64,000 nucleotides of DNA from an uncultured delta proteobacterium (GCA_963755905.1 CAVWLM010000006.1:538559-602558), one strand, 5' to 3'; counted from the stretch's first letter, positions 1 through 64,000 are shown. The notes: generated by a model not told the origin, from the letters alone. Program-made: numbers and translations.

Positions 1-569
1 CGGCCAAGGTGCGGCCGGGCGCGAGCGTCGCAGTAATCGGCTGCGGCGGTGTGGGCCTCAACGTGATCCAGGGCGCGGCGTTGGCCGGAGCCCACGAGAT
101 CATCGCGATCGACCTGCTGCCGAACAAGCTGGAACTCGCCAAAGTGTTCGGCGCGACGCATTTCGTCAATCCGTCGCAGGACGACGCCTACAAGGCGGTA
201 ATGACGCTGACGCAGGGCCGCGGGGTGGATTATGCATTCGAGGTAATCAGCACGCCGAAAACGATCGAACTGGCGTTTCGGATGACCGGACGCGGCGGCA
301 CCTGCACCATCGTGGGAGTCTCTCCCGAAACCGCGCGTATTTCGCTCAACCCCAACGTCTTCACGATGATGGAGAAGCGTCTGGTCGGCTCCTTCTACGG
401 GTCGACCCGGCCACGAGTCGACATGCCGCTCCTGATCGACCTCTACATGGACAAAAAGATCAAAATCGACGAACTGGTCTCGCGCACCTTCCCGCTCGAA
501 GGCGTGAACGAGGCCTACGATCTGCTGCGCAAGGGCGAGGTCTCGCGGAGCGTAATCAAGTTCTTCTAG
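1..569 (+). CDS. Zn-dependent alcohol dehydrogenase (MDR family), C-terminal fragment; 5' end lies outside the window
   Basis: GxGxxG NAD-binding motif (VIGCGGVGLNVIQGA) and typical MDR C-terminus; the frame stays open upstream of the listed GTG at 9. Confidence 0.7.
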   Translation, partial: AKVRPGASVAVIGCGGVGLNVIQGAALAGAHEIIAIDLLPNKLELAKVFGATHFVNPSQDDAYKAVMTLTQGRGVDYAFEVISTPKTIELAFRMTGRGGTCTIVGVSPETARISLNPNVFTMMEKRLVGSFYGSTRPRVDMPLLIDLYMDKKIKIDELVSRTFPLEGVNEAYDLLRKGEVSRSVIKFF

Positions 570-614
570 ATTCCGCGTCAGCGGAGCGGTTCAACCAGCA
601 AAAGGAGTAATCGC

Positions 615-2129
615 ATGTCCGTTCAGATGCCGACCCGGGAGCAACTGCGCGCGGTGGCGCGGCAGTGTGGACTGTCGCTGGATGACGCCGGCGTGGATTC
701 GTTTCGCGCGCTGTTTACCACCTACGTGGACGCCTACAACACCGTCGCCGCGATGCCCGACGAGGTGCCGCGGGTCAAGTATCCGCGGACGCCGGGTTAT
801 CGGCCCGGTCCCGAGGAGAACAAGTACAATGCCTGGTACTTCAAATCGTCCGTCAAGGGTGCGAACGAGGGCAAGCTGAAGGGCAAAACGGTCGCGCTCA
901 AGGACAATATCATGCTCGCGGGCGTGCCGATGATGAATGGCGCAGCGACGATGGAAGGCTACGTGCCGGACTTCGACGCCACCCTCGTCACGCGGATCCT
1001 GGATGCCGGCGGAGAGATCGTCGGCAAGGCCCATTGCGAGTGTTTCTGCCTTTCCGGCGGAAGCCACACCAATGCCACCGGCGCGGTGCACAATCCGCGC
1101 AAGATGGGCTACTCGGCGGGCGGCTCTTCCTCCGGCAGCGCGGCCCTGGTGGCGGCAGGCGAGGTCGACATGGCGATCGGGGGCGACCAGGGCGGCTCGA
1201 TTCGCATGCCGTCGTCATTTTGTGGCGTGTACGGCATGAAGCCCACCTGGGGGCTCGTTCCTTACACCGGGATCATGCCGATCGAGATCTTCGTCGACCA
1301 TACCGGCCCGATGACCGGCAACGTCGCCGACAATGCGTTGCTGCTGGAGGTCATCGCGGGCGACGACGGCTACGATCCCCGGATCAAGGCGCCGCAGGTG
1401 CATCCTTACTCGCAGGCGCTGGGCCGCGGCGCGAAGGACTTGAAGATCGCGATCGTCAAGGAAGGCTTCGGCCATCACAATTCCGAACGCGCGGTCGACG
1501 AAAAAGTCCGCGCCGCCGCGAATCGCCTGGGCACGCTGGGCGCGCACGTCGAGGAAGTTTCGATTCCGATGCATCTCGCGGGCGCCGCGATTTGGACGCC
1601 GATCGGTATCGAGGGCCTCACGCAAACCATGATGTACGGCGACGGCTTCGGGGTGAGCCGCGACGATCTTTATTCGACCTCGATGATGGACTTTCATCGC
1701 GGATGGCGCCAGCGAAGCAACGAAATGTCGGAAACGACCAAGCTCTTCCTGATGCTCGGCACCTACGTGCGCGAGAACTACGGCTCGCGCTACTACGGCA
1801 AGGCGATAAATATCGTGCGCCGGCTGCGCGCGGCCTATGACGAGGTGCTCAAGAAGTACGACCTGCTGCTGATGCCGACCACGCCGATGAAAGCGACGCC
1901 GTTGCCGCAGCCGAACGCCAGCCGGGAGGAATACGTCACGCGGGCGCTCGAGATGATCGCCAATACCGCGCCCTTCGACCTGACCCATCATCCGTCGATG
2001 TCGATCCCGTGCGGAATGATCGACGGTCTGCCGGCCGGACTGATGCTGACCGGCAGGCACTTCGACGAGCCGACGATCTATCGCGCGGCGGAGGCCTTCG
2101 AACAGTCGGCCGACTGGAAAAAGCTGTAG
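615..2129 (+). CDS. Amidase (amidase-signature family)
   Basis: AS signature GGSSSGSAALVAAG...GGDQGGSIRMPSSFCGVYGMKPTWG; 504 aa. Confidence 0.85.
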   Translation: MSVQMPTREQLRAVARQCGLSLDDAGVDSFRALFTTYVDAYNTVAAMPDEVPRVKYPRTPGYRPGPEENKYNAWYFKSSVKGANEGKLKGKTVALKDNIMLAGVPMMNGAATMEGYVPDFDATLVTRILDAGGEIVGKAHCECFCLSGGSHTNATGAVHNPRKMGYSAGGSSSGSAALVAAGEVDMAIGGDQGGSIRMPSSFCGVYGMKPTWGLVPYTGIMPIEIFVDHTGPMTGNVADNALLLEVIAGDDGYDPRIKAPQVHPYSQALGRGAKDLKIAIVKEGFGHHNSERAVDEKVRAAANRLGTLGAHVEEVSIPMHLAGAAIWTPIGIEGLTQTMMYGDGFGVSRDDLYSTSMMDFHRGWRQRSNEMSETTKLFLMLGTYVRENYGSRYYGKAINIVRRLRAAYDEVLKKYDLLLMPTTPMKATPLPQPNASREEYVTRALEMIANTAPFDLTHHPSMSIPCGMIDGLPAGLMLTGRHFDEPTIYRAAEAFEQSADWKKL

Positions 2130-2203
2130 CCCCGACCCTCCGCGAAGGCGGGCCGGCCTCGATTCGTGGCCGGCCCGTTCGACGCCAAAGGAGCGGCGGC
2201 AGC

Positions 2204-2503
2204 TCATTCCTGAAAGATGTTGATCTCCAGCGCCGTGTACGCCTGATCGCGCAACGGCAACACCTTGCGATAGTCCGGATCGTTATACCAGCCGTCGGCC
2301 GCTGCTTTGTCCGCGAACCGCAGCACGATCGCGACCTGGTAGTTGCCCGTGCCGTGAAGGCTTCCAAGGCCGCTGCCGCGCGCCACCACTTCGCCGCCAT
2401 GCTTTGCGATCACGGTGCGGGCGGCCTGCTGGTACTCGGCCAATATTTCCTTGCGATCGGGATTCGGAGTCCCCTGAACCAGAACGATCACGCTCATAGA
2501 CAT
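2204..2503 (-). CDS. DUF1330-like small protein
   Basis: 99-aa ORF with good coding character; resembles the DUF1330 family; diverges from the ridA gene. Confidence 0.55.
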   Translation of the reverse strand: MSMSVIVLVQGTPNPDRKEILAEYQQAARTVIAKHGGEVVARGSGLGSLHGTGNYQVAIVLRFADKAAADGWYNDPDYRKVLPLRDQAYTALEINIFQE

Positions 2504-2743
2504 TTGTCTCCTCGGGATTTGGACCAGAGGCTACTGCATCGCCGGGACTTTTGCACCTTCGATTTATATTTTCAGGCAAATTTTCAGAAGCCGCGGCAAC
2601 GCGAATCGTCGTGCCTCCCCGCATATAAACGGAAATCCCGTTACCTCCGAAGTATTTGGCGCTCGCGGGTTGCACGCTCAGGCCGTAGCGTTAGGATATC
2701 GGCCTGCAGGATCGCCGGCGAAACGCATTCGAGGAGATTGATC

Positions 2744-3136
2744 ATGAGCAAGCGCACGAACGTCGTTCCGAAAGAAATGGAAGTGATCAAGCAGCGCTTT
2801 CACTACAATCCCGGAGTGAAGGCGGGCAATCTGCTCTTCATCGCCGGACAGGTGGGACGCGACGAGCACCTCAACGTGGTCGAGGGCAAAGAGGCGCAAT
2901 TCGTCCAGGCCTTCGAAAACCTGAAGAAGGTGCTGACCGCGGCCGGCGTCACTTTTGACGACGTGGTCGATATGGTGACTTACCATACCGACATGCGCGA
3001 CCTTCAACTCTTCATCACCGTCAAGGATCGCTACTACACCGGCGAGTATCCGGCGTGGACCGGAATCGGTGTCACCGCGCTGGCGATGCCTGGCCTGATG
3101 GTCGAAATCAAATGCGTGGCGCTGCTCAAGGAATAG
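2744..3136 (+). CDS. ridA: RidA/YjgF/TdcF family reactive-intermediate deaminase
   Basis: ATG at 2744 lies in frame within track ORF 2009..3136; sequence ...FIAGQVG...PAWTGIGVTAL...EIKCVA is typical RidA. Confidence 0.8.
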   Translation: MSKRTNVVPKEMEVIKQRFHYNPGVKAGNLLFIAGQVGRDEHLNVVEGKEAQFVQAFENLKKVLTAAGVTFDDVVDMVTYHTDMRDLQLFITVKDRYYTGEYPAWTGIGVTALAMPGLMVEIKCVALLKE

Positions 3137-3259
3137 AGAAGGGGGCTTTGCGTAACGAGGAGAGGTAGTAAAAGTGCACGCCGGCGAAATAGGTAGCAGC
3201 AAGCGGAGAACTCACTCGCGGGCAACCTCCCGATTCGAGGGAGTGGTGCGATATTACCT

Positions 3260-4237
3260 TCAAGGGCGCACGTACGGCTCGCCCAGCGCGCTTGGCGCGT
3301 CGGCCTGACCGCCAAAGACCGCCAGTACCACCAGCGTCAACACGTAGGGCAACGCGAGGAACACCTGGTACGGCACCGCCGTGCCGAGCGCCTGCAAACC
3401 GTACTGCAATGCCATCGCGGCGCCGAACAGCACCGAGGCCGCGGCGCATCCCCACGCCTTCCAGCGTCCGAGAATCACCACCGCCAGCGCGACGAAGCCG
3501 CGACCGGCCGACATTCCCTCGACGAAGGTGCCCGCATAGGCAAGAGTCAGGAACGCGCCGCTCAATCCCGTCAGCACGCCCGCGGCCAGGAGCGCCTCCC
3601 ATCTCAGCCGATATACTCCAAGTCCCAACGCGTCGGCCGCCTCGGGCCGTTCGCCGGCCGCGCGCAGGCGTAGCCCATAGCGCGTGCGCGAGAGCATCAG
3701 CGCGAGCAGCGGCAATATCGCGAATGCCAGGTATACGAGCGCGTTCTGGTCGAAGAGCGCCCGTCCGACGATCGGGATACGCGCAAGCGGTCCCAGAGCC
3801 ACCGTGCCGAATTGCCTGACTACGAAGGCGCTCCCGGTCACGCCGAACATCTGGCGGTAGAAAACGCCGGTCAACCCGAGCGCGAGGATGTCGAGCGCGG
3901 TGCCTGCTACGACCTGGTTCACCGCGAGGTTGACGACCAACAGCGCGAGCAGCGCGTTGAGCGCGACGGCCGCCCCGACTCCGGCCAGCAATCCGAGCGC
4001 GAGACTGCCGCTGAAGTAGGCTGCCGCCAGCGCAAAAAACGCCCCGGCCAGCATCGAGCCCTCGATACCGATATTGATTACGCCGCTTTGCTCGACCCAA
4101 AGCTCGCCGAGCGCCGCGAGCAGAATTGGCGTCGCCATCGCGACCGTCGAAGCCAGGAACGCCTCAAGCATCGCCACCGCTCCCGGCTGGCGCGCCGGCT
4201 TCCGGAGCCCCCGCGGGCGCCGTGGGATCGCCGCCAA
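3260..4237 (-). CDS. ABC transporter permease (simple-sugar/nucleoside type, YufQ-like)
   Basis: Polytopic hydrophobic protein with the permease signature region; overlaps the upstream permease by about 70 nt. Confidence 0.7.
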   Translation of the reverse strand: MAAIPRRPRGLRKPARQPGAVAMLEAFLASTVAMATPILLAALGELWVEQSGVINIGIEGSMLAGAFFALAAAYFSGSLALGLLAGVGAAVALNALLALLVVNLAVNQVVAGTALDILALGLTGVFYRQMFGVTGSAFVVRQFGTVALGPLARIPIVGRALFDQNALVYLAFAILPLLALMLSRTRYGLRLRAAGERPEAADALGLGVYRLRWEALLAAGVLTGLSGAFLTLAYAGTFVEGMSAGRGFVALAVVILGRWKAWGCAAASVLFGAAMALQYGLQALGTAVPYQVFLALPYVLTLVVLAVFGGQADAPSALGEPYVRP

Positions 4238-5258
4238 GCCATAGCGCGCCGCTCAGTCCCGCCCATGCCCTGGTGTCGAAAGCGAGCAGCACCAGGATCA
4301 CCATCCCCTGGATCACCTGCACCAGCTCCGGCGATACGCCCTGGCCGCGTTGCATCGCCTGCGAGCCGTTGTCGAGCGCGCCGAACAGCAGCGCCGTCAG
4401 CAACACGCCGAGCGGGTTGAGCCGCGCGACCAACGCTACCGCGATCGCCTCGTAACCCCATCCCGGCGAGAAGCTCTCGTATAGCCGATGGGTGATCGCC
4501 GAAACCTGGACCGCCCCGCCTAGGCCGGCCAATGCGCCGCTGAGCGCCATCGTGGCGATACCGATTCGCGCGACCGGGATGCCGAAGAAGGCCGCGACGC
4601 GCCGGTTGCGGCCCATCGCCCGTAACTCGAAACCGCTCCGGCTGTGGAAGAGCCATAGCCACGACGCTAACGCCAGCGCAGCCGCGAGAATCATCCCGGC
4701 GTTGAGCCGGCTCGGCGGCGCGAACATCCATAGCTCGGCGGCGCGCGCGATAGGCGCGCTCTTGGGATAGGAGCGCGAGGGCTCGATCAGCGGGCCGTGC
4801 ACGGCGTAGCTCAGGACTTGCACCGCGACGAAGTTCAGCATGATGGTGCTGATGACCTCGCTGACCGCGCGCCGCTCTCGAAGCCATCCGCACGCCGCGC
4901 TCCAGATAGCGCCGCCCGCCGCGCCGGCGAGGAGCACCAGCCCTGTCGCCAACGGCCGGGGCCATCCGCCAAGCGCGATTCCGAGGGCGCCCGCGGCCAG
5001 CGCGCCTATCAGCAACTGGCCCTCGGCGCCGATATTCCATAGTGCCCCACGAAACGCGATCGACACGGCGAGCCCGGTGAAAACCAACGGCGTGGTTTTG
5101 ACCAGCGTATCGGTGGTGGCAAGCCAGTTGCCAAACGCGCCCTGCCATAGCGCGGCGAAGACGGCGAGCGGCGCGGCGCCCAGCGCGAACAGGATGAGCG
5201 CGATGAAGGCGGCCGAGAGTACGAGCGCCGCAAGAGGCTTGCCGAGCCAGGCGAGCAT
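4164..5258 (-). CDS. ABC transporter permease (YufP-like)
   Basis: 364-aa multi-TM protein paired with the downstream permease. Confidence 0.7.
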   Translation of the reverse strand: MLAWLGKPLAALVLSAAFIALILFALGAAPLAVFAALWQGAFGNWLATTDTLVKTTPLVFTGLAVSIAFRGALWNIGAEGQLLIGALAAGALGIALGGWPRPLATGLVLLAGAAGGAIWSAACGWLRERRAVSEVISTIMLNFVAVQVLSYAVHGPLIEPSRSYPKSAPIARAAELWMFAPPSRLNAGMILAAALALASWLWLFHSRSGFELRAMGRNRRVAAFFGIPVARIGIATMALSGALAGLGGAVQVSAITHRLYESFSPGWGYEAIAVALVARLNPLGVLLTALLFGALDNGSQAMQRGQGVSPELVQVIQGMVILVLLAFDTRAWAGLSGALWLGGDPTAPAGAPEAGAPAGSGGDA

Positions 5259-5426
5259 TACGGCGCGACGTTAGCCGGATCGCGTGATTTCACCAAGGGA
5301 CCCTTGAAATTCTGAAATCGAGGATCGAGGAGGAAGGGTACTACATCTCGAAATACGTGACGACGTTGACGTGGCGCGCGCCGCCGCGATGCGCAAGGAG
5401 GACTGTCGGGACCCGGGTGATGTGAG

Positions 5427-5500
5427 TGGCGACGGTAGGAGTCGAACCTACGACACTGCGGATATGAGCCGCATGCTCTAACCAACTGAGCTACGTCGCC
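5427..5500 (-). tRNA. tRNA-Met (anticodon CAT), elongator-type or tRNA-Ile2 lysidine type
   Basis: Cloverleaf read by eye: 7-bp acceptor stem, D-arm AGCTCAGTTGGTTAGAGC, anticodon loop CTCATAT, T-arm GGTTCGA; base 1-72 is a G-C pair (not initiator); CCA is not encoded. Confidence 0.8.
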
Positions 5501-5587
5501 ACCGAACCGTCAACATTAGCCGGAGTGGCGCGAGCTTAAAAGAGCAGCTCAAACCCGAAAGGGCCTCGGTTTTTATTGGGACGAGCC

Positions 5588-6319
5588 TCAACTCAGGGAT
5601 ATGGCGCTGGTCTTAGCCTGCCGGCCGCGACGGGCTACCTGGTAGATCACGCCCTCGGTAAGTTCGACGCAGCTAAGCTTGCCGCCATAGACCAGCCCGG
5701 TGTCGATGCCCAGTTTGTACGGCAGATCGACCATCACTGCCCGCATCGGAGTGTGGCCAAAGATCACGGTTGAGCCGAGCTTATGCGGGCTGAAAATAAA
5801 TTCCTGTCGAATCCAGAGCATGTCCTCGACGCGCTGCTCCTCCAACTCGAGCGCCGGCACCACCCCGGCGTGGACGAAAAGGTACGGCGGACGCAAATAG
5901 CTGGTGGCCAGCCGTTTGACGAAGTCGAGATGCGGGTCGGGAATATGGCAGCGCGCCTCCGGCAGTTCGCGCTCGGTCACCCCATAGCTTTCGAGCGTGG
6001 CGGAGCCGCCATTGAACAGAAACGAATCGCCGTAGTTTCCAGGTAAGCCGAGAAACGAGCACATCATGTCTTCGTGGTTGCCCTTCAGGAAGACAAACTC
6101 GGCGCCGCCCTGGCGTTCGCGGTCGAGCAGCAGTTCGATCACGTCATGCGCCGACGGTCCGCGGTCGACGTAGTCGCCGACAAACACCACCGTGTCGCCG
6201 CGCACGGGCTTGATGGCGTTGAGGATGACGCCCAGCTCGTCGGGGCATCCGTGGATGTCGCCGATTGCGAACAGGCGGCCCGTTGCCGGGGGCTGAGGTA
6301 ACTTGTTTCGTGCCATCAA
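5588..6319 (-). CDS. Metallophosphoesterase / PPP-family Ser/Thr phosphatase (ApaH-like)
   Basis: GDIHG...GDYVDRG...GNHE motifs. Confidence 0.8.
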   Translation of the reverse strand: MMARNKLPQPPATGRLFAIGDIHGCPDELGVILNAIKPVRGDTVVFVGDYVDRGPSAHDVIELLLDRERQGGAEFVFLKGNHEDMMCSFLGLPGNYGDSFLFNGGSATLESYGVTERELPEARCHIPDPHLDFVKRLATSYLRPPYLFVHAGVVPALELEEQRVEDMLWIRQEFIFSPHKLGSTVIFGHTPMRAVMVDLPYKLGIDTGLVYGGKLSCVELTEGVIYQVARRGRQAKTSAISLS

Positions 6320-6351
6320 TACGAGTCCGTTTGACCGAATGCCGCTGTCGG

Positions 6352-7341
6352 CTAGTCGCGTCCGGCCGATCCCTCCGCGAGCAATTCGCCAAGCGCTTTG
6401 CGATCTTCGATCACGCGGCGCGCCGCGGTGTACGGATTGAGGCTTCCGGCGCGGACTTCGCCTACGACAACGTCCGCGCCGCCGTTGCGGACCGCGCGTG
6501 CGGCGCGCTCTTCCATCTCGGCGGTCAGCACCTCGACGAATTCACGCGTGCGCCGCTCGCGCTCACGCTCGGGAGTGCGATGGGCCGCGACGTACTCGGC
6601 ATGGCGCGCGATAGCCGCCACCAGCGCGTCGACGCCCTGGTCAGCCGCCGCCTGGGTCAGCAACACCGGCGGCAGCCATCCGGCATCCTGGCGGCTCAGA
6701 TGCACGCTCAGCTCGAGCTCGGCCTTGACCCGGTCGGCGCCCTCGCGGTCAGCCTTGTTGACCACAAACAGGTCGGCGATTTCATTCAGTCCGGCCTTCA
6801 TCACCTGCACGCCGTCGCCGCCCTCGGGCACCGTGACCACGACGGTGGTATCGGCAAGATCCATCACGGCGAGTTCGGTCTGGCCGACGCCAACGGTCTC
6901 GATGATGATGATATCGAAGCCGAAAGCGTCGAATACCTTTACGACCTCGCGCGCGGCCCGGCTCAGGCCGCCATGGCTGCCGCGGCTGGACAGGCTGCGG
7001 ATGTATACGCCGGCGTCGCGGTAGTGGTCCGTCATGCGTACGCGATCGCCGAGCACCGCACCGCCGGAAAAAGGGCTCGAGGGATCGATCGCGAGCACGC
7101 CGACCTGCTTTTGCAACGCGCGATACTTGGCGATTAGCCGATTGACCAGGGTCGACTTGCCCGCTCCCGGCGCGCCGGTTATGCCGATGACGTAGGCATG
7201 GCCGAGACGCGGATAGATGCGCTCCATCACGGTGTTGACGACGGGGGCGCGATTCTCGACCAGCGTTATAAGACGGGCCAAGGCCAGCCGATCACGAGCC
7301 GCGAAGCGCTCGAGCAGTGAGTTCAGACGCGCGTTATCCAC
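6352..7341 (-). CDS. meaB: Methylmalonyl-CoA mutase-associated GTPase MeaB/ArgK
   Basis: P-loop GITGAPGAGKST, G3 motif ETVGVGQ, NKAD motif. Confidence 0.85.
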   Translation of the reverse strand: MDNARLNSLLERFAARDRLALARLITLVENRAPVVNTVMERIYPRLGHAYVIGITGAPGAGKSTLVNRLIAKYRALQKQVGVLAIDPSSPFSGGAVLGDRVRMTDHYRDAGVYIRSLSSRGSHGGLSRAAREVVKVFDAFGFDIIIIETVGVGQTELAVMDLADTTVVVTVPEGGDGVQVMKAGLNEIADLFVVNKADREGADRVKAELELSVHLSRQDAGWLPPVLLTQAAADQGVDALVAAIARHAEYVAAHRTPERERERRTREFVEVLTAEMEERAARAVRNGGADVVVGEVRAGSLNPYTAARRVIEDRKALGELLAEGSAGRD

Positions 7342-7482
7342 CTGGATCGAAGGGTATCCTGTTTCGACTATCGATGATAACCGCTGGGACCGGACGGGCG
7401 CAATTCAAAAACAACCCGCGGCGGCCGCGCGAGTTCGTTCGCGGAATTCCGGCCTGGTTGTCTTCACGCGGTCAGCCGCATA

Positions 7483-7914
7483 TTGTTCAGCGAAATACTA
7501 ATGAAACTGCCCGATGTTTACGGCGACTGGCGAATCGTGGCCGGCTTGGCGCTGATCGTGCTCGGCGCGGTCAACTGGGAGATCGGCCGCGCGCGTACCG
7601 AGGAATACAGCCGCGTCGTCGTCGGCCATGCGGATCTCGCGGCCGACGAAGCCTATCGCAGCTTCGACGAGCTCGACGCGCGCACCGACCGCGCGGTATT
7701 GGCGCCATTCACCAACGCCCAGCGGCAGGTTTCCTACGCGACCGCGCGGATGGACTTCTACCATGCAACGTTTCTCACCGGGCAGGCGCTGGTGCTGGCC
7801 GGCGTGGTGCTAACGCTGGGCGGCTTCATAGTGATAATCCAGCGCGATAACCGCCGCGTACATCGCAGAGTCCGCACAGCTCCAAGTGGCAATGCGCCCC
7901 CGCCTGCGGGCTAG
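7483..7914 (+). CDS. Hypothetical membrane protein
   Basis: 143-aa ORF with two predicted TM segments; no recognisable family. Confidence 0.35.
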   Translation: MFSEILMKLPDVYGDWRIVAGLALIVLGAVNWEIGRARTEEYSRVVVGHADLAADEAYRSFDELDARTDRAVLAPFTNAQRQVSYATARMDFYHATFLTGQALVLAGVVLTLGGFIVIIQRDNRRVHRRVRTAPSGNAPPPAG

Positions 7915-7968
7915 CGATTTAATGGCCGCGCACGGGCTTTGGATTCTCGACGATTTTAGGAATGCACG

Positions 7969-8883
7969 ATGGTCAAGCTGCTCGCGGAGCCGGCGCCGGC
8001 CAAGATAAATCTCTTCCTCCGCGTCGTGGGACGGCGCGCCGACGGCTATCACGAACTCGATTCGGTGTTCATCCCGGTCTCGCTGTACGACCAGGTCCGG
8101 GTGGAAATCCGCGTGGAGCCTGGTAGCGCATCCGATACCGTGATCGCCCTGTTGTGCGATCGGGACGATATTCCCGCGGGCGACAAAAATCTCGCATGGC
8201 GCGCCGCCGACGCGTTCCTGCGCGAGTTCGGCGCGACGATCCATCGGCCACGCCACGTCGGGATCCACCTGCGCAAGGAAATCCCAATGGGGGCGGGACT
8301 GGGCGGCGGGTCGAGCGACGCCGGCACGGTCTTACGCATGATGGCCGCGCTATGCCGGGTCGACGACGCGCCGCGGCTTGCCCGAGTCGCGCTCGAACTC
8401 GGCGCCGACGTCCCGTTTTTTCTAAGCCCGCGTGTCGCGCACGTCAGCGGCGTGGGCGAGCATATCGCGCCGCTTGAAGGTACGGCGCCGGGTGAGCGGA
8501 CGCGGCTTTCGCAGGTCCCCTTATGGATGGTAATCGCGGTGCCGCCCGTCGAAGTGTCGACGGCGGAGATTTTTCGCGCCCTTTCGCCCGAACAATGGAG
8601 CGGCGCCGCGCCGATCGAGCATCTGCACGCGATCGCCTCAGGCCGGATAACGCCGTCCATGCTGCAGAACGACCTGGCGGCGGCAGCGATGGCGCGATAT
8701 CCGGAAATCGCGGAGCTTCAGTCGGCGCTGGTCGCGGCCGGAGCAGCGGGTGCCTCGATGTCGGGTAGCGGCGGCGCCGTCTTCGGAATCTTCCCTGACG
8801 CCGCGGCGGCCGCGGAAGGCGCCGCCAAAGCACGCCAGCGTGCCCCCCAAGCGCGATATTACATCGCTAATTCACTTTCTTAA
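7969..8883 (+). CDS. ispE: 4-diphosphocytidyl-2-C-methyl-D-erythritol kinase
   Basis: GHMP kinase motif PMGAGLGGGSSDAG; N-terminus APAKINLFLRV. Confidence 0.85.
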   Translation: MVKLLAEPAPAKINLFLRVVGRRADGYHELDSVFIPVSLYDQVRVEIRVEPGSASDTVIALLCDRDDIPAGDKNLAWRAADAFLREFGATIHRPRHVGIHLRKEIPMGAGLGGGSSDAGTVLRMMAALCRVDDAPRLARVALELGADVPFFLSPRVAHVSGVGEHIAPLEGTAPGERTRLSQVPLWMVIAVPPVEVSTAEIFRALSPEQWSGAAPIEHLHAIASGRITPSMLQNDLAAAAMARYPEIAELQSALVAAGAAGASMSGSGGAVFGIFPDAAAAAEGAAKARQRAPQARYYIANSLS

Positions 8884-8911
8884 GTCGAGTCAAAAGGGTC
8901 GCCTCGATCGT

Positions 8912-9118
8912 TTACGGCTCCACGTATTCGCAGACCGCCGATGGTCGAGGAATAGGCGCACCATCCTGGCGCAGACCCTCGAGATGGAGCCGAATGGCTT
9001 CCTTGATTTCGTGTTCGACTTCCGCAATCGTCGCGCCCGTTGCGACGCATCCGGGCAGGTCCGGTACATAAGCAGAATAGTTGCTGTCGGCCTTTTCGAT
9101 TACGACTGCGTAGCGCAT
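8912..9118 (-). CDS. hicB: HicB-family antitoxin (UPF0150/YcfA partner)
   Basis: 68-aa protein with YSAYVPDLPGCVATGATIAEV motif; lies 1 nt downstream of hicA. Confidence 0.7.
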   Translation of the reverse strand: MRYAVVIEKADSNYSAYVPDLPGCVATGATIAEVEHEIKEAIRLHLEGLRQDGAPIPRPSAVCEYVEP

Positions 9119-9119
9119 C

Positions 9120-9314
9120 CTATTGTCCTCGCTTGAGTTGGGCCTGCTTGAGGATACTGTTCAACGTTCCTGGTGCAAGGTCGTCGGACGGCTTGCCTGG
9201 CACGGTGACCCGCCCCGGCTTCGTAGGGTGCTTGGACTGACGATGGCTGCCGCTCGTTCCGACGAGGTACCACCCATCCAAATCAAGCATAGCAAGAACG
9301 TCACGTATCTTCAT
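9120..9314 (-). CDS. hicA: HicA-family mRNA-interferase toxin
   Basis: 64-aa protein; LDGWYLVGTSGSHRQSKHP...VPGKP motif typical of HicA. Confidence 0.75.
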   Translation of the reverse strand: MKIRDVLAMLDLDGWYLVGTSGSHRQSKHPTKPGRVTVPGKPSDDLAPGTLNSILKQAQLKRGQ

Positions 9315-9819
9315 TTAATCCAACCGAGTTCCGCGAACGCCGTTCCCTCAAGGTACAGAGGAGAATTTCCCCGTCCACGATATTACGTCGTAAATTCGCT
9401 TCCTTAACCGCGCGAGACAGACGCCGCGCCTCATTGATCCTGCCAAAATTAGCCTATGGGGCGACCGGTTTGTGGAAGTTAGTCGAGGGCCGCGATTGAC
9501 AGTGAAAAACTCCATCAATTAACATCCTCGTCACACGCCGCAGCGCGCCGCCCGCTGCGGCAAATGATTTAGGCCGAATCCGTTGGCAATAGTTTCGTGT
9601 CACAGCTCCATCACGTCACATCTTCCATCGGATGACCGGGCGGCACGGGGCGGCCATACGGGGCGGACGGTCCCGAGCGGCGACGTCCTATGCCACGGGC
9701 TTGTGATATGCTCTATCGCCCTTCGATAGGGTCGGGATAATCAGCGCGGCAGGAGCCCCTCGGCGGCGTACTCGCGCACATTGGCCTGCGGGAGCGGATG
9801 GAAGGGACGCGGCCCGTGT

Positions 9820-9895
9820 TGGGCGGTCGCCAAGCTGGTAAGGCACCAGGCTTTGGACCTGGCATTCGAAGGTTCGAATCCTTCCCGCCCAGCCA
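9820..9895 (+). tRNA. tRNA-Gln (anticodon TTG)
   Basis: TGGGCGGTCGCCAAGCTGGTAAGGCACCAGGCTTTGGACCTGG...GGTTCGAATCC...CCGCCCAGCCA; anticodon loop CTTTGGA; CCA is encoded; very similar to E. coli tRNA-Gln. Confidence 0.85.
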
Positions 9896-10004
9896 TCAAT
9901 TCTGATTTGGCCTGGCCGCCTGGATGAGTCCGGGCAGGGCGGGCGTGGAGACCGAGACATGATGCGCGAAGAGCTGCGATTTTGGCTAGGCCGGAGGGGC
10001 CGCG

Positions 10005-10964
10005 ATGCCTGAACGGGCGAAAGACGAACTGCAGATTTTCACCGGCAACTCCAACCCGGCGTTGGCGCGCGAGGTGTGCGAACATCTTGGCGTGAGGCTG
10101 GGCGAGGCCGAAGTCAGCCGTTTCCCGGACGGCGAGGTGATGGTCGAAGTGCGCGAGAATGTGCGCGGCGGCGATTGCTTCGTCCTCCAGTCGATCTGCA
10201 CTCCGCCCAACGAAAACCTGATGGAACTGCTGCTGCTGATGGACGCGCTCCGGCGCGCCTCGGCCAAGCGTATCAGCGCCGTCATCCCCTACTTCGGCTA
10301 CTCGCGCCAGGACCGCAAGGTCGCTCCACGCGTACCGATTAGCGCCAAGCTGGTCGCCGACGTGATTACCGCCGCCGGCGCCTCGCGCGTGCTCACGGTC
10401 GACCTGCATGCCGGCCAGATTCAAGGCTTCTTCAATATCCCGGTCGACAACCTGTATGCGATGCCGGTGCTGATCCAGTACTTGCGCAAGCGGCTGGAAG
10501 GCCGCCGCATCTCGGTGGTCTCGCCCGATGCCGGTGGCGTGGAGCGCGCGCGCGCGTTTGCGCGGCGGCTCAATGCGAACCTCGCAATCATCGACAAGCG
10601 CCGGCCGCGTGCGAGCGAGGTGGCCGAAATGCAACTGGTCGGCGAAGTGCATGACTCCTCGGCGCTGCTGGTCGACGACATGATCGACACCGCCGGGACC
10701 ATCACGGAGGCGGCCAAAGTGGTAATCAACGCGGGGGCGACCGAGGTGCTGGCCTGCGCGACCCATCCGATCCTGTCCGATCCCGCCTGCGAGCGCCTGA
10801 ACAAGTCGATGCTCAAGGAACTGATCACCACCAACACCATCCCGCTGCGCGCCAAGGCGCAGGCGGAACTCAGTTCGCTCAAGGTCCTGTCGGTGGCGAG
10901 CCTTATAGCGGAAGCCGTCCGGCGCATACATAATGAAGAGTCGGTAAGTTCGCTCTTCAATTGA
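10005..10964 (+). CDS. prs: Ribose-phosphate pyrophosphokinase
   Basis: 319 aa; PRPP-binding motif VDDMIDTAGT; classic position downstream of tRNA-Gln. Confidence 0.9.
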   Translation: MPERAKDELQIFTGNSNPALAREVCEHLGVRLGEAEVSRFPDGEVMVEVRENVRGGDCFVLQSICTPPNENLMELLLLMDALRRASAKRISAVIPYFGYSRQDRKVAPRVPISAKLVADVITAAGASRVLTVDLHAGQIQGFFNIPVDNLYAMPVLIQYLRKRLEGRRISVVSPDAGGVERARAFARRLNANLAIIDKRRPRASEVAEMQLVGEVHDSSALLVDDMIDTAGTITEAAKVVINAGATEVLACATHPILSDPACERLNKSMLKELITTNTIPLRAKAQAELSSLKVLSVASLIAEAVRRIHNEESVSSLFN

Positions 10965-11010
10965 GCGGACGCCCCAACCGGCCAAGCCGAATGATTTTTA
11001 AAACGAGGAC

Positions 11011-11730
11011 GTGATGGAGACTGTCGAACTGGCCGCCGAAATCAGAGAAACGCGGCCCAAAAGCCGCCGCAGCGGCCTGCGCCGTGAAGGAAACATCCCC
11101 GCGGTGCTCTATGGGCCCAAGACCAAGGCGACGGCGATCGCGATAAGCGGCGCCGAGCTGCGGTCGCGCGTGTCGGCCAGCGCCCGCCAGCGCCTGATGC
11201 GGCTCAAGTCGAGCTCGCCGGAGCTCAACGACCGCCACGTCATCGTCAAGGAAATTCAGCGTGCGCCGGTAAGCGGCAACTTCGTCCACGCGGATTTCTA
11301 CGAGGTCGATCTGACCAAAGCGCTGCGCGTTTCGGTGCCACTGCGTTTCATCGGCAAGGCGCACGGCGTGGGCGAGGGCGGCATTCTGGGGCCGCTAGTG
11401 CGTGAGGTCGAAGTCGAATGCCTGCCGCTCGAGATTCCCGACGTGGTCGAGGTCGACGTCAGCGCACTCGAAATCCATGACGTAATCCACATTTCAGCGA
11501 TGACCTTCCCCGGCAACATCAAGCCGATTTTCGACACCGACTATCCCGTGGTGACCGTGCTGCCTCCGACCGTCGCCGAGGCGGCGGCTCCTGTCGCTGC
11601 GGAGGCGGCGCCGGCCGAGGGCGCCGCTGGTGCCGAAGGCGCGGCAGCGCCGGCCGCCGCGGAAGCGGGGGCCAAAGAGGGCGCGAAGGGCGGCAAAGAG
11701 GCCGCCGAAAAAGGCGGCAAGAAGGGCTGA
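11011..11730 (+). CDS. rplY: 50S ribosomal protein L25 / general stress protein Ctc, with a low-complexity A/E/G/K-rich C-terminal tail
   Basis: N-terminus GNIPAVLYG...; conserved prs-rplY synteny. Confidence 0.85.
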   Translation: MMETVELAAEIRETRPKSRRSGLRREGNIPAVLYGPKTKATAIAISGAELRSRVSASARQRLMRLKSSSPELNDRHVIVKEIQRAPVSGNFVHADFYEVDLTKALRVSVPLRFIGKAHGVGEGGILGPLVREVEVECLPLEIPDVVEVDVSALEIHDVIHISAMTFPGNIKPIFDTDYPVVTVLPPTVAEAAAPVAAEAAPAEGAAGAEGAAAPAAAEAGAKEGAKGGKEAAEKGGKKG

Positions 11731-11884
11731 CGCGGCGGGGCGCGCCGCTCGTGCGTCGATCCGCGCGTCTCACGCGCGCATCGACGGCTCCGGTTCAGGC
11801 TAGCCGTCGCGAGACCGCTGCCGGGTGCGGCAGCTTCGTTGCGGCGGCGGTGGTTGTTGTTGCGAGGAGGAGGTTACGTCTCCG

Positions 11885-14800
11885 ATGAGCTTCGCCCATC
11901 TTCACGTCCATACTCAATACAGCCTCCTCGACGGCGCCAACAAAATCGAACCGCTGCTCGAGCACGCCCACGCTTCGGGCATGTCCGCGATGGCGATCAC
12001 GGACCATGGCAACATGTTCGGCGCGGTCGAGTTCTTCAGCAAAGCCACTCACCACGGGATCAAACCGATCATCGGTTGCGAGGCGTATGTCGCGCCCGGC
12101 AAGCGCACCGATCGATCGCAGGCGCCCAAGGGCGACGACTTCGACGGCGGCGGCAACTTCCATCTGATTTTGCTCGCCGCTTCGCGCACCGGTTATCGCA
12201 ACCTGTGCCGGCTGCTGAGCGCCGCCTACCAGGAAGGGCTCTACTACAAGCCGCGCATCGACAAGGAAATCCTGACCGAGCTCAACGAGGGTATAATCGC
12301 GCTCTCCGGTTGCCTGTCGGGAGAGGTCGCGCGATGGCTGCGCGCGGGACGCGTCGACAAGGCCCGCGAGTCGGCCGAGAGCTACGCGCGCATTTTCAAG
12401 GACCGCTTCTACCTCGAATTGCAGGACAACCGGCTGCACGCGCCGCTCAACCAGGCGCTCCGCGAGATTGGCCAAACCGCCGGCCTGCCGCTGGTCGCCA
12501 CCAACGATTGCCACTACCTGCATCGCGGCGACGCGCGCGCGCACGAAGTCCTGCTCTGCATCCAGACCGGCAAGACGCTCGCCGACGAATCGCGATGGCG
12601 TTTCGATACCGACGAGCTCTACGTCAAGACGCCCGAAGAGATGGCCAAGGCGTTCGGTGCGGACTCCGAGGAGTTCCGCAACACGATGGAGATCGCGCGG
12701 CGGGTCGACTTCGACTTCGAGTTCGGCAAGTTCCATTTCCCGATTTACCAGGACGCGCCGCCGGAGAATCTGGACCAGGTGCTGGAAACCCGCGTGAAGG
12801 CGGGGCTCGGCGCGCGGCTCGCGGAATTGCACGCGCGGCGGGGTGAATTCGACGAGGCGCCGTACTACGAGCGCCTTGGCCGCGAGTTACCCGTCATCCG
12901 CGAGATGGGCTTTTCCGGCTACATGCTGATCGTCGCCGACTTCATCGACTACGCGCGCAGCCAGGGCATCCCGGTCGGGCCGGGCCGCGGTTCGGTGGTC
13001 GGCAGCCTGGTCTCTTACGCGCTCAGGATAACCGAGGTCGATCCGATCGAGCACAAGCTCCTGTTCGAGCGCTGGCTCAATCCCGGACGCAAGTCGATGC
13101 CCGATATCGACGTCGACTTTTGTTGGGAGCGGCGCGACGAGGTGCTGAACTACGTGCGCGCGAAGTACGGCGCCGACCGCGTCGCGCAGATCATCACCTT
13201 CGGCACCATCAAGGGAAAGCAGGCGATCCGCGATGTCGGCCGCGTGCTCGGGCTCTCCTTCGCCGAGACCGACCGCATCGTCAAGCTCTATCCCGCGCCC
13301 AAGCAGGGCCGCGACTTTCCGCTGAGCGCCGCGCTTGAGATGGAACCCCGGCTCAAGGCCGAGCGCGACAGCCATCCCGATCTTTTCGAGTACGCCTTCA
13401 AGCTCGAAGGGCTGCTGCGCCACGCCTCGCGACATGCGGCTGGCGTGGTCATCTCCGACGTTCCACTGGCCGAGGTCGTTCCGCTCTACGCCGACAAGGA
13501 ACGCGCCGACGGCGCGATGGCGATTACGCAGTATTCGATGAAGGGAGTCGAGGAAATCGGACTGATCAAGTTCGACTTTCTGGCGCTCAAGAATCTGACC
13601 CTGATAGTCGAAACACTCAACCTGGTCCGCGCCGGGGGCAAGACGCCGCCGGACCTGAACCGGCTGCCGCTCGATGATCCCGAGAGCTACCGCCTGCTCG
13701 CGCGCGGCGACACGGTCGGCGTGTTTCAGATGGAAGGGTCGGGGATGCGCCGTTTCCTGACCGAGCTCAAGCCCTCGAACTTCGAGGACGTGATCGCGGC
13801 GATTTCACTGTTCCGCCCCGGCACACTGGATTCCGGGATGGTCGATCCGTTCATCAAGCGCAAACACGGTAAGGAGCCGGTCGAATACGATCATCAACTG
13901 CTCGAACCGGTGCTGCGCGACACGTACGGAGTAATCATCTACCAGGAGCAGGTGATGCGCGCGGCGCAGGCGCTGGCCGGCTATACGCTCGAAGAAGCGG
14001 ACATCCTGCGTGCCGCGATGGGCAAGAAGAACAAGGCCCAGATGGAGCGCGAGCGCGAGCGCTTTCTCGACGGGGCCAGGAAGAACGGCCTCGACAAGGC
14101 CCTGGCCAAGTCCATCTTCGAGAAAATCGAAACCTTCGCCTCCTACGGCTTCAACCGCTCGCATGCCGCCGCGTACGCGCTCACCACGTACACCACCGCG
14201 TACTTGAAGGCGCATTATCCGAACGAGTTTATGGCCGCGCTGATGTCGCTCGATATGGACGATGTCGACAAGGCCTACAAGAACATCGCGGCGCTGCGCG
14301 AGATGCGTATCCGTCTGCTGCCGCCCGACGTGAACCATAGCGGAGTGAAGTTCACGGTCTCGGGCGACGCGATCCGCTTCGGCCTGGGCGCGATCCGCGG
14401 GGTCGGCGCCAAGAGCGCCGAGGCGATGATCGCGGTGCGCCAAAGCGGCGGCTCGTTCAAGGATCTGCTGGATTTCTGCTTGCGCGTCGGCAGTCAACTG
14501 GTCAACCGGCGGGTGCTCGAGGCGCTGATAAAGTGCGGCGCGTTCGATTCGATCTCGGCCTCGCGCGCACCGCTGATCGCGATGGTCGAAGACGCGCTCA
14601 AGGTCGCGCAGAAGGCCGAGAGCGACGCGGCCAAGGGCCAGCATGGACTGTTCGGCGCCGCCGCGCGTCCGCAAGCGCTGCCGCCGCCGCGCGATCCGGT
14701 CGCCGAGTGGGATCAGAAAGAGATGCTGCGCAATGAGAAGGAGGCACTCGGCTTTTACATCACCGCCCATCCGCTCGACAAGTACGATCGCGAGTTGCGC

Positions 14801-15346
14801 CGTCTGGGCGCCGTCTCGACCGCGGATCTGACCTCGATTCCCGACGGCAGCCAGGTTCGCATCGCCGGCGTGGTGCAGGCGGCCAAGCTCAAGAACAACA
14901 AGGCCGGCAAGCGCTATGCGACGTTTTCGTTGGAGGACCGCGAGGGCGCGGTCGAGGTCATCGCGTGGCCGGAGACCTATCAAAAGCACGAGACGCTAAT
15001 CATGGGCGACGAGCCGGTGGTGGCGCGCGGCAAACTGGACGTCGACGACGAGCGCGCGCAGGTGATCCTCGACGAGATGCGGCCGCTGGGCACGGCGCTG
15101 GTCGACGCGGTGCGCGAAGTGCATATCACGGCGCCGCGCGAGCGCCTGGCCAACGGCGCGCTGGAGGAACTCAAGGCGCTGCTCGGACGCCATACCGGCC
15201 GCGCGATCACCTATTTGCATCTGTCGCTCGACGACGCGCACGAGGCGATCTTTCTGCTCGGCGACAGTTATCGAGTCGCGCCAACCGACGACTTCGTGAC
15301 CGCGATCGAGCACACGCTCGCGCCTGCGTCGGTAATGCTGCGCTAG
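11885..15346 (+). CDS. dnaE: DNA polymerase III alpha subunit
   Basis: N-terminal PHP domain (FAHLHVHTQYSLLDGA); roughly 1150 aa, intact; the in-frame ATG at 11885 is preferred over the track start at 11825. Confidence 0.9.
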   Translation: MSFAHLHVHTQYSLLDGANKIEPLLEHAHASGMSAMAITDHGNMFGAVEFFSKATHHGIKPIIGCEAYVAPGKRTDRSQAPKGDDFDGGGNFHLILLAASRTGYRNLCRLLSAAYQEGLYYKPRIDKEILTELNEGIIALSGCLSGEVARWLRAGRVDKARESAESYARIFKDRFYLELQDNRLHAPLNQALREIGQTAGLPLVATNDCHYLHRGDARAHEVLLCIQTGKTLADESRWRFDTDELYVKTPEEMAKAFGADSEEFRNTMEIARRVDFDFEFGKFHFPIYQDAPPENLDQVLETRVKAGLGARLAELHARRGEFDEAPYYERLGRELPVIREMGFSGYMLIVADFIDYARSQGIPVGPGRGSVVGSLVSYALRITEVDPIEHKLLFERWLNPGRKSMPDIDVDFCWERRDEVLNYVRAKYGADRVAQIITFGTIKGKQAIRDVGRVLGLSFAETDRIVKLYPAPKQGRDFPLSAALEMEPRLKAERDSHPDLFEYAFKLEGLLRHASRHAAGVVISDVPLAEVVPLYADKERADGAMAITQYSMKGVEEIGLIKFDFLALKNLTLIVETLNLVRAGGKTPPDLNRLPLDDPESYRLLARGDTVGVFQMEGSGMRRFLTELKPSNFEDVIAAISLFRPGTLDSGMVDPFIKRKHGKEPVEYDHQLLEPVLRDTYGVIIYQEQVMRAAQALAGYTLEEADILRAAMGKKNKAQMERERERFLDGARKNGLDKALAKSIFEKIETFASYGFNRSHAAAYALTTYTTAYLKAHYPNEFMAALMSLDMDDVDKAYKNIAALREMRIRLLPPDVNHSGVKFTVSGDAIRFGLGAIRGVGAKSAEAMIAVRQSGGSFKDLLDFCLRVGSQLVNRRVLEALIKCGAFDSISASRAPLIAMVEDALKVAQKAESDAAKGQHGLFGAAARPQALPPPRDPVAEWDQKEMLRNEKEALGFYITAHPLDKYDRELRRLGAVSTADLTSIPDGSQVRIAGVVQAAKLKNNKAGKRYATFSLEDREGAVEVIAWPETYQKHETLIMGDEPVVARGKLDVDDERAQVILDEMRPLGTALVDAVREVHITAPRERLANGALEELKALLGRHTGRAITYLHLSLDDAHEAIFLLGDSYRVAPTDDFVTAIEHTLAPASVMLR

Positions 15347-15440
15347 ATTTTCGGCAGTTCTAGCGGGGAGCGCGGGGCGCGAAATCTTTTCTGAGCCGGG
15401 CGCGGGCTGGGAAAAGCAGCGTTCTAAATCGTTGGCTCCC

Positions 15441-16202
15441 CTACCAGATGCCGGGGATGAAGCACTCGGTCTCGTCCAGGTAGCGCGCGTACGGATCGCC
15501 GAACTGCGCCAGCATCTCCGCCTCTTCCTTCGCGGCGCGCATCCAACCCATCACGACTCCGAAGATGATGGTCAAAACCGCGCTGACAGGTGCGCCGAAC
15601 TCGAGCGCCCACGCGAAGACGACGAGGAATTCGCCGAGCCAGATCGGATGGCGGATACTGCCGTAGAGCCCATTGCGCACCAGTGCGCGCGGGCCACCGC
15701 ATATCGGCGTCGAGCTGAAAAAGCCGAGCTGGATACGCGCACCGAGCGCCAACCACAGTCCCAGCAGCTCCATCAGCAAGCCGAGCGCCTGCACCCATCG
15801 CGCCACTTCTCCGCCATAGAGGAACGTGCGCTCGAAGGGCGCCGCCGCAAACAGCAACAGCACTGGCAACTGGCGCAGGATCGATCCCGAAAGCAGCGCG
15901 GTGTCGGGTGGCGGTTCGAAATCCTCGCGCACCATGACGTCGGCGAAACGAAACCCGGCGTAGGCGATCAGATATGCCAGGGTGTATGGATGCTCGCCGA
16001 AGTAGCTGGTGATTCCCAGTCCCAGCCCGACGGCGCCGACCACCGCGACCAGAAAAACGACAAGCTCGGAGACCCGGATATCTATCCGGCGCCAACGCCG
16101 CGGCTCCGTGCTCGCTAGGGCAGGGTCAAGAGAGCCGGTGGGCGCTTTATGCTCGCCGGCCGGCTTCAGCGGCTCAGCCTGCGTTCCGTCTCCGACTTCC
16201 AT
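15441..16202 (-). CDS. Isoprenylcysteine carboxyl methyltransferase (ICMT/PEMT) family membrane methyltransferase
   Basis: Multi-TM protein; C-terminal motif NGLYGSIRHPIWLGEFL; the true start may be internal. Confidence 0.6.
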   Translation of the reverse strand: MEVGDGTQAEPLKPAGEHKAPTGSLDPALASTEPRRWRRIDIRVSELVVFLVAVVGAVGLGLGITSYFGEHPYTLAYLIAYAGFRFADVMVREDFEPPPDTALLSGSILRQLPVLLLFAAAPFERTFLYGGEVARWVQALGLLMELLGLWLALGARIQLGFFSSTPICGGPRALVRNGLYGSIRHPIWLGEFLVVFAWALEFGAPVSAVLTIIFGVVMGWMRAAKEEAEMLAQFGDPYARYLDETECFIPGIW

Positions 16203-16485
16203 CTGGGCAAATCTTGGCAGGATGGGGGCCGCGATTCAAAAGGTAATGCCGAGGCGCGCGTGCCGTTCGCGCTGACGCGCCGTGCTTGTATTAGTGTCCA
16301 ATTGCGGAACTCGGAGACCCGGGCGCTTCCTCAGTGCCGGCGCAATCGCGAGCTATGTCGGCGTTGCGCCACGGCTGCGGCAATCAGGGCGATGCGAAAG
16401 CTGCCTCGCAGCGGTGTGGAGCGTAGCTGAGCACCGGAGGCCTTTGGCCGCGACTTTCTTACCAACTTGCTTGACGCAAGCTGAT

Positions 16486-17931
16486 CTACCCCGGCCGCTT
16501 CACGCCCGGAATTGTCCACGTGCCGTCCAACAGCGAGGGAGGAGTCTGCCTGGGCCAGTACAGTCGCAGCATCAGAATGAACTTGCCTTCGGGAGCTGGC
16601 AGCCAATTGGGCTCCTTGTTTTTGCCGGGATTTTCGTTTTGCAGGTAGAGGTCCACCGATCCGTCGGTGTTGTGTTTCAGCTTGTTGCGAGCGCTGAGCG
16701 TGTAGCGGTTTAGCGGATTCGCGACGAAGAAGTACGCTGCGTTATACATCGTCAGCGACCAGAACCCGTTCGCCGGGGGCAATTGCCCTTTATCGAAATG
16801 CATGACGTATTTGTTGCTGCCTGAGTACGGCTTTCCGTCCGCATCAACCTCTGACGTCGGATAGACGGCATCCTGCGGCCGATTGGCGCCTAGGCCCACC
16901 GCAGTGATCACTGCACGAACCAGATAGTCGGTGCCGTAGACCCCTGTCTTGGTGGTAAATATCCAGCCATTCTCGAATTTCCCGGTTCCTTTAAAGGAAC
17001 CCATGATCTTCTCGAAAGCAGCCTTGGGTACCGCCTTTAAGGCCTGCTGTGTGTCGGGCGAAAGCTTGCTCATATCGAACGGTTGGCCGGGTATGATCCC
17101 GATTTTCGCCATCGTCGCCACGATCGGCGCGTCTTCCGCGGCGGGAGCATTGTCCTTCATCAGCCGAGCCATCAGATTGAAGTACGCCACTACGTCGAGC
17201 CCATTCACTTGGTTGCGCACGGCGGTTTTTAAGTCGATGTTCGGATCGACCATTCCTGCGGGCGGCCTGTAGGGCTTCCCGTACGAGCTTAGCGGGAGCA
17301 GTTTGATCTCGTCCTGCATCTTGTGGACTGCCGCGTAGTCGCTGGGCGTGCCGGTGCAATAAATGCGTCCGAGAATCCAAACCAGTGCGGTCGGCGATTT
17401 GTAATCTGTCACACCAGGCGGAAGCGTGCCCGACCAGTTGGGGCCAGTGATCGCATAGGTCTGCGGACCGGTGCCTGTCGTTCGCTTGCCGGGTACTTCG
17501 AACACCGTCGTCCATGCGTCCAGCATCGGAAACAGGTAATAACGCCCGTGAGCGTCCGGAATGCTGAGCACGTATGGCTCCTTGCTAACGTCGATCCACC
17601 CGTTCGTATAGAGAGTATCGGCATTTGGAGCGGTAACGTCATGAAAAGCAGCGCTCGGGTAGGTTCGAGACTTCGCTAATTGCCCCATTGGCGCTTTCAG
17701 TCCTTCAGCCTCTCGCACGTTGGTCAGAACGCGACGCGTGTATTCCATCGTGACCAGCGGATAGCCGTAGACGTAAGCGTCGGTCGCGATCTTCGCAGCC
17801 TCGTCCGCGCCGGGAGGAGCCGCACCTTGCTGCGCGGAGGCTTGCGGGCGACCGAGCGCGACTAGTAGGAGCGCGAGCGCTAAAACGCGCGAGCCGAAGC
17901 CAATTCCTGATGTGTTGGAATTCCTCTTCAT
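16486..17931 (-). CDS. Secreted DUF1254/DUF1214-domain protein
   Basis: Signal peptide (LALALLLVALGRPQASA); 481 aa; visibly lower GC than its neighbours. Confidence 0.6.
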   Translation of the reverse strand: MKRNSNTSGIGFGSRVLALALLLVALGRPQASAQQGAAPPGADEAAKIATDAYVYGYPLVTMEYTRRVLTNVREAEGLKAPMGQLAKSRTYPSAAFHDVTAPNADTLYTNGWIDVSKEPYVLSIPDAHGRYYLFPMLDAWTTVFEVPGKRTTGTGPQTYAITGPNWSGTLPPGVTDYKSPTALVWILGRIYCTGTPSDYAAVHKMQDEIKLLPLSSYGKPYRPPAGMVDPNIDLKTAVRNQVNGLDVVAYFNLMARLMKDNAPAAEDAPIVATMAKIGIIPGQPFDMSKLSPDTQQALKAVPKAAFEKIMGSFKGTGKFENGWIFTTKTGVYGTDYLVRAVITAVGLGANRPQDAVYPTSEVDADGKPYSGSNKYVMHFDKGQLPPANGFWSLTMYNAAYFFVANPLNRYTLSARNKLKHNTDGSVDLYLQNENPGKNKEPNWLPAPEGKFILMLRLYWPRQTPPSLLDGTWTIPGVKRPG

Positions 17932-18151
17932 AACGGCATCCTCATGACCTGTCCTGGAGGATCGTTCTCCGCGCCCCTCTTGGAATCAGGTCGCGCCGAT
18001 AATGCCTATCGGACGCCGCATCTGCAATTGGACTTTGGTCCAAGGTTCAGTCGCCAATGCTGATTCAAAGCGGCGGGAAATGCTACGTCGGCAGCAGTCT
18101 GACTCGGCCGCAATGCAAAACAATCTCAGGCCTTGCTCGACACCCCGGTAT

Positions 18152-19159
18152 TTAGCCCAGGCGGCGCAGAGTGTCGCGCTCGCCAATCGCGACCATGAAG
18201 TCGCCCGCCTGTACCAGGGTCGCGGGGTCGGGAATCAGCGTGCTTGGGCCGTCGCCCCGCTTGAGCGCGACGATTCGCAGCCGCGTCGCACTCCGCTCGA
18301 CCGCGGCGATTGGTTGGCCGACAAGCGGGCTGCCCTCGGCCACGCGAATTTCTTCGAGATCGATCTCGGCGCCGCGTCCCGGAAACGATAACTCCAGGAA
18401 GTCGACCACCGACGGGCGCATGACGCTCGCCGCCAGTCGTAGCGCGCCCCATTGGTAGGCTGCGACGGCCTGATTCGCCCCGGCCATCCGTAGATGTTGC
18501 AAGCCGAGTTCCGACTCGCCGCGCGCGTGGATGTGGATTTCCGGATTCATCGAGCGGGCCGAGAGCGTGATAAAGACGTTGTCGGCATCGGCGGCGGTGA
18601 CTATCACGATCGCGCGCGCCCGCCGCAGGCCCGCCTCCTCCAACACTCGATCCTCGAGCGCCGATCCCATCACGTAGAGCAGGCCGGAGGCCGCCAGCGC
18701 GGCTTCGCGCGTGGGGTCGCGCTCGATCACCACCGCCTGACCACCACTGCGCACCACCTCTTCGGCTACCACATGGCCCATCTTGCCGTATCCGCAAATT
18801 ACGACATGGCCTTTAAGTTGTTCGATCTTGTGATTCATCGCGGCCCTCCCGACGACCTGGCGCAACTGACCTTCGACCACGAACTGTGTCACGACTGCGA
18901 AGAGGTAAAACGCGGCGCCGACGCCGGTCACGATCAACCCCATCGTGAAAATTCGGCCGCCCTCGCTAAGCGGCTTAACTTCTTCGTAGCCGACAGTGGA
19001 AATCGTAATGACGGTCATGTAGAGCGCGTCGAGCAGCCCCATGTGTTCGATCGTCATATACCCGACGGTGCCGCCGGCCGTGAGCGCAATGACGCCGAGG
19101 ATCGCCAGCAGGAACTTGCGTACCGGGCTCATCGAAGGCGTCTCCCGCGCTCCCGACAC
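18152..19159 (-). CDS. Potassium channel with RCK (TrkA-N/TrkA-C) domains
   Basis: Two TM segments plus a pore helix with selectivity filter TISTVGYEE; Rossmann motif VICGYGKMG. Confidence 0.75.
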   Translation of the reverse strand: MSGARETPSMSPVRKFLLAILGVIALTAGGTVGYMTIEHMGLLDALYMTVITISTVGYEEVKPLSEGGRIFTMGLIVTGVGAAFYLFAVVTQFVVEGQLRQVVGRAAMNHKIEQLKGHVVICGYGKMGHVVAEEVVRSGGQAVVIERDPTREAALAASGLLYVMGSALEDRVLEEAGLRRARAIVIVTAADADNVFITLSARSMNPEIHIHARGESELGLQHLRMAGANQAVAAYQWGALRLAASVMRPSVVDFLELSFPGRGAEIDLEEIRVAEGSPLVGQPIAAVERSATRLRIVALKRGDGPSTLIPDPATLVQAGDFMVAIGERDTLRRLG

Positions 19160-19186
19160 GCGGGTAGTTTCCCCTCTAGGCGGAAT

Positions 19187-20128
19187 TCAGACCACCTCGT
19201 GCGCTTCGAGCCAACGCTCGGCGTCGATTGCCGCCATGCATCCGGTGCCCGCCGCGGTGACCGCCTGGCGATAGACCTTGTCGGCGACGTCGCCGGCGGC
19301 GAAAACACCGTCGACGTTGGTGTAGGTGGATCCGTTGCGGACCTTCAGATAGCCGACCTCGTCCATCTCGAGCTGACCCTTGAACAGGTGGGAGTTGGGC
19401 TGATGGCCGATCGCGACGAACACCGCGTCGGTGCGGAACTCGCTGGCCGCGTTGGTCTTGAGGTCCCTCAGCCGCACGCCGCTCACTCCTGTTTTGCGCT
19501 CGCCGAAAACTTCGTCGATTACGGAATTCCAGATGAAAGAGATTTTCGGATTGGCGGCCGCGCGATCCTGCATGATCTTGGAGGCGCGAAGCGCGCTGCG
19601 CCGATGGATGATCGTCACCCTGGTGCAAAATCGCGTAAGAAACGTCGCCTCCTCCATCGCGGTATCGCCGCCGCCCACCACCACCGCCTCCTGGTTTTTG
19701 AAGAATGCGCCGTCGCAGGTTGCGCACGCGCTCACGCCGTAGCCCATCAGCCGCTTTTCCGATTCGATCCCCAGCAGCTTGGCCGACGCGCCGGTGGCGA
19801 TGATGAGTGCTTCGGCGCCGATGGTCATGCCGCCTGCGATGAGCTCGAAGGGCCGCCGGCGAAGGTCGACCTCGGTCACCTCGTCCACCAGGAATTTCGT
19901 GCCGAAGCGCTCGGCCTGGGCGCGAAACACATTCATCATCTCGGGACCCTGGATGCCGTGCGGGAAGCCGGGATAGTTTTCGACCTCGGTGGTTATCGTG
20001 AGTTGTCCGCCGGGCTGAGCGCCTTCGATAAGTAGCGGGCTCAGATTGGCACGCGCCGCGTAGAGTGCGGCGGTGAGGCCGGCCGGACCGGAACCAAGAA
20101 TCACGAGGCGATAATTTTCGTATGCCAT
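19187..20128 (-). CDS. trxB: Thioredoxin-disulfide reductase
   Basis: FAD motif ILGSGPAG; redox centre CATC; NADPH motif VVGGGDTA. Confidence 0.9.
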   Translation of the reverse strand: MAYENYRLVILGSGPAGLTAALYAARANLSPLLIEGAQPGGQLTITTEVENYPGFPHGIQGPEMMNVFRAQAERFGTKFLVDEVTEVDLRRRPFELIAGGMTIGAEALIIATGASAKLLGIESEKRLMGYGVSACATCDGAFFKNQEAVVVGGGDTAMEEATFLTRFCTRVTIIHRRSALRASKIMQDRAAANPKISFIWNSVIDEVFGERKTGVSGVRLRDLKTNAASEFRTDAVFVAIGHQPNSHLFKGQLEMDEVGYLKVRNGSTYTNVDGVFAAGDVADKVYRQAVTAAGTGCMAAIDAERWLEAHEVV

Positions 20129-20265
20129 CTATTTTGCTATCGATTCTGTTTGCGCACGGCGGCGCGCCCGCGCGCGACTCGTCATCGTTTCCATTGCACC
20201 GTCCATTGTAGCGGTTTCTTGTATCTGCGCATCGCGTCAACATAAGCTCTTAGCCGCCGCCCCCG

Positions 20266-20817
20266 ATGCCACGCAAGAAGCCGACCACCAAACCTACCGG
20301 CCGCGCGACGCGCGCCGCGCTCACTCATCTGGACCGCCGCGGCCGCGTGCGGATGGTCGACGTCGGTGGAAAGCCGGTAACCCGGCGCGAGGCGCTGGCG
20401 CGCGGCGCGGTCAAAATGGAACCCGCGACGCTGGCAGCGATCGTCGGCGGGACGCTTAAAAAGGGCGAAGCGCTGGCGGCGGCGCGCCTCGCCGGAATCA
20501 TGGCGGCCAAGCGCACTCACGAGTTGATCCCGCTGTGCCATCAGATTCCGTTAGAGGTGGTCGAGGTCGAATTCAGGCCCGATCCGGCCAGCGCGACGCT
20601 CCATATCCAGGCGCGCGCGGCCACCGTCGCGCGCACCGGGGTCGAAATGGAAGTGCTGGTGGCTTTAAGCGCCGCGGCGCTGACTATCTACGATATGGCC
20701 AAGGCGATCGATCGCGCGATGACGATCGAAACTATTCGGCTGGTCGGCAAATCGGGCGGCCGCAGCGGTACCTTCAAGCGCGCGGGCGAGCCGCGATGGC
20801 CGTCGGCGGACGGTTGA
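20266..20817 (+). CDS. moaC: Cyclic pyranopterin monophosphate synthase MoaC
   Basis: LTHLD...RMVDVGGK...ALTIYDM are MoaC hallmarks; a short N-terminal extension is present. Confidence 0.85.
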   Translation: MPRKKPTTKPTGRATRAALTHLDRRGRVRMVDVGGKPVTRREALARGAVKMEPATLAAIVGGTLKKGEALAAARLAGIMAAKRTHELIPLCHQIPLEVVEVEFRPDPASATLHIQARAATVARTGVEMEVLVALSAAALTIYDMAKAIDRAMTIETIRLVGKSGGRSGTFKRAGEPRWPSADG

Positions 20818-20835
20818 GCGACACCGCCTCCGAAG

Positions 20836-22038
20836 TTGGAAAACGCTCGACAGAACCGCGCAGCCGCTCGCGTGTTCATCAAAAGAGGCCGCGAGGGACC
20901 GGTTCGCGGCGGCAATCCCTGGGTCTTCTCGCAGGCTATCGATCGCGTCGAACCAGCGGCCATCGAACCCGGCGCGCGCGTGTGGGTTCTCGACGCGGCC
21001 GGGACGACGCTGGGACACGGCTATTACAATCCGGCGACCACGATCGCGGTCCGAATGCTCGCACTTGGCGGCGAGCCCGGTCCCGCCGAAATTGTTAGCT
21101 GGCGTATGCGGCGCGCGCTCAGGCTGCGCGAGCAACTGATCGGCCCGGACACGGATTGTTATCGTATGCTCAACGGCGACGGCGACGGCCTCTCGGGCGT
21201 GATCGTCGACCGCTACGGCGAGGTCGCGGTGGTGCAACTGCTGACCGCGGGCGCCGAGCGGATGCGCGCGGAGATCGTCGAGCAACTAAACCTGACCATC
21301 TCGCCGCGCGCTATTTTCGAGCGCAGCCAGGGCGCCGTGCGCAGACAGGAGGGCCTCGAAGATCGCGTGGGTCTGATCGCGGGTTCGCCGGCCGGAGAAG
21401 TCCTGGTGCGCGAGAACGATCTGCGAATGACCGCCGACCTGGAGCACGGGCAGAAGACCGGCGCGTTTCTCGACCAGCGCGAGAATCGCGCCCACTTCGG
21501 CCGGCTGGCCGCCGGCGCGCGCGTGCTCGATTTATGCTGCTACGGCGGGGGCTTCGCGCTGAACGCGCTCAAGGGCGGCGCAAACGAAGTCGTCGCCGTC
21601 GACACTTCCGCGCATGCGCTCGATTGGGCGCGGCGCAACCTTGAGCTCAACGGCTATCCGCCCGACGCCGTCCGCTTCGTGCACGGGGAGGCGGGCGAAT
21701 TGCTCGCCAGGCGGGACGGAGTTTTCGATTCGATCGTGCTCGACCCGCCGCCATTTGCGCGCAGTCGCGGCGACGCGCGGCGCGCGGAACATCTATACGT
21801 GGAACTCAACGCGCTCGCGATGGGCGCGCTGAGCCCCGGCGGCTTCCTCATGACCTTCAGTTGCTCGTCGCACTTTCGCGGCGAGGATTTCGTCCGCGCG
21901 GTGAGAATCGCCGAAGGCCGCTCGGTGCGCCGGATGCGCCTGCTCGCGCGTCTGGGTCCCGGCCCCGACCATCCGGTGCTGCTGGGCCATCCCGAGGGCG
22001 AATATCTGACTGGAGTGTTGTTGCGCGACCTCGGCTAA
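20836..22038 (+). CDS. rlmI: 23S rRNA (cytosine-C5) methyltransferase RlmI-like, class I SAM-dependent methyltransferase
   Basis: N-terminal NPWVFSQAIDRV; SAM motif VLDLCCYGGGFALNA; DPPPFAR motif. Confidence 0.8.
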   Translation: MENARQNRAAARVFIKRGREGPVRGGNPWVFSQAIDRVEPAAIEPGARVWVLDAAGTTLGHGYYNPATTIAVRMLALGGEPGPAEIVSWRMRRALRLREQLIGPDTDCYRMLNGDGDGLSGVIVDRYGEVAVVQLLTAGAERMRAEIVEQLNLTISPRAIFERSQGAVRRQEGLEDRVGLIAGSPAGEVLVRENDLRMTADLEHGQKTGAFLDQRENRAHFGRLAAGARVLDLCCYGGGFALNALKGGANEVVAVDTSAHALDWARRNLELNGYPPDAVRFVHGEAGELLARRDGVFDSIVLDPPPFARSRGDARRAEHLYVELNALAMGALSPGGFLMTFSCSSHFRGEDFVRAVRIAEGRSVRRMRLLARLGPGPDHPVLLGHPEGEYLTGVLLRDLG

Positions 22039-22061
22039 ACGCATCTCTCGCTCACTCATGC

Positions 22062-22200
22062 GCGTGCAAAGGTGGATGGCGATCCGCCCAGGGCGCGGCC
22101 TGCTCGATTTGCGCGGCCAAGCGCAGCAATAAATCCTCTCGTCCATAGGCCGCCACGAACTGCACGCCGACTGGCAGCCCGTCGGGCGTCATGTGCAGCG
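22062..22200. repeat. 139-bp diverged duplicate (about 95% identical) of the 3' end of the amidase gene at 24488..24626; left boundary of the inserted segment
   Basis: Direct alignment of 22062-22200 against 24488-24626 shows 7 mismatches; the copy would encode ...PLHAHE* in place of ...PLHA*. Confidence 0.8.
22094..22118. repeat. Copy 1 of the 25-nt core CGCGGCCTGCTCGATTTGCGCGGCC (candidate att core)
   Basis: Exact 25-mer present three times: 22094, 23654 and 24520. Confidence 0.8.
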
Positions 22201-22251
22201 GCCGAATACTAAACAGTTTATTGAATAGTCACTTGCCACCTCTTGCTGTTT

Positions 22252-23397
22252 CTAGCGGAGGAACCGCATCGTGGTTCCCGGCGGATACGTACCGCGCCTC
22301 CGACCATCCTTAGCTCGCACAATCTGGAGCTGCTCTGCCATCTCTAAAGGTTTCAACGTCCGGGTCTTAACGTGCGATGGTAAGTAAGGCGTCTCTGTAA
22401 GTGCGTAGTGCTCCGCATCATAGATGCTGAAGGTCCGGTCGCCGAAATGAATTCTGAGAGCGTTGCGGAGTTGTGTCGTGTCCGGCTCCGGCTGGAATAG
22501 CGTTATCTGATCCGACGATGTCGAGTCGGCAAATCGCTGCCCCGCCGCGGGGTCGGTCTTCCACATAGCCTCCTTCATCTTCTGCAGGCCGAGCTCATGC
22601 TTCGTCCCGAAGAAAAGGTGGTATCCCGAATTCCTGTGCGCGGTGACAATCTCAAAAGATCGAACGTAGTCGAGACCGCATACACGTTTGAGCTGCGCCT
22701 GAAAAAGATTGTGAAGAAGCTGTAGTCGGGCCGCGCCTTTCAAACTGCGGGCGGCCGTCCATTCGTCGGTTCCGAACAGCGTCGTTAGAGCATTCTCTTG
22801 ATCAGGGTGCGACAAGAACCGATTGATGAAAAGAAGCGGGACGTAAATCAAAACCTCGCATCTGGCAAACTGAAGGAACCTTCCAGACAGCTGCATGCTG
22901 GCCTGAGCGTAACCAAATGGATCGATGAATGCGAAAGTAGGCGCGAGGATCTTTCCCGCTTTTTCAATGTCGTCGAGGGCCTCCCCGAAAATATCTTGAT
23001 ATGCGCCAAGCTGGATGTCGATCTTGACGTTAGCCGGGAACTGGGAACGCAGTTTGTCTACCTCACTATTGAGTCGCTCAGCGCGATCCCTATTTTCTTC
23101 AATAAAAATATAAACGAGTTCAGCGGTGATCTTTTCTCTGTACTTGTGCTCAAGAAATGACTTCAACGCGACGATCGGCGAGCCGGGCTCTCCGTCAGCA
23201 TAGACACCTGGTCCCGCGAACCCATCGATGTAAATCAGGCGGCCGTTATTCGCAGACATGATGGGCAACCACGCGTCGAGATAGCCGCGAAGGATCCTAT
23301 GTTTCGCCTTGGTGTGCGCTTCGATCCGCCAGACGGTTTCTGTCGGCTTAGCCATCGCTATCCCTGGTATTGTTTTATGGGTTCGGGATGACGACAA
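22252..23397 (-). CDS. Hypothetical low-GC cargo protein with a Rossmann/MTase-like motif I (IDGFAGPG); tentatively resembles the 'three-Cys-motif partner protein TcmP' family
   Basis: 381-aa ORF, AT-richer than the genome; N-terminus W-x5-HTKAKHRIL...YLDAW...IYIDGFAGPGVY; the family assignment is from memory only. Confidence 0.5.
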   Translation of the reverse strand: MSSSRTHKTIPGIAMAKPTETVWRIEAHTKAKHRILRGYLDAWLPIMSANNGRLIYIDGFAGPGVYADGEPGSPIVALKSFLEHKYREKITAELVYIFIEENRDRAERLNSEVDKLRSQFPANVKIDIQLGAYQDIFGEALDDIEKAGKILAPTFAFIDPFGYAQASMQLSGRFLQFARCEVLIYVPLLFINRFLSHPDQENALTTLFGTDEWTAARSLKGAARLQLLHNLFQAQLKRVCGLDYVRSFEIVTAHRNSGYHLFFGTKHELGLQKMKEAMWKTDPAAGQRFADSTSSDQITLFQPEPDTTQLRNALRIHFGDRTFSIYDAEHYALTETPYLPSHVKTRTLKPLEMAEQLQIVRAKDGRRRGTYPPGTTMRFLR

Positions 23398-23653
23398 AAC
23401 TCGTGTTCACACAAGGCACGATCGCAATCTAAACCCGAAGGCCGTCGGCCATCTGACCAGGGCCGCGGCGCGTGACTGCCGATCCGCCACGGGTAGCCGA
23501 GGTTCTCTCAATCTCCTCAAGCCAATGGACGTGCTGGCATTGGCGCCATCAACGGATCATCTGGGACTTAGCCTGCGATCGCTTCCAGCGCGGCTCCCTC
23601 ACCACGCATCGTGCGTACCAGCGCAACTCTTCGCGGAGTGGGATCTAACCATC

Positions 23654-23678
23654 ACGCGGCCTGCTCGATTTGCGCGGC
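23654..23678. repeat. Copy 2 of the 25-nt core; it is internal, between the TcmP-like and higBA cassettes
   Basis: Exact match to the 25-mer; the flanks are not homologous to the amidase 3' end. Confidence 0.75.
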
Positions 23679-23779
23679 CCCACAATCTAACAGCACCGCG
23701 CTGTCCCTGATGCGCGCTCGTGAGTACTCGATGCGATTTCGCCCGCACCAGCTCGAATCGGAAATCCAAGTTACTCCGC

Positions 23780-24064
23780 CTAGCCGAATTCCAATCGAAG
23801 CCGCATGCCCAGAACCTTTGCCGCCCGCGCCATCGTGCGCAGGGTAACCGATTCGTTGGCGGGATCAAGGAGTCGGTCGAGCGCTGCGCGGCTGGTCCGC
23901 ATCGCACGCGCCATTTCCGACTTGGACATCCGCTTCTCTTCCATCCCGCGCGAAACTTGCCAGGCGATAACTCGCTTGAGCGCCGCGGCTTCCACTTCGG
24001 CGAGGCTGTCGTCCTTGGCGAGCATCTCGTCAAGCGAAGAGCCCATACGCTTGTGCCGTTTCAT
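23780..24064 (-). CDS. higA: HigA-like antitoxin (XRE-family HTH)
   Basis: 94 aa; HTH segment MSKSEMARAMRTSRAALDRLL; its start overlaps the toxin stop by 4 nt. Confidence 0.65.
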   Translation of the reverse strand: MKRHKRMGSSLDEMLAKDDSLAEVEAAALKRVIAWQVSRGMEEKRMSKSEMARAMRTSRAALDRLLDPANESVTLRTMARAAKVLGMRLRLEFG

Positions 24065-24416
24065 CGTTCCCGCTCCACAAACCGCTTGCGCTCGATTGCC
24101 AAATTAAGATCCGGCTTCGCCGTCTTCTGCGATTTCTTGATGAAGCCGTGCAGCAGTATCATCTGGCCTTCGCTGATGCAGAACAGCACCCGAGCTGTTC
24201 GATTCCCGCCAAGCCGGTCCTTATCTTGTAAAGTCCCATTCCCATGGGCCGACAGACCGGCATTCCAATTGGCCAGCCGTATTCGACGGTTTTGATGTCC
24301 GTGCCGATGAGTATCCGCTCCGCCCTGTCTAGCGACCTGAGCCACTCCCGCACCGGCTCGCTGCCGTTCTCATTCCGGTAAAAGCGCGCTGGTATTCGCT
24401 TGCGCTGTTCAGGCAT
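24061..24416 (-). pseudogene. higB: HigB/RelE-family toxin, frameshifted near residue 65 (or a base-call indel)
   Basis: N-terminal half (IPARFYRNENGSEPVREWLRSL...GLYKIRTGLAG) sits in one frame (24159..24416) and the C-terminal half (NRTARVLFCISEGQMILLHGFIKKSQKT) in another (24061..24345). Confidence 0.55.
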
Positions 24417-24483
24417 TCAGCGTCGTACCACAAATGGTACAGCATACTCGAAGTGGTTGCCAGTGGCAGAAAGTCCAGCGATT

Positions 24484-25941
24484 TTACGCGTGCAAAGGTG
24501 GATGGTGATCCGCCCAGGGCGCGGCCTGCTCGATTTGCGCGGCCAGGCGCAGCAACAAATCCTCTCGTCCGTAGGCCGCTACGAATTGCACGCCGACCGG
24601 CAGCCCGTCGGGCGTCATGTGCAGCGGCAACGAGATGGCGGGCAGGCCCGCGATATTCCACGGCGCCGTAAAGGGGCTGACCTCGTTGAGCCGTGTGCCG
24701 ACGTTGCGCGGATGCTCGCCGGGGCGGACCTTGAAAATTCCCAGTTCCGGCGGCGGCTGAGCCATCGTGGGCGTCACCAGCACGTCGAACCCGCCACTCC
24801 ACCATCCCGCCGCCGCGCGCGAAAAATGATTGAACCATTCGCACGCGGCCATGTATTCAACCAGTTTCAAGCGACGGCCGCGCTCGATCAGGAACCAGTT
24901 CCATTCGTCGAAATCCTCGGGACCGACCGCGCGCCCGAGCATCGGCTCGACCACAGCCGCCTGGCGCGCGACGCCGCCCGCTACAACCCGGCCGAAGGCG
25001 GAGCTGAGAGTGGCTTCGTCGAGCACCGCGGGAAAACTCGGCTCGACCGTGTGGCCGATCGCCTCCAGCAATTTCGCCGCGTTGCGCACCGCGGCGGCGC
25101 ATTCGGGATGGATTCCCGGATGGGTCAGCGGGGCGCGATCCATGAAACCGATTCGTAGCCGGCCCGGCGCCTCGCCGACCTCGTCGCGGAACGGACGCGC
25201 CGGCGCCGGCGCCGTCCACGGATCGCCCGGCATGTAACCCGCGACCGCGTCCAGCGCGGCGGCGGCGTCGCGCACGGTGCGCGCCAGAGCTCCTTCCTCA
25301 CACAGGCCATGCCAGAACTCCGCGTGCGCGGGTCCGAGCGAGGTCCGTCCGCGCGAGCCTTTGAGCCCGACCAGTCCGCAGAAGGAGGCCGGAATCCGGA
25401 TCGATCCGCCAGCGTCGTTGCCATGCGCGATCGGCACGATGCCCGAGGCGACCGCGGCGGCCGCGCCGCCGCTCGAGCCGCCGGCCGTCCGCGCCGTGTT
25501 CCACGGATTGCGCGTCGCTCCCCACGCTCGCGTCTCGGTCGAGAGCGTCGCGCCCCATTCCGGCACCGTGCTCTGCGCGAGCGTGATTAGCCCCGCCGCA
25601 CGAAATTTCGCCGCCACGTACGAAGTCGCCTGCGCAACCATTTTGGCGTCCTTGAAGGGCTTCCATCCCCAGCTAAACGGCTCGCCCTCCGTCGTCTGGA
25701 GCAGGTCTTTCATCAGGAACGGCACGCCGCGGAAGATGCCATCCGGGATGGCGCCGCGGTCGTGCGCTTCGGCCCGCGCCTTGTCGTAGCGCTCGAAGAT
25801 GACGCAGTTGAGTTGCGGGTTAAGCCGCTCGATCCGCGCGATCGCGGCGTCGGCCAGTTCGGCCGGCGTGACCGCGCCCTGGGCGACGAGTTGGGCCTGC
25901 GCGGTCGCGTCGAGCCAGGTAAGTTCGTCCTTGCCGATCAT
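24484..25941 (-). CDS. Amidase (amidase-signature family), second paralogue
   Basis: GGSSGGAAAAVASG...GNDAGGSIRIPASFCGLVGLKGSRG; its 3' end carries copy 3 of the 25-nt core (24520..24544). Confidence 0.85.
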   Translation of the reverse strand: MIGKDELTWLDATAQAQLVAQGAVTPAELADAAIARIERLNPQLNCVIFERYDKARAEAHDRGAIPDGIFRGVPFLMKDLLQTTEGEPFSWGWKPFKDAKMVAQATSYVAAKFRAAGLITLAQSTVPEWGATLSTETRAWGATRNPWNTARTAGGSSGGAAAAVASGIVPIAHGNDAGGSIRIPASFCGLVGLKGSRGRTSLGPAHAEFWHGLCEEGALARTVRDAAAALDAVAGYMPGDPWTAPAPARPFRDEVGEAPGRLRIGFMDRAPLTHPGIHPECAAAVRNAAKLLEAIGHTVEPSFPAVLDEATLSSAFGRVVAGGVARQAAVVEPMLGRAVGPEDFDEWNWFLIERGRRLKLVEYMAACEWFNHFSRAAAGWWSGGFDVLVTPTMAQPPPELGIFKVRPGEHPRNVGTRLNEVSPFTAPWNIAGLPAISLPLHMTPDGLPVGVQFVAAYGREDLLLRLAAQIEQAAPWADHHPPLHA

Positions 25942-25995
25942 CCTAAGACGCCTCCCCCAAGCGTTTTCTATGATCTGGAAGCCGCGGCGTGAAGC

Positions 25996-27507
25996 TCACT
26001 CGACAATTGTTTCCACGCCGGCGCCCGCGCTCGCGGGCTTCAAAAGCATGCACCAGGGCGCGAGGAAAAGTACAACGGCCGCGAGCATCAGGTACACGTC
26101 GTTGTACGCGAGCAGCCAGGCTTGAGCGGCGGCCGCCGCGGCAGTGAGATGACCCATCGCGCCGGAAAGCGGCATCGCCAGCAGCCGCGCCAGATGAACC
26201 TGGCGGCGTGCGGCCAGCAGATTGGTGGAGACCGCGATCCCGGTGGCTGCGCCGATATTGACCATCATGCTGAACAGGCTCGAAGCGAAGCCCATGCGCT
26301 CCCGCTGGATCTGGCCGAGGCCGAAAGCCGTCACCGTCGGAAAGACCGAGCCCAGCCCCAATCCGAACAGGAAAATTGGCAACAGGACCCCATGCATGGT
26401 GACGGCGAGGCCCCAATGCGACATCCGCCAGACTTCGTAAGCGGCCAGAACGAATCCGCAGGTGATAAGCGGACGCATATCGGTGCCGCGGCGCGAAAGC
26501 TGGCCTACAGCTAAAAGCGCGATGACGACGCCCAATCCGCGCGGCGCTACCGCGAGGCCGGCCTTCCACGCGTCATAGCCGAGTAGCGTCTCCAGGAACA
26601 GCGGATTCAGCAGGTTGATGCTGAACAGCGCCAGCGCCTGGATCGAAATGATCGCCACGGCCAGCGTGAAACCGAAAATCTTGAACATCCGAAAATCGAT
26701 GATCGGTTCGGGAAAGCGCAACTCGTGGAACACGAGCGCAACGGCCGAAAGCGCGGACAGCACGCACGCATAACGCACCCACGGCGCGGCGAACCATCCG
26801 TCGAGTCCACCCAGGGCGAGTACGACCTGAAAAAGTCCAAACGCCACCGCGACCAGGATTATGCCGAAGTAGTCGATACGGCCGCTGCCCCGCTGCCGGC
26901 GCAGATAAAGCGGGTCGTGTACGAAAGCGTACACCATCAGCATCGCGACCACGCCGGTGGGCACGTTGATAAAAAAGACCCAGCGCCAACTCCAGTTGAT
27001 CGTGATCCAGCCGCCGAGCGTGGGACCGAGCACCGGCGCCGCCATCAGGCCCATCCCGAACGTCGTCATCGCGAGCGTGTGCTCGTCGGGTGAAAAGGTC
27101 TCGATGAGAATCGCCTGCGCGAGCGGGATCATCGCGGCGCCTGCCGCGCCCTGGAGCAGCCGGAAAATCACCATCTCGCCAACGCCGCCGGCCAGCCCGC
27201 ACATCGCGGAGGTAACTACGAACGTCAGCACCGAAGCGAGGAAATAGCGCTTGCGCCCGAAGCGTACCGCGCACCACCCGGTCATCGGAATCATCACGCT
27301 CACGGCGACCAGGTAGCTGGTGACCACCCAGGTAATCCGGTCGATGCCGGCGCCGAAGCTTTTCTGCATGTACGGCAGCGAGACGTTGACGATCGAGGCG
27401 TCGAGCACTGTCATGACCGCGCCGATCATCACCGCGCCGGCCACCAGCCATTTACCAACGGCCAGCGGATGCGTGTCGGCGGTCGCCTCGAGCGAAGGAG
27501 TAGTCAT
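25996..27507 (-). CDS. MFS transporter, DHA2 (EmrB/QacA-like, 14-TMS) family
   Basis: 503 aa; MFS motif A GRKR; 14 hydrophobic segments. Confidence 0.8.
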   Translation of the reverse strand: MTTPSLEATADTHPLAVGKWLVAGAVMIGAVMTVLDASIVNVSLPYMQKSFGAGIDRITWVVTSYLVAVSVMIPMTGWCAVRFGRKRYFLASVLTFVVTSAMCGLAGGVGEMVIFRLLQGAAGAAMIPLAQAILIETFSPDEHTLAMTTFGMGLMAAPVLGPTLGGWITINWSWRWVFFINVPTGVVAMLMVYAFVHDPLYLRRQRGSGRIDYFGIILVAVAFGLFQVVLALGGLDGWFAAPWVRYACVLSALSAVALVFHELRFPEPIIDFRMFKIFGFTLAVAIISIQALALFSINLLNPLFLETLLGYDAWKAGLAVAPRGLGVVIALLAVGQLSRRGTDMRPLITCGFVLAAYEVWRMSHWGLAVTMHGVLLPIFLFGLGLGSVFPTVTAFGLGQIQRERMGFASSLFSMMVNIGAATGIAVSTNLLAARRQVHLARLLAMPLSGAMGHLTAAAAAAQAWLLAYNDVYLMLAAVVLFLAPWCMLLKPASAGAGVETIVE

Positions 27508-27541
27508 AGGTCGGAAGCCGCGGCCGAATCAGCCTCGCCGC

Positions 27542-28654
27542 CTAGCCCAGATTGCCGGGGTCGAGACGGTCGCGCAGATGGTCGCCGAGAAAGTTGAAGG
27601 ACATCACGGTCAGGAAAATGAAAATACCGGGGATCAGAATCCACGGATAACGCGCGAGGTTCTGCACGTCCTGCGCCTGCGCCAGCAGGTTACCCCAGCT
27701 TGCGGCCGGCTCCTGGATACCGAGGCCGAGCAGCGAGAGCGCGCTCTCGCCAAGAATGAAGCCCGGGATCGACAGCGTCGCCGCCACGATCGCGTAGCCG
27801 ATCACCGAGGGGATGATGTGCAGAAATATCACGCGCGCGCGCGAGGCCCCCAGCGCGCGCGCCGCCTCGACGTAAGGGCGCGAGCGCACCGAAGCCGCCA
27901 TCCCGCGGATGATCCGCGCGAACCCGGCCCAGCTTATGAAGCTCATGATCGCGACGATCATAAAGAAGGTCAGCACCGGGCTTATTCCGGAAGGAATCAC
28001 CGCCGCCAGCGCGAGCAGAAAGTAAAATGACGGCAGCGACATCTCGATCTCCGACCAGCGCATGATCAGATTGTCGGTGAGCCCGCCGACATAACCCGAG
28101 AACGCGCCCACCGTGATGCCGAGCGAGAAACTGATCAGCACGCCGATGAGGCCCACGCACATGCTGACGCGCGAGCCGTAAACGATGCGCGAGAAGAGGT
28201 CGCGGCCCAGCCCGTCGCTGCCCATGATGAAGTAAGGCGCGTCGGCCGACTCGGTGGTGAAGAGATGGCCGCGGCGCAAGAAGCGCAGGTAGGTCTTGCG
28301 CGAGAAGTCGGGGGTGAACACGCGCGCCGCGGCATCGCTCATTCGCATCGGATAGGCATAGAGGAAGCCGTGCGCCCACTCGGCGGGGCTCGCCAGATGA
28401 ATACGCATCGGCGGACAGTCGGGCAGGTCGCGATACTGGCGGATCGGATCGTACGGCGCAACGAAGGGCGAGGCCGCTGCCAGGAAGTAGAAGAGCAGCA
28501 GGCAGCCGACCGAAAGCCGCACCACCCATGAGGCGCGGCGCCATTCGCGGGCGAGGCCCTCGCGCAGCGCGCGGGCGCGCGGCGCTCGCGCGGGCGGACG
28601 GCCGGCCGCCGGGTAGTCGTGCGCAACTGTCGCGTAGGACGCCGGCATGTTCAC
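27542..28654 (-). CDS. ABC oligopeptide/dipeptide permease (DppC/OppC-like)
   Basis: EAAxALGA-type motif (VEAARALGASRARVIF); long N-terminal extension. Confidence 0.8.
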   Translation of the reverse strand: MNMPASYATVAHDYPAAGRPPARAPRARALREGLAREWRRASWVVRLSVGCLLLFYFLAAASPFVAPYDPIRQYRDLPDCPPMRIHLASPAEWAHGFLYAYPMRMSDAAARVFTPDFSRKTYLRFLRRGHLFTTESADAPYFIMGSDGLGRDLFSRIVYGSRVSMCVGLIGVLISFSLGITVGAFSGYVGGLTDNLIMRWSEIEMSLPSFYFLLALAAVIPSGISPVLTFFMIVAIMSFISWAGFARIIRGMAASVRSRPYVEAARALGASRARVIFLHIIPSVIGYAIVAATLSIPGFILGESALSLLGLGIQEPAASWGNLLAQAQDVQNLARYPWILIPGIFIFLTVMSFNFLGDHLRDRLDPGNLG

Positions 28655-29635
28655 TCACTCCGTGCTAAGCGAGGAGAAATCGACCCGCGGGTCCACCAGC
28701 ACCAACGCGATGTCCGCGAGCAGGTTGCCCAACAGCAGCAGCACGGTTCCCATCAGCACCGATCCCATCACCAGGTAGATGTCGAGCGAGCGCACCGCGT
28801 CGAGCAACAGCAGTCCCAGACCCTGCAGGTTCATTACCGCCTCGATCAGCGCCGCACCACCCAGTAAATCGGCGAGGCCGTAGCCGGCAAGCGTAACGAA
28901 GGGATTGAGCGCGTTGCGCAACACGTGTTTGTACATCACGACTCGTTCCGGCAGGCCCTTGGCGCGCGCCGTGCGTACGAATTCGGAGTTTTTGATCTCG
29001 AGGATTTGCGAGCGCATCAGGCGCATCAGCGACGCCATCCCCGCGACGCCCAGCACGAACACCGGCAGGATGAGATGGTTGATGCGGTCGGCTATGCGGC
29101 CCCAGAAGTCCAGGCTCTCATAGTAAGGCGAAAAGGTTCCGCCGACCGGGAACCATCCGCTGCGCAGCGCCAGGTACATCATCAGGAACGCGAGAAAGAA
29201 GTTCGGCACCGACATTCCGAAGAACGCCACGAACGACAGCACGCGATCCCAGATCGAGTTCTGCCGGACCGCCACGACGATCCCGATCGGAATCGCGACC
29301 ACCCAGGCGAAGATCATGCTCGCCAGGGCCAGGATGACCGTGTTGAACGCGCGCGCGGCGATGAGCGAGGTCACGTTGACCCGATAGCTCATCGACATCC
29401 CGAGATTGAGATGGAGCAACTGCCAGAGCCACTTCGCATAACGCGTCAGGAGCGGCTGATCGAGGCCGAACTGCGCCTCCATCTGGTGAATCACCTGCGG
29501 CGAAATGGCCGGGTTGAGCTTGAGGTTGGTGAGAAAATTGCCCGGCGCAAGCGACATCACCAGGAACGACAGGAAAGTGATCCCGATGATCAGCGGGACC
29601 ATGTTGAGCAGGCGCTTTATCAGGAACCTGGTCAT
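28655..29635 (-). CDS. ABC oligopeptide/dipeptide permease (DppB/OppB-like)
   Basis: 326 aa; N-terminal FLIKRLLNMVP...; motif TARAKGLPERVV. Confidence 0.8.
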   Translation of the reverse strand: MTRFLIKRLLNMVPLIIGITFLSFLVMSLAPGNFLTNLKLNPAISPQVIHQMEAQFGLDQPLLTRYAKWLWQLLHLNLGMSMSYRVNVTSLIAARAFNTVILALASMIFAWVVAIPIGIVVAVRQNSIWDRVLSFVAFFGMSVPNFFLAFLMMYLALRSGWFPVGGTFSPYYESLDFWGRIADRINHLILPVFVLGVAGMASLMRLMRSQILEIKNSEFVRTARAKGLPERVVMYKHVLRNALNPFVTLAGYGLADLLGGAALIEAVMNLQGLGLLLLDAVRSLDIYLVMGSVLMGTVLLLLGNLLADIALVLVDPRVDFSSLSTE

Positions 29636-29653
29636 CGCTTGCGCGGGACGCGA

Positions 29654-31355
29654 TCAGTTGGGCCGGAATTCGATCCATTCGGGCTTGTAATTGCCCCACA
29701 CGGTGGGCTGGAAGTTCTCCAGCGAATTCTTCCAGGCCTCGTAGCGTATCTGGCGCACCGTCTCGATAACCGGCAGTTGCTGGTAAAGGATTTCCTGGAT
29801 ACGCCAGTAGTACGGCGCGCGCTTCATCGGATCCATAACCGCCGTGCCCTGTTCGAGCAGTTGATCGATTTCGGCTTCCCACGGCGTGGCCGGCTTGGGC
29901 TCCTTCGGATACCACAGGTGCAAGGCCCCCGACGATCGCAGAAAGTCGGCGCCGTTGTTCGGCTCGACTCCGCCGGTAAATCCGATCAGCACCACATCCC
30001 AGTCATAGGTTGAATCGAGTTTGTCGACCAGCGTGGTGAACTCCAGGGGGCGGTAGTTCACCTTGATGCCGATGCGCCGGAGGTCCTGCTGCAGGATGAC
30101 GCACATCTCGTCGCGCACGTTCACCCCGGTGTTGGTCGCGAGATTGAACTCCACCCGGTTGCCCTGCTGGTCGACGCGCGCGCCATTGACCAGATGATAT
30201 CCCGCCTGATCCAGCAGGTCCGCCGCCTCCTTGAGATTGTAATCGTAGTCTTTGAGGTTGGGATTGTAGAAAACCTTGTTCGCGGGCGAAATGTCGGAAA
30301 CCGCCGCCACGCCCAGGCCGTGAAAGCAGAGATTGATCATGCCCTGCTTGTCGACCGCGTGGGCGATCGCGCGCATGAAGCGCAGATCAGTAAACCAGCG
30401 GTATTTCGGGTCGGTCACGCCGTTGCGGATGTAGTGATTGGGGTTGCGATTGAAGGCGAAGAACAGCGAGCCGGTGTCGATGCCGATTTTCTTGAGCGTG
30501 ATACCGAGTTGCTTCTGCTTGCCCTCCAGATCGACGACTTCCTCGGGACGCGGCGCGTAGGTGTCGATCTGTCCCGCGAGAAAGCGCAGGTACTGGGCGT
30601 TGCCGTCGGGCACGATTTGCAGCGTCTCGCCATGCAACCGCGGCAGCCGCTCGCCCTTTTCGTCGCGCATCCAGTAGTCCGGATTGCGATCGAAGCGCAC
30701 GAACTGCGCCTGCACGTAGCGAGTCATCTCGAACTGGCCCAGGCCGACGATTTTTTCCGGCGGCGTATTGATTCCCCAGGTATGATTGAACTTGCCGGCG
30801 TCAAGCGCCGGTCTCGAGCAGATGCGCGGGCACGATCGGAACGCCGATCGCGTAGAGCAGAGGGGCGAACACGCGCGGCATCGTCATCCGCACCGTGTAG
30901 TCGTCAAGCGCCTCGACCTTTAGCGGCTTGCCGTCGACGGTGAGGCTGGGCTCTTCGATATTGGGCACGCGCGGGTCGTAGATCACGCGCATCGTGAAAA
31001 GCACGTCGCGCGCGGTGAACGGTTGCCCGTCGAACCATTTTACCCCATGGCGCAGATGGAAAACGATTACTTTGCCGCCGTCCCCAAGCTCCCAGCTTTC
31101 GGCAAGGCCGGGCTCCGGCAGAGTGGTGAGCGGATTCATCCGGACCAGCCCCTCGAAGATATCGCCGACCACCTCGCCGGAGGCGTTATCGGTGACCAGG
31201 ATTGGGTTGAAGGTTTTTGGATCGCTGATGGTCGACTGGTAGAGAATCTGCTCGCGCTCGTGCTGGCTGGGCGGTTGTTGCACGCGGCATCCGCCCGCCG
31301 CCACGGCGGCCAACGCGGAGCACAGCAGCATCGTAATCGCGCGGCGAAGATTCAT
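29654..31355 (-). pseudogene. ABC transporter substrate-binding protein (family 5, OppA/DppA-like), split by a +1 frameshift near 30728-30803
   Basis: N-terminal ORF 30801..31355 (signal peptide, ...PAHLLETGA*) and C-terminal ORF 29654..30727; the alternative frame reads ...LDAGKFNHTWGINTPPEKIVGLGQFEMTRYV straight across the junction. Confidence 0.65.
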
Positions 31356-31364
31356 CGGGCGCGT

Positions 31365-32240
31365 TCAGCCCGCCGCTCCCGGCGCGGCGCTGGCGCCGGC
31401 GTCGATCGAAATCTGCCGGGTGCCGGGAACCGGCGTCAGCACGAACAGCGTGGGCGCGAGCGCCGTGTTGAGCGCCGGCGCTTCGTAGCGCAGGGTGACG
31501 CGGCTTGCGGGAAATTCGGCCGCGAGCTTATGGGGAAAGCTCATCCCATCCACATCGCGCCAGTCGCTGTAGCGCACATCGTAGCGCGCGGCCCCCGCGC
31601 CGTCGCGCTCGCGCACCATCGCCAACTGCCCCGCGGAGAAGCCGATCTCACGCGTGCCGCCGTCGTTCAGACGCCACTGCGCAACCGTCATGCCCTCCGT
31701 ATCGGCTACCGAGTCCGGCGGCAGGTCAAGCTGCGCCGGATCCGGCGCGAGGCCCATCAAAAGATCGACCGCGGCCGGCGGCGCGAGCGGGATCCGCGCG
31801 TAGCGTTCGAGCGTCGCCGCATTGGCGCCACCGCTCATCAGGACATTCCGCGACGGATCGAAGATCATCAGCCGGCCGGCGTCGTCCGCCGCCAGCACCA
31901 TCGTGGCGCCGAACGGCGCGACCGCCTCGACCCGCATGCTCGCCGGGCGTGCGAGCGCGATCTCCTCATGCGTGCGGAAGTGATGGCCGTCGGCGGCGCT
32001 GTATTCCATGATCGCTCCGCTCTGCAGCGAGCGCAGCAATCGCCCGCGCTCGGCGAGCGCCGCGATCATCGCGGTGGCAGCCGGCGACGCGGGCGCACTG
32101 GCGGCCGGCGGCGACGCGAAGGGCATTCTGCCGACCAGAGCGCACGCCGAAAGCTGGCAGATTGCGAGCGCCAGGGCGGTCGAGCATACGGCGGCGCGCC
32201 ATCCCCCGCGCAACCGGTCAATGACTGGCGCTGCCGACAT
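31365..32240 (-). CDS. Lipoprotein, possibly LolB-like/DUF4292
   Basis: Signal peptide with lipobox (LAICQLSAC); 291 aa; overlaps the TPR gene end. Confidence 0.45.
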   Translation of the reverse strand: MSAAPVIDRLRGGWRAAVCSTALALAICQLSACALVGRMPFASPPAASAPASPAATAMIAALAERGRLLRSLQSGAIMEYSAADGHHFRTHEEIALARPASMRVEAVAPFGATMVLAADDAGRLMIFDPSRNVLMSGGANAATLERYARIPLAPPAAVDLLMGLAPDPAQLDLPPDSVADTEGMTVAQWRLNDGGTREIGFSAGQLAMVRERDGAGAARYDVRYSDWRDVDGMSFPHKLAAEFPASRVTLRYEAPALNTALAPTLFVLTPVPGTRQISIDAGASAAPGAAG

Positions 32241-34059
32241 TACTCAGGGCTTGCAACTTTCCCTTGAGCCGCGCGATCTGCTCCTGGTCGGTAGTCCGCC
32301 GCAACGCGTCCTCGTATTGCTGTCCGGCCTGTTCGGAGCGGCCCAGTTTATAGTAGGCGTCGCCGAGATGTTCGGTGATGGTAGGGTCGTCGCCGGTCAG
32401 ATTGACGGCTTTTTCGAGCTGTTCGGCCGCCTTGCCGTATTCGCCTTTCTTGTAATAGACCCAGCCGAGACTGTCGATGTAAAACCCGTCCTCAGGCTCG
32501 ATCGCGAGCGCGCGCTTGACCAGCTTTTCGGCCTCGTCCAGGTGTTCGCCGGATTCGGCATAGGTGTAGCCGAGGTAGTTGAGCGCCTGCGCGTTTTTCG
32601 GATTCAGATCGATCGCCTTGCGCATCTCGTCGATGCCGGCGGAGCGCTGCTTGCTCTCGTCGTAGAGCGCGCCGAGCGTGAAGTGGTACTTGTCGTTCTT
32701 CGGCTCCAGCACGATCATCTTCTGCGCGAGCTTGATCGCGGTAGGGTAGTCCTTCTTTTCCTGGTAGACGCCGACCGTGAAGCCAAGTATCTCCGCGTCG
32801 TCGGGCTTCTTCGCCAACGCCTGGTTGAGCGCGGTGATCGCCTGGTCGTAGTCGTGCTGCTTGTCGTAGATGTAGGCGAGCTGCAGGCGCGATTCGACAT
32901 AATGCTCGTTGCTCTCGGGTATCAGCCGGAACTCCGAGGCCGCCTTGTCATAGTCGGTCAGTTCGCTGTAGGCAGTGCCGAGATAGTAATGAACGCGGTA
33001 ATTATCGGGCTCGGCGCCGAGCACCAGGTTGAACTCGGTGGCGGCGCGATCGAAGTCGCCGCGCTCGAAGTACAGCAACCCGATCTTGGTGCGGGTGTCG
33101 CTCGGGCTGATGTCGATTTTCTCGGGCGCGGGCGCCGGCTTCACCGGCGCGTCAGCCGAGGCATGCGCGGCGAAGTACAATTCTGCCAGGCGCTGATGCG
33201 CGCGATCGTCGTTGGGATTGATCTGCAGGATCTTCTTGTAAATCGTGACCGCGTCGTCACGCCGGCCCTGGTCCTCGCGCAGTGCCGCCAGGTCGAGCAT
33301 CGCCAGCTCGGATTGGGGATTGAGCTCGAGGGCCTTGTCGTAGTAGCGCTCGGCCGCGGAATAGTTGCCTGCCGCGAGCATCGTGCGCCCGGCGTAGTAG
33401 TAACCGAGGAACGACTGAGGATCGAGCGCGATGAGCTGCTCGAAAACCTTGCGTGCCTGCTCGTATTCGCCGCGCTTGGCGTACAGCGTGCCGAGGAACA
33501 GGTAGGCCTCCTGGTTCTTGGGCGAGAGCTTGATAACTTCCTTGTAATCCTGCTCGGCGCTCGCATCGTCGCCCAGCGCCGAATCGATACCGGCCGCGAG
33601 CAGCAGTCCGCGCGATGACTGGGGATCGAGCTTGATCGACTGGTCGGCCTGCACCCGCGCGTCAGCCAGACGGCCGTCACGCACGTAGAGCGTGGCGAGC
33701 GTCACGCGCAGCGTGGCGTTGTCCGGGTCGTACTGCACCGCTTCCTCGAGCGCCTTCAAGGCCTCCGTGCGGTCGCCTTCCTCCGTCGCGACTTCGGCCT
33801 GCAGGAACGCGCCCATCGCCTTGGCCTGCGGCGGAATGTCGACGGCCGGCTTGCCACCAAACGGCGACGGCTGCTGGTCGGCGTCGCCCGGCGCGCTGGC
33901 GGACAAGGCGCCCGACGGCAGAAACCTGGGCCCCTGCACCTGCTCGCATCCCAGGCCGAGCAGCAGAGCGGTCGCGGCGAGTGCGGCTATTAGCTTATGT
34001 GACGACAATTTAGGCGTGCTCGAGCGCCCGCCTGGAACAGATTGATTTGGATTTAACAC
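32218..34059 (-). CDS. Secreted tetratricopeptide-repeat protein
   Basis: Signal peptide followed by more than 12 TPR-like repeats (...AYLFLGTLYAKRGEYEQA...). Confidence 0.75.
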   Translation of the reverse strand: MLNPNQSVPGGRSSTPKLSSHKLIAALAATALLLGLGCEQVQGPRFLPSGALSASAPGDADQQPSPFGGKPAVDIPPQAKAMGAFLQAEVATEEGDRTEALKALEEAVQYDPDNATLRVTLATLYVRDGRLADARVQADQSIKLDPQSSRGLLLAAGIDSALGDDASAEQDYKEVIKLSPKNQEAYLFLGTLYAKRGEYEQARKVFEQLIALDPQSFLGYYYAGRTMLAAGNYSAAERYYDKALELNPQSELAMLDLAALREDQGRRDDAVTIYKKILQINPNDDRAHQRLAELYFAAHASADAPVKPAPAPEKIDISPSDTRTKIGLLYFERGDFDRAATEFNLVLGAEPDNYRVHYYLGTAYSELTDYDKAASEFRLIPESNEHYVESRLQLAYIYDKQHDYDQAITALNQALAKKPDDAEILGFTVGVYQEKKDYPTAIKLAQKMIVLEPKNDKYHFTLGALYDESKQRSAGIDEMRKAIDLNPKNAQALNYLGYTYAESGEHLDEAEKLVKRALAIEPEDGFYIDSLGWVYYKKGEYGKAAEQLEKAVNLTGDDPTITEHLGDAYYKLGRSEQAGQQYEDALRRTTDQEQIARLKGKLQALSNVGSASH

Positions 34060-34214
34060 AAAAGGTTGACCGTCCGCGCCGGCCTAATCGTCAGGCGGAG
34101 CCCGTGTACTATACGTGGTATCGAGACCATTTATAAGTCTTGCCCACGAGCCGACCTCCGCGCAATCCCCGCCGCCTTGTGCCGGCCCCGGCGCTCGGCT
34201 ACAGCGTAGCCCTG

Positions 34215-35651
34215 ATGAAACGTTCGAGCCTCGATTCCGACGACGATAGGCGCGTCTCAAACACCGCGGCGCCCCTCAATTCGCGTGCCGTGATCGCGAT
34301 GCAGGGCGGGAAGCTCGGCCTCCTCTCGCTAACCTGCGTTATCTATCTGGTCGTAAGCGGCGGCGCCTATGGAACCGAGGACGCGGTGCGGATGGCCGGG
34401 CCGCGGCTCACCCTCCTTCTGTGCCTGCTCGTACCGTTAACATTAAGCTTGCCGACGGCGTTGATGGCGGCTGAACTCAACGCGCTGATGCCGGTCGAGG
34501 GCGGCTTCTATTTCTGGGTCAAGGAGGCGCTCGGGCCGTTTTGGGGTTTCGCTGAAGCCTATCTGACTCTGCTTTACACCGCGGTGGACATGGCGATTTA
34601 CCCGGTGCTGTTCAGTGCATACCTCGTTTACCTGTATCCGCTCGGCAAGGGCGGGCAACTCGTGGTAGGGGTCGCGCTGGTCTGGCTCGCCGGGTTGCTC
34701 AACTTTCTCGGCGTGCGGCCGGCTGGCGACAGCGCGGTCCTGCTGACGGTGCTGCTGCTGGCGCCCTTCGCGGCCCTGGTCGTGCTCGGCTTTGGTCATC
34801 TGGTGCATTGGCATGCGCCGGGCGGCCGGATCTTCGGGCCTGACTTCGCGCTCGCGCTGGGCAGCGGCCTTACGATCATAATCTGGAATTTCAGCGGATG
34901 GGAAAACGCCAGCGTGGTCGCGGGCGAGATTCGCGACCCGCGCCGCACCTATCTGCGCGCGCTCGCGATCGCGCTGCCGATGGTGGTGCTGGGCTATCTG
35001 CTGCCGCTCGCGGTGGCGCTCTCGGGCACGCACGGCGGCGCCAACTGGGAGATCGGATGGTATTCGGAGATCGGCCGTCAGATTGGCGGACCGGCGCTGG
35101 GCGCGGCGCTCGCGATGGGCGGGATGGTCTCGGCGTTTTCGATCTTCACGGCCGCGATGCTGTGGGTGTCGCGGATGCCGTTCGTGCTGGCGCGCGAAAG
35201 CTATCTGCCCCGATGGCTGGCGGAGGTCTGGCGCACCACCGCGACCCCCGGCAAGTCCATCCTCGCCTGTTGCGTGCTCTTCACGATGCTGGTGCCGTTG
35301 GGCTTCGTCACCCTGGTGATTCTCGACGTCTTCTTTTACATGGGCGCGCTGATGCTCGAGTTGAGCGCGCTGGTGGTGATGCGCCGCAAGCGGCCCGCGC
35401 GCGAAGGTCTCTTTATGATCGGAGGCGGCAGCGCCGGACTCTGCCTGGTCGTCGGGCTCCCGATGCTGACCTGGTGTGCCACGTTTGGTCTCGCGTTAAC
35501 CGCGGGCGGTATCAAGGAGGATTTCCTGATCGCGGTTGTGTTGGCGACGACGACTTACCCGGCCTACGCGCTCTGCCGTAAGCTGTGGGGCGGCCCGCCG
35601 CGCGGCCAGAGCGTTTTCGACGAGCCGGCGAGTTCGGCCGGGGAATCATGA
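34215..35651 (+). CDS. APC-family amino acid permease
   Basis: 12-TM profile; the ATG at 34215 (MKRSS...) is preferred over the track start. Confidence 0.7.
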   Translation: MKRSSLDSDDDRRVSNTAAPLNSRAVIAMQGGKLGLLSLTCVIYLVVSGGAYGTEDAVRMAGPRLTLLLCLLVPLTLSLPTALMAAELNALMPVEGGFYFWVKEALGPFWGFAEAYLTLLYTAVDMAIYPVLFSAYLVYLYPLGKGGQLVVGVALVWLAGLLNFLGVRPAGDSAVLLTVLLLAPFAALVVLGFGHLVHWHAPGGRIFGPDFALALGSGLTIIIWNFSGWENASVVAGEIRDPRRTYLRALAIALPMVVLGYLLPLAVALSGTHGGANWEIGWYSEIGRQIGGPALGAALAMGGMVSAFSIFTAAMLWVSRMPFVLARESYLPRWLAEVWRTTATPGKSILACCVLFTMLVPLGFVTLVILDVFFYMGALMLELSALVVMRRKRPAREGLFMIGGGSAGLCLVVGLPMLTWCATFGLALTAGGIKEDFLIAVVLATTTYPAYALCRKLWGGPPRGQSVFDEPASSAGES

Positions 35652-35676
35652 ATGGCTTTGGACCGGGGATTTTCTG

Positions 35677-36800
35677 ATGGCTAAGCGGGCGGTTGTAAAG
35701 GCCTACTTCAATCACGGCGGCCTCGCCCGACCGTACGAGCGCGTGGCTCGGCGCGTGCGCACGGTCGACCGCGAATACGCGGGTCTGCTCTATAGCGAAG
35801 CCGGCTCACGCAGACTCGACGCCATCGATGGACGAGGCGCGAACGGCGGCGTGTTCGCTGGTCGGCGCGGGCGAGAACCGGCGGCGGTGTCTCGCTCCTG
35901 CCCAACTCCTCGACCGCGCTGAATCTCGCGATCAGCATCCTTGGCGCAAAGCTCGAACCGGGCGAAATCGCCGTCACCACCAATCAGGAGCATTCGTGCG
36001 TCATCTGGCCGCTTGCGCGGCTCGGCACGCGCGGGATCGAGATTGTGGCGCTGGGCGGCGGCTCGGAGGACGAATTTCTCGAAAATTTGCGCGCGCTAAT
36101 TCGCCGCCGGCGGCCGGGTTTCGCCGTGTTTTCTCACGTCTCGTGCATGGACGGCCGCGTTCTGCCGATCGCCGAAGCCGGGAAAATCCTTGCCGAGCAC
36201 GAGATTCCGTATCTCGTCGACGGCGCGCAGGCGCTCGGGCAGGTTGCGGTGGACGTGGCGCGGTTCGAGGCCTGGGCTTACGCGTTTACCGGTCACAAAT
36301 GGCTGTTCGGCCCGATGGGCACCGGGGGACTCTGGGCCAGCGAGCGATTCCTCGCCTCCAACACGCTCGCCTGGACCGGGCCGATCGGGTTTACCCGCAA
36401 GGGCGGCGGCGAACTCGAAAACGGATCGCTCAACTGCGGGCTGCTGGCCGGGATGACCGAAGCGATGCTCGCGTGCGGCGAGGAATTTCAGTCGCGGATC
36501 GAGGCGCTGACAAGGCTGCGGGCGCGAATTCGCGGACTTCTTGACGGGCTCTACGAAAACGCGGCGTCCAGATGGGCGGGTCCTCACGCTCCCGGCATCC
36601 TGTCGTATGGGCTGCCGTTGGAGACGCGCCCGGAGAAGCTGGCCGAGGCGGCACTGCGGCGCTTTGGCGTCGCAATCAAGCCGCTGCGTCCGCCGCGCGA
36701 TCCCAACGGCTTTCGCGTGACGTTTTCGCCGTGGACCACCGACGACGAAGTCGAATTGCTGGGCGAAGCGATGCGCGCCATCGCCCACGAGTCGCGCTGA
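35677..36800 (+). pseudogene. Class V aminotransferase / cysteine-desulfurase-like PLP enzyme with two +1 frameshifts (near 35830 and 35880)
   Basis: N-terminus MAKRAVVKAYFNHGG... in frame 1; ...EARTAACSLVGAGEN in frame 2; ...VSLLPNSSTALNLAISILGAKLEPGEIAVTTNQEHS... onward in frame 0. Confidence 0.6.
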
Positions 36801-36854
36801 CGCCACCCACGTTGGCGCCATCATGATGACGAGGTCCATTCACCGGACCTGACG

Positions 36855-38354
36855 CTAGATATCGAATATCTCGCGCATCTTCGCCAGCAGCCGGCTCGAG
36901 CGGCCGCGCGCGCCACCGTCCACCTGCTGTCCGGCGTCGAGCAACTCGCGCCGCTGGCTCAAGCGGGCCGTGATGATCTCACTCATCTGCGCGGCGGCCT
37001 CGGGATGGCTCTTGAAAAGCTCGGTGAAGCCCTTGCGGTTCATCTCGAGAACCTCGACGTCGGTGCGCGCCCGGATGGTGGCGTTGCGCGGCTCGCCCGT
37101 CATCAACGCCACCTCGCCGAAGAAGGCCGGATGGGTCAGTTCGGCGATATGGACCTGCTTGCCGTCGGCGCCGTTGGTAGTTACGTCGACCACGCCATGG
37201 CGGATGATGTAAAACGTATCGCCGGCCTCGCCTTCGCGCATCAGCGTCTCGCCGAGACCGAACTGACGCACGCGGACCGCGCCGGCCAGTATCCGCACCT
37301 CGTTATCGTCAAGCTCGCGCAGAAAATCGACCCCGCGCAGCTCGGATTCTATCTCGCGCGCGGCCTCGGACTCTTCGACCAGGCTCTCCTGCCTGAGCAC
37401 CATCGTGCGGACGGGGAAAGGAATTTCGATCCCGTGGCGGCGCAACGCGTACCACAGACCCGATACTACGCGGGCGTGGATCTGCTCGCTGCGTCCATAA
37501 TCGGCGAACCAGTATTTTATCCGGTAGCGGATCGCGTAGTCGCCGAACTCCCAGGCTAAAATCTCGGGCTCCGGATGGTGCAGCACTTCGGGCACGTCGC
37601 GCAGCACGGCCAGCACCACGTCGCGCACCCGGTTGGGCGGCTCGTCGTAGCCGAGCCCAATCGAAACCTCTTCAGCCACCGCGCCCTTGCCGTAATTGAA
37701 CACCAGGTCCTTGGCCAACTGCGCGTTGGGAATGTCGAGCCACTCGTGCGCGCGCGTCACGATCGTCGTCGCACGCCATCCCACGTCGTGCACGCGTCCG
37801 ACCTTGTCGATCGTGCGAACCCAGTCGCCCGGTTGGAACGGCCGCGAGATTTGCAGCGTCAGCCCGCTGAAGATGTTGCCCAGCGTCTCCTGCAGCGCGA
37901 AGCCAATCACCACGGTAAGGACGGCGGGAACCGCGAGCAGTGCGGTTACGTCGATTTTGAAAAACGTGCGCAGCACGACCATCACCACCACCGCCCACAA
38001 AATTATGGTGAGCAGGTCCCTGAAGATGGTCGAAAAGTGCTCGCGTCCGCGATGAGTCGCGGCGTCGGCCAGTTCCAGTCCGATGCGGACTACGCCCCAC
38101 ATGAACAGGATTACCGCGACGGTATCGAGCAGGTAGACGAACCGCGTATGGCCGAGCAGCGGAGTCACCACGTCGACCAGCAACCCAACCCCAGCTATCG
38201 CGACCGGCCAGGCCCGCAGACTGCCCCGGCGATGCCGTAACGCGAGCGCATAAAGCAACGCGACGATCGCCGCTATCGATTCGACGAGCGTGCGCGTGTC
38301 GAAGGGCACGTAGTCGAGCCCGAGCAGCAACTGAAGTTGGGTTACGTGAGGCAT
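36855..38354 (-). CDS. Mechanosensitive channel (MscS family) fused to a C-terminal cyclic-nucleotide-binding domain
   Basis: MscS core (...ALQETLGNIFSGLTLQISRPFQPGDWV...); cNMP-binding motif FGEVALMTGEPRNATIRA. Confidence 0.75.
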   Translation of the reverse strand: MPHVTQLQLLLGLDYVPFDTRTLVESIAAIVALLYALALRHRRGSLRAWPVAIAGVGLLVDVVTPLLGHTRFVYLLDTVAVILFMWGVVRIGLELADAATHRGREHFSTIFRDLLTIILWAVVVMVVLRTFFKIDVTALLAVPAVLTVVIGFALQETLGNIFSGLTLQISRPFQPGDWVRTIDKVGRVHDVGWRATTIVTRAHEWLDIPNAQLAKDLVFNYGKGAVAEEVSIGLGYDEPPNRVRDVVLAVLRDVPEVLHHPEPEILAWEFGDYAIRYRIKYWFADYGRSEQIHARVVSGLWYALRRHGIEIPFPVRTMVLRQESLVEESEAAREIESELRGVDFLRELDDNEVRILAGAVRVRQFGLGETLMREGEAGDTFYIIRHGVVDVTTNGADGKQVHIAELTHPAFFGEVALMTGEPRNATIRARTDVEVLEMNRKGFTELFKSHPEAAAQMSEIITARLSQRRELLDAGQQVDGGARGRSSRLLAKMREIFDI

Positions 38355-38357
38355 CGG

Positions 38358-39530
38358 CTAGAGCCCGATTATCTCCGCCATCTCGCCCAGCAGGCGTTGC
38401 GCGTCGAAGTACTCGCGCGCGATCTCGCGCGCCGCGCGCGCATGATGCGCATAGCGGGCGCTGACCGCGCGGAGCGCCTCGACCGCCGAGGCGTCGTCGG
38501 CAAAGCCAACCAGTCCGTCGCCGGCCGGGATGAACTTTTCAAAGCCGGTGAACTGGGTCACTACCGGCCGTCCGGCGGCGAGGTAGCAGGCCGTGCGGTC
38601 GCTGAACCATCCCGATCGCGTGCTGACGTAGAGATCCTTCGCGACCGTGAACTCGCCGCGCGAAGCGCTGATATAGCTGCGGTAGGTGTCGATATCGAGC
38701 GACATCGGGACCACCGGCCGGAAACTGAAACCGCCAGCCAGCGCCCGCTCGTAGTCGGGGCCCGAATTCAGGTCGGTGGCGAGCTCGACAGCCTGTCCGG
38801 CGCGCCGCGGAACCTCGAGCATTTTGCCAAAGTTCAAGTGCTTCGACCAGTAGTAGATTCGTCCGCCAAGCTCCACGTCGTTGCCCTTGTTGCGCCAAGT
38901 GCCGACGGTGGTAAACGCGGCCGGCATCGGGATGGCGCTTTGCTCTGGCCACTCGCCCAGCAGCACCGGAGGGCGCGTCGGATGCCAGCGCAGGTCCGCC
39001 GTCGGCAGCACGCAGTCGGGCTGACCGATATTGGCGGCGTAGGTGAAGTGCACGCGATGCGCATCGAGCATCCGCCGCGCGCTGTCGTCACCTTGCGCAT
39101 AACGCACCTGGTACACGCCCGGATCGGTTTCCAGGTAGACCAGGCATCGCGCGCGCCGATGCTCCTCGCGCGGATGAGTCGCGCCGCACAGGTTTATCAC
39201 CGCGTCGGCCTCGGCAAGCAACCGCAGGCTGCGCTCGCGGCCCATCCCGACATACTCGCCGCTGGTGACGTCGAGGAACGACCATCGATCGTGAAACCCG
39301 AAGCGGTCCATCACTTGTCCGAGCAGCTTGAGATTGCGGCCGGCATCGGGCGAGACGGCATCCGCGATTGGGTCGTAAACCCACGCGCCGTGATCCTCGA
39401 GGTAGTAGACGTCCAGCCCCAGATCTCTCAGGCCGACCAGGTGATGGATGAGCTGCCACATCACTCCCGCAAACGGGTAGCGCGCGGCCAGATGCAGCAG
39501 GACAACTTTGCCCTTGTGCTTTTTTTTCAT
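38358..39530 (-). CDS. Glycosyltransferase-like protein (GT-B fold suspected; family unresolved)
   Basis: 390-aa ORF with good coding statistics, immediately upstream of the mscS-like gene on the same strand. Confidence 0.4.
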   Translation of the reverse strand: MKKKHKGKVVLLHLAARYPFAGVMWQLIHHLVGLRDLGLDVYYLEDHGAWVYDPIADAVSPDAGRNLKLLGQVMDRFGFHDRWSFLDVTSGEYVGMGRERSLRLLAEADAVINLCGATHPREEHRRARCLVYLETDPGVYQVRYAQGDDSARRMLDAHRVHFTYAANIGQPDCVLPTADLRWHPTRPPVLLGEWPEQSAIPMPAAFTTVGTWRNKGNDVELGGRIYYWSKHLNFGKMLEVPRRAGQAVELATDLNSGPDYERALAGGFSFRPVVPMSLDIDTYRSYISASRGEFTVAKDLYVSTRSGWFSDRTACYLAAGRPVVTQFTGFEKFIPAGDGLVGFADDASAVEALRAVSARYAHHARAAREIAREYFDAQRLLGEMAEIIGL

Positions 39531-39608
39531 CAGGCGGGAGCGGAAATTCCCGCCCCTGGACTCACAGCCTGCGCACGGCGCGGCAACGATGCAAGTGCGC
39601 GCGCCATC

Positions 39609-40251
39609 TCACCGTGAGTCCGCGATTAGGAGCAGCTCGGCGCGGAGACCCTCGAGCGCCGCCCGGCGCTGGCTAAAGCGTGCAGCGTCCTCGTCGGAAA
39701 GCTCGCCCAGGTAGCGCCCACGATCCGGCAAAATAAGCACGGCGCGGTAAGGAAAGCCGGCGCGCATCCGCGGCCAGACTCGATCGGCGATGATTCCCTC
39801 GAGCACGGCTTCGCTAACGCGCTCCCGGACGCGGCCGCGCTCGTTGTAGATGAGGGCGGCGGCCGCCTGCAGGCGCGCGCCCACGGCGTGCCGGCTCCAC
39901 TCCGGCCATCCGCCGAATCACTTCCTCGGCGAGCGCGCGGTCGAGGTCGCCGTGCGCGATATCGGCGCCGCCGCCGGCGAGCCATCGATGGGAGCGGACC
40001 CCGGGCTCGCCGCCGAGCGCGTCGACTACGAGGCCGCCGTCGTCGGCGAGAGTTGGCAGATTGGCGCGCGCGAAATAGAAGCGCGCTTTCAGCAAGGCGT
40101 TCTCGATAAAAGTGGCGCCGGTCTCGTCCGGAACCTGATCGTCGACCGAAGCCTCGCGCAGCGATATCGGCGCGAGCCCGTAGTCGCGCAAGAGCAGCCG
40201 GTATTCGTCGAGCTTGGCGGGATTGGTGGTGGCAACCAGCAGCGGCTTCAT
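39609..40251 (-). pseudogene. rdgB: Non-canonical purine NTP pyrophosphatase RdgB/HAM1, with an apparent single-base frameshift near 39880 (likely an assembly indel)
   Basis: N-terminal part MKPLLVATTNPAKLDEY...DETGATFIENA...SHRW in one frame; C-terminal part ...ALIYNERG...GFPYRAVLILP in the +1 frame. Confidence 0.6.
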
Positions 40252-40271
40252 CGTGTGAATGGAGCGCGACT

Positions 40272-43141
<2,870 letters not shown>

Positions 43142-43278
43142 TCAACCATGTTTAAGGATGCTGCCGTTTGATGCAGCGCCATGCAACAATCTAACAAAAT
43201 GGGCTCGCGGGATCAATTCGACTGATTGGTAAGGCGATTCCCATTGGAATTTTTCGCGCGGACGGAATCCGCCGATGT

Positions 43279-44130
43279 TCAGCGCTCGTCGTTCGGTTCC
43301 GGCGATTGTTCAGGATTGAGCAACAACAGATCGCCGCCGAGGTTGCGCACCAGAAAGCGCTGGACCTCCGCCACCGCGCGCTCGAGCGCGCGGCCCCCGA
43401 TAAGCCAATGGCCGCGGCCCGGTAGGACACGAATTGCCGCTCCTATTCGGGCGGCGAAATCGCTGGTTTTATCCAGCGGCGCAAACGGATCGGAATCGCC
43501 CGCCACGATCAGCCGTGGCACGGCCCGGCCGCCTTCGTCGAATTTGATCCGCCCATGCATGATTTCGAGCGCCGCGCGCGCGTCGTCGGCCACCAGAGCG
43601 AGCGTCAATGCCTCGCGCTGGAACGGCTCGGCATCGGCCAGCAAATCGAAAAGCCGCGCGCCACGAGGCGGCTTCAGCGCGCGGCCGAGCAAACGCGCCG
43701 GCCAGTTCGCAACGCCCGTCACCAGCGGCGATCGAAACCCGGGGAGCATCGGTGCCAACGCGACCGCCGCTCGCACCCGCGGATGTCCAGCGGCGTTCAG
43801 CGCCAGTAATCCGCCCAGTCCATGACCGACGACAATCGCGTCGCGCTCCAGCGCCGCGACGGCTTCGGCGAGCGTCGCGGCGAGCACGTCGAAGGCGGCG
43901 GCGCCCGGATTCGATCCGCGCGGCGCGGTGCGCGCTACTGCCGCCGCCGCGCGAAGATCTGGCGCATAGACCTCCCATCCGATGCTTGCGAAATATCCGC
44001 GCGCGACTGCCAGATGGCGCGCGGTAGTGAAAAGCTCGGGCAGCAGCAGCAGCGGCCACGCGAACTTCAGCGGTTCCGGGCGTTCGCACTCTGCAGGTAT
44101 TCGGCCAAGCCGCGTTTCCATCGCATCCAC
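43279..44130 (-). CDS. Alpha/beta-fold hydrolase
   Basis: Nucleophile elbow GHGLGG; 283 aa. Confidence 0.7.
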   Translation of the reverse strand: MDAMETRLGRIPAECERPEPLKFAWPLLLLPELFTTARHLAVARGYFASIGWEVYAPDLRAAAAVARTAPRGSNPGAAAFDVLAATLAEAVAALERDAIVVGHGLGGLLALNAAGHPRVRAAVALAPMLPGFRSPLVTGVANWPARLLGRALKPPRGARLFDLLADAEPFQREALTLALVADDARAALEIMHGRIKFDEGGRAVPRLIVAGDSDPFAPLDKTSDFAARIGAAIRVLPGRGHWLIGGRALERAVAEVQRFLVRNLGGDLLLLNPEQSPEPNDER

Positions 44131-44222
44131 GTTGCGCCGCGCGCCCGACGTGTCGCAAGGAAAAGGACTGCTATCGTTGTGGGGAGTCCGCGCCCCACAC
44201 GTTTGTGACCGGGTCCTGGACG

Positions 44223-44253
44223 AAAAAAAGAGGGCCCCCTTTCAGGGGCCCTC
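44223..44253 (-). terminator. Rho-independent terminator (9-bp GC stem GAGGGCCCC / GGGGCCCTC, 6-nt loop, T7 tract)
   Basis: On the plus strand: AAAAAAA-GAGGGCCCCCTTTCAGGGGCCCTC. Confidence 0.6.
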
Positions 44254-44345
44254 TCGCGGTACGGGGTCGATTCACCCCGGCTTATCCCAGCAGCATGTCC
44301 GGCATCTTCGCCAGCCTCCGGTTTCCCGGAGGGAAACTTACGTGG

Positions 44346-44441
44346 TTACTTCTTCTTTTTCTTGCCGGCTTTCTTCTTCATGCTCGTCTTTAGCTTGGGT
44401 TTGGATTTTGTAGCTGAACTTCTTTTCTTTGTTACTGGCAT
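44346..44441 (-). CDS. Candidate 31-aa extremely lysine-rich small protein (MPVTKKRSSATKSKPKLKTSMKKKAGKKKKK)
   Basis: ATG preceded by a perfect Shine-Dalgarno sequence AAGGAGGTG at 4-nt spacing; TAA stop; a textbook terminator lies about 100 nt downstream; not in the ORF track because it is short. Confidence 0.45.
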   Translation of the reverse strand: MPVTKKRSSATKSKPKLKTSMKKKAGKKKKK

Positions 44442-44678
44442 AGACACCTCCTTACAGTGCTGCTGCCGGACAAGCTCTGAAAACCCCGCTAGCAGGGCCG
44501 CTATGGCCTCGCTTCGGGTTGAATTATAGAAACCCGTTATTCAAAAATCAAGCGGAACGCGCATCATTTATAAAGAAATTTTAAAATCGTAAGAAGCCTT
44601 TGCTTGTCTGATCTTTGCCAGGATTAGAATGGTGTTCAGTCATAAGCCCGCTTGAAGTTCAGGGCAAGTCTTTTTACC

Positions 44679-45029
44679 ATGCTGCTTGTGAAACGTTTGA
44701 GTCTCTATCTACGCCGCCAGTGGCTGACGCTGGTCCTGGCTGCCGCCTGTGGACTGCTCGCCCTGGACTTTGCAATGGGGCCCTTGGGTGTTCGGGATCT
44801 GACGCTGCTGCGGGCACGGCGCATCCAGCTCGAAACCGTCCACAAAAAACTGCTAAAGTCCAACGCGGCGTTGAAGCTCAAACTAGGCCGGCTGGGCAAT
44901 GACGACCGCTATCTCGAACGCCGCATCCGCGAACAACTGGGCTACGTGCGTCCCGACGAACTGGTCTATCGTTTCGCCACCGAAAGTCCGTCCCAGGCTT
45001 CCGACGCCCAAGCTTCCGACGATCGCTAG
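44679..45029 (+). CDS. Septum formation initiator (FtsB/DivIC-like) family protein
   Basis: Short N-terminal region, one TM segment (LTLVLAAACGLLALDFAM), then a coiled coil; the ATG at 44679 is preferred over the TTG at 44652. Confidence 0.5.
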   Translation: MLLVKRLSLYLRRQWLTLVLAAACGLLALDFAMGPLGVRDLTLLRARRIQLETVHKKLLKSNAALKLKLGRLGNDDRYLERRIREQLGYVRPDELVYRFATESPSQASDAQASDDR

Positions 45030-45299
45030 GCCGAAAAGCCGCCGCTGAAAATTGCCGCGGCCGCGAACGGCGAAGATCAGCGATAATCGAACCCAACCGC
45101 TACGAAGACAAAGGCCATCGGAATCATCGCGCGCGAACGAACGCCGCGCGAATCCGCGCGGATTTCGGGGTTACCGCGCGCTTCGCTACACTCACATCGA
45201 GTAGCGCGATCGGATGACGACAAGGCTGCACGCGCCGCGCTTGCTTGACTGCAAAGCCGCCATACGATTTCCTTCATCGCGCGCCCAGGCCAGGTCCAG

Positions 45300-46541
45300 A
45301 TGCCGACTTCGCAACCATCCCAACCACTCGCGTCCAGCGCGGCGCCCGGCGGCAAATCGCGCCTGATTCTCTTCGCAACCGTCTTTTTCGACCTGCTCGG
45401 CTTCGGGATCGTGATTCCGTTTCTGCCGATGTACGCGACGCGCCTGGGCGTGGGCGCCGGCGCGATCGGATTGATTCTTTCCGCCTACTCGATAATGCAA
45501 TTCATCTTCGCTCCGGTGCTCGGACGGCTCTCCGATCGAATAGGGCGGCGTCCGGTCATCATGCTGGGGCTGCTCGGCTCCTCGCTGAGCTATGTGATCT
45601 ATGGATTTACCGATTCGTTCGCGGGCCTGTTGATCTCGCGCGCGGTGCACGGAGCGTGCGCGGCGACGATCTCGACCGCGCAGGCCTACGTCGCCGACAC
45701 CACCGAGGAATCGAAGCGCGCGCATGCGATGGGAATGATCGGTGCGGCGTTCGGATTGGGCTTTGTGCTGGGACCGGCGGTCGGCGGTCTGCTCGGCGCG
45801 GTGAGCCTGCGTACGCCGGTTCTGTTCGCGGCTGCGTTGACCTTCATTAATCTCATTTTCGCGGCGATATGGCTGCCCGAGTCGCATAATCCGCAGGCAT
45901 TTTCGCGTGATGCGGTGGCGGGCGGACGCGGAGGATCGCGCGCAGGTTCCCGATCGTCGTTCGATCTGCCGCGCCGGCTGGGCCGTCATCGCGCGCTCAC
46001 GCCGTTGTTCCTGATAGCCTTCTTATTGACCCTTGCGATCGCCGTGCTGGAGGCGACCTTCGCCCTGACCCTGCCGGCGGTCTACGGCTATGCGGCGGCC
46101 GGCGTCGGCGGTCTACTGGCCTTTGCCGGATTGGCGCAGGCGGTTGCACAAGGCTACCTGGTGGGCAAACTGGTGCCGCGCACGGGCGAGGCCGCGCTGG
46201 TGGTGGCCGGTGCGGCGGCGCTCGCGATAGGATTGGCGCCGCTGGGAAGCTGGGCCTCGCGCGGAGCGCTGTATGGGATGCTTATTCTGATCGCGTCGGG
46301 TTACGGTATCGGCACGACTGCGGTTGCCACTCTGATTTCGCGGCGCACGGGACGCGAGTTACAGGGCGAAGCGATGGGGCTCAACCAGTCGGTTCTCTCG
46401 CTGGCGCGCGTAATCGGCCCAATCGCAGGCGGCCTTATCTACCAGGCGAAGGGTCCGGCGGCGCCGTACCTTGTCGGCGCGATGGTGGCGGCGGCGGCGA
46501 CGGTACTGGCGACGCGGATAGGCCGTACTCGAACGGCCTGA
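45300..46541 (+). CDS. MFS transporter (DHA1/TetA-like, 12-TMS)
   Basis: MFS motif GRLSDRIGRRPV; 413 aa. Confidence 0.8.
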   Translation: MPTSQPSQPLASSAAPGGKSRLILFATVFFDLLGFGIVIPFLPMYATRLGVGAGAIGLILSAYSIMQFIFAPVLGRLSDRIGRRPVIMLGLLGSSLSYVIYGFTDSFAGLLISRAVHGACAATISTAQAYVADTTEESKRAHAMGMIGAAFGLGFVLGPAVGGLLGAVSLRTPVLFAAALTFINLIFAAIWLPESHNPQAFSRDAVAGGRGGSRAGSRSSFDLPRRLGRHRALTPLFLIAFLLTLAIAVLEATFALTLPAVYGYAAAGVGGLLAFAGLAQAVAQGYLVGKLVPRTGEAALVVAGAAALAIGLAPLGSWASRGALYGMLILIASGYGIGTTAVATLISRRTGRELQGEAMGLNQSVLSLARVIGPIAGGLIYQAKGPAAPYLVGAMVAAAATVLATRIGRTRTA

Positions 46542-46557
46542 GGTAAGGAGCGGCGCG

Positions 46558-46995
46558 ATGTTCAATTCGGCGGGCCTGATCGGCTGGATAATCGCTTTTC
46601 ACCTGTTCGCGGTGATCATCTGGATTGGCAATTTGCTGGTAGTGGCGTCGATCCTCTCGCTGGCCGCCGAAGAGGTCGGCGCGGCGCGCGAGCGGCTTAT
46701 CGGTGTTTCGCGACGCTTGTTTCAGGTCGGATGCAATATCGGGGCGCTGGCCACAATCATCTTCGGCATCATCCTGATCCTGCTGGTTCCCTCCACGCTC
46801 ACGAGAGGCTGGCTACATGCGAAGCTGTTGCTGGTGATCGTGCTGCTCTACCTGCATTACCGCCTGTACCGGCGCATCCTGAGCCTGGAGAAGGACCCGT
46901 CGGGAGCCTCGGCCGGCGAGTTCAAGATGATTCACGGACTCGTCAGCCTGCTGCTGCTCGCGATCCTGCTGCTCGCGGTGATCCAGCCGTTCTAG
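46558..46995 (+). CDS. hemJ: CopD/HemJ-family membrane protein (probable protoporphyrinogen IX oxidase HemJ)
   Basis: 145 aa, four TM segments, WLHAKLLLVIVLLYLHY motif characteristic of the HemJ/UPF0093 family. Confidence 0.5.
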   Translation: MFNSAGLIGWIIAFHLFAVIIWIGNLLVVASILSLAAEEVGAARERLIGVSRRLFQVGCNIGALATIIFGIILILLVPSTLTRGWLHAKLLLVIVLLYLHYRLYRRILSLEKDPSGASAGEFKMIHGLVSLLLLAILLLAVIQPF

Positions 46996-47067
46996 CGAGC
47001 GGCACGAGGCGTCACAAATGAAGACGCGGCCGCGCCAAGGCGCGGCCGCGGAAGGGCATTTTCGGAT

Positions 47068-47784
47068 TTAACGCCGGAACTGGGCGACGCGATCGCCGCG
47101 AATTTCCTGTATGACAGGAGCGGGAGCCCTGATTGGAACAGGGGCGCGAACCGGGATTCTTCGGTTGATCTTCGGCACGACCGGAAAGGGATTGCGAAAC
47201 TTCAGAACTTCGCCGTCGAAAGACTCGAAACAGACCGCGGTCGCGACGTCCACCGTCATCTCGAGCGCCGGACCCTCCAGCACCATCGGCTGCGCCCAGT
47301 GAGGAGTGCCGTCAAGCGACGTTATATAGTGCCAGGGGATCGGGTCACCGGCGCGGGCAAAAGTCTTATACAGGAACGTGGTGTCGCGCGGTTTCAGGGC
47401 CACGTAGACCAGTATCGCCTTGGCCCCGCGCAGGCCCGAGAGGACGTAACCCGCGTGCCTGGCGAGGCGCGCCGCTCCTGGCGCCAGCGCCCACAGCTCT
47501 CCGCATTCATAAACGTGCTCAGGAGCTAGATGAGTCAGATCGGGCCGCGGATAGCTCTGCGGAAACATCGCCAGATTGTGAATAACAAATCCGGCGAGCA
47601 TCTCGTCAGGCTCCGGACCGTCCTCATCGTAGAGGCCGCACACCTCGCCATAGTTGAGGTGGATCTCGCCGAGGACCGACTGGGGCGACTCGCTAAAACC
47701 GGCCCCCTTACCGGCTCTGGCGCGCACCATCCGATTGGCGAATTCATCACGTTCGGTTTGCGTTTTTAGGATTCGCAGTTCCAA
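47068..47784 (-). CDS. Hypothetical protein (possible GNAT-like acyltransferase fold)
   Basis: 238-aa ORF with coding-like composition; no firm family. Confidence 0.4.
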   Translation of the reverse strand: MELRILKTQTERDEFANRMVRARAGKGAGFSESPQSVLGEIHLNYGEVCGLYDEDGPEPDEMLAGFVIHNLAMFPQSYPRPDLTHLAPEHVYECGELWALAPGAARLARHAGYVLSGLRGAKAILVYVALKPRDTTFLYKTFARAGDPIPWHYITSLDGTPHWAQPMVLEGPALEMTVDVATAVCFESFDGEVLKFRNPFPVVPKINRRIPVRAPVPIRAPAPVIQEIRGDRVAQFRR

Positions 47785-47989
47785 GACAATACCCCGGGTT
47801 CGTAGGCGCGACCAATCAGGCCATCTTTGTCACTAATGTTTTAGCGTAATGTTGCACGTTTGCAAAGGTCTGATGCAGGATCGCCTGCTTTTAGATGCTT
47901 ACGGCTTCAATTAATCGTGAATTAACTCGCTTTTTTCCAGGGCACACTATTTGCGTGCTAGGCGCTCCTGAGCACGAAGAAGTTTGTAA

Positions 47990-50692
47990 ATGCGCCAATC
48001 TTTATCCGAACCAATTCGAGGTCCGAATACTGACGGTTTCGAAGCGAAGCCGACTCTGCCCGACGACGCGTGGGCCGTTCTGCTTACGCGGGTTGGAATC
48101 GCCGTCATCCTCGTCACCCAGCCGTTTTACATAATTTCCGAACTCCGTCTCGGCCATGGTGGGGAAGTCGATCCATGGCTGCTCACCGGTTTTCACCTCC
48201 TCAACTTCGCCGCCGCTCTGGCTGGACTCGGCCTAAGCTGGACGCAAGGCTTTCGCGAGCGCTGGCGTTTGGCCGCGTTCGCGTTGTGCGGGATGCTCAT
48301 TGTGAGTTCGACGGTGATGAGCATCACCGCGGGTGGGCGTCACGAGGCCTTGTTCCTTTCGCTCCAGCAAATCGTTCTGGGTTCGGCGATGCTGGTGCCG
48401 TGGGAATCGCGATGGCAATTCGGCCTGGGCGCGCTGAGCGTCCTGGCGCTGCTGGCTAATACGTTGCTGGTGCCGCACGTCGATCCCAACCTTCTCTACC
48501 ACTGGCTGGGAGTAATCACCGCGGCAGGTCTCTCCCAGTGCGCGACGAGCTTTGGCGTGCGCTATCGCGAGCGCACTCAACAATACCGGGCGTTGCGCGA
48601 GCGCGAGCTTCAACTTGGGGAGAGCGAAGAAAAATTCCGCCGCGTGTTCGAGACCAGTTCCGACGTGATCGTCATCACCCGAAACGCCGGCGGCCATATC
48701 ATCGACGTCAATCGTGAGTTCGTCGAGCGCACGGGCTTCAGCCGCGAGGAAGTGATCAATCGCCATCCGGCGGATCTGGACTTGTGGGATAGCCGCGAAC
48801 AGGCAAAGCGATTGTCCGACGCGATCAGGGCCACCGGCTTCGCGCGCAATATCGAGGGCCGCTTCCGGATGCGCAGCGGTGAATCGGTCACGGCGCTGAT
48901 CTCTTCGGTTAGGGCGACGATCAACGGCGAGGAATGCGTGATCAGCGCGGCGCGCGACGTGACAGAGCTGCGCAAGGTACACGAAGCATTGGTTTCGGCG
49001 CGAGAGGTTGCCCTGGCGGCGTCGGAAGCCAAATCGCAATTCCTCTCCTGCATGTCCCACGAGATACGCACTCCGCTCAACGTCATCCTCGGTTCCGCCG
49101 ATCTGCTGACCGACACCCAACTCGGCCCCGAGCAACGCCACTATGTCGATCGTGTAATCAACAACGGCTCCAACCTGCTCGATCTTCTCAACAGCATTCT
49201 TGACCTCACTCGGGTCGAGAGCGGACAGCTTAACCTCGAACTCGCGCCTTTCAACGTCGCGGAACTGGCCGAGCGCGTCGTCGATACGCTGGCCATCCGC
49301 ACCCGCGAGACCGAAGTCGAAATAGTGGCACGCTGCGCGCGGGATTTGCCCGCGGTTCTGCTTGGCGATCCGCTGCGTCTCAACCAGGTGCTGACCAACC
49401 TGGTCGGCAACGCGCTCAAGTTTACGGAGCGTGGCGAGGTCGTCGTCACAATCGAGCGCGATACGCAAAGCCGCGACCCCGGCGCGCTGCGCTTTTCCGT
49501 AAGCGACACCGGCATCGGCATCCCGCCCGAGAAACTTGCCTCGATCTTCTCACCCTTCGCCCAGGCCGACTCCTCGACCACGCGCAAGTACGGCGGCAGC
49601 GGCCTCGGCCTCGCGATCGTGGAGCGGTTGGTGCAGTTGATGGGCGGTCGGGTGTGGGTCGAAAGCGAAGTCGGGCGGGGCAGCACTTTTCACTTCACCG
49701 CCAGCTTCGGCGTGCCGCAGGGCGCGACAGATGCGGCCCCCCGGGTCGATCTTGGCGGAGTGCGCGTGTTGTTCATGGATCGCAATGCGACCTGTCGCGC
49801 GACCGCGCGCGATATTTTCGAAACGCACGGCGCCACCGTCGTCGAAGCAGCATCGGCGAACGAGGCTTGGAAAGCGGTCGAACAGGCTAAACAGGCCGCG
49901 CGGCCGTTCTCGCTCGTGTTCGCGGACTGTTCAAGTCCGGATGCCGGCGGTTTCGAACTCGCGCGGCGCATCGACGCCAGCGCGGACCGCGCGGCCGGGT
50001 TGACGGTAGCCACCGTCAGTTCGTACGACCTTTCGAAAGCGTTCGTAGGGTTGCGCGAGGCTGGCCTCGATCACTATGTGGTCAAGCCGCTTAAGCGTGC
50101 CGATCTGCTGGCTGCCGCGGCGGATTTCGCAAACCGCGCCCCGCTTGCACTCAAATCCGCGGCCGGCTCGGCAGCGACGTTTGTCGCCGCGCTCGACCAA
50201 TCCGCGCAGGCTTCGTCAGATAGTCTCGTAGCCGCGCCCGCCCAGTCAGCTCCGCCAATCACGACGGCTGAGCCTGCCAGAGCGCCCTGTCGAATCCTGC
50301 TCGCCGATGATTCGATCGATAACCGCCTGTTGATCCGCGCCTATCTCGGCAAGACCGGTTACGGGCTCGACGAGGCTGAGAACGGTCAGATCGCGGTCGA
50401 TAAACTCTTGAGCGGGCGTTACGACCTGGTCCTGATGGACATCCAGATGCCGGTTATGGACGGCTTCTCGGCCGTACGGCGCATCCGGCAATGGGAGAAG
50501 GAAAACGGCGCCCGCCGCACTCCGATTATCGCGCTGACCGCATCGGCCTTCGACGAGACCGTACGCAAGGCGACTGAAGCGGGATGCGATTCGCATCTGG
50601 GCAAGCCGCTAAGGCGCAGCACCCTGATGCGCGTCATTCGGGAGACCGCGTTCGGCGACAATCCCAATCAGCCCGAATCCGCCGCCGCCTGA
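47990..50692 (+). CDS. Hybrid sensor histidine kinase / response regulator (membrane sensor, PAS, HisKA, HATPase, degenerate REC, REC)
   Basis: H-box SHEIRTPLN; G2 box GGSGLGLAIV; C-terminal REC with D...LMDIQMP...K. Confidence 0.85.
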   Translation: MRQSLSEPIRGPNTDGFEAKPTLPDDAWAVLLTRVGIAVILVTQPFYIISELRLGHGGEVDPWLLTGFHLLNFAAALAGLGLSWTQGFRERWRLAAFALCGMLIVSSTVMSITAGGRHEALFLSLQQIVLGSAMLVPWESRWQFGLGALSVLALLANTLLVPHVDPNLLYHWLGVITAAGLSQCATSFGVRYRERTQQYRALRERELQLGESEEKFRRVFETSSDVIVITRNAGGHIIDVNREFVERTGFSREEVINRHPADLDLWDSREQAKRLSDAIRATGFARNIEGRFRMRSGESVTALISSVRATINGEECVISAARDVTELRKVHEALVSAREVALAASEAKSQFLSCMSHEIRTPLNVILGSADLLTDTQLGPEQRHYVDRVINNGSNLLDLLNSILDLTRVESGQLNLELAPFNVAELAERVVDTLAIRTRETEVEIVARCARDLPAVLLGDPLRLNQVLTNLVGNALKFTERGEVVVTIERDTQSRDPGALRFSVSDTGIGIPPEKLASIFSPFAQADSSTTRKYGGSGLGLAIVERLVQLMGGRVWVESEVGRGSTFHFTASFGVPQGATDAAPRVDLGGVRVLFMDRNATCRATARDIFETHGATVVEAASANEAWKAVEQAKQAARPFSLVFADCSSPDAGGFELARRIDASADRAAGLTVATVSSYDLSKAFVGLREAGLDHYVVKPLKRADLLAAAADFANRAPLALKSAAGSAATFVAALDQSAQASSDSLVAAPAQSAPPITTAEPARAPCRILLADDSIDNRLLIRAYLGKTGYGLDEAENGQIAVDKLLSGRYDLVLMDIQMPVMDGFSAVRRIRQWEKENGARRTPIIALTASAFDETVRKATEAGCDSHLGKPLRRSTLMRVIRETAFGDNPNQPESAAA

Positions 50693-50721
50693 GGTTTAGC
50701 CCGCTCCGGATCGAGGTGTGG

Positions 50722-51915
50722 TCAGGCGGTCGAGCCGCTGTAAGCGCGGTCGGCTGCGGCGAGCGACCTGCCACGCGCGATCTCGAATCCCATCGATTCC
50801 AGGATCGTCTCCAGCGCGCTCAGCACGAGCATCACGTTCTCGCGCTTGCACGACTCGCCCATGAGACCGATGCGCCATATCTTGCCCTTGAGCGGTCCGA
50901 GCCCCGCGCCAATCTCGATATTGAACTTCTCCAGAAGTTGCGAGCGTACCTTCGCTTCTTCGATGCCTGAAGGCACTGCCACCGTGGTGAGTTGTGGCAG
51001 CCGAAAGCCTTCCTGAGCCGCTAGATCCAACCCCATCCCGATGATTCCCGCCTGTAGCGCCGCGGCGTGGGCGCGATGGCGCCGGAAGCGGGCCTCGAGC
51101 CCTTCCTCGACCACGATCCGCAGCGCTTCATACAAAGCATAGTTCATCGTGACCGGTGCGGTGTGATGGTAGACGCGGTCGGGTCCCCAGTACTTCTCGA
51201 TCATCGAGAGGTCGAAATACCACGAGGTGCACGGCGTCTTGCGCTTCCCGATAACTTCCATTGCGCGCGGGCTCAAGGTCACCGGTGACAGTCCCGGCGG
51301 GGCGCCGATACCTTTTTGCGAGCAACTGTAGCAGGCATCGATTTGCCAGTTGTCGATCTCCAGCGGTACGCAGCCGAGCGACGTCACTCCGTCGGCGACC
51401 ATCAGCGCGCCGTGTGCATGCGCCAGCTTCGCGATCTCCTCGATCGGCTGATGGATCCCGGTCGAGGTCTCGGCGTGCACGATCGCGACCAGCTTGGGCG
51501 CCTTGGCCGTTTTGAGCGCCTTCTCGATTAGCCCGGGCTCGACAATTCTGCCCCACTCGGCGTCGACCCGATGAACCCGTGCGCCGAGCCGCGTCGCCAG
51601 TTCGACCGGACGCACGCCGAATATGCCAGCCGTTCCGATCACGACCTCGTCGCCCTTTTCGATCAGATTCGACAGCACGGCTTCCATCCCCGCCGAGCCG
51701 GTGCCCGAAATCGGAAAGGTGACTTCGTTGGTGGTCTGGAAGACAATCCGCAACATCTTCCTGATGTAGTCCATCACCTTGAGGAAGTCGGGATCGAGAT
51801 GGCCGACCACCGGCGACAGCAGCGCCTTCATAACTCGAGGGTGAATGTTCGAGGGGCCCGGCCCCAGCAGCACACGGGCGGAGGGTTGCAACTCCGGAAA
51901 GGAGGAACTTGACAA
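50722..51915 (-). CDS. Alanine--glyoxylate / serine--pyruvate aminotransferase (class V, AGXT family)
   Basis: 397 aa; PLP-lysine context SCSQKGIGAPPG. Confidence 0.8.
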   Translation of the reverse strand: MSSSSFPELQPSARVLLGPGPSNIHPRVMKALLSPVVGHLDPDFLKVMDYIRKMLRIVFQTTNEVTFPISGTGSAGMEAVLSNLIEKGDEVVIGTAGIFGVRPVELATRLGARVHRVDAEWGRIVEPGLIEKALKTAKAPKLVAIVHAETSTGIHQPIEEIAKLAHAHGALMVADGVTSLGCVPLEIDNWQIDACYSCSQKGIGAPPGLSPVTLSPRAMEVIGKRKTPCTSWYFDLSMIEKYWGPDRVYHHTAPVTMNYALYEALRIVVEEGLEARFRRHRAHAAALQAGIIGMGLDLAAQEGFRLPQLTTVAVPSGIEEAKVRSQLLEKFNIEIGAGLGPLKGKIWRIGLMGESCKRENVMLVLSALETILESMGFEIARGRSLAAADRAYSGSTA

Positions 51916-52082
51916 AGGCGGTCTCCCTTTTCAGCCTGGGCGCGTCTATCCGCGTTTCATAGCGCGGGTACGAGCCAACGGCTACCTTGCATTGCCATCA
52001 TTATGACTGGAAGGGCGCGCATGGCAAAAGCATCCGGGTCAGACCGGATCGAATCCCCGCGATCATGCTAGAGTAGCTCGCC

Positions 52083-53543
52083 GTGGAACACCGAACCTCC
52101 GCCTCGCAACTTGAACCGGGCCTGGCCGCGCTCGCCGCGGAGCTAAGAAAAATCGTCGGCGCCGACGGAGTCGTCGCGCGCCCGAGCGAGCTCGCCGTCT
52201 ACGAGTGCGACGGATGGACCATCGCCAAAAGCGCGCCCGACTTGCTGGTGCTGCCGCGAACCACCGCGCACGTGAGCTCAGTGCTGACCGCGCTCGAGCG
52301 GCGCGGGATCGCCTTCGTGCCGCGCGGCGCCGGCACGGGCCTGTCCGGCGGATGCCTGCCGCTCGACGCGCCGGTGATGATCTGCACGTCGCGCATGAAC
52401 CGCATCGTCGCCTGCGATCTCGCCAACCGGCGCGTCGAAGTCGAAAGCGGCGTAGTCAATATCAATGTGACCAACGCGGTCAAGGCCGCCGGCTACTTCT
52501 ATGCGCCCGATCCCTCTTCGCAAGCCGCTTGCACCATCGGCGGCAATATCGCCGAAAACTCCGGCGGCCCGCATACGCTGAAGTACGGCGTCACCACCAA
52601 CCACGTGCTTGGAGTCGAGTTGGTGCTCGCGGGCGGCGAAGTCGTCGAGCTGGGCGGTCCGGCCGATGAACGTCTGGGCTACGACCTGGTCGGCGCGGTG
52701 GTCGGCGCCGAAGGCACCGCCGGAATCGTGACGCGTGCGACGTTGAGGCTTTTGCGCGAGCCCCAGGCGCATCGTACGCTGCTGGGGATTTTCCCCAACG
52801 TCGAGCTCGCGACTACCGCGGTCACCGCAATCATCGCCGCCGGCATCATTCCGGGTGCGATCGAAATGATGGACCAGCTCATCATTCGCGCGGTCGAGGA
52901 GGCGTTCAAAGTCGGGTTTCCGGCCGACGCCGGCGCCGTGCTGATCGTCGAGATCGACGGGCTGGAGGCCGGGCTCACCGAACGCGCCGAGCGCATCGCA
53001 CGCATCCTCAGCGAGGCTGGCGCGACCGAGGCGAAACTCGCGCGCGACGAGGCCGAGCGTGCGCTCTTGTGGAAAGCGCGCAAGCGCGCGTTTGGCGCGG
53101 TGGGGCGGCTCGCACCCAACTATGCCACCCAGGACGGCGTGGTGCCGCGCACGCGGCTGCCGGACATCCTGCGCGTCATCTCGATGCTCAGTAATCACTA
53201 CAAACTTGCGATCGGCAACGTCTTCCATGCCGGCGACGGCAATATCCATCCCATCGTGCTGTATGACGAACGCGATCCGGACCAGGTGCGGCGCGCGATC
53301 GAAGTCGGCCGCGAGATCCTCAAGGCTTGCGTCGAAATGGGCGGCACTCTCACCGGCGAGCACGGCATCGGAGTCGAGAAGCAGGACGAGATGCCGCTGT
53401 TGTTTACGCCCGACGACCTCATCGTCATGAGCGAGCTGCGCCAGGTGTTCGATCCTGACGGGCGCGCCAACCCCGGCAAGGTTATTCCGCAACCCGGCGG
53501 CTGCGTCGAAGTTGCCGCACCGCGCCGCCAGGCCCCGCTGTAA
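52083..53543 (+). CDS. glcD: Glycolate oxidase FAD-linked subunit GlcD (FAD-binding oxidase)
   Basis: FAD_binding_4 N-terminal domain plus C-terminal FAD-oxidase domain; GTG start. Confidence 0.8.
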   Translation: MEHRTSASQLEPGLAALAAELRKIVGADGVVARPSELAVYECDGWTIAKSAPDLLVLPRTTAHVSSVLTALERRGIAFVPRGAGTGLSGGCLPLDAPVMICTSRMNRIVACDLANRRVEVESGVVNINVTNAVKAAGYFYAPDPSSQAACTIGGNIAENSGGPHTLKYGVTTNHVLGVELVLAGGEVVELGGPADERLGYDLVGAVVGAEGTAGIVTRATLRLLREPQAHRTLLGIFPNVELATTAVTAIIAAGIIPGAIEMMDQLIIRAVEEAFKVGFPADAGAVLIVEIDGLEAGLTERAERIARILSEAGATEAKLARDEAERALLWKARKRAFGAVGRLAPNYATQDGVVPRTRLPDILRVISMLSNHYKLAIGNVFHAGDGNIHPIVLYDERDPDQVRRAIEVGREILKACVEMGGTLTGEHGIGVEKQDEMPLLFTPDDLIVMSELRQVFDPDGRANPGKVIPQPGGCVEVAAPRRQAPL

Positions 53544-53546
53544 CCG

Positions 53547-54806
53547 GTGAGCGACGCCCAGGTCGACAAGGTCGAGAACGCGATCCGCCGGCTGATTGGC
53601 CCCGCGGGCGTGCGCCCGCCACGCGGGCGCGAAGCTCTGGCGGCGCGGATAATCGCCGAGCCCCGCGACGGCGACGAAATCGCCGCGATCGTACGCCGAT
53701 GCGAAACCGGCCGCATCGCGCTCGCGCCGCTCGGCGCGGCGCGCACGCTTGGCGAGATTCGCCGCGCGCCCGCGACCCTCGGCATCTCGCTCGCGCGCAT
53801 GGACCGCCTAGTGGCCTACGAGCCCGAGGACATGACCGTGATAGCCGAGGCCGGGATCACGCTAGGCGCGCTCAATCAGCGCCTGGCGGAGCATGGACAG
53901 CGTCTGCCGCTCGATCCGGCCAATCCCGGCGCAGCCACGATCGGCGCGCTGATTGGCGCGGCGCACGCGGGCCCGCTCAGACTTTCCGAGGGCACGCCGC
54001 GCGATTTGCTTATCGGGGTGCGCTTCGTCGGGCACGAGGGGCGCGCGGTGCACGGGGGCGGACGGGTGGTCAAGAATGTCGCCGGCTATGATTTGATGAA
54101 GGTGATGACAGGATCGTTCGGAACGCTCGGAATAATAACGGAAGCGGCTTTCAAGCTGCGGCCGATAGCTGAAGGCTACACGATAGGGATCGCGCCGTTT
54201 GGGCGCGCAGCCGACGCGTTCGGCGCGGCGCACAAGCTCTACGACGCATTACCCCTGGTGCACGCCGAAGTGCTGAGCCCGGTGCTCGCCGCCCGCTTCG
54301 GCCATCCGGACGGATTTTTGCTGCTGGCGGCGATCGCCGGCAGCGCCTCCGAGTTGGATTATCAACGCGCCCATTTCGGCGGGATCGCGAGCGCGGTCTT
54401 CATCGATGGCGCGCAAGCCGTCGAGACCCACCGGCAATTGCGCGACCTCGAGTTCGCGCCCGCCACGCTCGCGGCCCAGCTCGCCACCGCGCCGGCGGAG
54501 CTCGATCGATGCGTCGAGGCCACGGGCGCGGAGTTCCGCGCGCACGCGGCCTGCGGCGTCGCCCAAATCTTCATCGATGGTGAACTCGAACCGGAAAAGG
54601 CGCGTGCGACGCTCGCACGATGGCGGCTCGCGGCGCACGCCGCGCATGGTCATCTGCGGCTGCTCGCGGCCGCCCCGGAGCTGCGGCCGCATCTGGATTT
54701 TTTCGACGAGCCGCCGGCGGGAGCGTTCAAGCTGATGCGCCGGCTCAAGACCGCGTTCGATCCGGCGGGAGTTTTCAACCCCGGATGTTTCGTCGGGGGA
54801 CTTTGA
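53547..54806 (+). CDS. glcE: Glycolate oxidase FAD-binding subunit GlcE
   Basis: FAD-binding PCMH-type domain; GTG start 3 nt after the glcD stop. Confidence 0.75.
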   Translation: MSDAQVDKVENAIRRLIGPAGVRPPRGREALAARIIAEPRDGDEIAAIVRRCETGRIALAPLGAARTLGEIRRAPATLGISLARMDRLVAYEPEDMTVIAEAGITLGALNQRLAEHGQRLPLDPANPGAATIGALIGAAHAGPLRLSEGTPRDLLIGVRFVGHEGRAVHGGGRVVKNVAGYDLMKVMTGSFGTLGIITEAAFKLRPIAEGYTIGIAPFGRAADAFGAAHKLYDALPLVHAEVLSPVLAARFGHPDGFLLLAAIAGSASELDYQRAHFGGIASAVFIDGAQAVETHRQLRDLEFAPATLAAQLATAPAELDRCVEATGAEFRAHAACGVAQIFIDGELEPEKARATLARWRLAAHAAHGHLRLLAAAPELRPHLDFFDEPPAGAFKLMRRLKTAFDPAGVFNPGCFVGGL

Positions 54807-56104
54807 TGGCGGATATCGGGAAATCGGAACCGATCGCGGCGGCGCGTCCCGGCCCGATAAGCGACGTAGTCGAGTACGATCTGCTGTTCGACTGCGTGCA
54901 CTGCGGCCTCTGCCTCGAGTCGTGCCCAACCTACCTGGTGACGCGGTCCGAGATGGATTCGCCGCGCGGCCGGATTTACCTGATGAAATCGCTCGCCGAG
55001 GGGCGGATGATGCTCGACGACGATGTCGTGCGCCATCTCGACTCGTGCCTTGGCTGCCGCGGATGCGAGACCGCCTGTCCTTCCGGCGTTCACTATGGGC
55101 GGCTCCTGGAGCGGGCGCGCAACTTCGTCGATCGGAACCATCGGCGCGGATTCTTCGACGCCCTGCGGCACGCTGCCGTCCGTTTCATATTTCCGTATCC
55201 AATGCGGCTCCGGCTGATGCTGTGGCCGTTGCGCGTCAGCGAGCGGCTCAAGCTGCGCGGCGCGGTTCGCAGCGTCCTGCCGGGCGCGCTGCGCGAATGG
55301 ATCGACCTGGTGCCGGAGCTGACCCGGGCCTCGCCCGTCTATCCCGATACGGCAACACCGAACTCCAGCGGCCCCATTGCGGTAGTGCATCACGGATGCG
55401 TCGCGGAGGTGCTGACGCCTTCGGAGAATCGCAACACGGAGCGCGCGCTTCAGGCGGCTGGTTATCAAGTCGCGCAACTCTCGCCGACAGTCTGCTGCGG
55501 CGCGCTCGACCTGCACGACGGCAATCTGCCGCGGGGACTCGAGTTCGTGCGCCGCAATGTGCGAGCGATCAAACGTTCCGGCGCCCAAGCGATAGTTTCG
55601 GCGGCGTCCGGATGCGCCGCGGCGATAGCGTCGTACGGCGAACTATTGAAGGATGACCCGGAGTTGGCCGCCGATGCGCGCGAAGTCTCGGCGCGCGCGA
55701 CCGATCTGAGCACGCTGTTGCTTGCACGCGGAAAAACACCCGCGGGCCGGCTCGAATGCGTCGTGACCTATCACGACTCGTGCCATCTTGTGCACGGGAT
55801 GGGCGTGCGCGAAGGGCCACGCAAACTTCTGGCCTCGATCCCAGGTGTGCGATTGGTCGAAATGGCGGAGTCCGACCTGTGTTGCGGATCGGCTGGGAGC
55901 TACAACCTGCTCGAAACCGCGATGGCGCATCAACTGGCGCGGCGCAAGGCCGATAATATCGAAGCTACCGGCGCGGACTACGTGGTGTTGGGCAATCCCG
56001 GCTGCGAATTCCAGATAGCGGAGGAGTTACGCCGGCGTAACTCTCGTATCAGAGTGATCCATCTGGCGGATTTTCTCGCGCTGGTGGCAAGCTCCGGCAA
56101 GTAG
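54806..56104 (+). CDS. glcF: Glycolate oxidase iron-sulfur subunit GlcF
   Basis: Two 4Fe-4S cysteine motifs (CVHCGLCLESCP; CLGCRGCETACP) and two CCG domains; the ATG overlaps the glcE TGA (ATGA). Confidence 0.8.
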   Translation: MADIGKSEPIAAARPGPISDVVEYDLLFDCVHCGLCLESCPTYLVTRSEMDSPRGRIYLMKSLAEGRMMLDDDVVRHLDSCLGCRGCETACPSGVHYGRLLERARNFVDRNHRRGFFDALRHAAVRFIFPYPMRLRLMLWPLRVSERLKLRGAVRSVLPGALREWIDLVPELTRASPVYPDTATPNSSGPIAVVHHGCVAEVLTPSENRNTERALQAAGYQVAQLSPTVCCGALDLHDGNLPRGLEFVRRNVRAIKRSGAQAIVSAASGCAAAIASYGELLKDDPELAADAREVSARATDLSTLLLARGKTPAGRLECVVTYHDSCHLVHGMGVREGPRKLLASIPGVRLVEMAESDLCCGSAGSYNLLETAMAHQLARRKADNIEATGADYVVLGNPGCEFQIAEELRRRNSRIRVIHLADFLALVASSGK

Positions 56105-56600
56105 ATCAGCTTTCCTGGCCGGCAGGAGAACTTGCCAAGGTAAGCGTCTCCGTTATGGCGGTAGCGAGTCTGTCTCCTCCTGTCATCCTGAGCGTCAGCG
56201 AAGGATCTACGCGAAGCGATGAATCTTCTTTGCCGGACTGGCCGGAGGTACTGATAAAAGCGAGCGGAGAGGAGCGAGCCGTCAGACGGGCCCGCGCCGG
56301 GAAATCTTAATTGCGGCGAAATCCTAATTACGGAAATCTTGGCTACGAAGGATCGAGATCGATAATCTGACCGGGCTGCGGTCCGGGAACCATGTCGGCG
56401 AGGTCGGCGTCCTTATCTTTTGGCGCTCCGGGAGTCTGCCGCTCGTTCACGCGTTTGACCCGGCGCTGTTCTTTGTCCTGCTGCTTTTGCCTGCGAAGCT
56501 GTTCTCTTCGGCGTTTTTCCAAGTGGTCGCCCCTGCCGTACAGCCGACGTCATGGGCTCACGCGAGCAGCCGGTGCCGTCGGGCTCGGAAATTGTGTGCG

Positions 56601-56640
56601 GTAAAAGACAAACGGGGGCGGGGCTCGGCCCGCCCCCGTT
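56601..56640 (-). terminator. Rho-independent terminator for the RRM-protein gene (12-bp GC stem AACGGGGGCGGG / CCCGCCCCCGTT plus a T-rich tract)
   Basis: Perfect palindrome 56611..56640; the minus-strand downstream sequence is TTTGTCTTTT. Confidence 0.5.
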
Positions 56641-56651
56641 ATGATCGACTG

Positions 56652-56981
56652 TTACCAGCGATCGCGACCGCGATTTCCGCCGCCGCCGCCACCGCCCCGG
56701 TTGCCGCCGCCGCCGCCACCGCCGAAGCTCGACTCACGAGGCTTGGCCTCGTTGACCTTGATGTTGCGGCCCTTCAGTTCAGTCTCGTTGAACTGCTGAA
56801 TAGCCTTGGCAGCATCATCCGCACTAGCCATCTCGACAAAACCGAAACCCTTTGACTGGCCCGAAAACTTGTCGGTGATGATCGCGACGCTCTGCACTTG
56901 TCCCACTTGTGAAAAAAGTTGCTGCAGATCGTCATTGGTTACCGCGTAGGCCAGATTGCCTACGTACAATTTGCTGGGCAT
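56652..56981 (-). CDS. Glycine-rich RNA-binding protein (RRM/RNP-1 domain)
   Basis: RNP-2 LYVGNL and RNP-1 KGFGFVEM; GGGGGGNRGGGGGGGNRGRDRW tail; Shine-Dalgarno GGAGGG upstream of the ATG at 56981. Confidence 0.8.
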   Translation of the reverse strand: MPSKLYVGNLAYAVTNDDLQQLFSQVGQVQSVAIITDKFSGQSKGFGFVEMASADDAAKAIQQFNETELKGRNIKVNEAKPRESSFGGGGGGGNRGGGGGGGNRGRDRW

Positions 56982-57142
56982 CAATTGCCCTCCGTTGGTA
57001 TTTGTCGGGAAGCTCTCGAACAGAGAACCCGGGCTAATTCCCGGGAGGTTGATAGGGAACACTCCGACCGTTACAAGTTAAAACTGTATGCTTTTCTGCT
57101 ACGCAATGGAAGGGCCTCTAATACCCGGGTCGTCAGGAGACG

Positions 57143-58330
57143 CTATGGGTTGCGCGTGACCACGATTCCGCTGCCGCGCATCATCGGCGATCCGTCGAGC
57201 GCGCATACCGCCGCCGCGCCCGGAATTTGCCGCCGTTCCGCGCGGTCAGTCACCTGGAACACCGCCTCGGCAATGTGTCCCATCCCGTGCAATCGCCCTT
57301 CGCTCAGGCTACCGCCGAACGTGTTCACCGGCAGTTCGCCCTCGAGCGCGATACGGCCGTCCTGGATGAACGCATAGGCCTCGCCCCGCTTGCAGAAACC
57401 GGCCGCCTCCAGCCAGTAGAGCGTGGACGGGCTGAAGCCGTCGTACAACTGCGCGGCGTCCATGTCGGCCGGGCCGAGTCCCGCCGACGACCAGAGCTTG
57501 TTCGCCAGCGATTGTCCGTTGGTGACGTAGTCGTCGAACGTATAGTAGAGCAGGGTCTGCCGGCTGACGGTATTCTGGCCGTGCCCGGCGATGTAGGCCG
57601 GCGGACGGCGCAGATCGCGCGCGCGCTCGGCGCTGGTCATCACCAGCGCCACGCAGCCTTCCACTGGCACGTCGCAATCGAACAGGCAGAACGGCTCGGC
57701 GATTGGCCGCGCGGCGAAGTAGTCGTCGCGGGTCATCGGCTTGGTATAAAAGAACGCGCGCGGATTGAGATTGGCGTTGCGCCGCGAATTCACTACGAAG
57801 GTGCTGAGATGCTCGCGGGTGGCGCCGTACTGATGCATGTATCGCCGCCACGCCATCGCATGCGACTGGATCACGCCGACGCATCCGTAGGGCGCGAGGA
57901 ACTGCGCGTCACCCGCGGCTCGCGCGCCGCTGAACGCTCCGTAGCTGCGCGGCTGATGCAGCGCGCGCCAGATGAGCACGTAATCGCATGCGCCGGCGAT
58001 CAGCGCGTGCACGCCCTCGATCACCGGGGCGGCGATCATCCCGGTCTCGATCTGCGCGTACCATCGGATGTCGGGCGCGAGCGCGAGATGGTTGATGATC
58101 CAGGCGACGCTGACGATATCCACGCCGTCGCGCGTGCCCGCGCCGAGAAACGGCGCTTCGGGATAAGTCGCGAGTCCGTCGATCTGCTGCGGGGTCAGTC
58201 CGGCATCGGCGATCGCTTCGCGGCACGCGTCGAGCGCGAGCAATCCCAGCGGCCGCTTGGACTGGCGCACCAGCTCCGAATAACCGATCCCGACGATCGC
58301 GGTCTTGCCCTTGCCGTGCCACTTCGCCAC
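57143..58330 (-). CDS. Thiolase-like lipid-transfer (SCP-x type) protein
   Basis: 395 aa; thiolase-fold C-terminus; paired with the DUF35 gene. Confidence 0.7.
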   Translation of the reverse strand: MAKWHGKGKTAIVGIGYSELVRQSKRPLGLLALDACREAIADAGLTPQQIDGLATYPEAPFLGAGTRDGVDIVSVAWIINHLALAPDIRWYAQIETGMIAAPVIEGVHALIAGACDYVLIWRALHQPRSYGAFSGARAAGDAQFLAPYGCVGVIQSHAMAWRRYMHQYGATREHLSTFVVNSRRNANLNPRAFFYTKPMTRDDYFAARPIAEPFCLFDCDVPVEGCVALVMTSAERARDLRRPPAYIAGHGQNTVSRQTLLYYTFDDYVTNGQSLANKLWSSAGLGPADMDAAQLYDGFSPSTLYWLEAAGFCKRGEAYAFIQDGRIALEGELPVNTFGGSLSEGRLHGMGHIAEAVFQVTDRAERRQIPGAAAVCALDGSPMMRGSGIVVTRNP

Positions 58331-58346
58331 GCCATTCTCCTCCGCT

Positions 58347-58823
58347 TCAGACCGGCCTGAATTGCGCGAGCACCAGGCCTGGACCGCGCTCTTCGAACCA
58401 GGCCTCGACGCGGCCGCCGATTTGTATTTTGTCCAATTCCGTGCGCGGCAGGTTGGAAACCATGAAGAGCATCGGCTGCTCTTCCAGTTCGACCACGATA
58501 TTGACGTAGGGAACCTCGCCTTCGAAACCGGCGACGCTCGGCTGATGCATCACGGTGAAGCTGTAGATTGTTCCGCGGCCGGAGACCGGCGCGAACTCCA
58601 GGCGCTGCGAGGAACAGCGGTCGCAACTGGGGCGCGGCGGATGATTGTAGTATCCGCACTCGGCGCATCGCTGCACCGCGAGCCGGCGCTCCTTCACCGC
58701 GTCCCAGAAAGGCTGCGAGAGTTCGTCGGCAACGGGAACCGGTTTTTCGCTACGGGCCGCCATCAAATCGTCTCTTTCGCGAGGCCGCGCTAGAGTGCGG
58801 CAATCACGCATCGTTTTCAACAC
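58347..58823 (-). CDS. Zn-ribbon/OB-fold protein (DUF35), partner of the SCP-x thiolase
   Basis: CAECGYYNHPPRPSCDRC zinc ribbon followed by an OB fold. Confidence 0.7.
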   Translation of the reverse strand: MLKTMRDCRTLARPRERDDLMAARSEKPVPVADELSQPFWDAVKERRLAVQRCAECGYYNHPPRPSCDRCSSQRLEFAPVSGRGTIYSFTVMHQPSVAGFEGEVPYVNIVVELEEQPMLFMVSNLPRTELDKIQIGGRVEAWFEERGPGLVLAQFRPV

Positions 58824-58877
58824 CGTTTCCTATATCAGGCAATACGGTTTTCTATATCAGGTTTGACGGCGCGAGTG

Positions 58878-60053
58878 TCAGCGCCGGGCAACGCCAACCG
58901 TGTCGCAGCAGTCCACCGCCACGACGGTCGCGCTCGACGCAGGAAAATATCTCAGCCGCGCCCATAGCGCCACATTCACCAGGCCGATCATCACCGGGAC
59001 TTCGATCAGCGGTCCGATCACGGCGGCAAACGCCGCGCCACTGTCGATCCCGAAGGTCGCGACTGCGACGGCGATCGCGAGTTCGAAGTTGTTCGATGCC
59101 GCGGTGAACGAGAGCGTCGCCGTCTGTGGGTAGGTCGCCCCAGCTTTGAGGCTCAGGAAAAATGACAGCGCGAACATGATCGCGAAGTAGAGGATCAGGG
59201 GAATCGCGATGCGCACCACGTCGAGCGGCAGATGCACGATCGCGGCACCTTTGATCGAGAACATCACGACGATCGTGAAGAGCAGAAAAATCAGGGTCAG
59301 CGGGCTGATTTTTGGCACGAAATGATCGCGATACCAGGCCTTCCCCTTGAGCCCCGCCAGAACCTTCCAGGTAATAAAGCCCGCGGCGAACGGAATCCCC
59401 AGATAGATTCCGACGCTTTCCGCGATCTCGCCGATCGTGATGTGGACGACGGTTCCGCCAAGGCCGAGCCATCGCGGAATAACCGTGATGAAGACGAACG
59501 CGTAGATCGAAAAGAACAGCACCTGGAAAACCGAGTTGAACGCGACCAGACCCGCGCAATAGTCGTTGTCGCCGGCGGCGAGGTCGTTCCACACGACCAC
59601 CATCGCGATACAACGTGCCAGGCCGATCATGATGAGCCCCACCATGTATTCCGGCCGGTCGCGCAGGAAGATAACCGCGAGCACGAACATCAGGATCGGC
59701 CCGATGATCCAGTTTTGCACCAGTGAGAGGCCGAGAATCTTCCAGTTGCGGAATACGTCGCCCAGTTCGTCGTAATTCACTTTCGCCAGCGGCGGATACA
59801 TCATCAGGATCAGTCCCACGGCGATCGGGATCGAAGTCGTGCCGACGCTGAGCCGGCCGAAGGCCGCTCGAACGCCGGGCCACGCGTAGCCCAGCGCCAC
59901 GCCGCCCGCCATCGCGAGAAAGATCCAGAGCGTGAGAAAGCGATCGAGAAAGGCAAGACGTCCAGCCGTCAGGCTCGGCGCTGGATCGGATTGGCTGGCA
60001 TTGCCGCTCTCGCTGCCTATCGATGCCGCGTCTCGCAACATGAACTCTGCCAT
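58878..60053 (-). CDS. acr3: Arsenite efflux transporter, ACR3 family
   Basis: 10-TM ACR3 signature (...[17 protein letters not shown]...). Confidence 0.85.
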
Positions 60054-60056
60054 TGC

Positions 60057-60602
60057 TTATCGCTCCCGGTCGTGGTCGCTTGTGACGGTCGCGCGGGTTT
60101 CTCCGATTTCCGCCGCTCGCCGCGCGATACCGTCGCGGTCGAGCGAATCGATCGGCAGGCTGATGAAGCGCCTGATGAGATCCTCGAGTTCGAGGTAAGC
60201 GCGCTGGAAGGCCGCGCGGCGGCTTTCCTCGGGACCCGCGAATGCGGCGGGATCCTCAATGCTCCAATGCGCGGTGATCGGCTGGCCCGGCCAAAAAGGA
60301 CACACTTCGCCTGCCGCGTTATCGCAAACGGTTAAGACGAAATCGAGGCGCGGACTATCCGGCTCAGCAAATTCGTCCCAGCTCTTGCTGCGGAGGCAAG
60401 CCGTCTCATAGCCATGCTGGCGTAGGAACGCGAGCGCCATTGGATGGATCTCGCCCCGGGGATGGCTCCCTGCACTGAATCCCTTGAAGCGTTCCTTGCC
60501 CCAGCGGTTGAGCAGGCACTCGGCCATGATACTGCGCGCCGAGTTTCCGGTGCACAAAAACAGAACGTTGAATCTACGACTAGGTACGGCGCATTCAGGC
60601 AT
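60057..60602 (-). CDS. arsC: Arsenate reductase (LMW-PTP family, thioredoxin-coupled)
   Basis: P-loop CTGNSARS; second Cys region VCDNAAGEVCP. Confidence 0.85.
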   Translation of the reverse strand: MPECAVPSRRFNVLFLCTGNSARSIMAECLLNRWGKERFKGFSAGSHPRGEIHPMALAFLRQHGYETACLRSKSWDEFAEPDSPRLDFVLTVCDNAAGEVCPFWPGQPITAHWSIEDPAAFAGPEESRRAAFQRAYLELEDLIRRFISLPIDSLDRDGIARRAAEIGETRATVTSDHDRER

Positions 60603-60993
60603 CGCGCGATTTCCCTTTGGCCGCCGCTTTGCGGAGTTGGCGCCTAGGTGTGGCGATTTCCACCGTCGCCGCAGCCGGCGTGCAAGCGGCCGGCGCGCAT
60701 AGCTCGGGCCGCCCGCCGCAACAATTCTCGGTCAGGTAAGCCAGCAGACCGGTCATCGCTTTGAAATTGGCGCTGTAAATGATCGAACGGCTGGCGCGCC
60801 GCGACGTCACGAGGCCGGCGAAGCGGAGTTGGTTCAGATGAAATGAGAGCGTGGGCGCCGGCAGTCCCAGGCGTTCGGCGATCTCGCCCGCCGCGAGTCC
60901 ATCGGGGCCCTGCTGGACCAGCCGGCGAAAGATCTCCAGGCGGGTTTCCTGGGCCAGCGCGCCAAGCGCCGCGACCGCGGTTGATATTTTCAT
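60595..60993 (-). CDS. arsR: ArsR-family metalloregulator with a C-terminal Cys cluster (CC...C)
   Basis: wHTH with ETRLEIFRRL; C-terminal ENCCGGRPELC; the ATG at 60993 is preferred over the track start at 61092. Confidence 0.8.
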   Translation of the reverse strand: MKISTAVAALGALAQETRLEIFRRLVQQGPDGLAAGEIAERLGLPAPTLSFHLNQLRFAGLVTSRRASRSIIYSANFKAMTGLLAYLTENCCGGRPELCAPAACTPAAATVEIATPRRQLRKAAAKGKSRDA

Positions 60994-61040
60994 ATTTTCA
61001 CATATATGGAAATGTGATGATATGGTCAACTGACGCAAGC
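60994..61040 (-). promoter_or_regulatory. Putative arsR promoter/operator: TTGACC -35 box, inverted repeat TCACATTTCCATATATGTGA
   Basis: Perfect 6-bp inverted repeat TCACAT/ATGTGA spanning the -10 region, immediately upstream of arsR; divergent from the arsM remnant. Confidence 0.45.
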
Positions 61041-61091
61041 ACCGCGGACCTGGAACAGCCACCCGCACGGCGGTATTGGAGCGAATCGGCA

Positions 61092-61285
61092 ATGAGCGAC
61101 CGCTCGATTAAAGAACAGGTCAGGGAAAACTACGCGCGCGCCGCGCGGCGGGTCTCGGGCCAGGACGGCGGCTGCTGCGGCACTGCCCCTGTGGCAATCC
61201 AATCAGCTCGAATCTGTATGCCGAAAGCGAAAGATCGACGCTGCCGGCCGAGGCGGTTGCCGCGTCGCTCGGATGCGGCAATCCG
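61092..61285 (+). pseudogene. arsM: N-terminal remnant (about 65 codons, one frameshift) of the arsenite S-adenosylmethionine methyltransferase ArsM
   Basis: MSDRSIKEQVRENYARAA...GGCCG in frame 0, then ...NPISSNLYAESERSTLPAEAVAASLGCGNP in frame -1; homology ends abruptly after GCGNP. Confidence 0.55.
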
Positions 61286-61399
61286 CACTATCCAAGCCAC
61301 CGTTCAAAGGTGTTTAAATGGCTGGCTCGGCTAGCGTCTTTTGCCACACGCCGAGCCGCAGGAACGCCCTTTCATGCGACGCCGGTCTCGGGCATCACG

Positions 61400-62014
61400 T
61401 CAGACATGGCCAGCGGCATCCTGGTTAGCTGTCAGCTTCTGACCCACAGCTCCCGCAGCCCCCGGGTCTGCTAACGGACAGACTTTTCCGATGTCATCGA
61501 GACCTAGCGCCGCGGACAATCGTCCCCAGCCCACAAAGATCGCGATCCGCCAGCCTAATGCCAAAATCTCCGGCTCGGAAAAATGCTGGCGCAATTCGTC
61601 GAACAAATCCTGCGAGATCTGTTTGTGGTCACCTGCCATCATTTCGGCAAAATGCAGCGCTGCCTTCTCGCGTGGAGTAAACAGCGGACTGTCCTGATAT
61701 TGAGGAAGAGCCGCCAACATCTCGTCCGTTAACCCTTGTTCCCTCGCCGACGGATAAACCAGGCGAATGCACAGTTGGCATTGGTTCTTTTCGGCCACTA
61801 CATGGCGCATTAATTCGGTCAATTTGAGGCTGATTCCGCCGCGATCAGTCATGAGGTATTCGTAATAGAAGCGGACGAAGGGTACGAAGATGTCGGGGGC
61901 GTGCGCATAGGCCTGAACCCACTCTGATCCTCCGGCTATCGCATCACTGGTCCTGACAATCGCACGCATATCCTCGTTCATATCTTCAAAGGGAACCGGA
62001 CTGATTCGCAACAT
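61400..62014 (-). CDS. Carboxymuconolactone decarboxylase (AhpD-like) family protein
   Basis: CxxC-containing CMD core (NQCQLC); lower-GC segment. Confidence 0.65.
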   Translation of the reverse strand: MLRISPVPFEDMNEDMRAIVRTSDAIAGGSEWVQAYAHAPDIFVPFVRFYYEYLMTDRGGISLKLTELMRHVVAEKNQCQLCIRLVYPSAREQGLTDEMLAALPQYQDSPLFTPREKAALHFAEMMAGDHKQISQDLFDELRQHFSEPEILALGWRIAIFVGWGRLSAALGLDDIGKVCPLADPGAAGAVGQKLTANQDAAGHV

Positions 62015-62303
62015 AGAGACTCCCCTGCACGTTAAGTTTTTCTGATGCGCGTCACAATTCCAAATAATGTCTCAGTGGCGGCGGAAGCTAGCATGACCGC
62101 GGGATTCCAGCAAATCGCCAGGGCTGCGAAGCGGGGCATTCTGATGCGCCTGTCAGGGTGATTATTCGCGTTCGCGGGGCGCGCTGTGGAGCAAAATCCC
62201 GGCGCCAAATTGACATCATGGGGTGCCGGCGGTTACTAATTATTGTGCGGTCGTTCTCAGATTTCCCCGGTTCTAAAAAACAGTCCGCCCCGGAGTCGCC
62301 TCG

Positions 62304-64000
<1,697 letters not shown>

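Follow-up and report, generated by a model that had tools for sequence, protein, structure and literature searches.

An uncultured soil bacterium carries, at the 3' end of an amidase gene, a small, decayed example of an already known kind of genomic island, in which an orphan TcmP gene and a higBA toxin-antitoxin module lie in tandem between two copies of the gene end (Table 1; the window is the whole stretch of DNA analysed, 64,000 nucleotides long). We tentatively read the locus as a CIME-like tandem island that has decayed, has no recombinase of its own and was moved by a recombinase supplied in trans, and we assign this reading a probability of about 0.45. The evidence comes from the outlying base composition of the segment, from the repeats and the short core within them, from the cargo genes and the lack of a recombinase gene among them, from a graded series of relatives and from one recombinant metagenome contig.

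Table 1. Features of the island and its flanks, in window coordinates
Feature	Position	Strand	Basis or remark
RlmI-like 23S rRNA m5C methyltransferase gene, chromosomal flank at attL side	20836..22038	+	Pfam Methyltrans_SAM, PUA_3
Displaced copy of amidase 3' end (residues 438-485), attL-type repeat	22061..22202	-	142 nt, 95% identical to 24487-24628
39-nt block without mismatches between the outer repeats (partner 24507-24545)	22081..22119	.	mismatch map; holds L082 crossover
25-mer core copy 1	22094..22118	.	encodes amidase AAQIEQAA on minus strand
Orphan TcmP gene, 367 aa from ATG; ORF reaches TTG at 23397	22252..23355	-	TIGR04474 E=1e-57
Decayed amidase pseudogene scrap, residues about 211-271, one in-frame stop	23455..23638	-	tblastn 59% over 34 residues, E=1e-5
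25-mer core copy 2, internal, attI-like	23655..23679	.	exact match; both flanks unrelated to amidase gene end
higBA module tail (3' untranslated region), hypervariable	23680..23779	-	comparison with L082
higA-type HTH antitoxin gene, intact, 94 aa	23780..24064	-	Pfam HTH_26
HigB-type toxin gene (Gp49/RelE-ParE family), inactivated	24061..24416	-	two ORF halves match two Gp49 profile halves
Palindrome GTACCACAAATGGTAC, probable operator	24425..24440	.	by reading; conserved in related higBA modules
Intact amidase gene, target gene, 485 aa	24484..25941	-	Pfam Amidase E=3e-94
attR-type repeat, 3' end of functional amidase gene, includes core copy 3	24487..24628	-	repeat alignment, 25-mer scan
25-mer core copy 3	24520-24544	.	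inside attR-type repeat

The segment between the two repeats (22203-24486, 2.28 kb) has a GC content of 56.0%, against 65.5% in the flanks. This is the lowest value among 309 segments of the same size, the tetranucleotide distance of the island is the largest, and the GC3 of its genes is 0.61-0.74 compared with about 0.80-0.85 in the neighbours; the description of the intervening DNA as AT-richer in an earlier note on this sequence is borne out. The same note had asked whether a relative carries the amidase gene directly beside rlmI without the extra 2.4 kb, and in one syntenic relative (L003) the amidase gene does abut rlmI with no island between them, so that relative to L003 the 2.3 kb is an insertion. 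The two flanking genes are convergent, the RlmI-like gene scores below the curated cut-offs of the NCBIfam RlmI-type models, and the amidase orthologues of Binataceae MAGs are 82-91% identical. Scans with Pfam and NCBIfam models and a motif scan detect no recombinase in the island or the window, in agreement with the earlier statement that no integrase remains there. Remnants of the integration or conjugation modules of an ICE or IME were not found in the island, and no integrase-bearing element that uses the amidase site was found in the 64-kb window or in the surrounding DNA of related loci (up to 10 kb per side).

The outer direct repeats are 95.1% identical, so that the identity given earlier for the duplicate near rlmI (roughly 95%) is right, while its length is 142 bp and not 139 bp. 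Seven mismatches separate the copies (22080, 22120, 22130, 22145, 22154, 22160 and 22172); read in the amidase frame, six are synonymous and one exchanges His and Arg. The attL-type copy matches the amidase at 98% over 47 residues in tblastn, retains the ancestral Arg at the sole non-synonymous site and reads two codons longer (..LHAHE, then stop). Both copies have common states that are absent from every other lineage, and they differ from one another by singletons only, which marks them as paralogues derived from the gene end of this host and not as a foreign attP. Of the proposal that attB was duplicated by integration, the duplication of the gene end stands, and a foreign attP is not supported.

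Each outer repeat contains a core, the exact 25-mer CGCGGCCTGCTCGATTTGCGCGGCC, which a scan of the window locates three times, at 22094, 23655 and 24520; all three copies had been reported before, with the middle one misplaced at 23654. No further copy occurs in the window at up to three mismatches (shuffled sequences lead one to expect none), a scan of JGI metagenome contigs returned three contigs only, all from the same locus, and a viral collection gave no match; the 25-mer is thus not a common repeat. The exact sequence is found in 0 of 79 other amidase loci, and the stretch that encodes AAQIEQAA is identical at 21-24 of 25 positions even where the amidase proteins are only 40-68% identical. 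By reading, the 25-mer is GC-rich, includes a 7-nt direct repeat and lacks clear dyad symmetry, and all copies share one orientation. Neither the amidase 3' end nor the oppD-upstream spacer is significantly similar to the flanks of the middle copy, and the copy itself bears the private synonymous states of the window lineage. Such unrelated flanks would be expected of a chimeric internal att site, and the sequence fits one, in keeping with the suggestion that an internal insertion junction lies here. With the core in both outer repeats and in the interior, the locus has the flanking direct repeats and internal site seen in CIME arrays.

Profile searches confirm the contents previously given for the two cassettes, namely an orphan TcmP-like gene in one and higA with a frameshifted higB in the other. 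The order of toxin and HTH antitoxin and the upstream palindrome are those of chromosomal type II HigBA modules, and the palindrome just upstream of higB is probably the operator. In the window, by contrast with such modules, a 1-nt deletion near 24206, within a C run, splits the toxin gene, and the antitoxin gene is intact. The same frameshift appears in independent assemblies from other metagenomes, and higB is intact (118 aa) in five loci (L012, L095, L101, L102 and L105); plasmid homologues of the toxin carry a RelE/ParE toxin annotation, and the antitoxin gene has the same arrangement in 14 contigs. The TcmP protein is full length against both family models, TIGR04474 and the PADLOC candidate-defence component PDC-M30A (E=4e-51), and has a weak GMT-wHTH match. 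Its AlphaFold model (pLDDT 88; top PDB matches RlmJ and CmoA) predicts a class I SAM-methyltransferase fold with a C-terminal winged helix, a fold that speaks against a recombinase. The usual DUF5131 partner, which adjoins TcmP in L085 and L086, is absent, and only 49 nt separate the TcmP stop codon from the amidase repeat; homology to other TcmP loci is confined to 22231-23424. Compared with the TcmP-DUF5131 pair (PADLOC PDC-M30), the window thus has a full-length TcmP but lacks the three-Cys DUF5131 partner. Since the toxin is frameshifted and the partner is missing, both cargo systems appear incomplete, and the earlier characterization of the cargo as decayed or defence-type holds.

Between these modules lies a further piece of amidase sequence, the decayed scrap, which blastn aligns at 63-77% identity (E down to 1e-17) to 17 orthologous amidase genes. 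The amidase pieces are out of gene order, with residues 467-474 followed by about 211-271 and then 438-485, and their decay is very uneven (0%, about 30% and 5%, respectively).

Relatives among the Binataceae MAGs form a series that runs from an empty site (L003) through higBA alone (L012) to higBA with TcmP in the window, and the trxB-moaC-rlmI-amidase synteny is common to all three. The window arrangement recurs in at least four further independent assemblies (L083, L087, L088 and L090) and in partial contigs. In L012 the higBA cassette lies between copies of a 121-bp duplication, whose inner boundary differs from that of the 142-nt repeat in the window and falls at GGGCTG, a 6-nt match to the spacer behind the higBA tail in other genomes; the match suggests that the junction formed by illegitimate or homologous recombination. 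The higBA modules of the window and L012 are 95.6% identical and their amidase genes 89.0%, and the presence of higBA differs between near-identical hosts (L095 and L006, with 98% amidase identity; L101 and L010, with 97%). In at least four other Binataceae lineages the module and its tail follow directly after the amidase stop codon without a second core (L095, L102-L105 and possibly L101), and decayed higBA remnants lie beside the amidase gene in L002 and L010. Present without a second core in several lineages, higBA has thus long stood beside the amidase gene and is not clearly a core-integrating element. The rlmI-type synteny breaks about 23 nt past the amidase stop codon, and this spacer resembles, by eye, the beginning of the spacer upstream of oppD in other genomes.

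In the metagenome contig L082 the island is circularly permuted (2398/2426 nt), and the contig carries the reciprocal, attP-type junction. On the stop-codon side of this junction the single SNP shows the attR allele, and all six SNPs on the opposite side show the attL alleles, a switch that places the crossover within the 39-nt identical block holding the 25-mer. In L082 the higBA tail is about 33% divergent, starting at the core edge, and identity to the window exceeds 99.8% over the remaining contig; because this patch, the only strongly divergent one, begins at that edge, the core has been preserved next to a tail in which about 33% of the sequence is different. L082 is the only recombinant contig found, falls about 30 nt short of a closed circle and is the only 25-mer-bearing contig found in its source sample. 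Because L082 carries a reciprocal junction whose crossover falls in the core block, the island appears to recombine in nature, probably by excision or amplification; a circle and a tandem duplication look alike in such a contig, and an assembly chimera is possible. We infer that, with the large k-mers commonly used in assembly, a collapse of the 39-nt identity cannot produce a junction that spans SNPs of both repeat types.

In the reading that we prefer, 22203-24486 would be a decayed composite island in the amidase 3' end of a Binataceae bacterium, made of two modules: a higBA addiction module, its toxin gene already disrupted, and an orphan TcmP, presumably the methyltransferase-fold component of a candidate defence system that has lost its DUF5131 partner. 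A Campbell-type single crossover would have inserted the island, keeping the amidase frame and pushing a copy of its last 142 bp beside rlmI, and the three 25-mers would act as attL, internal chimeric att site and attR. The target, which codes for the strongly conserved AAQIEQAA, would be typical of integrating elements. Exchange between attL and attR inside the core block would release a circle or build a tandem copy, so that the island would still be recombination-active, and the catalyst may be a site-specific recombinase encoded elsewhere, as for CIMEs (cis-mobilizable elements), remnants of decayed integrative elements that a related element moves. For site-specific integration into the gene 3' end, as the earlier note proposed, the insertion, the private core and the L082 junction speak in favour, and the standing of higBA as an old neighbour without a second core speaks against; likewise, two successive insertions at the core agree with the one- and two-cassette series but leave the repeat length and inner boundary of L012 unexplained, and simple integration also leaves the amidase scrap inside the island unexplained. 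The lack of an integrase-bearing element at this site in the loci searched, the absence of a clear dyad in the 25-mer, the host-paralogue repeats, the 121-nt repeat and GGGCTG of L012, the higBA modules without a second core and the reliance on L082 as a single recombinant contig are points against an island moved by a recombinase in trans.

A close rival, possible although we hold it somewhat less probable, needs no dedicated recombinase. Small circular DNAs that by chance contained a 3' piece of the amidase gene, formed by illegitimate or short-homology joining in genomes where higBA already followed the amidase gene, would enter that gene by a RecA-dependent single crossover that duplicates the homologous segment, and later homologous recombination between the same repeats would leave a deletion (L003) or yield a circle or tandem copy (L082); the 25-mer would merely be the best-conserved stretch, the longest island of identity. 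Known processes of this kind are Campbell-type insertion-duplication, in which a non-replicating circle enters by a homologous single crossover, and homology-facilitated illegitimate recombination in natural transformation. The window resembles their products in the segment duplicated on both sides, in repeats that are the host's own sequence with singleton differences, in repeat lengths that vary (121 and 142 nt) and in the short-homology junction of L012. Old higBA neighbours without repeats in many lineages, the lack of an integrase anywhere searched and the conservation of the AAQIEQAA-coding stretch among distant amidases also favour homologous or illegitimate recombination alone, and the L082 crossover, located in the longest identical block, is where homologous recombination too would place it. 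What these processes do not explain is the middle copy, a bare core of 25-26 nt with unrelated DNA on either side and with the private synonymous states of the window lineage, which would require either crossovers confined to an identity of about 25 nt or a pair of illegitimate joints that by chance frame exactly this 25-mer, and which has remained exact beside fast-diverging DNA, an improbable outcome of neutral decay (0.67^25 = about 5e-5).

It is unlikely that the island is an immobile scar, in which partial amidase duplications arose when rlmI became adjacent, TcmP invaded later, patchy gene conversion kept the 3' copies alike and L082 stems from tandem duplication in a single strain or from chimeric assembly across the repeat. 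The scrambled and unequally decayed amidase scraps, the early end of the rlmI-type synteny with its oppD-like spacer, and the incompleteness and uniqueness of L082 would suit such a history, but the empty, one-cassette and two-cassette states occur inside one small clade, higBA is more similar between the window and L012 than the amidase genes are, near-identical hosts differ in higBA, and the L082 junction spans SNPs of both repeat types. Equally doubtful is that the 2.4-kb unit is a self-sufficient minimal 'hitcher', a free and possibly multicopy circle that re-enters at the 25-bp AAQIEQAA-coding site using host functions only or an unrecognised type of recombinase. An origin as integron-like cassettes or Xer/dif-like modules, with promoter-bearing cassettes that lie between short structured or dif-like sites and are moved by an integron or host recombinase, is effectively ruled out. 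Small cassettes (0.8-1.5 kb), each with one gene or one toxin-antitoxin pair and a repeated site between them, do recall such arrays, and toxin-antitoxin cassettes are typical of chromosomal integrons and pdif modules. In integron arrays, though, the attC sites form imperfect hairpins and intI and attI lie adjacent, and dif-like sites are 28 bp long, with two dyad-symmetric 11-nt arms around a 6-nt spacer. Here neither the tail-plus-core nor the repeats form a stable hairpin (DNA folding z-scores 0.1 to 1.1) and no attC-like structure or dif-like sequence is present, window scans detect no IntI or other tyrosine recombinase nearby, the GC-rich 25-mer has no 11-6-11 dyad and occurs in direct orientation only, and the site is coding sequence of the target gene.

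Islands in the 3' ends of tRNA and protein genes, as catalogued in Islander/TIGER-type surveys, restore the gene with an element-borne copy and carry their own integrase beside one att site. The window shares with them the duplicated gene end, the intact frame, the atypical composition, the defence and addiction cargo and the variable presence in relatives, but it has no integrase, and its similarity to the target runs 84 nt upstream of the presumed crossover, which gene restoration does not need. The nearest parallel is with CIMEs, which have lost the genes for integration and transfer, keep attL and attR and occur in tandem, with a chimeric att site inside the array (PMC5704250). As in the CIMEs and the ICESt1-ICESt3 family at the fda 3' end of Streptococcus thermophilus (PMC5704250), the target is the 3' end of a protein gene and direct repeats flank an element devoid of integration and transfer genes, with a tandem array, an internal chimeric att and a composite that appears able to recombine via its outer sites. 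With 2.3 kb in total, the island is far smaller than CIMEs and lacks even decayed genes for an integrase, an excisionase or conjugation; unlike for CIMEs, a partner ICE or IME of the same specificity was not seen in the loci searched, the repeats are long copies of host sequence on either side of the core, and the host belongs to an uncultured Binatota lineage.

The locus provides a clean natural case of defence and addiction genes lodged in a conserved gene end and persisting without mobility genes, in Binatota, a phylum known from metagenomes only. The series available in public data (empty, one cassette, two cassettes and a recombinant junction) makes the choice between a helper integrase and host homologous recombination alone testable on reads that already exist. 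If the 2.4-kb unit did prove to be a 'hitcher', it would represent a new class of very small integrative cassettes that spread defence and addiction genes without a mobility gene of their own. Hence, if the circle is real and abundant, it would point to a class of very small hitch-hiking elements; otherwise, the locus is a routine decayed island.

The island, 2.28 kb inserted in Campbell fashion, is bounded by duplicate gene ends, direct repeats of 142 nt that are 95% identical. The right copy forms the 3' end of an intact amidase gene, while the left copy, beside rlmI, codes for amidase residues 438-485 and differs from the right by one Arg/His replacement and six synonymous changes. The earlier note had reported this duplicate and three exact copies of a 25-mer, CGCGGCCTGCTCGATTTGCGCGGCC; both stand, with the length corrected from 139 to 142 nt and the middle copy moved from 23654 to 23655. 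No other copy occurs in the window even when three mismatches are allowed, and none in shuffled sequence.

Coordinates of the amidase-rlmI island and of other features of the window
Feature	Position	Strand	Detail
Second amidase paralogue	615-2129	+
Spacer between rlmI and the left repeat	22039-22060
Left (attL-type) repeat	22061-22202		142 nt
Repeat mismatches	22080, 22120, 22130, 22145, 22154, 22160, 22172		seven
Identical block holding the 25-mer	22081-22119		39 nt
25-mer core copies	22094, 23655, 24520		left, middle, right
Island	22203-24486		TcmP and higBA modules
Amidase pseudogene fragment	23455-23638	-	residues about 211-271
higBA tail	23680-23779		100 nt, non-coding
Palindrome	24425-24440		GTACCA-N4-TGGTAC
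Amidase gene, intact	24484-25941	-	485 residues; Pfam Amidase, E=3e-94
Right (attR-type) repeat	24487-24628		142 nt
D-Ala-D-Ala ligase gene	40272-41500	-	split by a frameshift
IMP dehydrogenase gene	41456-43096	-	two compensating frameshifts

A metagenome scan found the exact 25-mer in only three JGI contigs, each from the same amidase locus, and it was not found in viral contigs, where a scan with a degenerate core returned only chance AAQIEQAA peptides. With three window copies, metagenome matches confined to one locus and none in viral contigs, the concern that it might be a common genome-wide repeat is ruled out. The exact 25-mer occurs in none of 79 other amidase loci, though the peptide motif that it encodes is conserved across phyla. 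This C-terminal peptide is retained in amidases only 40-68% identical overall (L014-L079, from Actinomycetota, Alphaproteobacteria, Burkholderiales and others), whose corresponding DNA matches the 25-mer at 21-24 of 25 positions; so unusually conserved a stretch would suit an integration target. The second, distant amidase paralogue in the window, 29% identical to the target amidase and 22 kb away, lacks the 25-mer.

Between the repeats lie an intact TcmP gene (TIGR04474, E=1e-57; PADLOC PDC-M30A, E=4e-51), a non-coding tail, an intact HTH antitoxin gene and a toxin gene of the Gp49/RelE-ParE family (HigB-type) broken by a 1-nt deletion, so that profile matches agree with the orphan TcmP-like gene and the higA with frameshifted higB proposed from the sequence. 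The cassettes are indeed AT-richer: at 56.0% (flanks 65.5%), their GC ranks last among 309 windows of that size, the tetranucleotide distance is the largest, and GC3 is 0.61-0.74 in the island genes compared with about 0.80-0.85 in their neighbours. A structural model of TcmP (pLDDT 88) adopts a class I SAM-methyltransferase (Rossmann) fold; its best matches are RlmJ and CmoA, and there is a weak winged-helix match besides. Close TcmP homologues (76-87% nucleotide identity) occur in three unrelated contexts (L084, L085, L086), and homology to other TcmP loci ends within tens of bases of the reading frame. DUF5131, the usual neighbour of TcmP, is missing from the island; L085 and L086 have it, with DUF5131 calls of just 96 and 192 residues. 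From these sequences, TcmP seems to be mobile as a very compact unit that may in many cases survive the loss of its partner. The palindrome just upstream of higB, kept in the modules of L012, L095 and L101, is probably an antitoxin operator. A prophage or plasmid origin of the island is without support: no TcmP relatives were found in viral contigs, and plasmid matches were generic RelE/ParE toxins only. An Rfam search of the region gave no known RNA family, and promoter and terminator scans were uninformative.

The presence of the island varies among relatives. Amidase orthologues are 82-91% identical in Candidatus Binataceae MAGs, and one small clade, with the common order MFS transporter, amidase, rlmI, moaC, trxB, displays three states of the site. 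In L003 the site is empty, with 23 nt from amidase stop to rlmI stop and no repeat, which is the uninterrupted arrangement that the earlier note had suggested looking for; in L012 higBA alone, with an intact toxin of 118 residues, is flanked on both sides by the terminal 121 nt of the amidase gene, the two copies differing at two positions; and in the window higBA is joined by TcmP. Most Binataceae relatives (L002, L004, L007, L009, L010, L013, L027, L095) have oppD-oppF downstream of the amidase gene, where the clade of the window, L003 and L012 has rlmI; by eye, synteny breaks about 23 nt past the amidase stop, and the leftover spacer resembles the start of the spacer upstream of oppD.

Contigs from different samples and assemblers (L083, L087, L088, L090 and several partial ones) show the window arrangement at 99% identity or more, and the seven repeat SNPs, checked directly in L080, L081 and L083, are the same. 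An assembly artefact is ruled out by these four further independent assemblies and the SNPs. Gene calls in L083, L088 and L090 show the toxin frameshift as well. Elsewhere in the window, the two compensating frameshifts in the IMP dehydrogenase gene are separated by about 90 nt, and another frameshift splits the D-Ala-D-Ala ligase gene, which suggests indel errors of long-read assembly; unlike these, the higB frameshift is found in independent assemblies of other metagenomes.

In L095/L096, L102-L104 and L105, higBA and its tail directly follow the amidase stop and precede oppD, without a second core, and higBA begins likewise in L101, whose contig ends before the far side. Two genomes without the module, L002 (11456-11650) and L010 (11440-11580), retain short decayed scraps of higBA (sequence resembling the higB end, the higA start and the tail) in the interval from the amidase gene to oppD. 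Intact higBA is missing from L006 and L010, whose amidase genes are 98% and 97% identical to those of L095 and L101, respectively. Between the window and L012, higBA is 95.6% identical and the amidase genes 89.0%, and higBA similarities are at odds with the amidase tree. The placement, the remnants and the differences between close relatives thus indicate that higBA is both an old neighbour of the amidase gene and a module that moves or is lost among close relatives.

In at least one population in nature the repeats have also recombined, and did so inside the core block. Of the three JGI contigs with the 25-mer, two carry normal chromosomal sequence. The remaining one, L082 (Ga0302324_100313299, 2398 nt), has the island circularly permuted and falls about 30 nt short of a closed circle of 2426 nt; it runs from the 3' part of TcmP through one 142-nt repeat, higB, higA, the tail and the middle core to the 5' part of TcmP. 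Its one repeat is a hybrid: on the side of the stop codon the flank is attR-type and the only SNP has the attR allele, whereas on the other side all six SNPs have attL alleles and the flank is attL-type, which places the crossover within the identical block containing the 25-mer. Such a contig is what an attL by attR exchange should yield, whether as an excised circle or as a tandem copy, the two being inseparable from assemblies. L082 is more than 99.8% identical to the window outside the tail, where about 33% of positions differ (L082 1141-1245), the divergence beginning at the first base past the middle core. Tails of other lineages differ again, and all carry a motif, ATTCGAGC, that resembles AATCGAGC inside the 25-mer.

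We considered whether the middle copy sits inside a decayed relic of the amidase 3' end and withdrew this reading, as its flanks are not significantly amidase-like in shuffle tests. Five versions of the tail, together with the bases past the core, showed no significant similarity to the amidase gene end in these tests, nor did the flanks significantly resemble the oppD-upstream spacer, which in other genomes comes after the tail. What remains at the middle site is thus a bare core of 25-26 nt, and it carries the private synonymous states of the window lineage. Directly after it lies the amidase pseudogene fragment, with one in-frame stop and 63-77% identity to 17 orthologues. The fragment shares the reading frame but not the gene order, and at about 30% it is far more decayed than the 142-nt repeat (5%); no one consistent history was found that covers it and the very unequal decay of the amidase-derived pieces. 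In the long-read assembly L087 (11947-12010) the displaced copy of the amidase end has TGG changed to TAG just past the core, through either additional decay of this pseudogene copy or an error in sequencing.

These observations can be read in several ways. Our leading reading, to which we give a probability of about 0.45, is that the cores are the attL, attI and attR of two decayed cis-mobilizable elements (CIMEs) in tandem, on which a helper recombinase encoded elsewhere would act; an enzyme behind the exchange is what we infer. It is best supported by the bare, exact internal core next to a tail with one-third divergence, and by repeated breakpoints at the core edges. The same bare core favours the tandem insertions at one core proposed in the earlier note, but elsewhere higBA follows the amidase gene without a second core. 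Site-specific integration into the amidase end, as the earlier note interpreted the locus, is partly supported: the insertion itself and the recombination in the core block speak for it, whereas this placement of higBA and two features of the repeats complicate it. The 142-nt copies have many common states that are absent from every other lineage, and at the seven differing positions one copy has the consensus state, save one where both depart; the shared private states identify them as paralogous copies of the host's own gene end rather than a host and a foreign version. The L012 repeats are likewise copies of that lineage's own gene end, the duplicated lengths differ (121 against 142 nt), and the L012 inner boundary falls at GGGCTG, a match to the start of the spacer after the higBA tail in other genomes.

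Recombination by the host alone is a serious though somewhat less probable competitor: circles carrying part of the amidase end would enter by homologous single crossover, and the repeats would then mediate loss or amplification. It accounts for the lineage-specific repeats, their unequal lengths, the short-homology junction in L012 and the lack of any integrase, yet a bare middle core is not easily made or preserved in this way. We consider it unlikely that the locus is a static scar of old rearrangements, with the L082 junction a strain-specific duplication or a chimera, and it is just as improbable that the island is a minicircle free of mobility genes that re-inserts at a conserved 25-bp site, an idea based on that one contig. 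Profile scans of the island genes and 20 further window ORFs revealed no recombinase, and a motif search for tyrosine and serine recombinases in the window plus 1.5 Mb of related loci turned up only L070, an integrase-like motif 4.9 kb from an unrelated amidase gene without repeats, which we judged unrelated; the absence of an integrase from the window, noted from the sequence, is thus confirmed. A hidden recombinase is rejected for the ORFs tested; the modelled TcmP fold is that of a methyltransferase and not of a recombinase or nuclease. The att-type sites do not fold into hairpins, so an integron attC-like structure is rejected, and integron-like or Xer-like systems are effectively excluded. 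Exact-protein look-ups retrieved contigs with the ATG-start TcmP and HigA, and no match with the amidase or the TTG-start TcmP.

The leading reading, tandem decayed elements moved in trans, agrees with how CIMEs and their accretion are defined in published work (PMC5704250). Like a CIME array, the island has flanking att repeats, lacks mobility genes and contains an internal chimeric site. Descent from or association with an integrase-bearing element, a further CIME trait, was tested and not found, and for recombinase-dependent excision the island offers the attP-type junction of L082, which may be a circle or a tandem copy. With three traits shared, the integrase-element association lacking and excision evidence that fits either product, we call the locus, which occupies the 3' end of a protein gene, CIME-like and stop short of naming it a proven CIME. 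Elements of this kind are already known; this one is new in its host phylum, in its amidase target, in being very small and in that every intermediate state is available.
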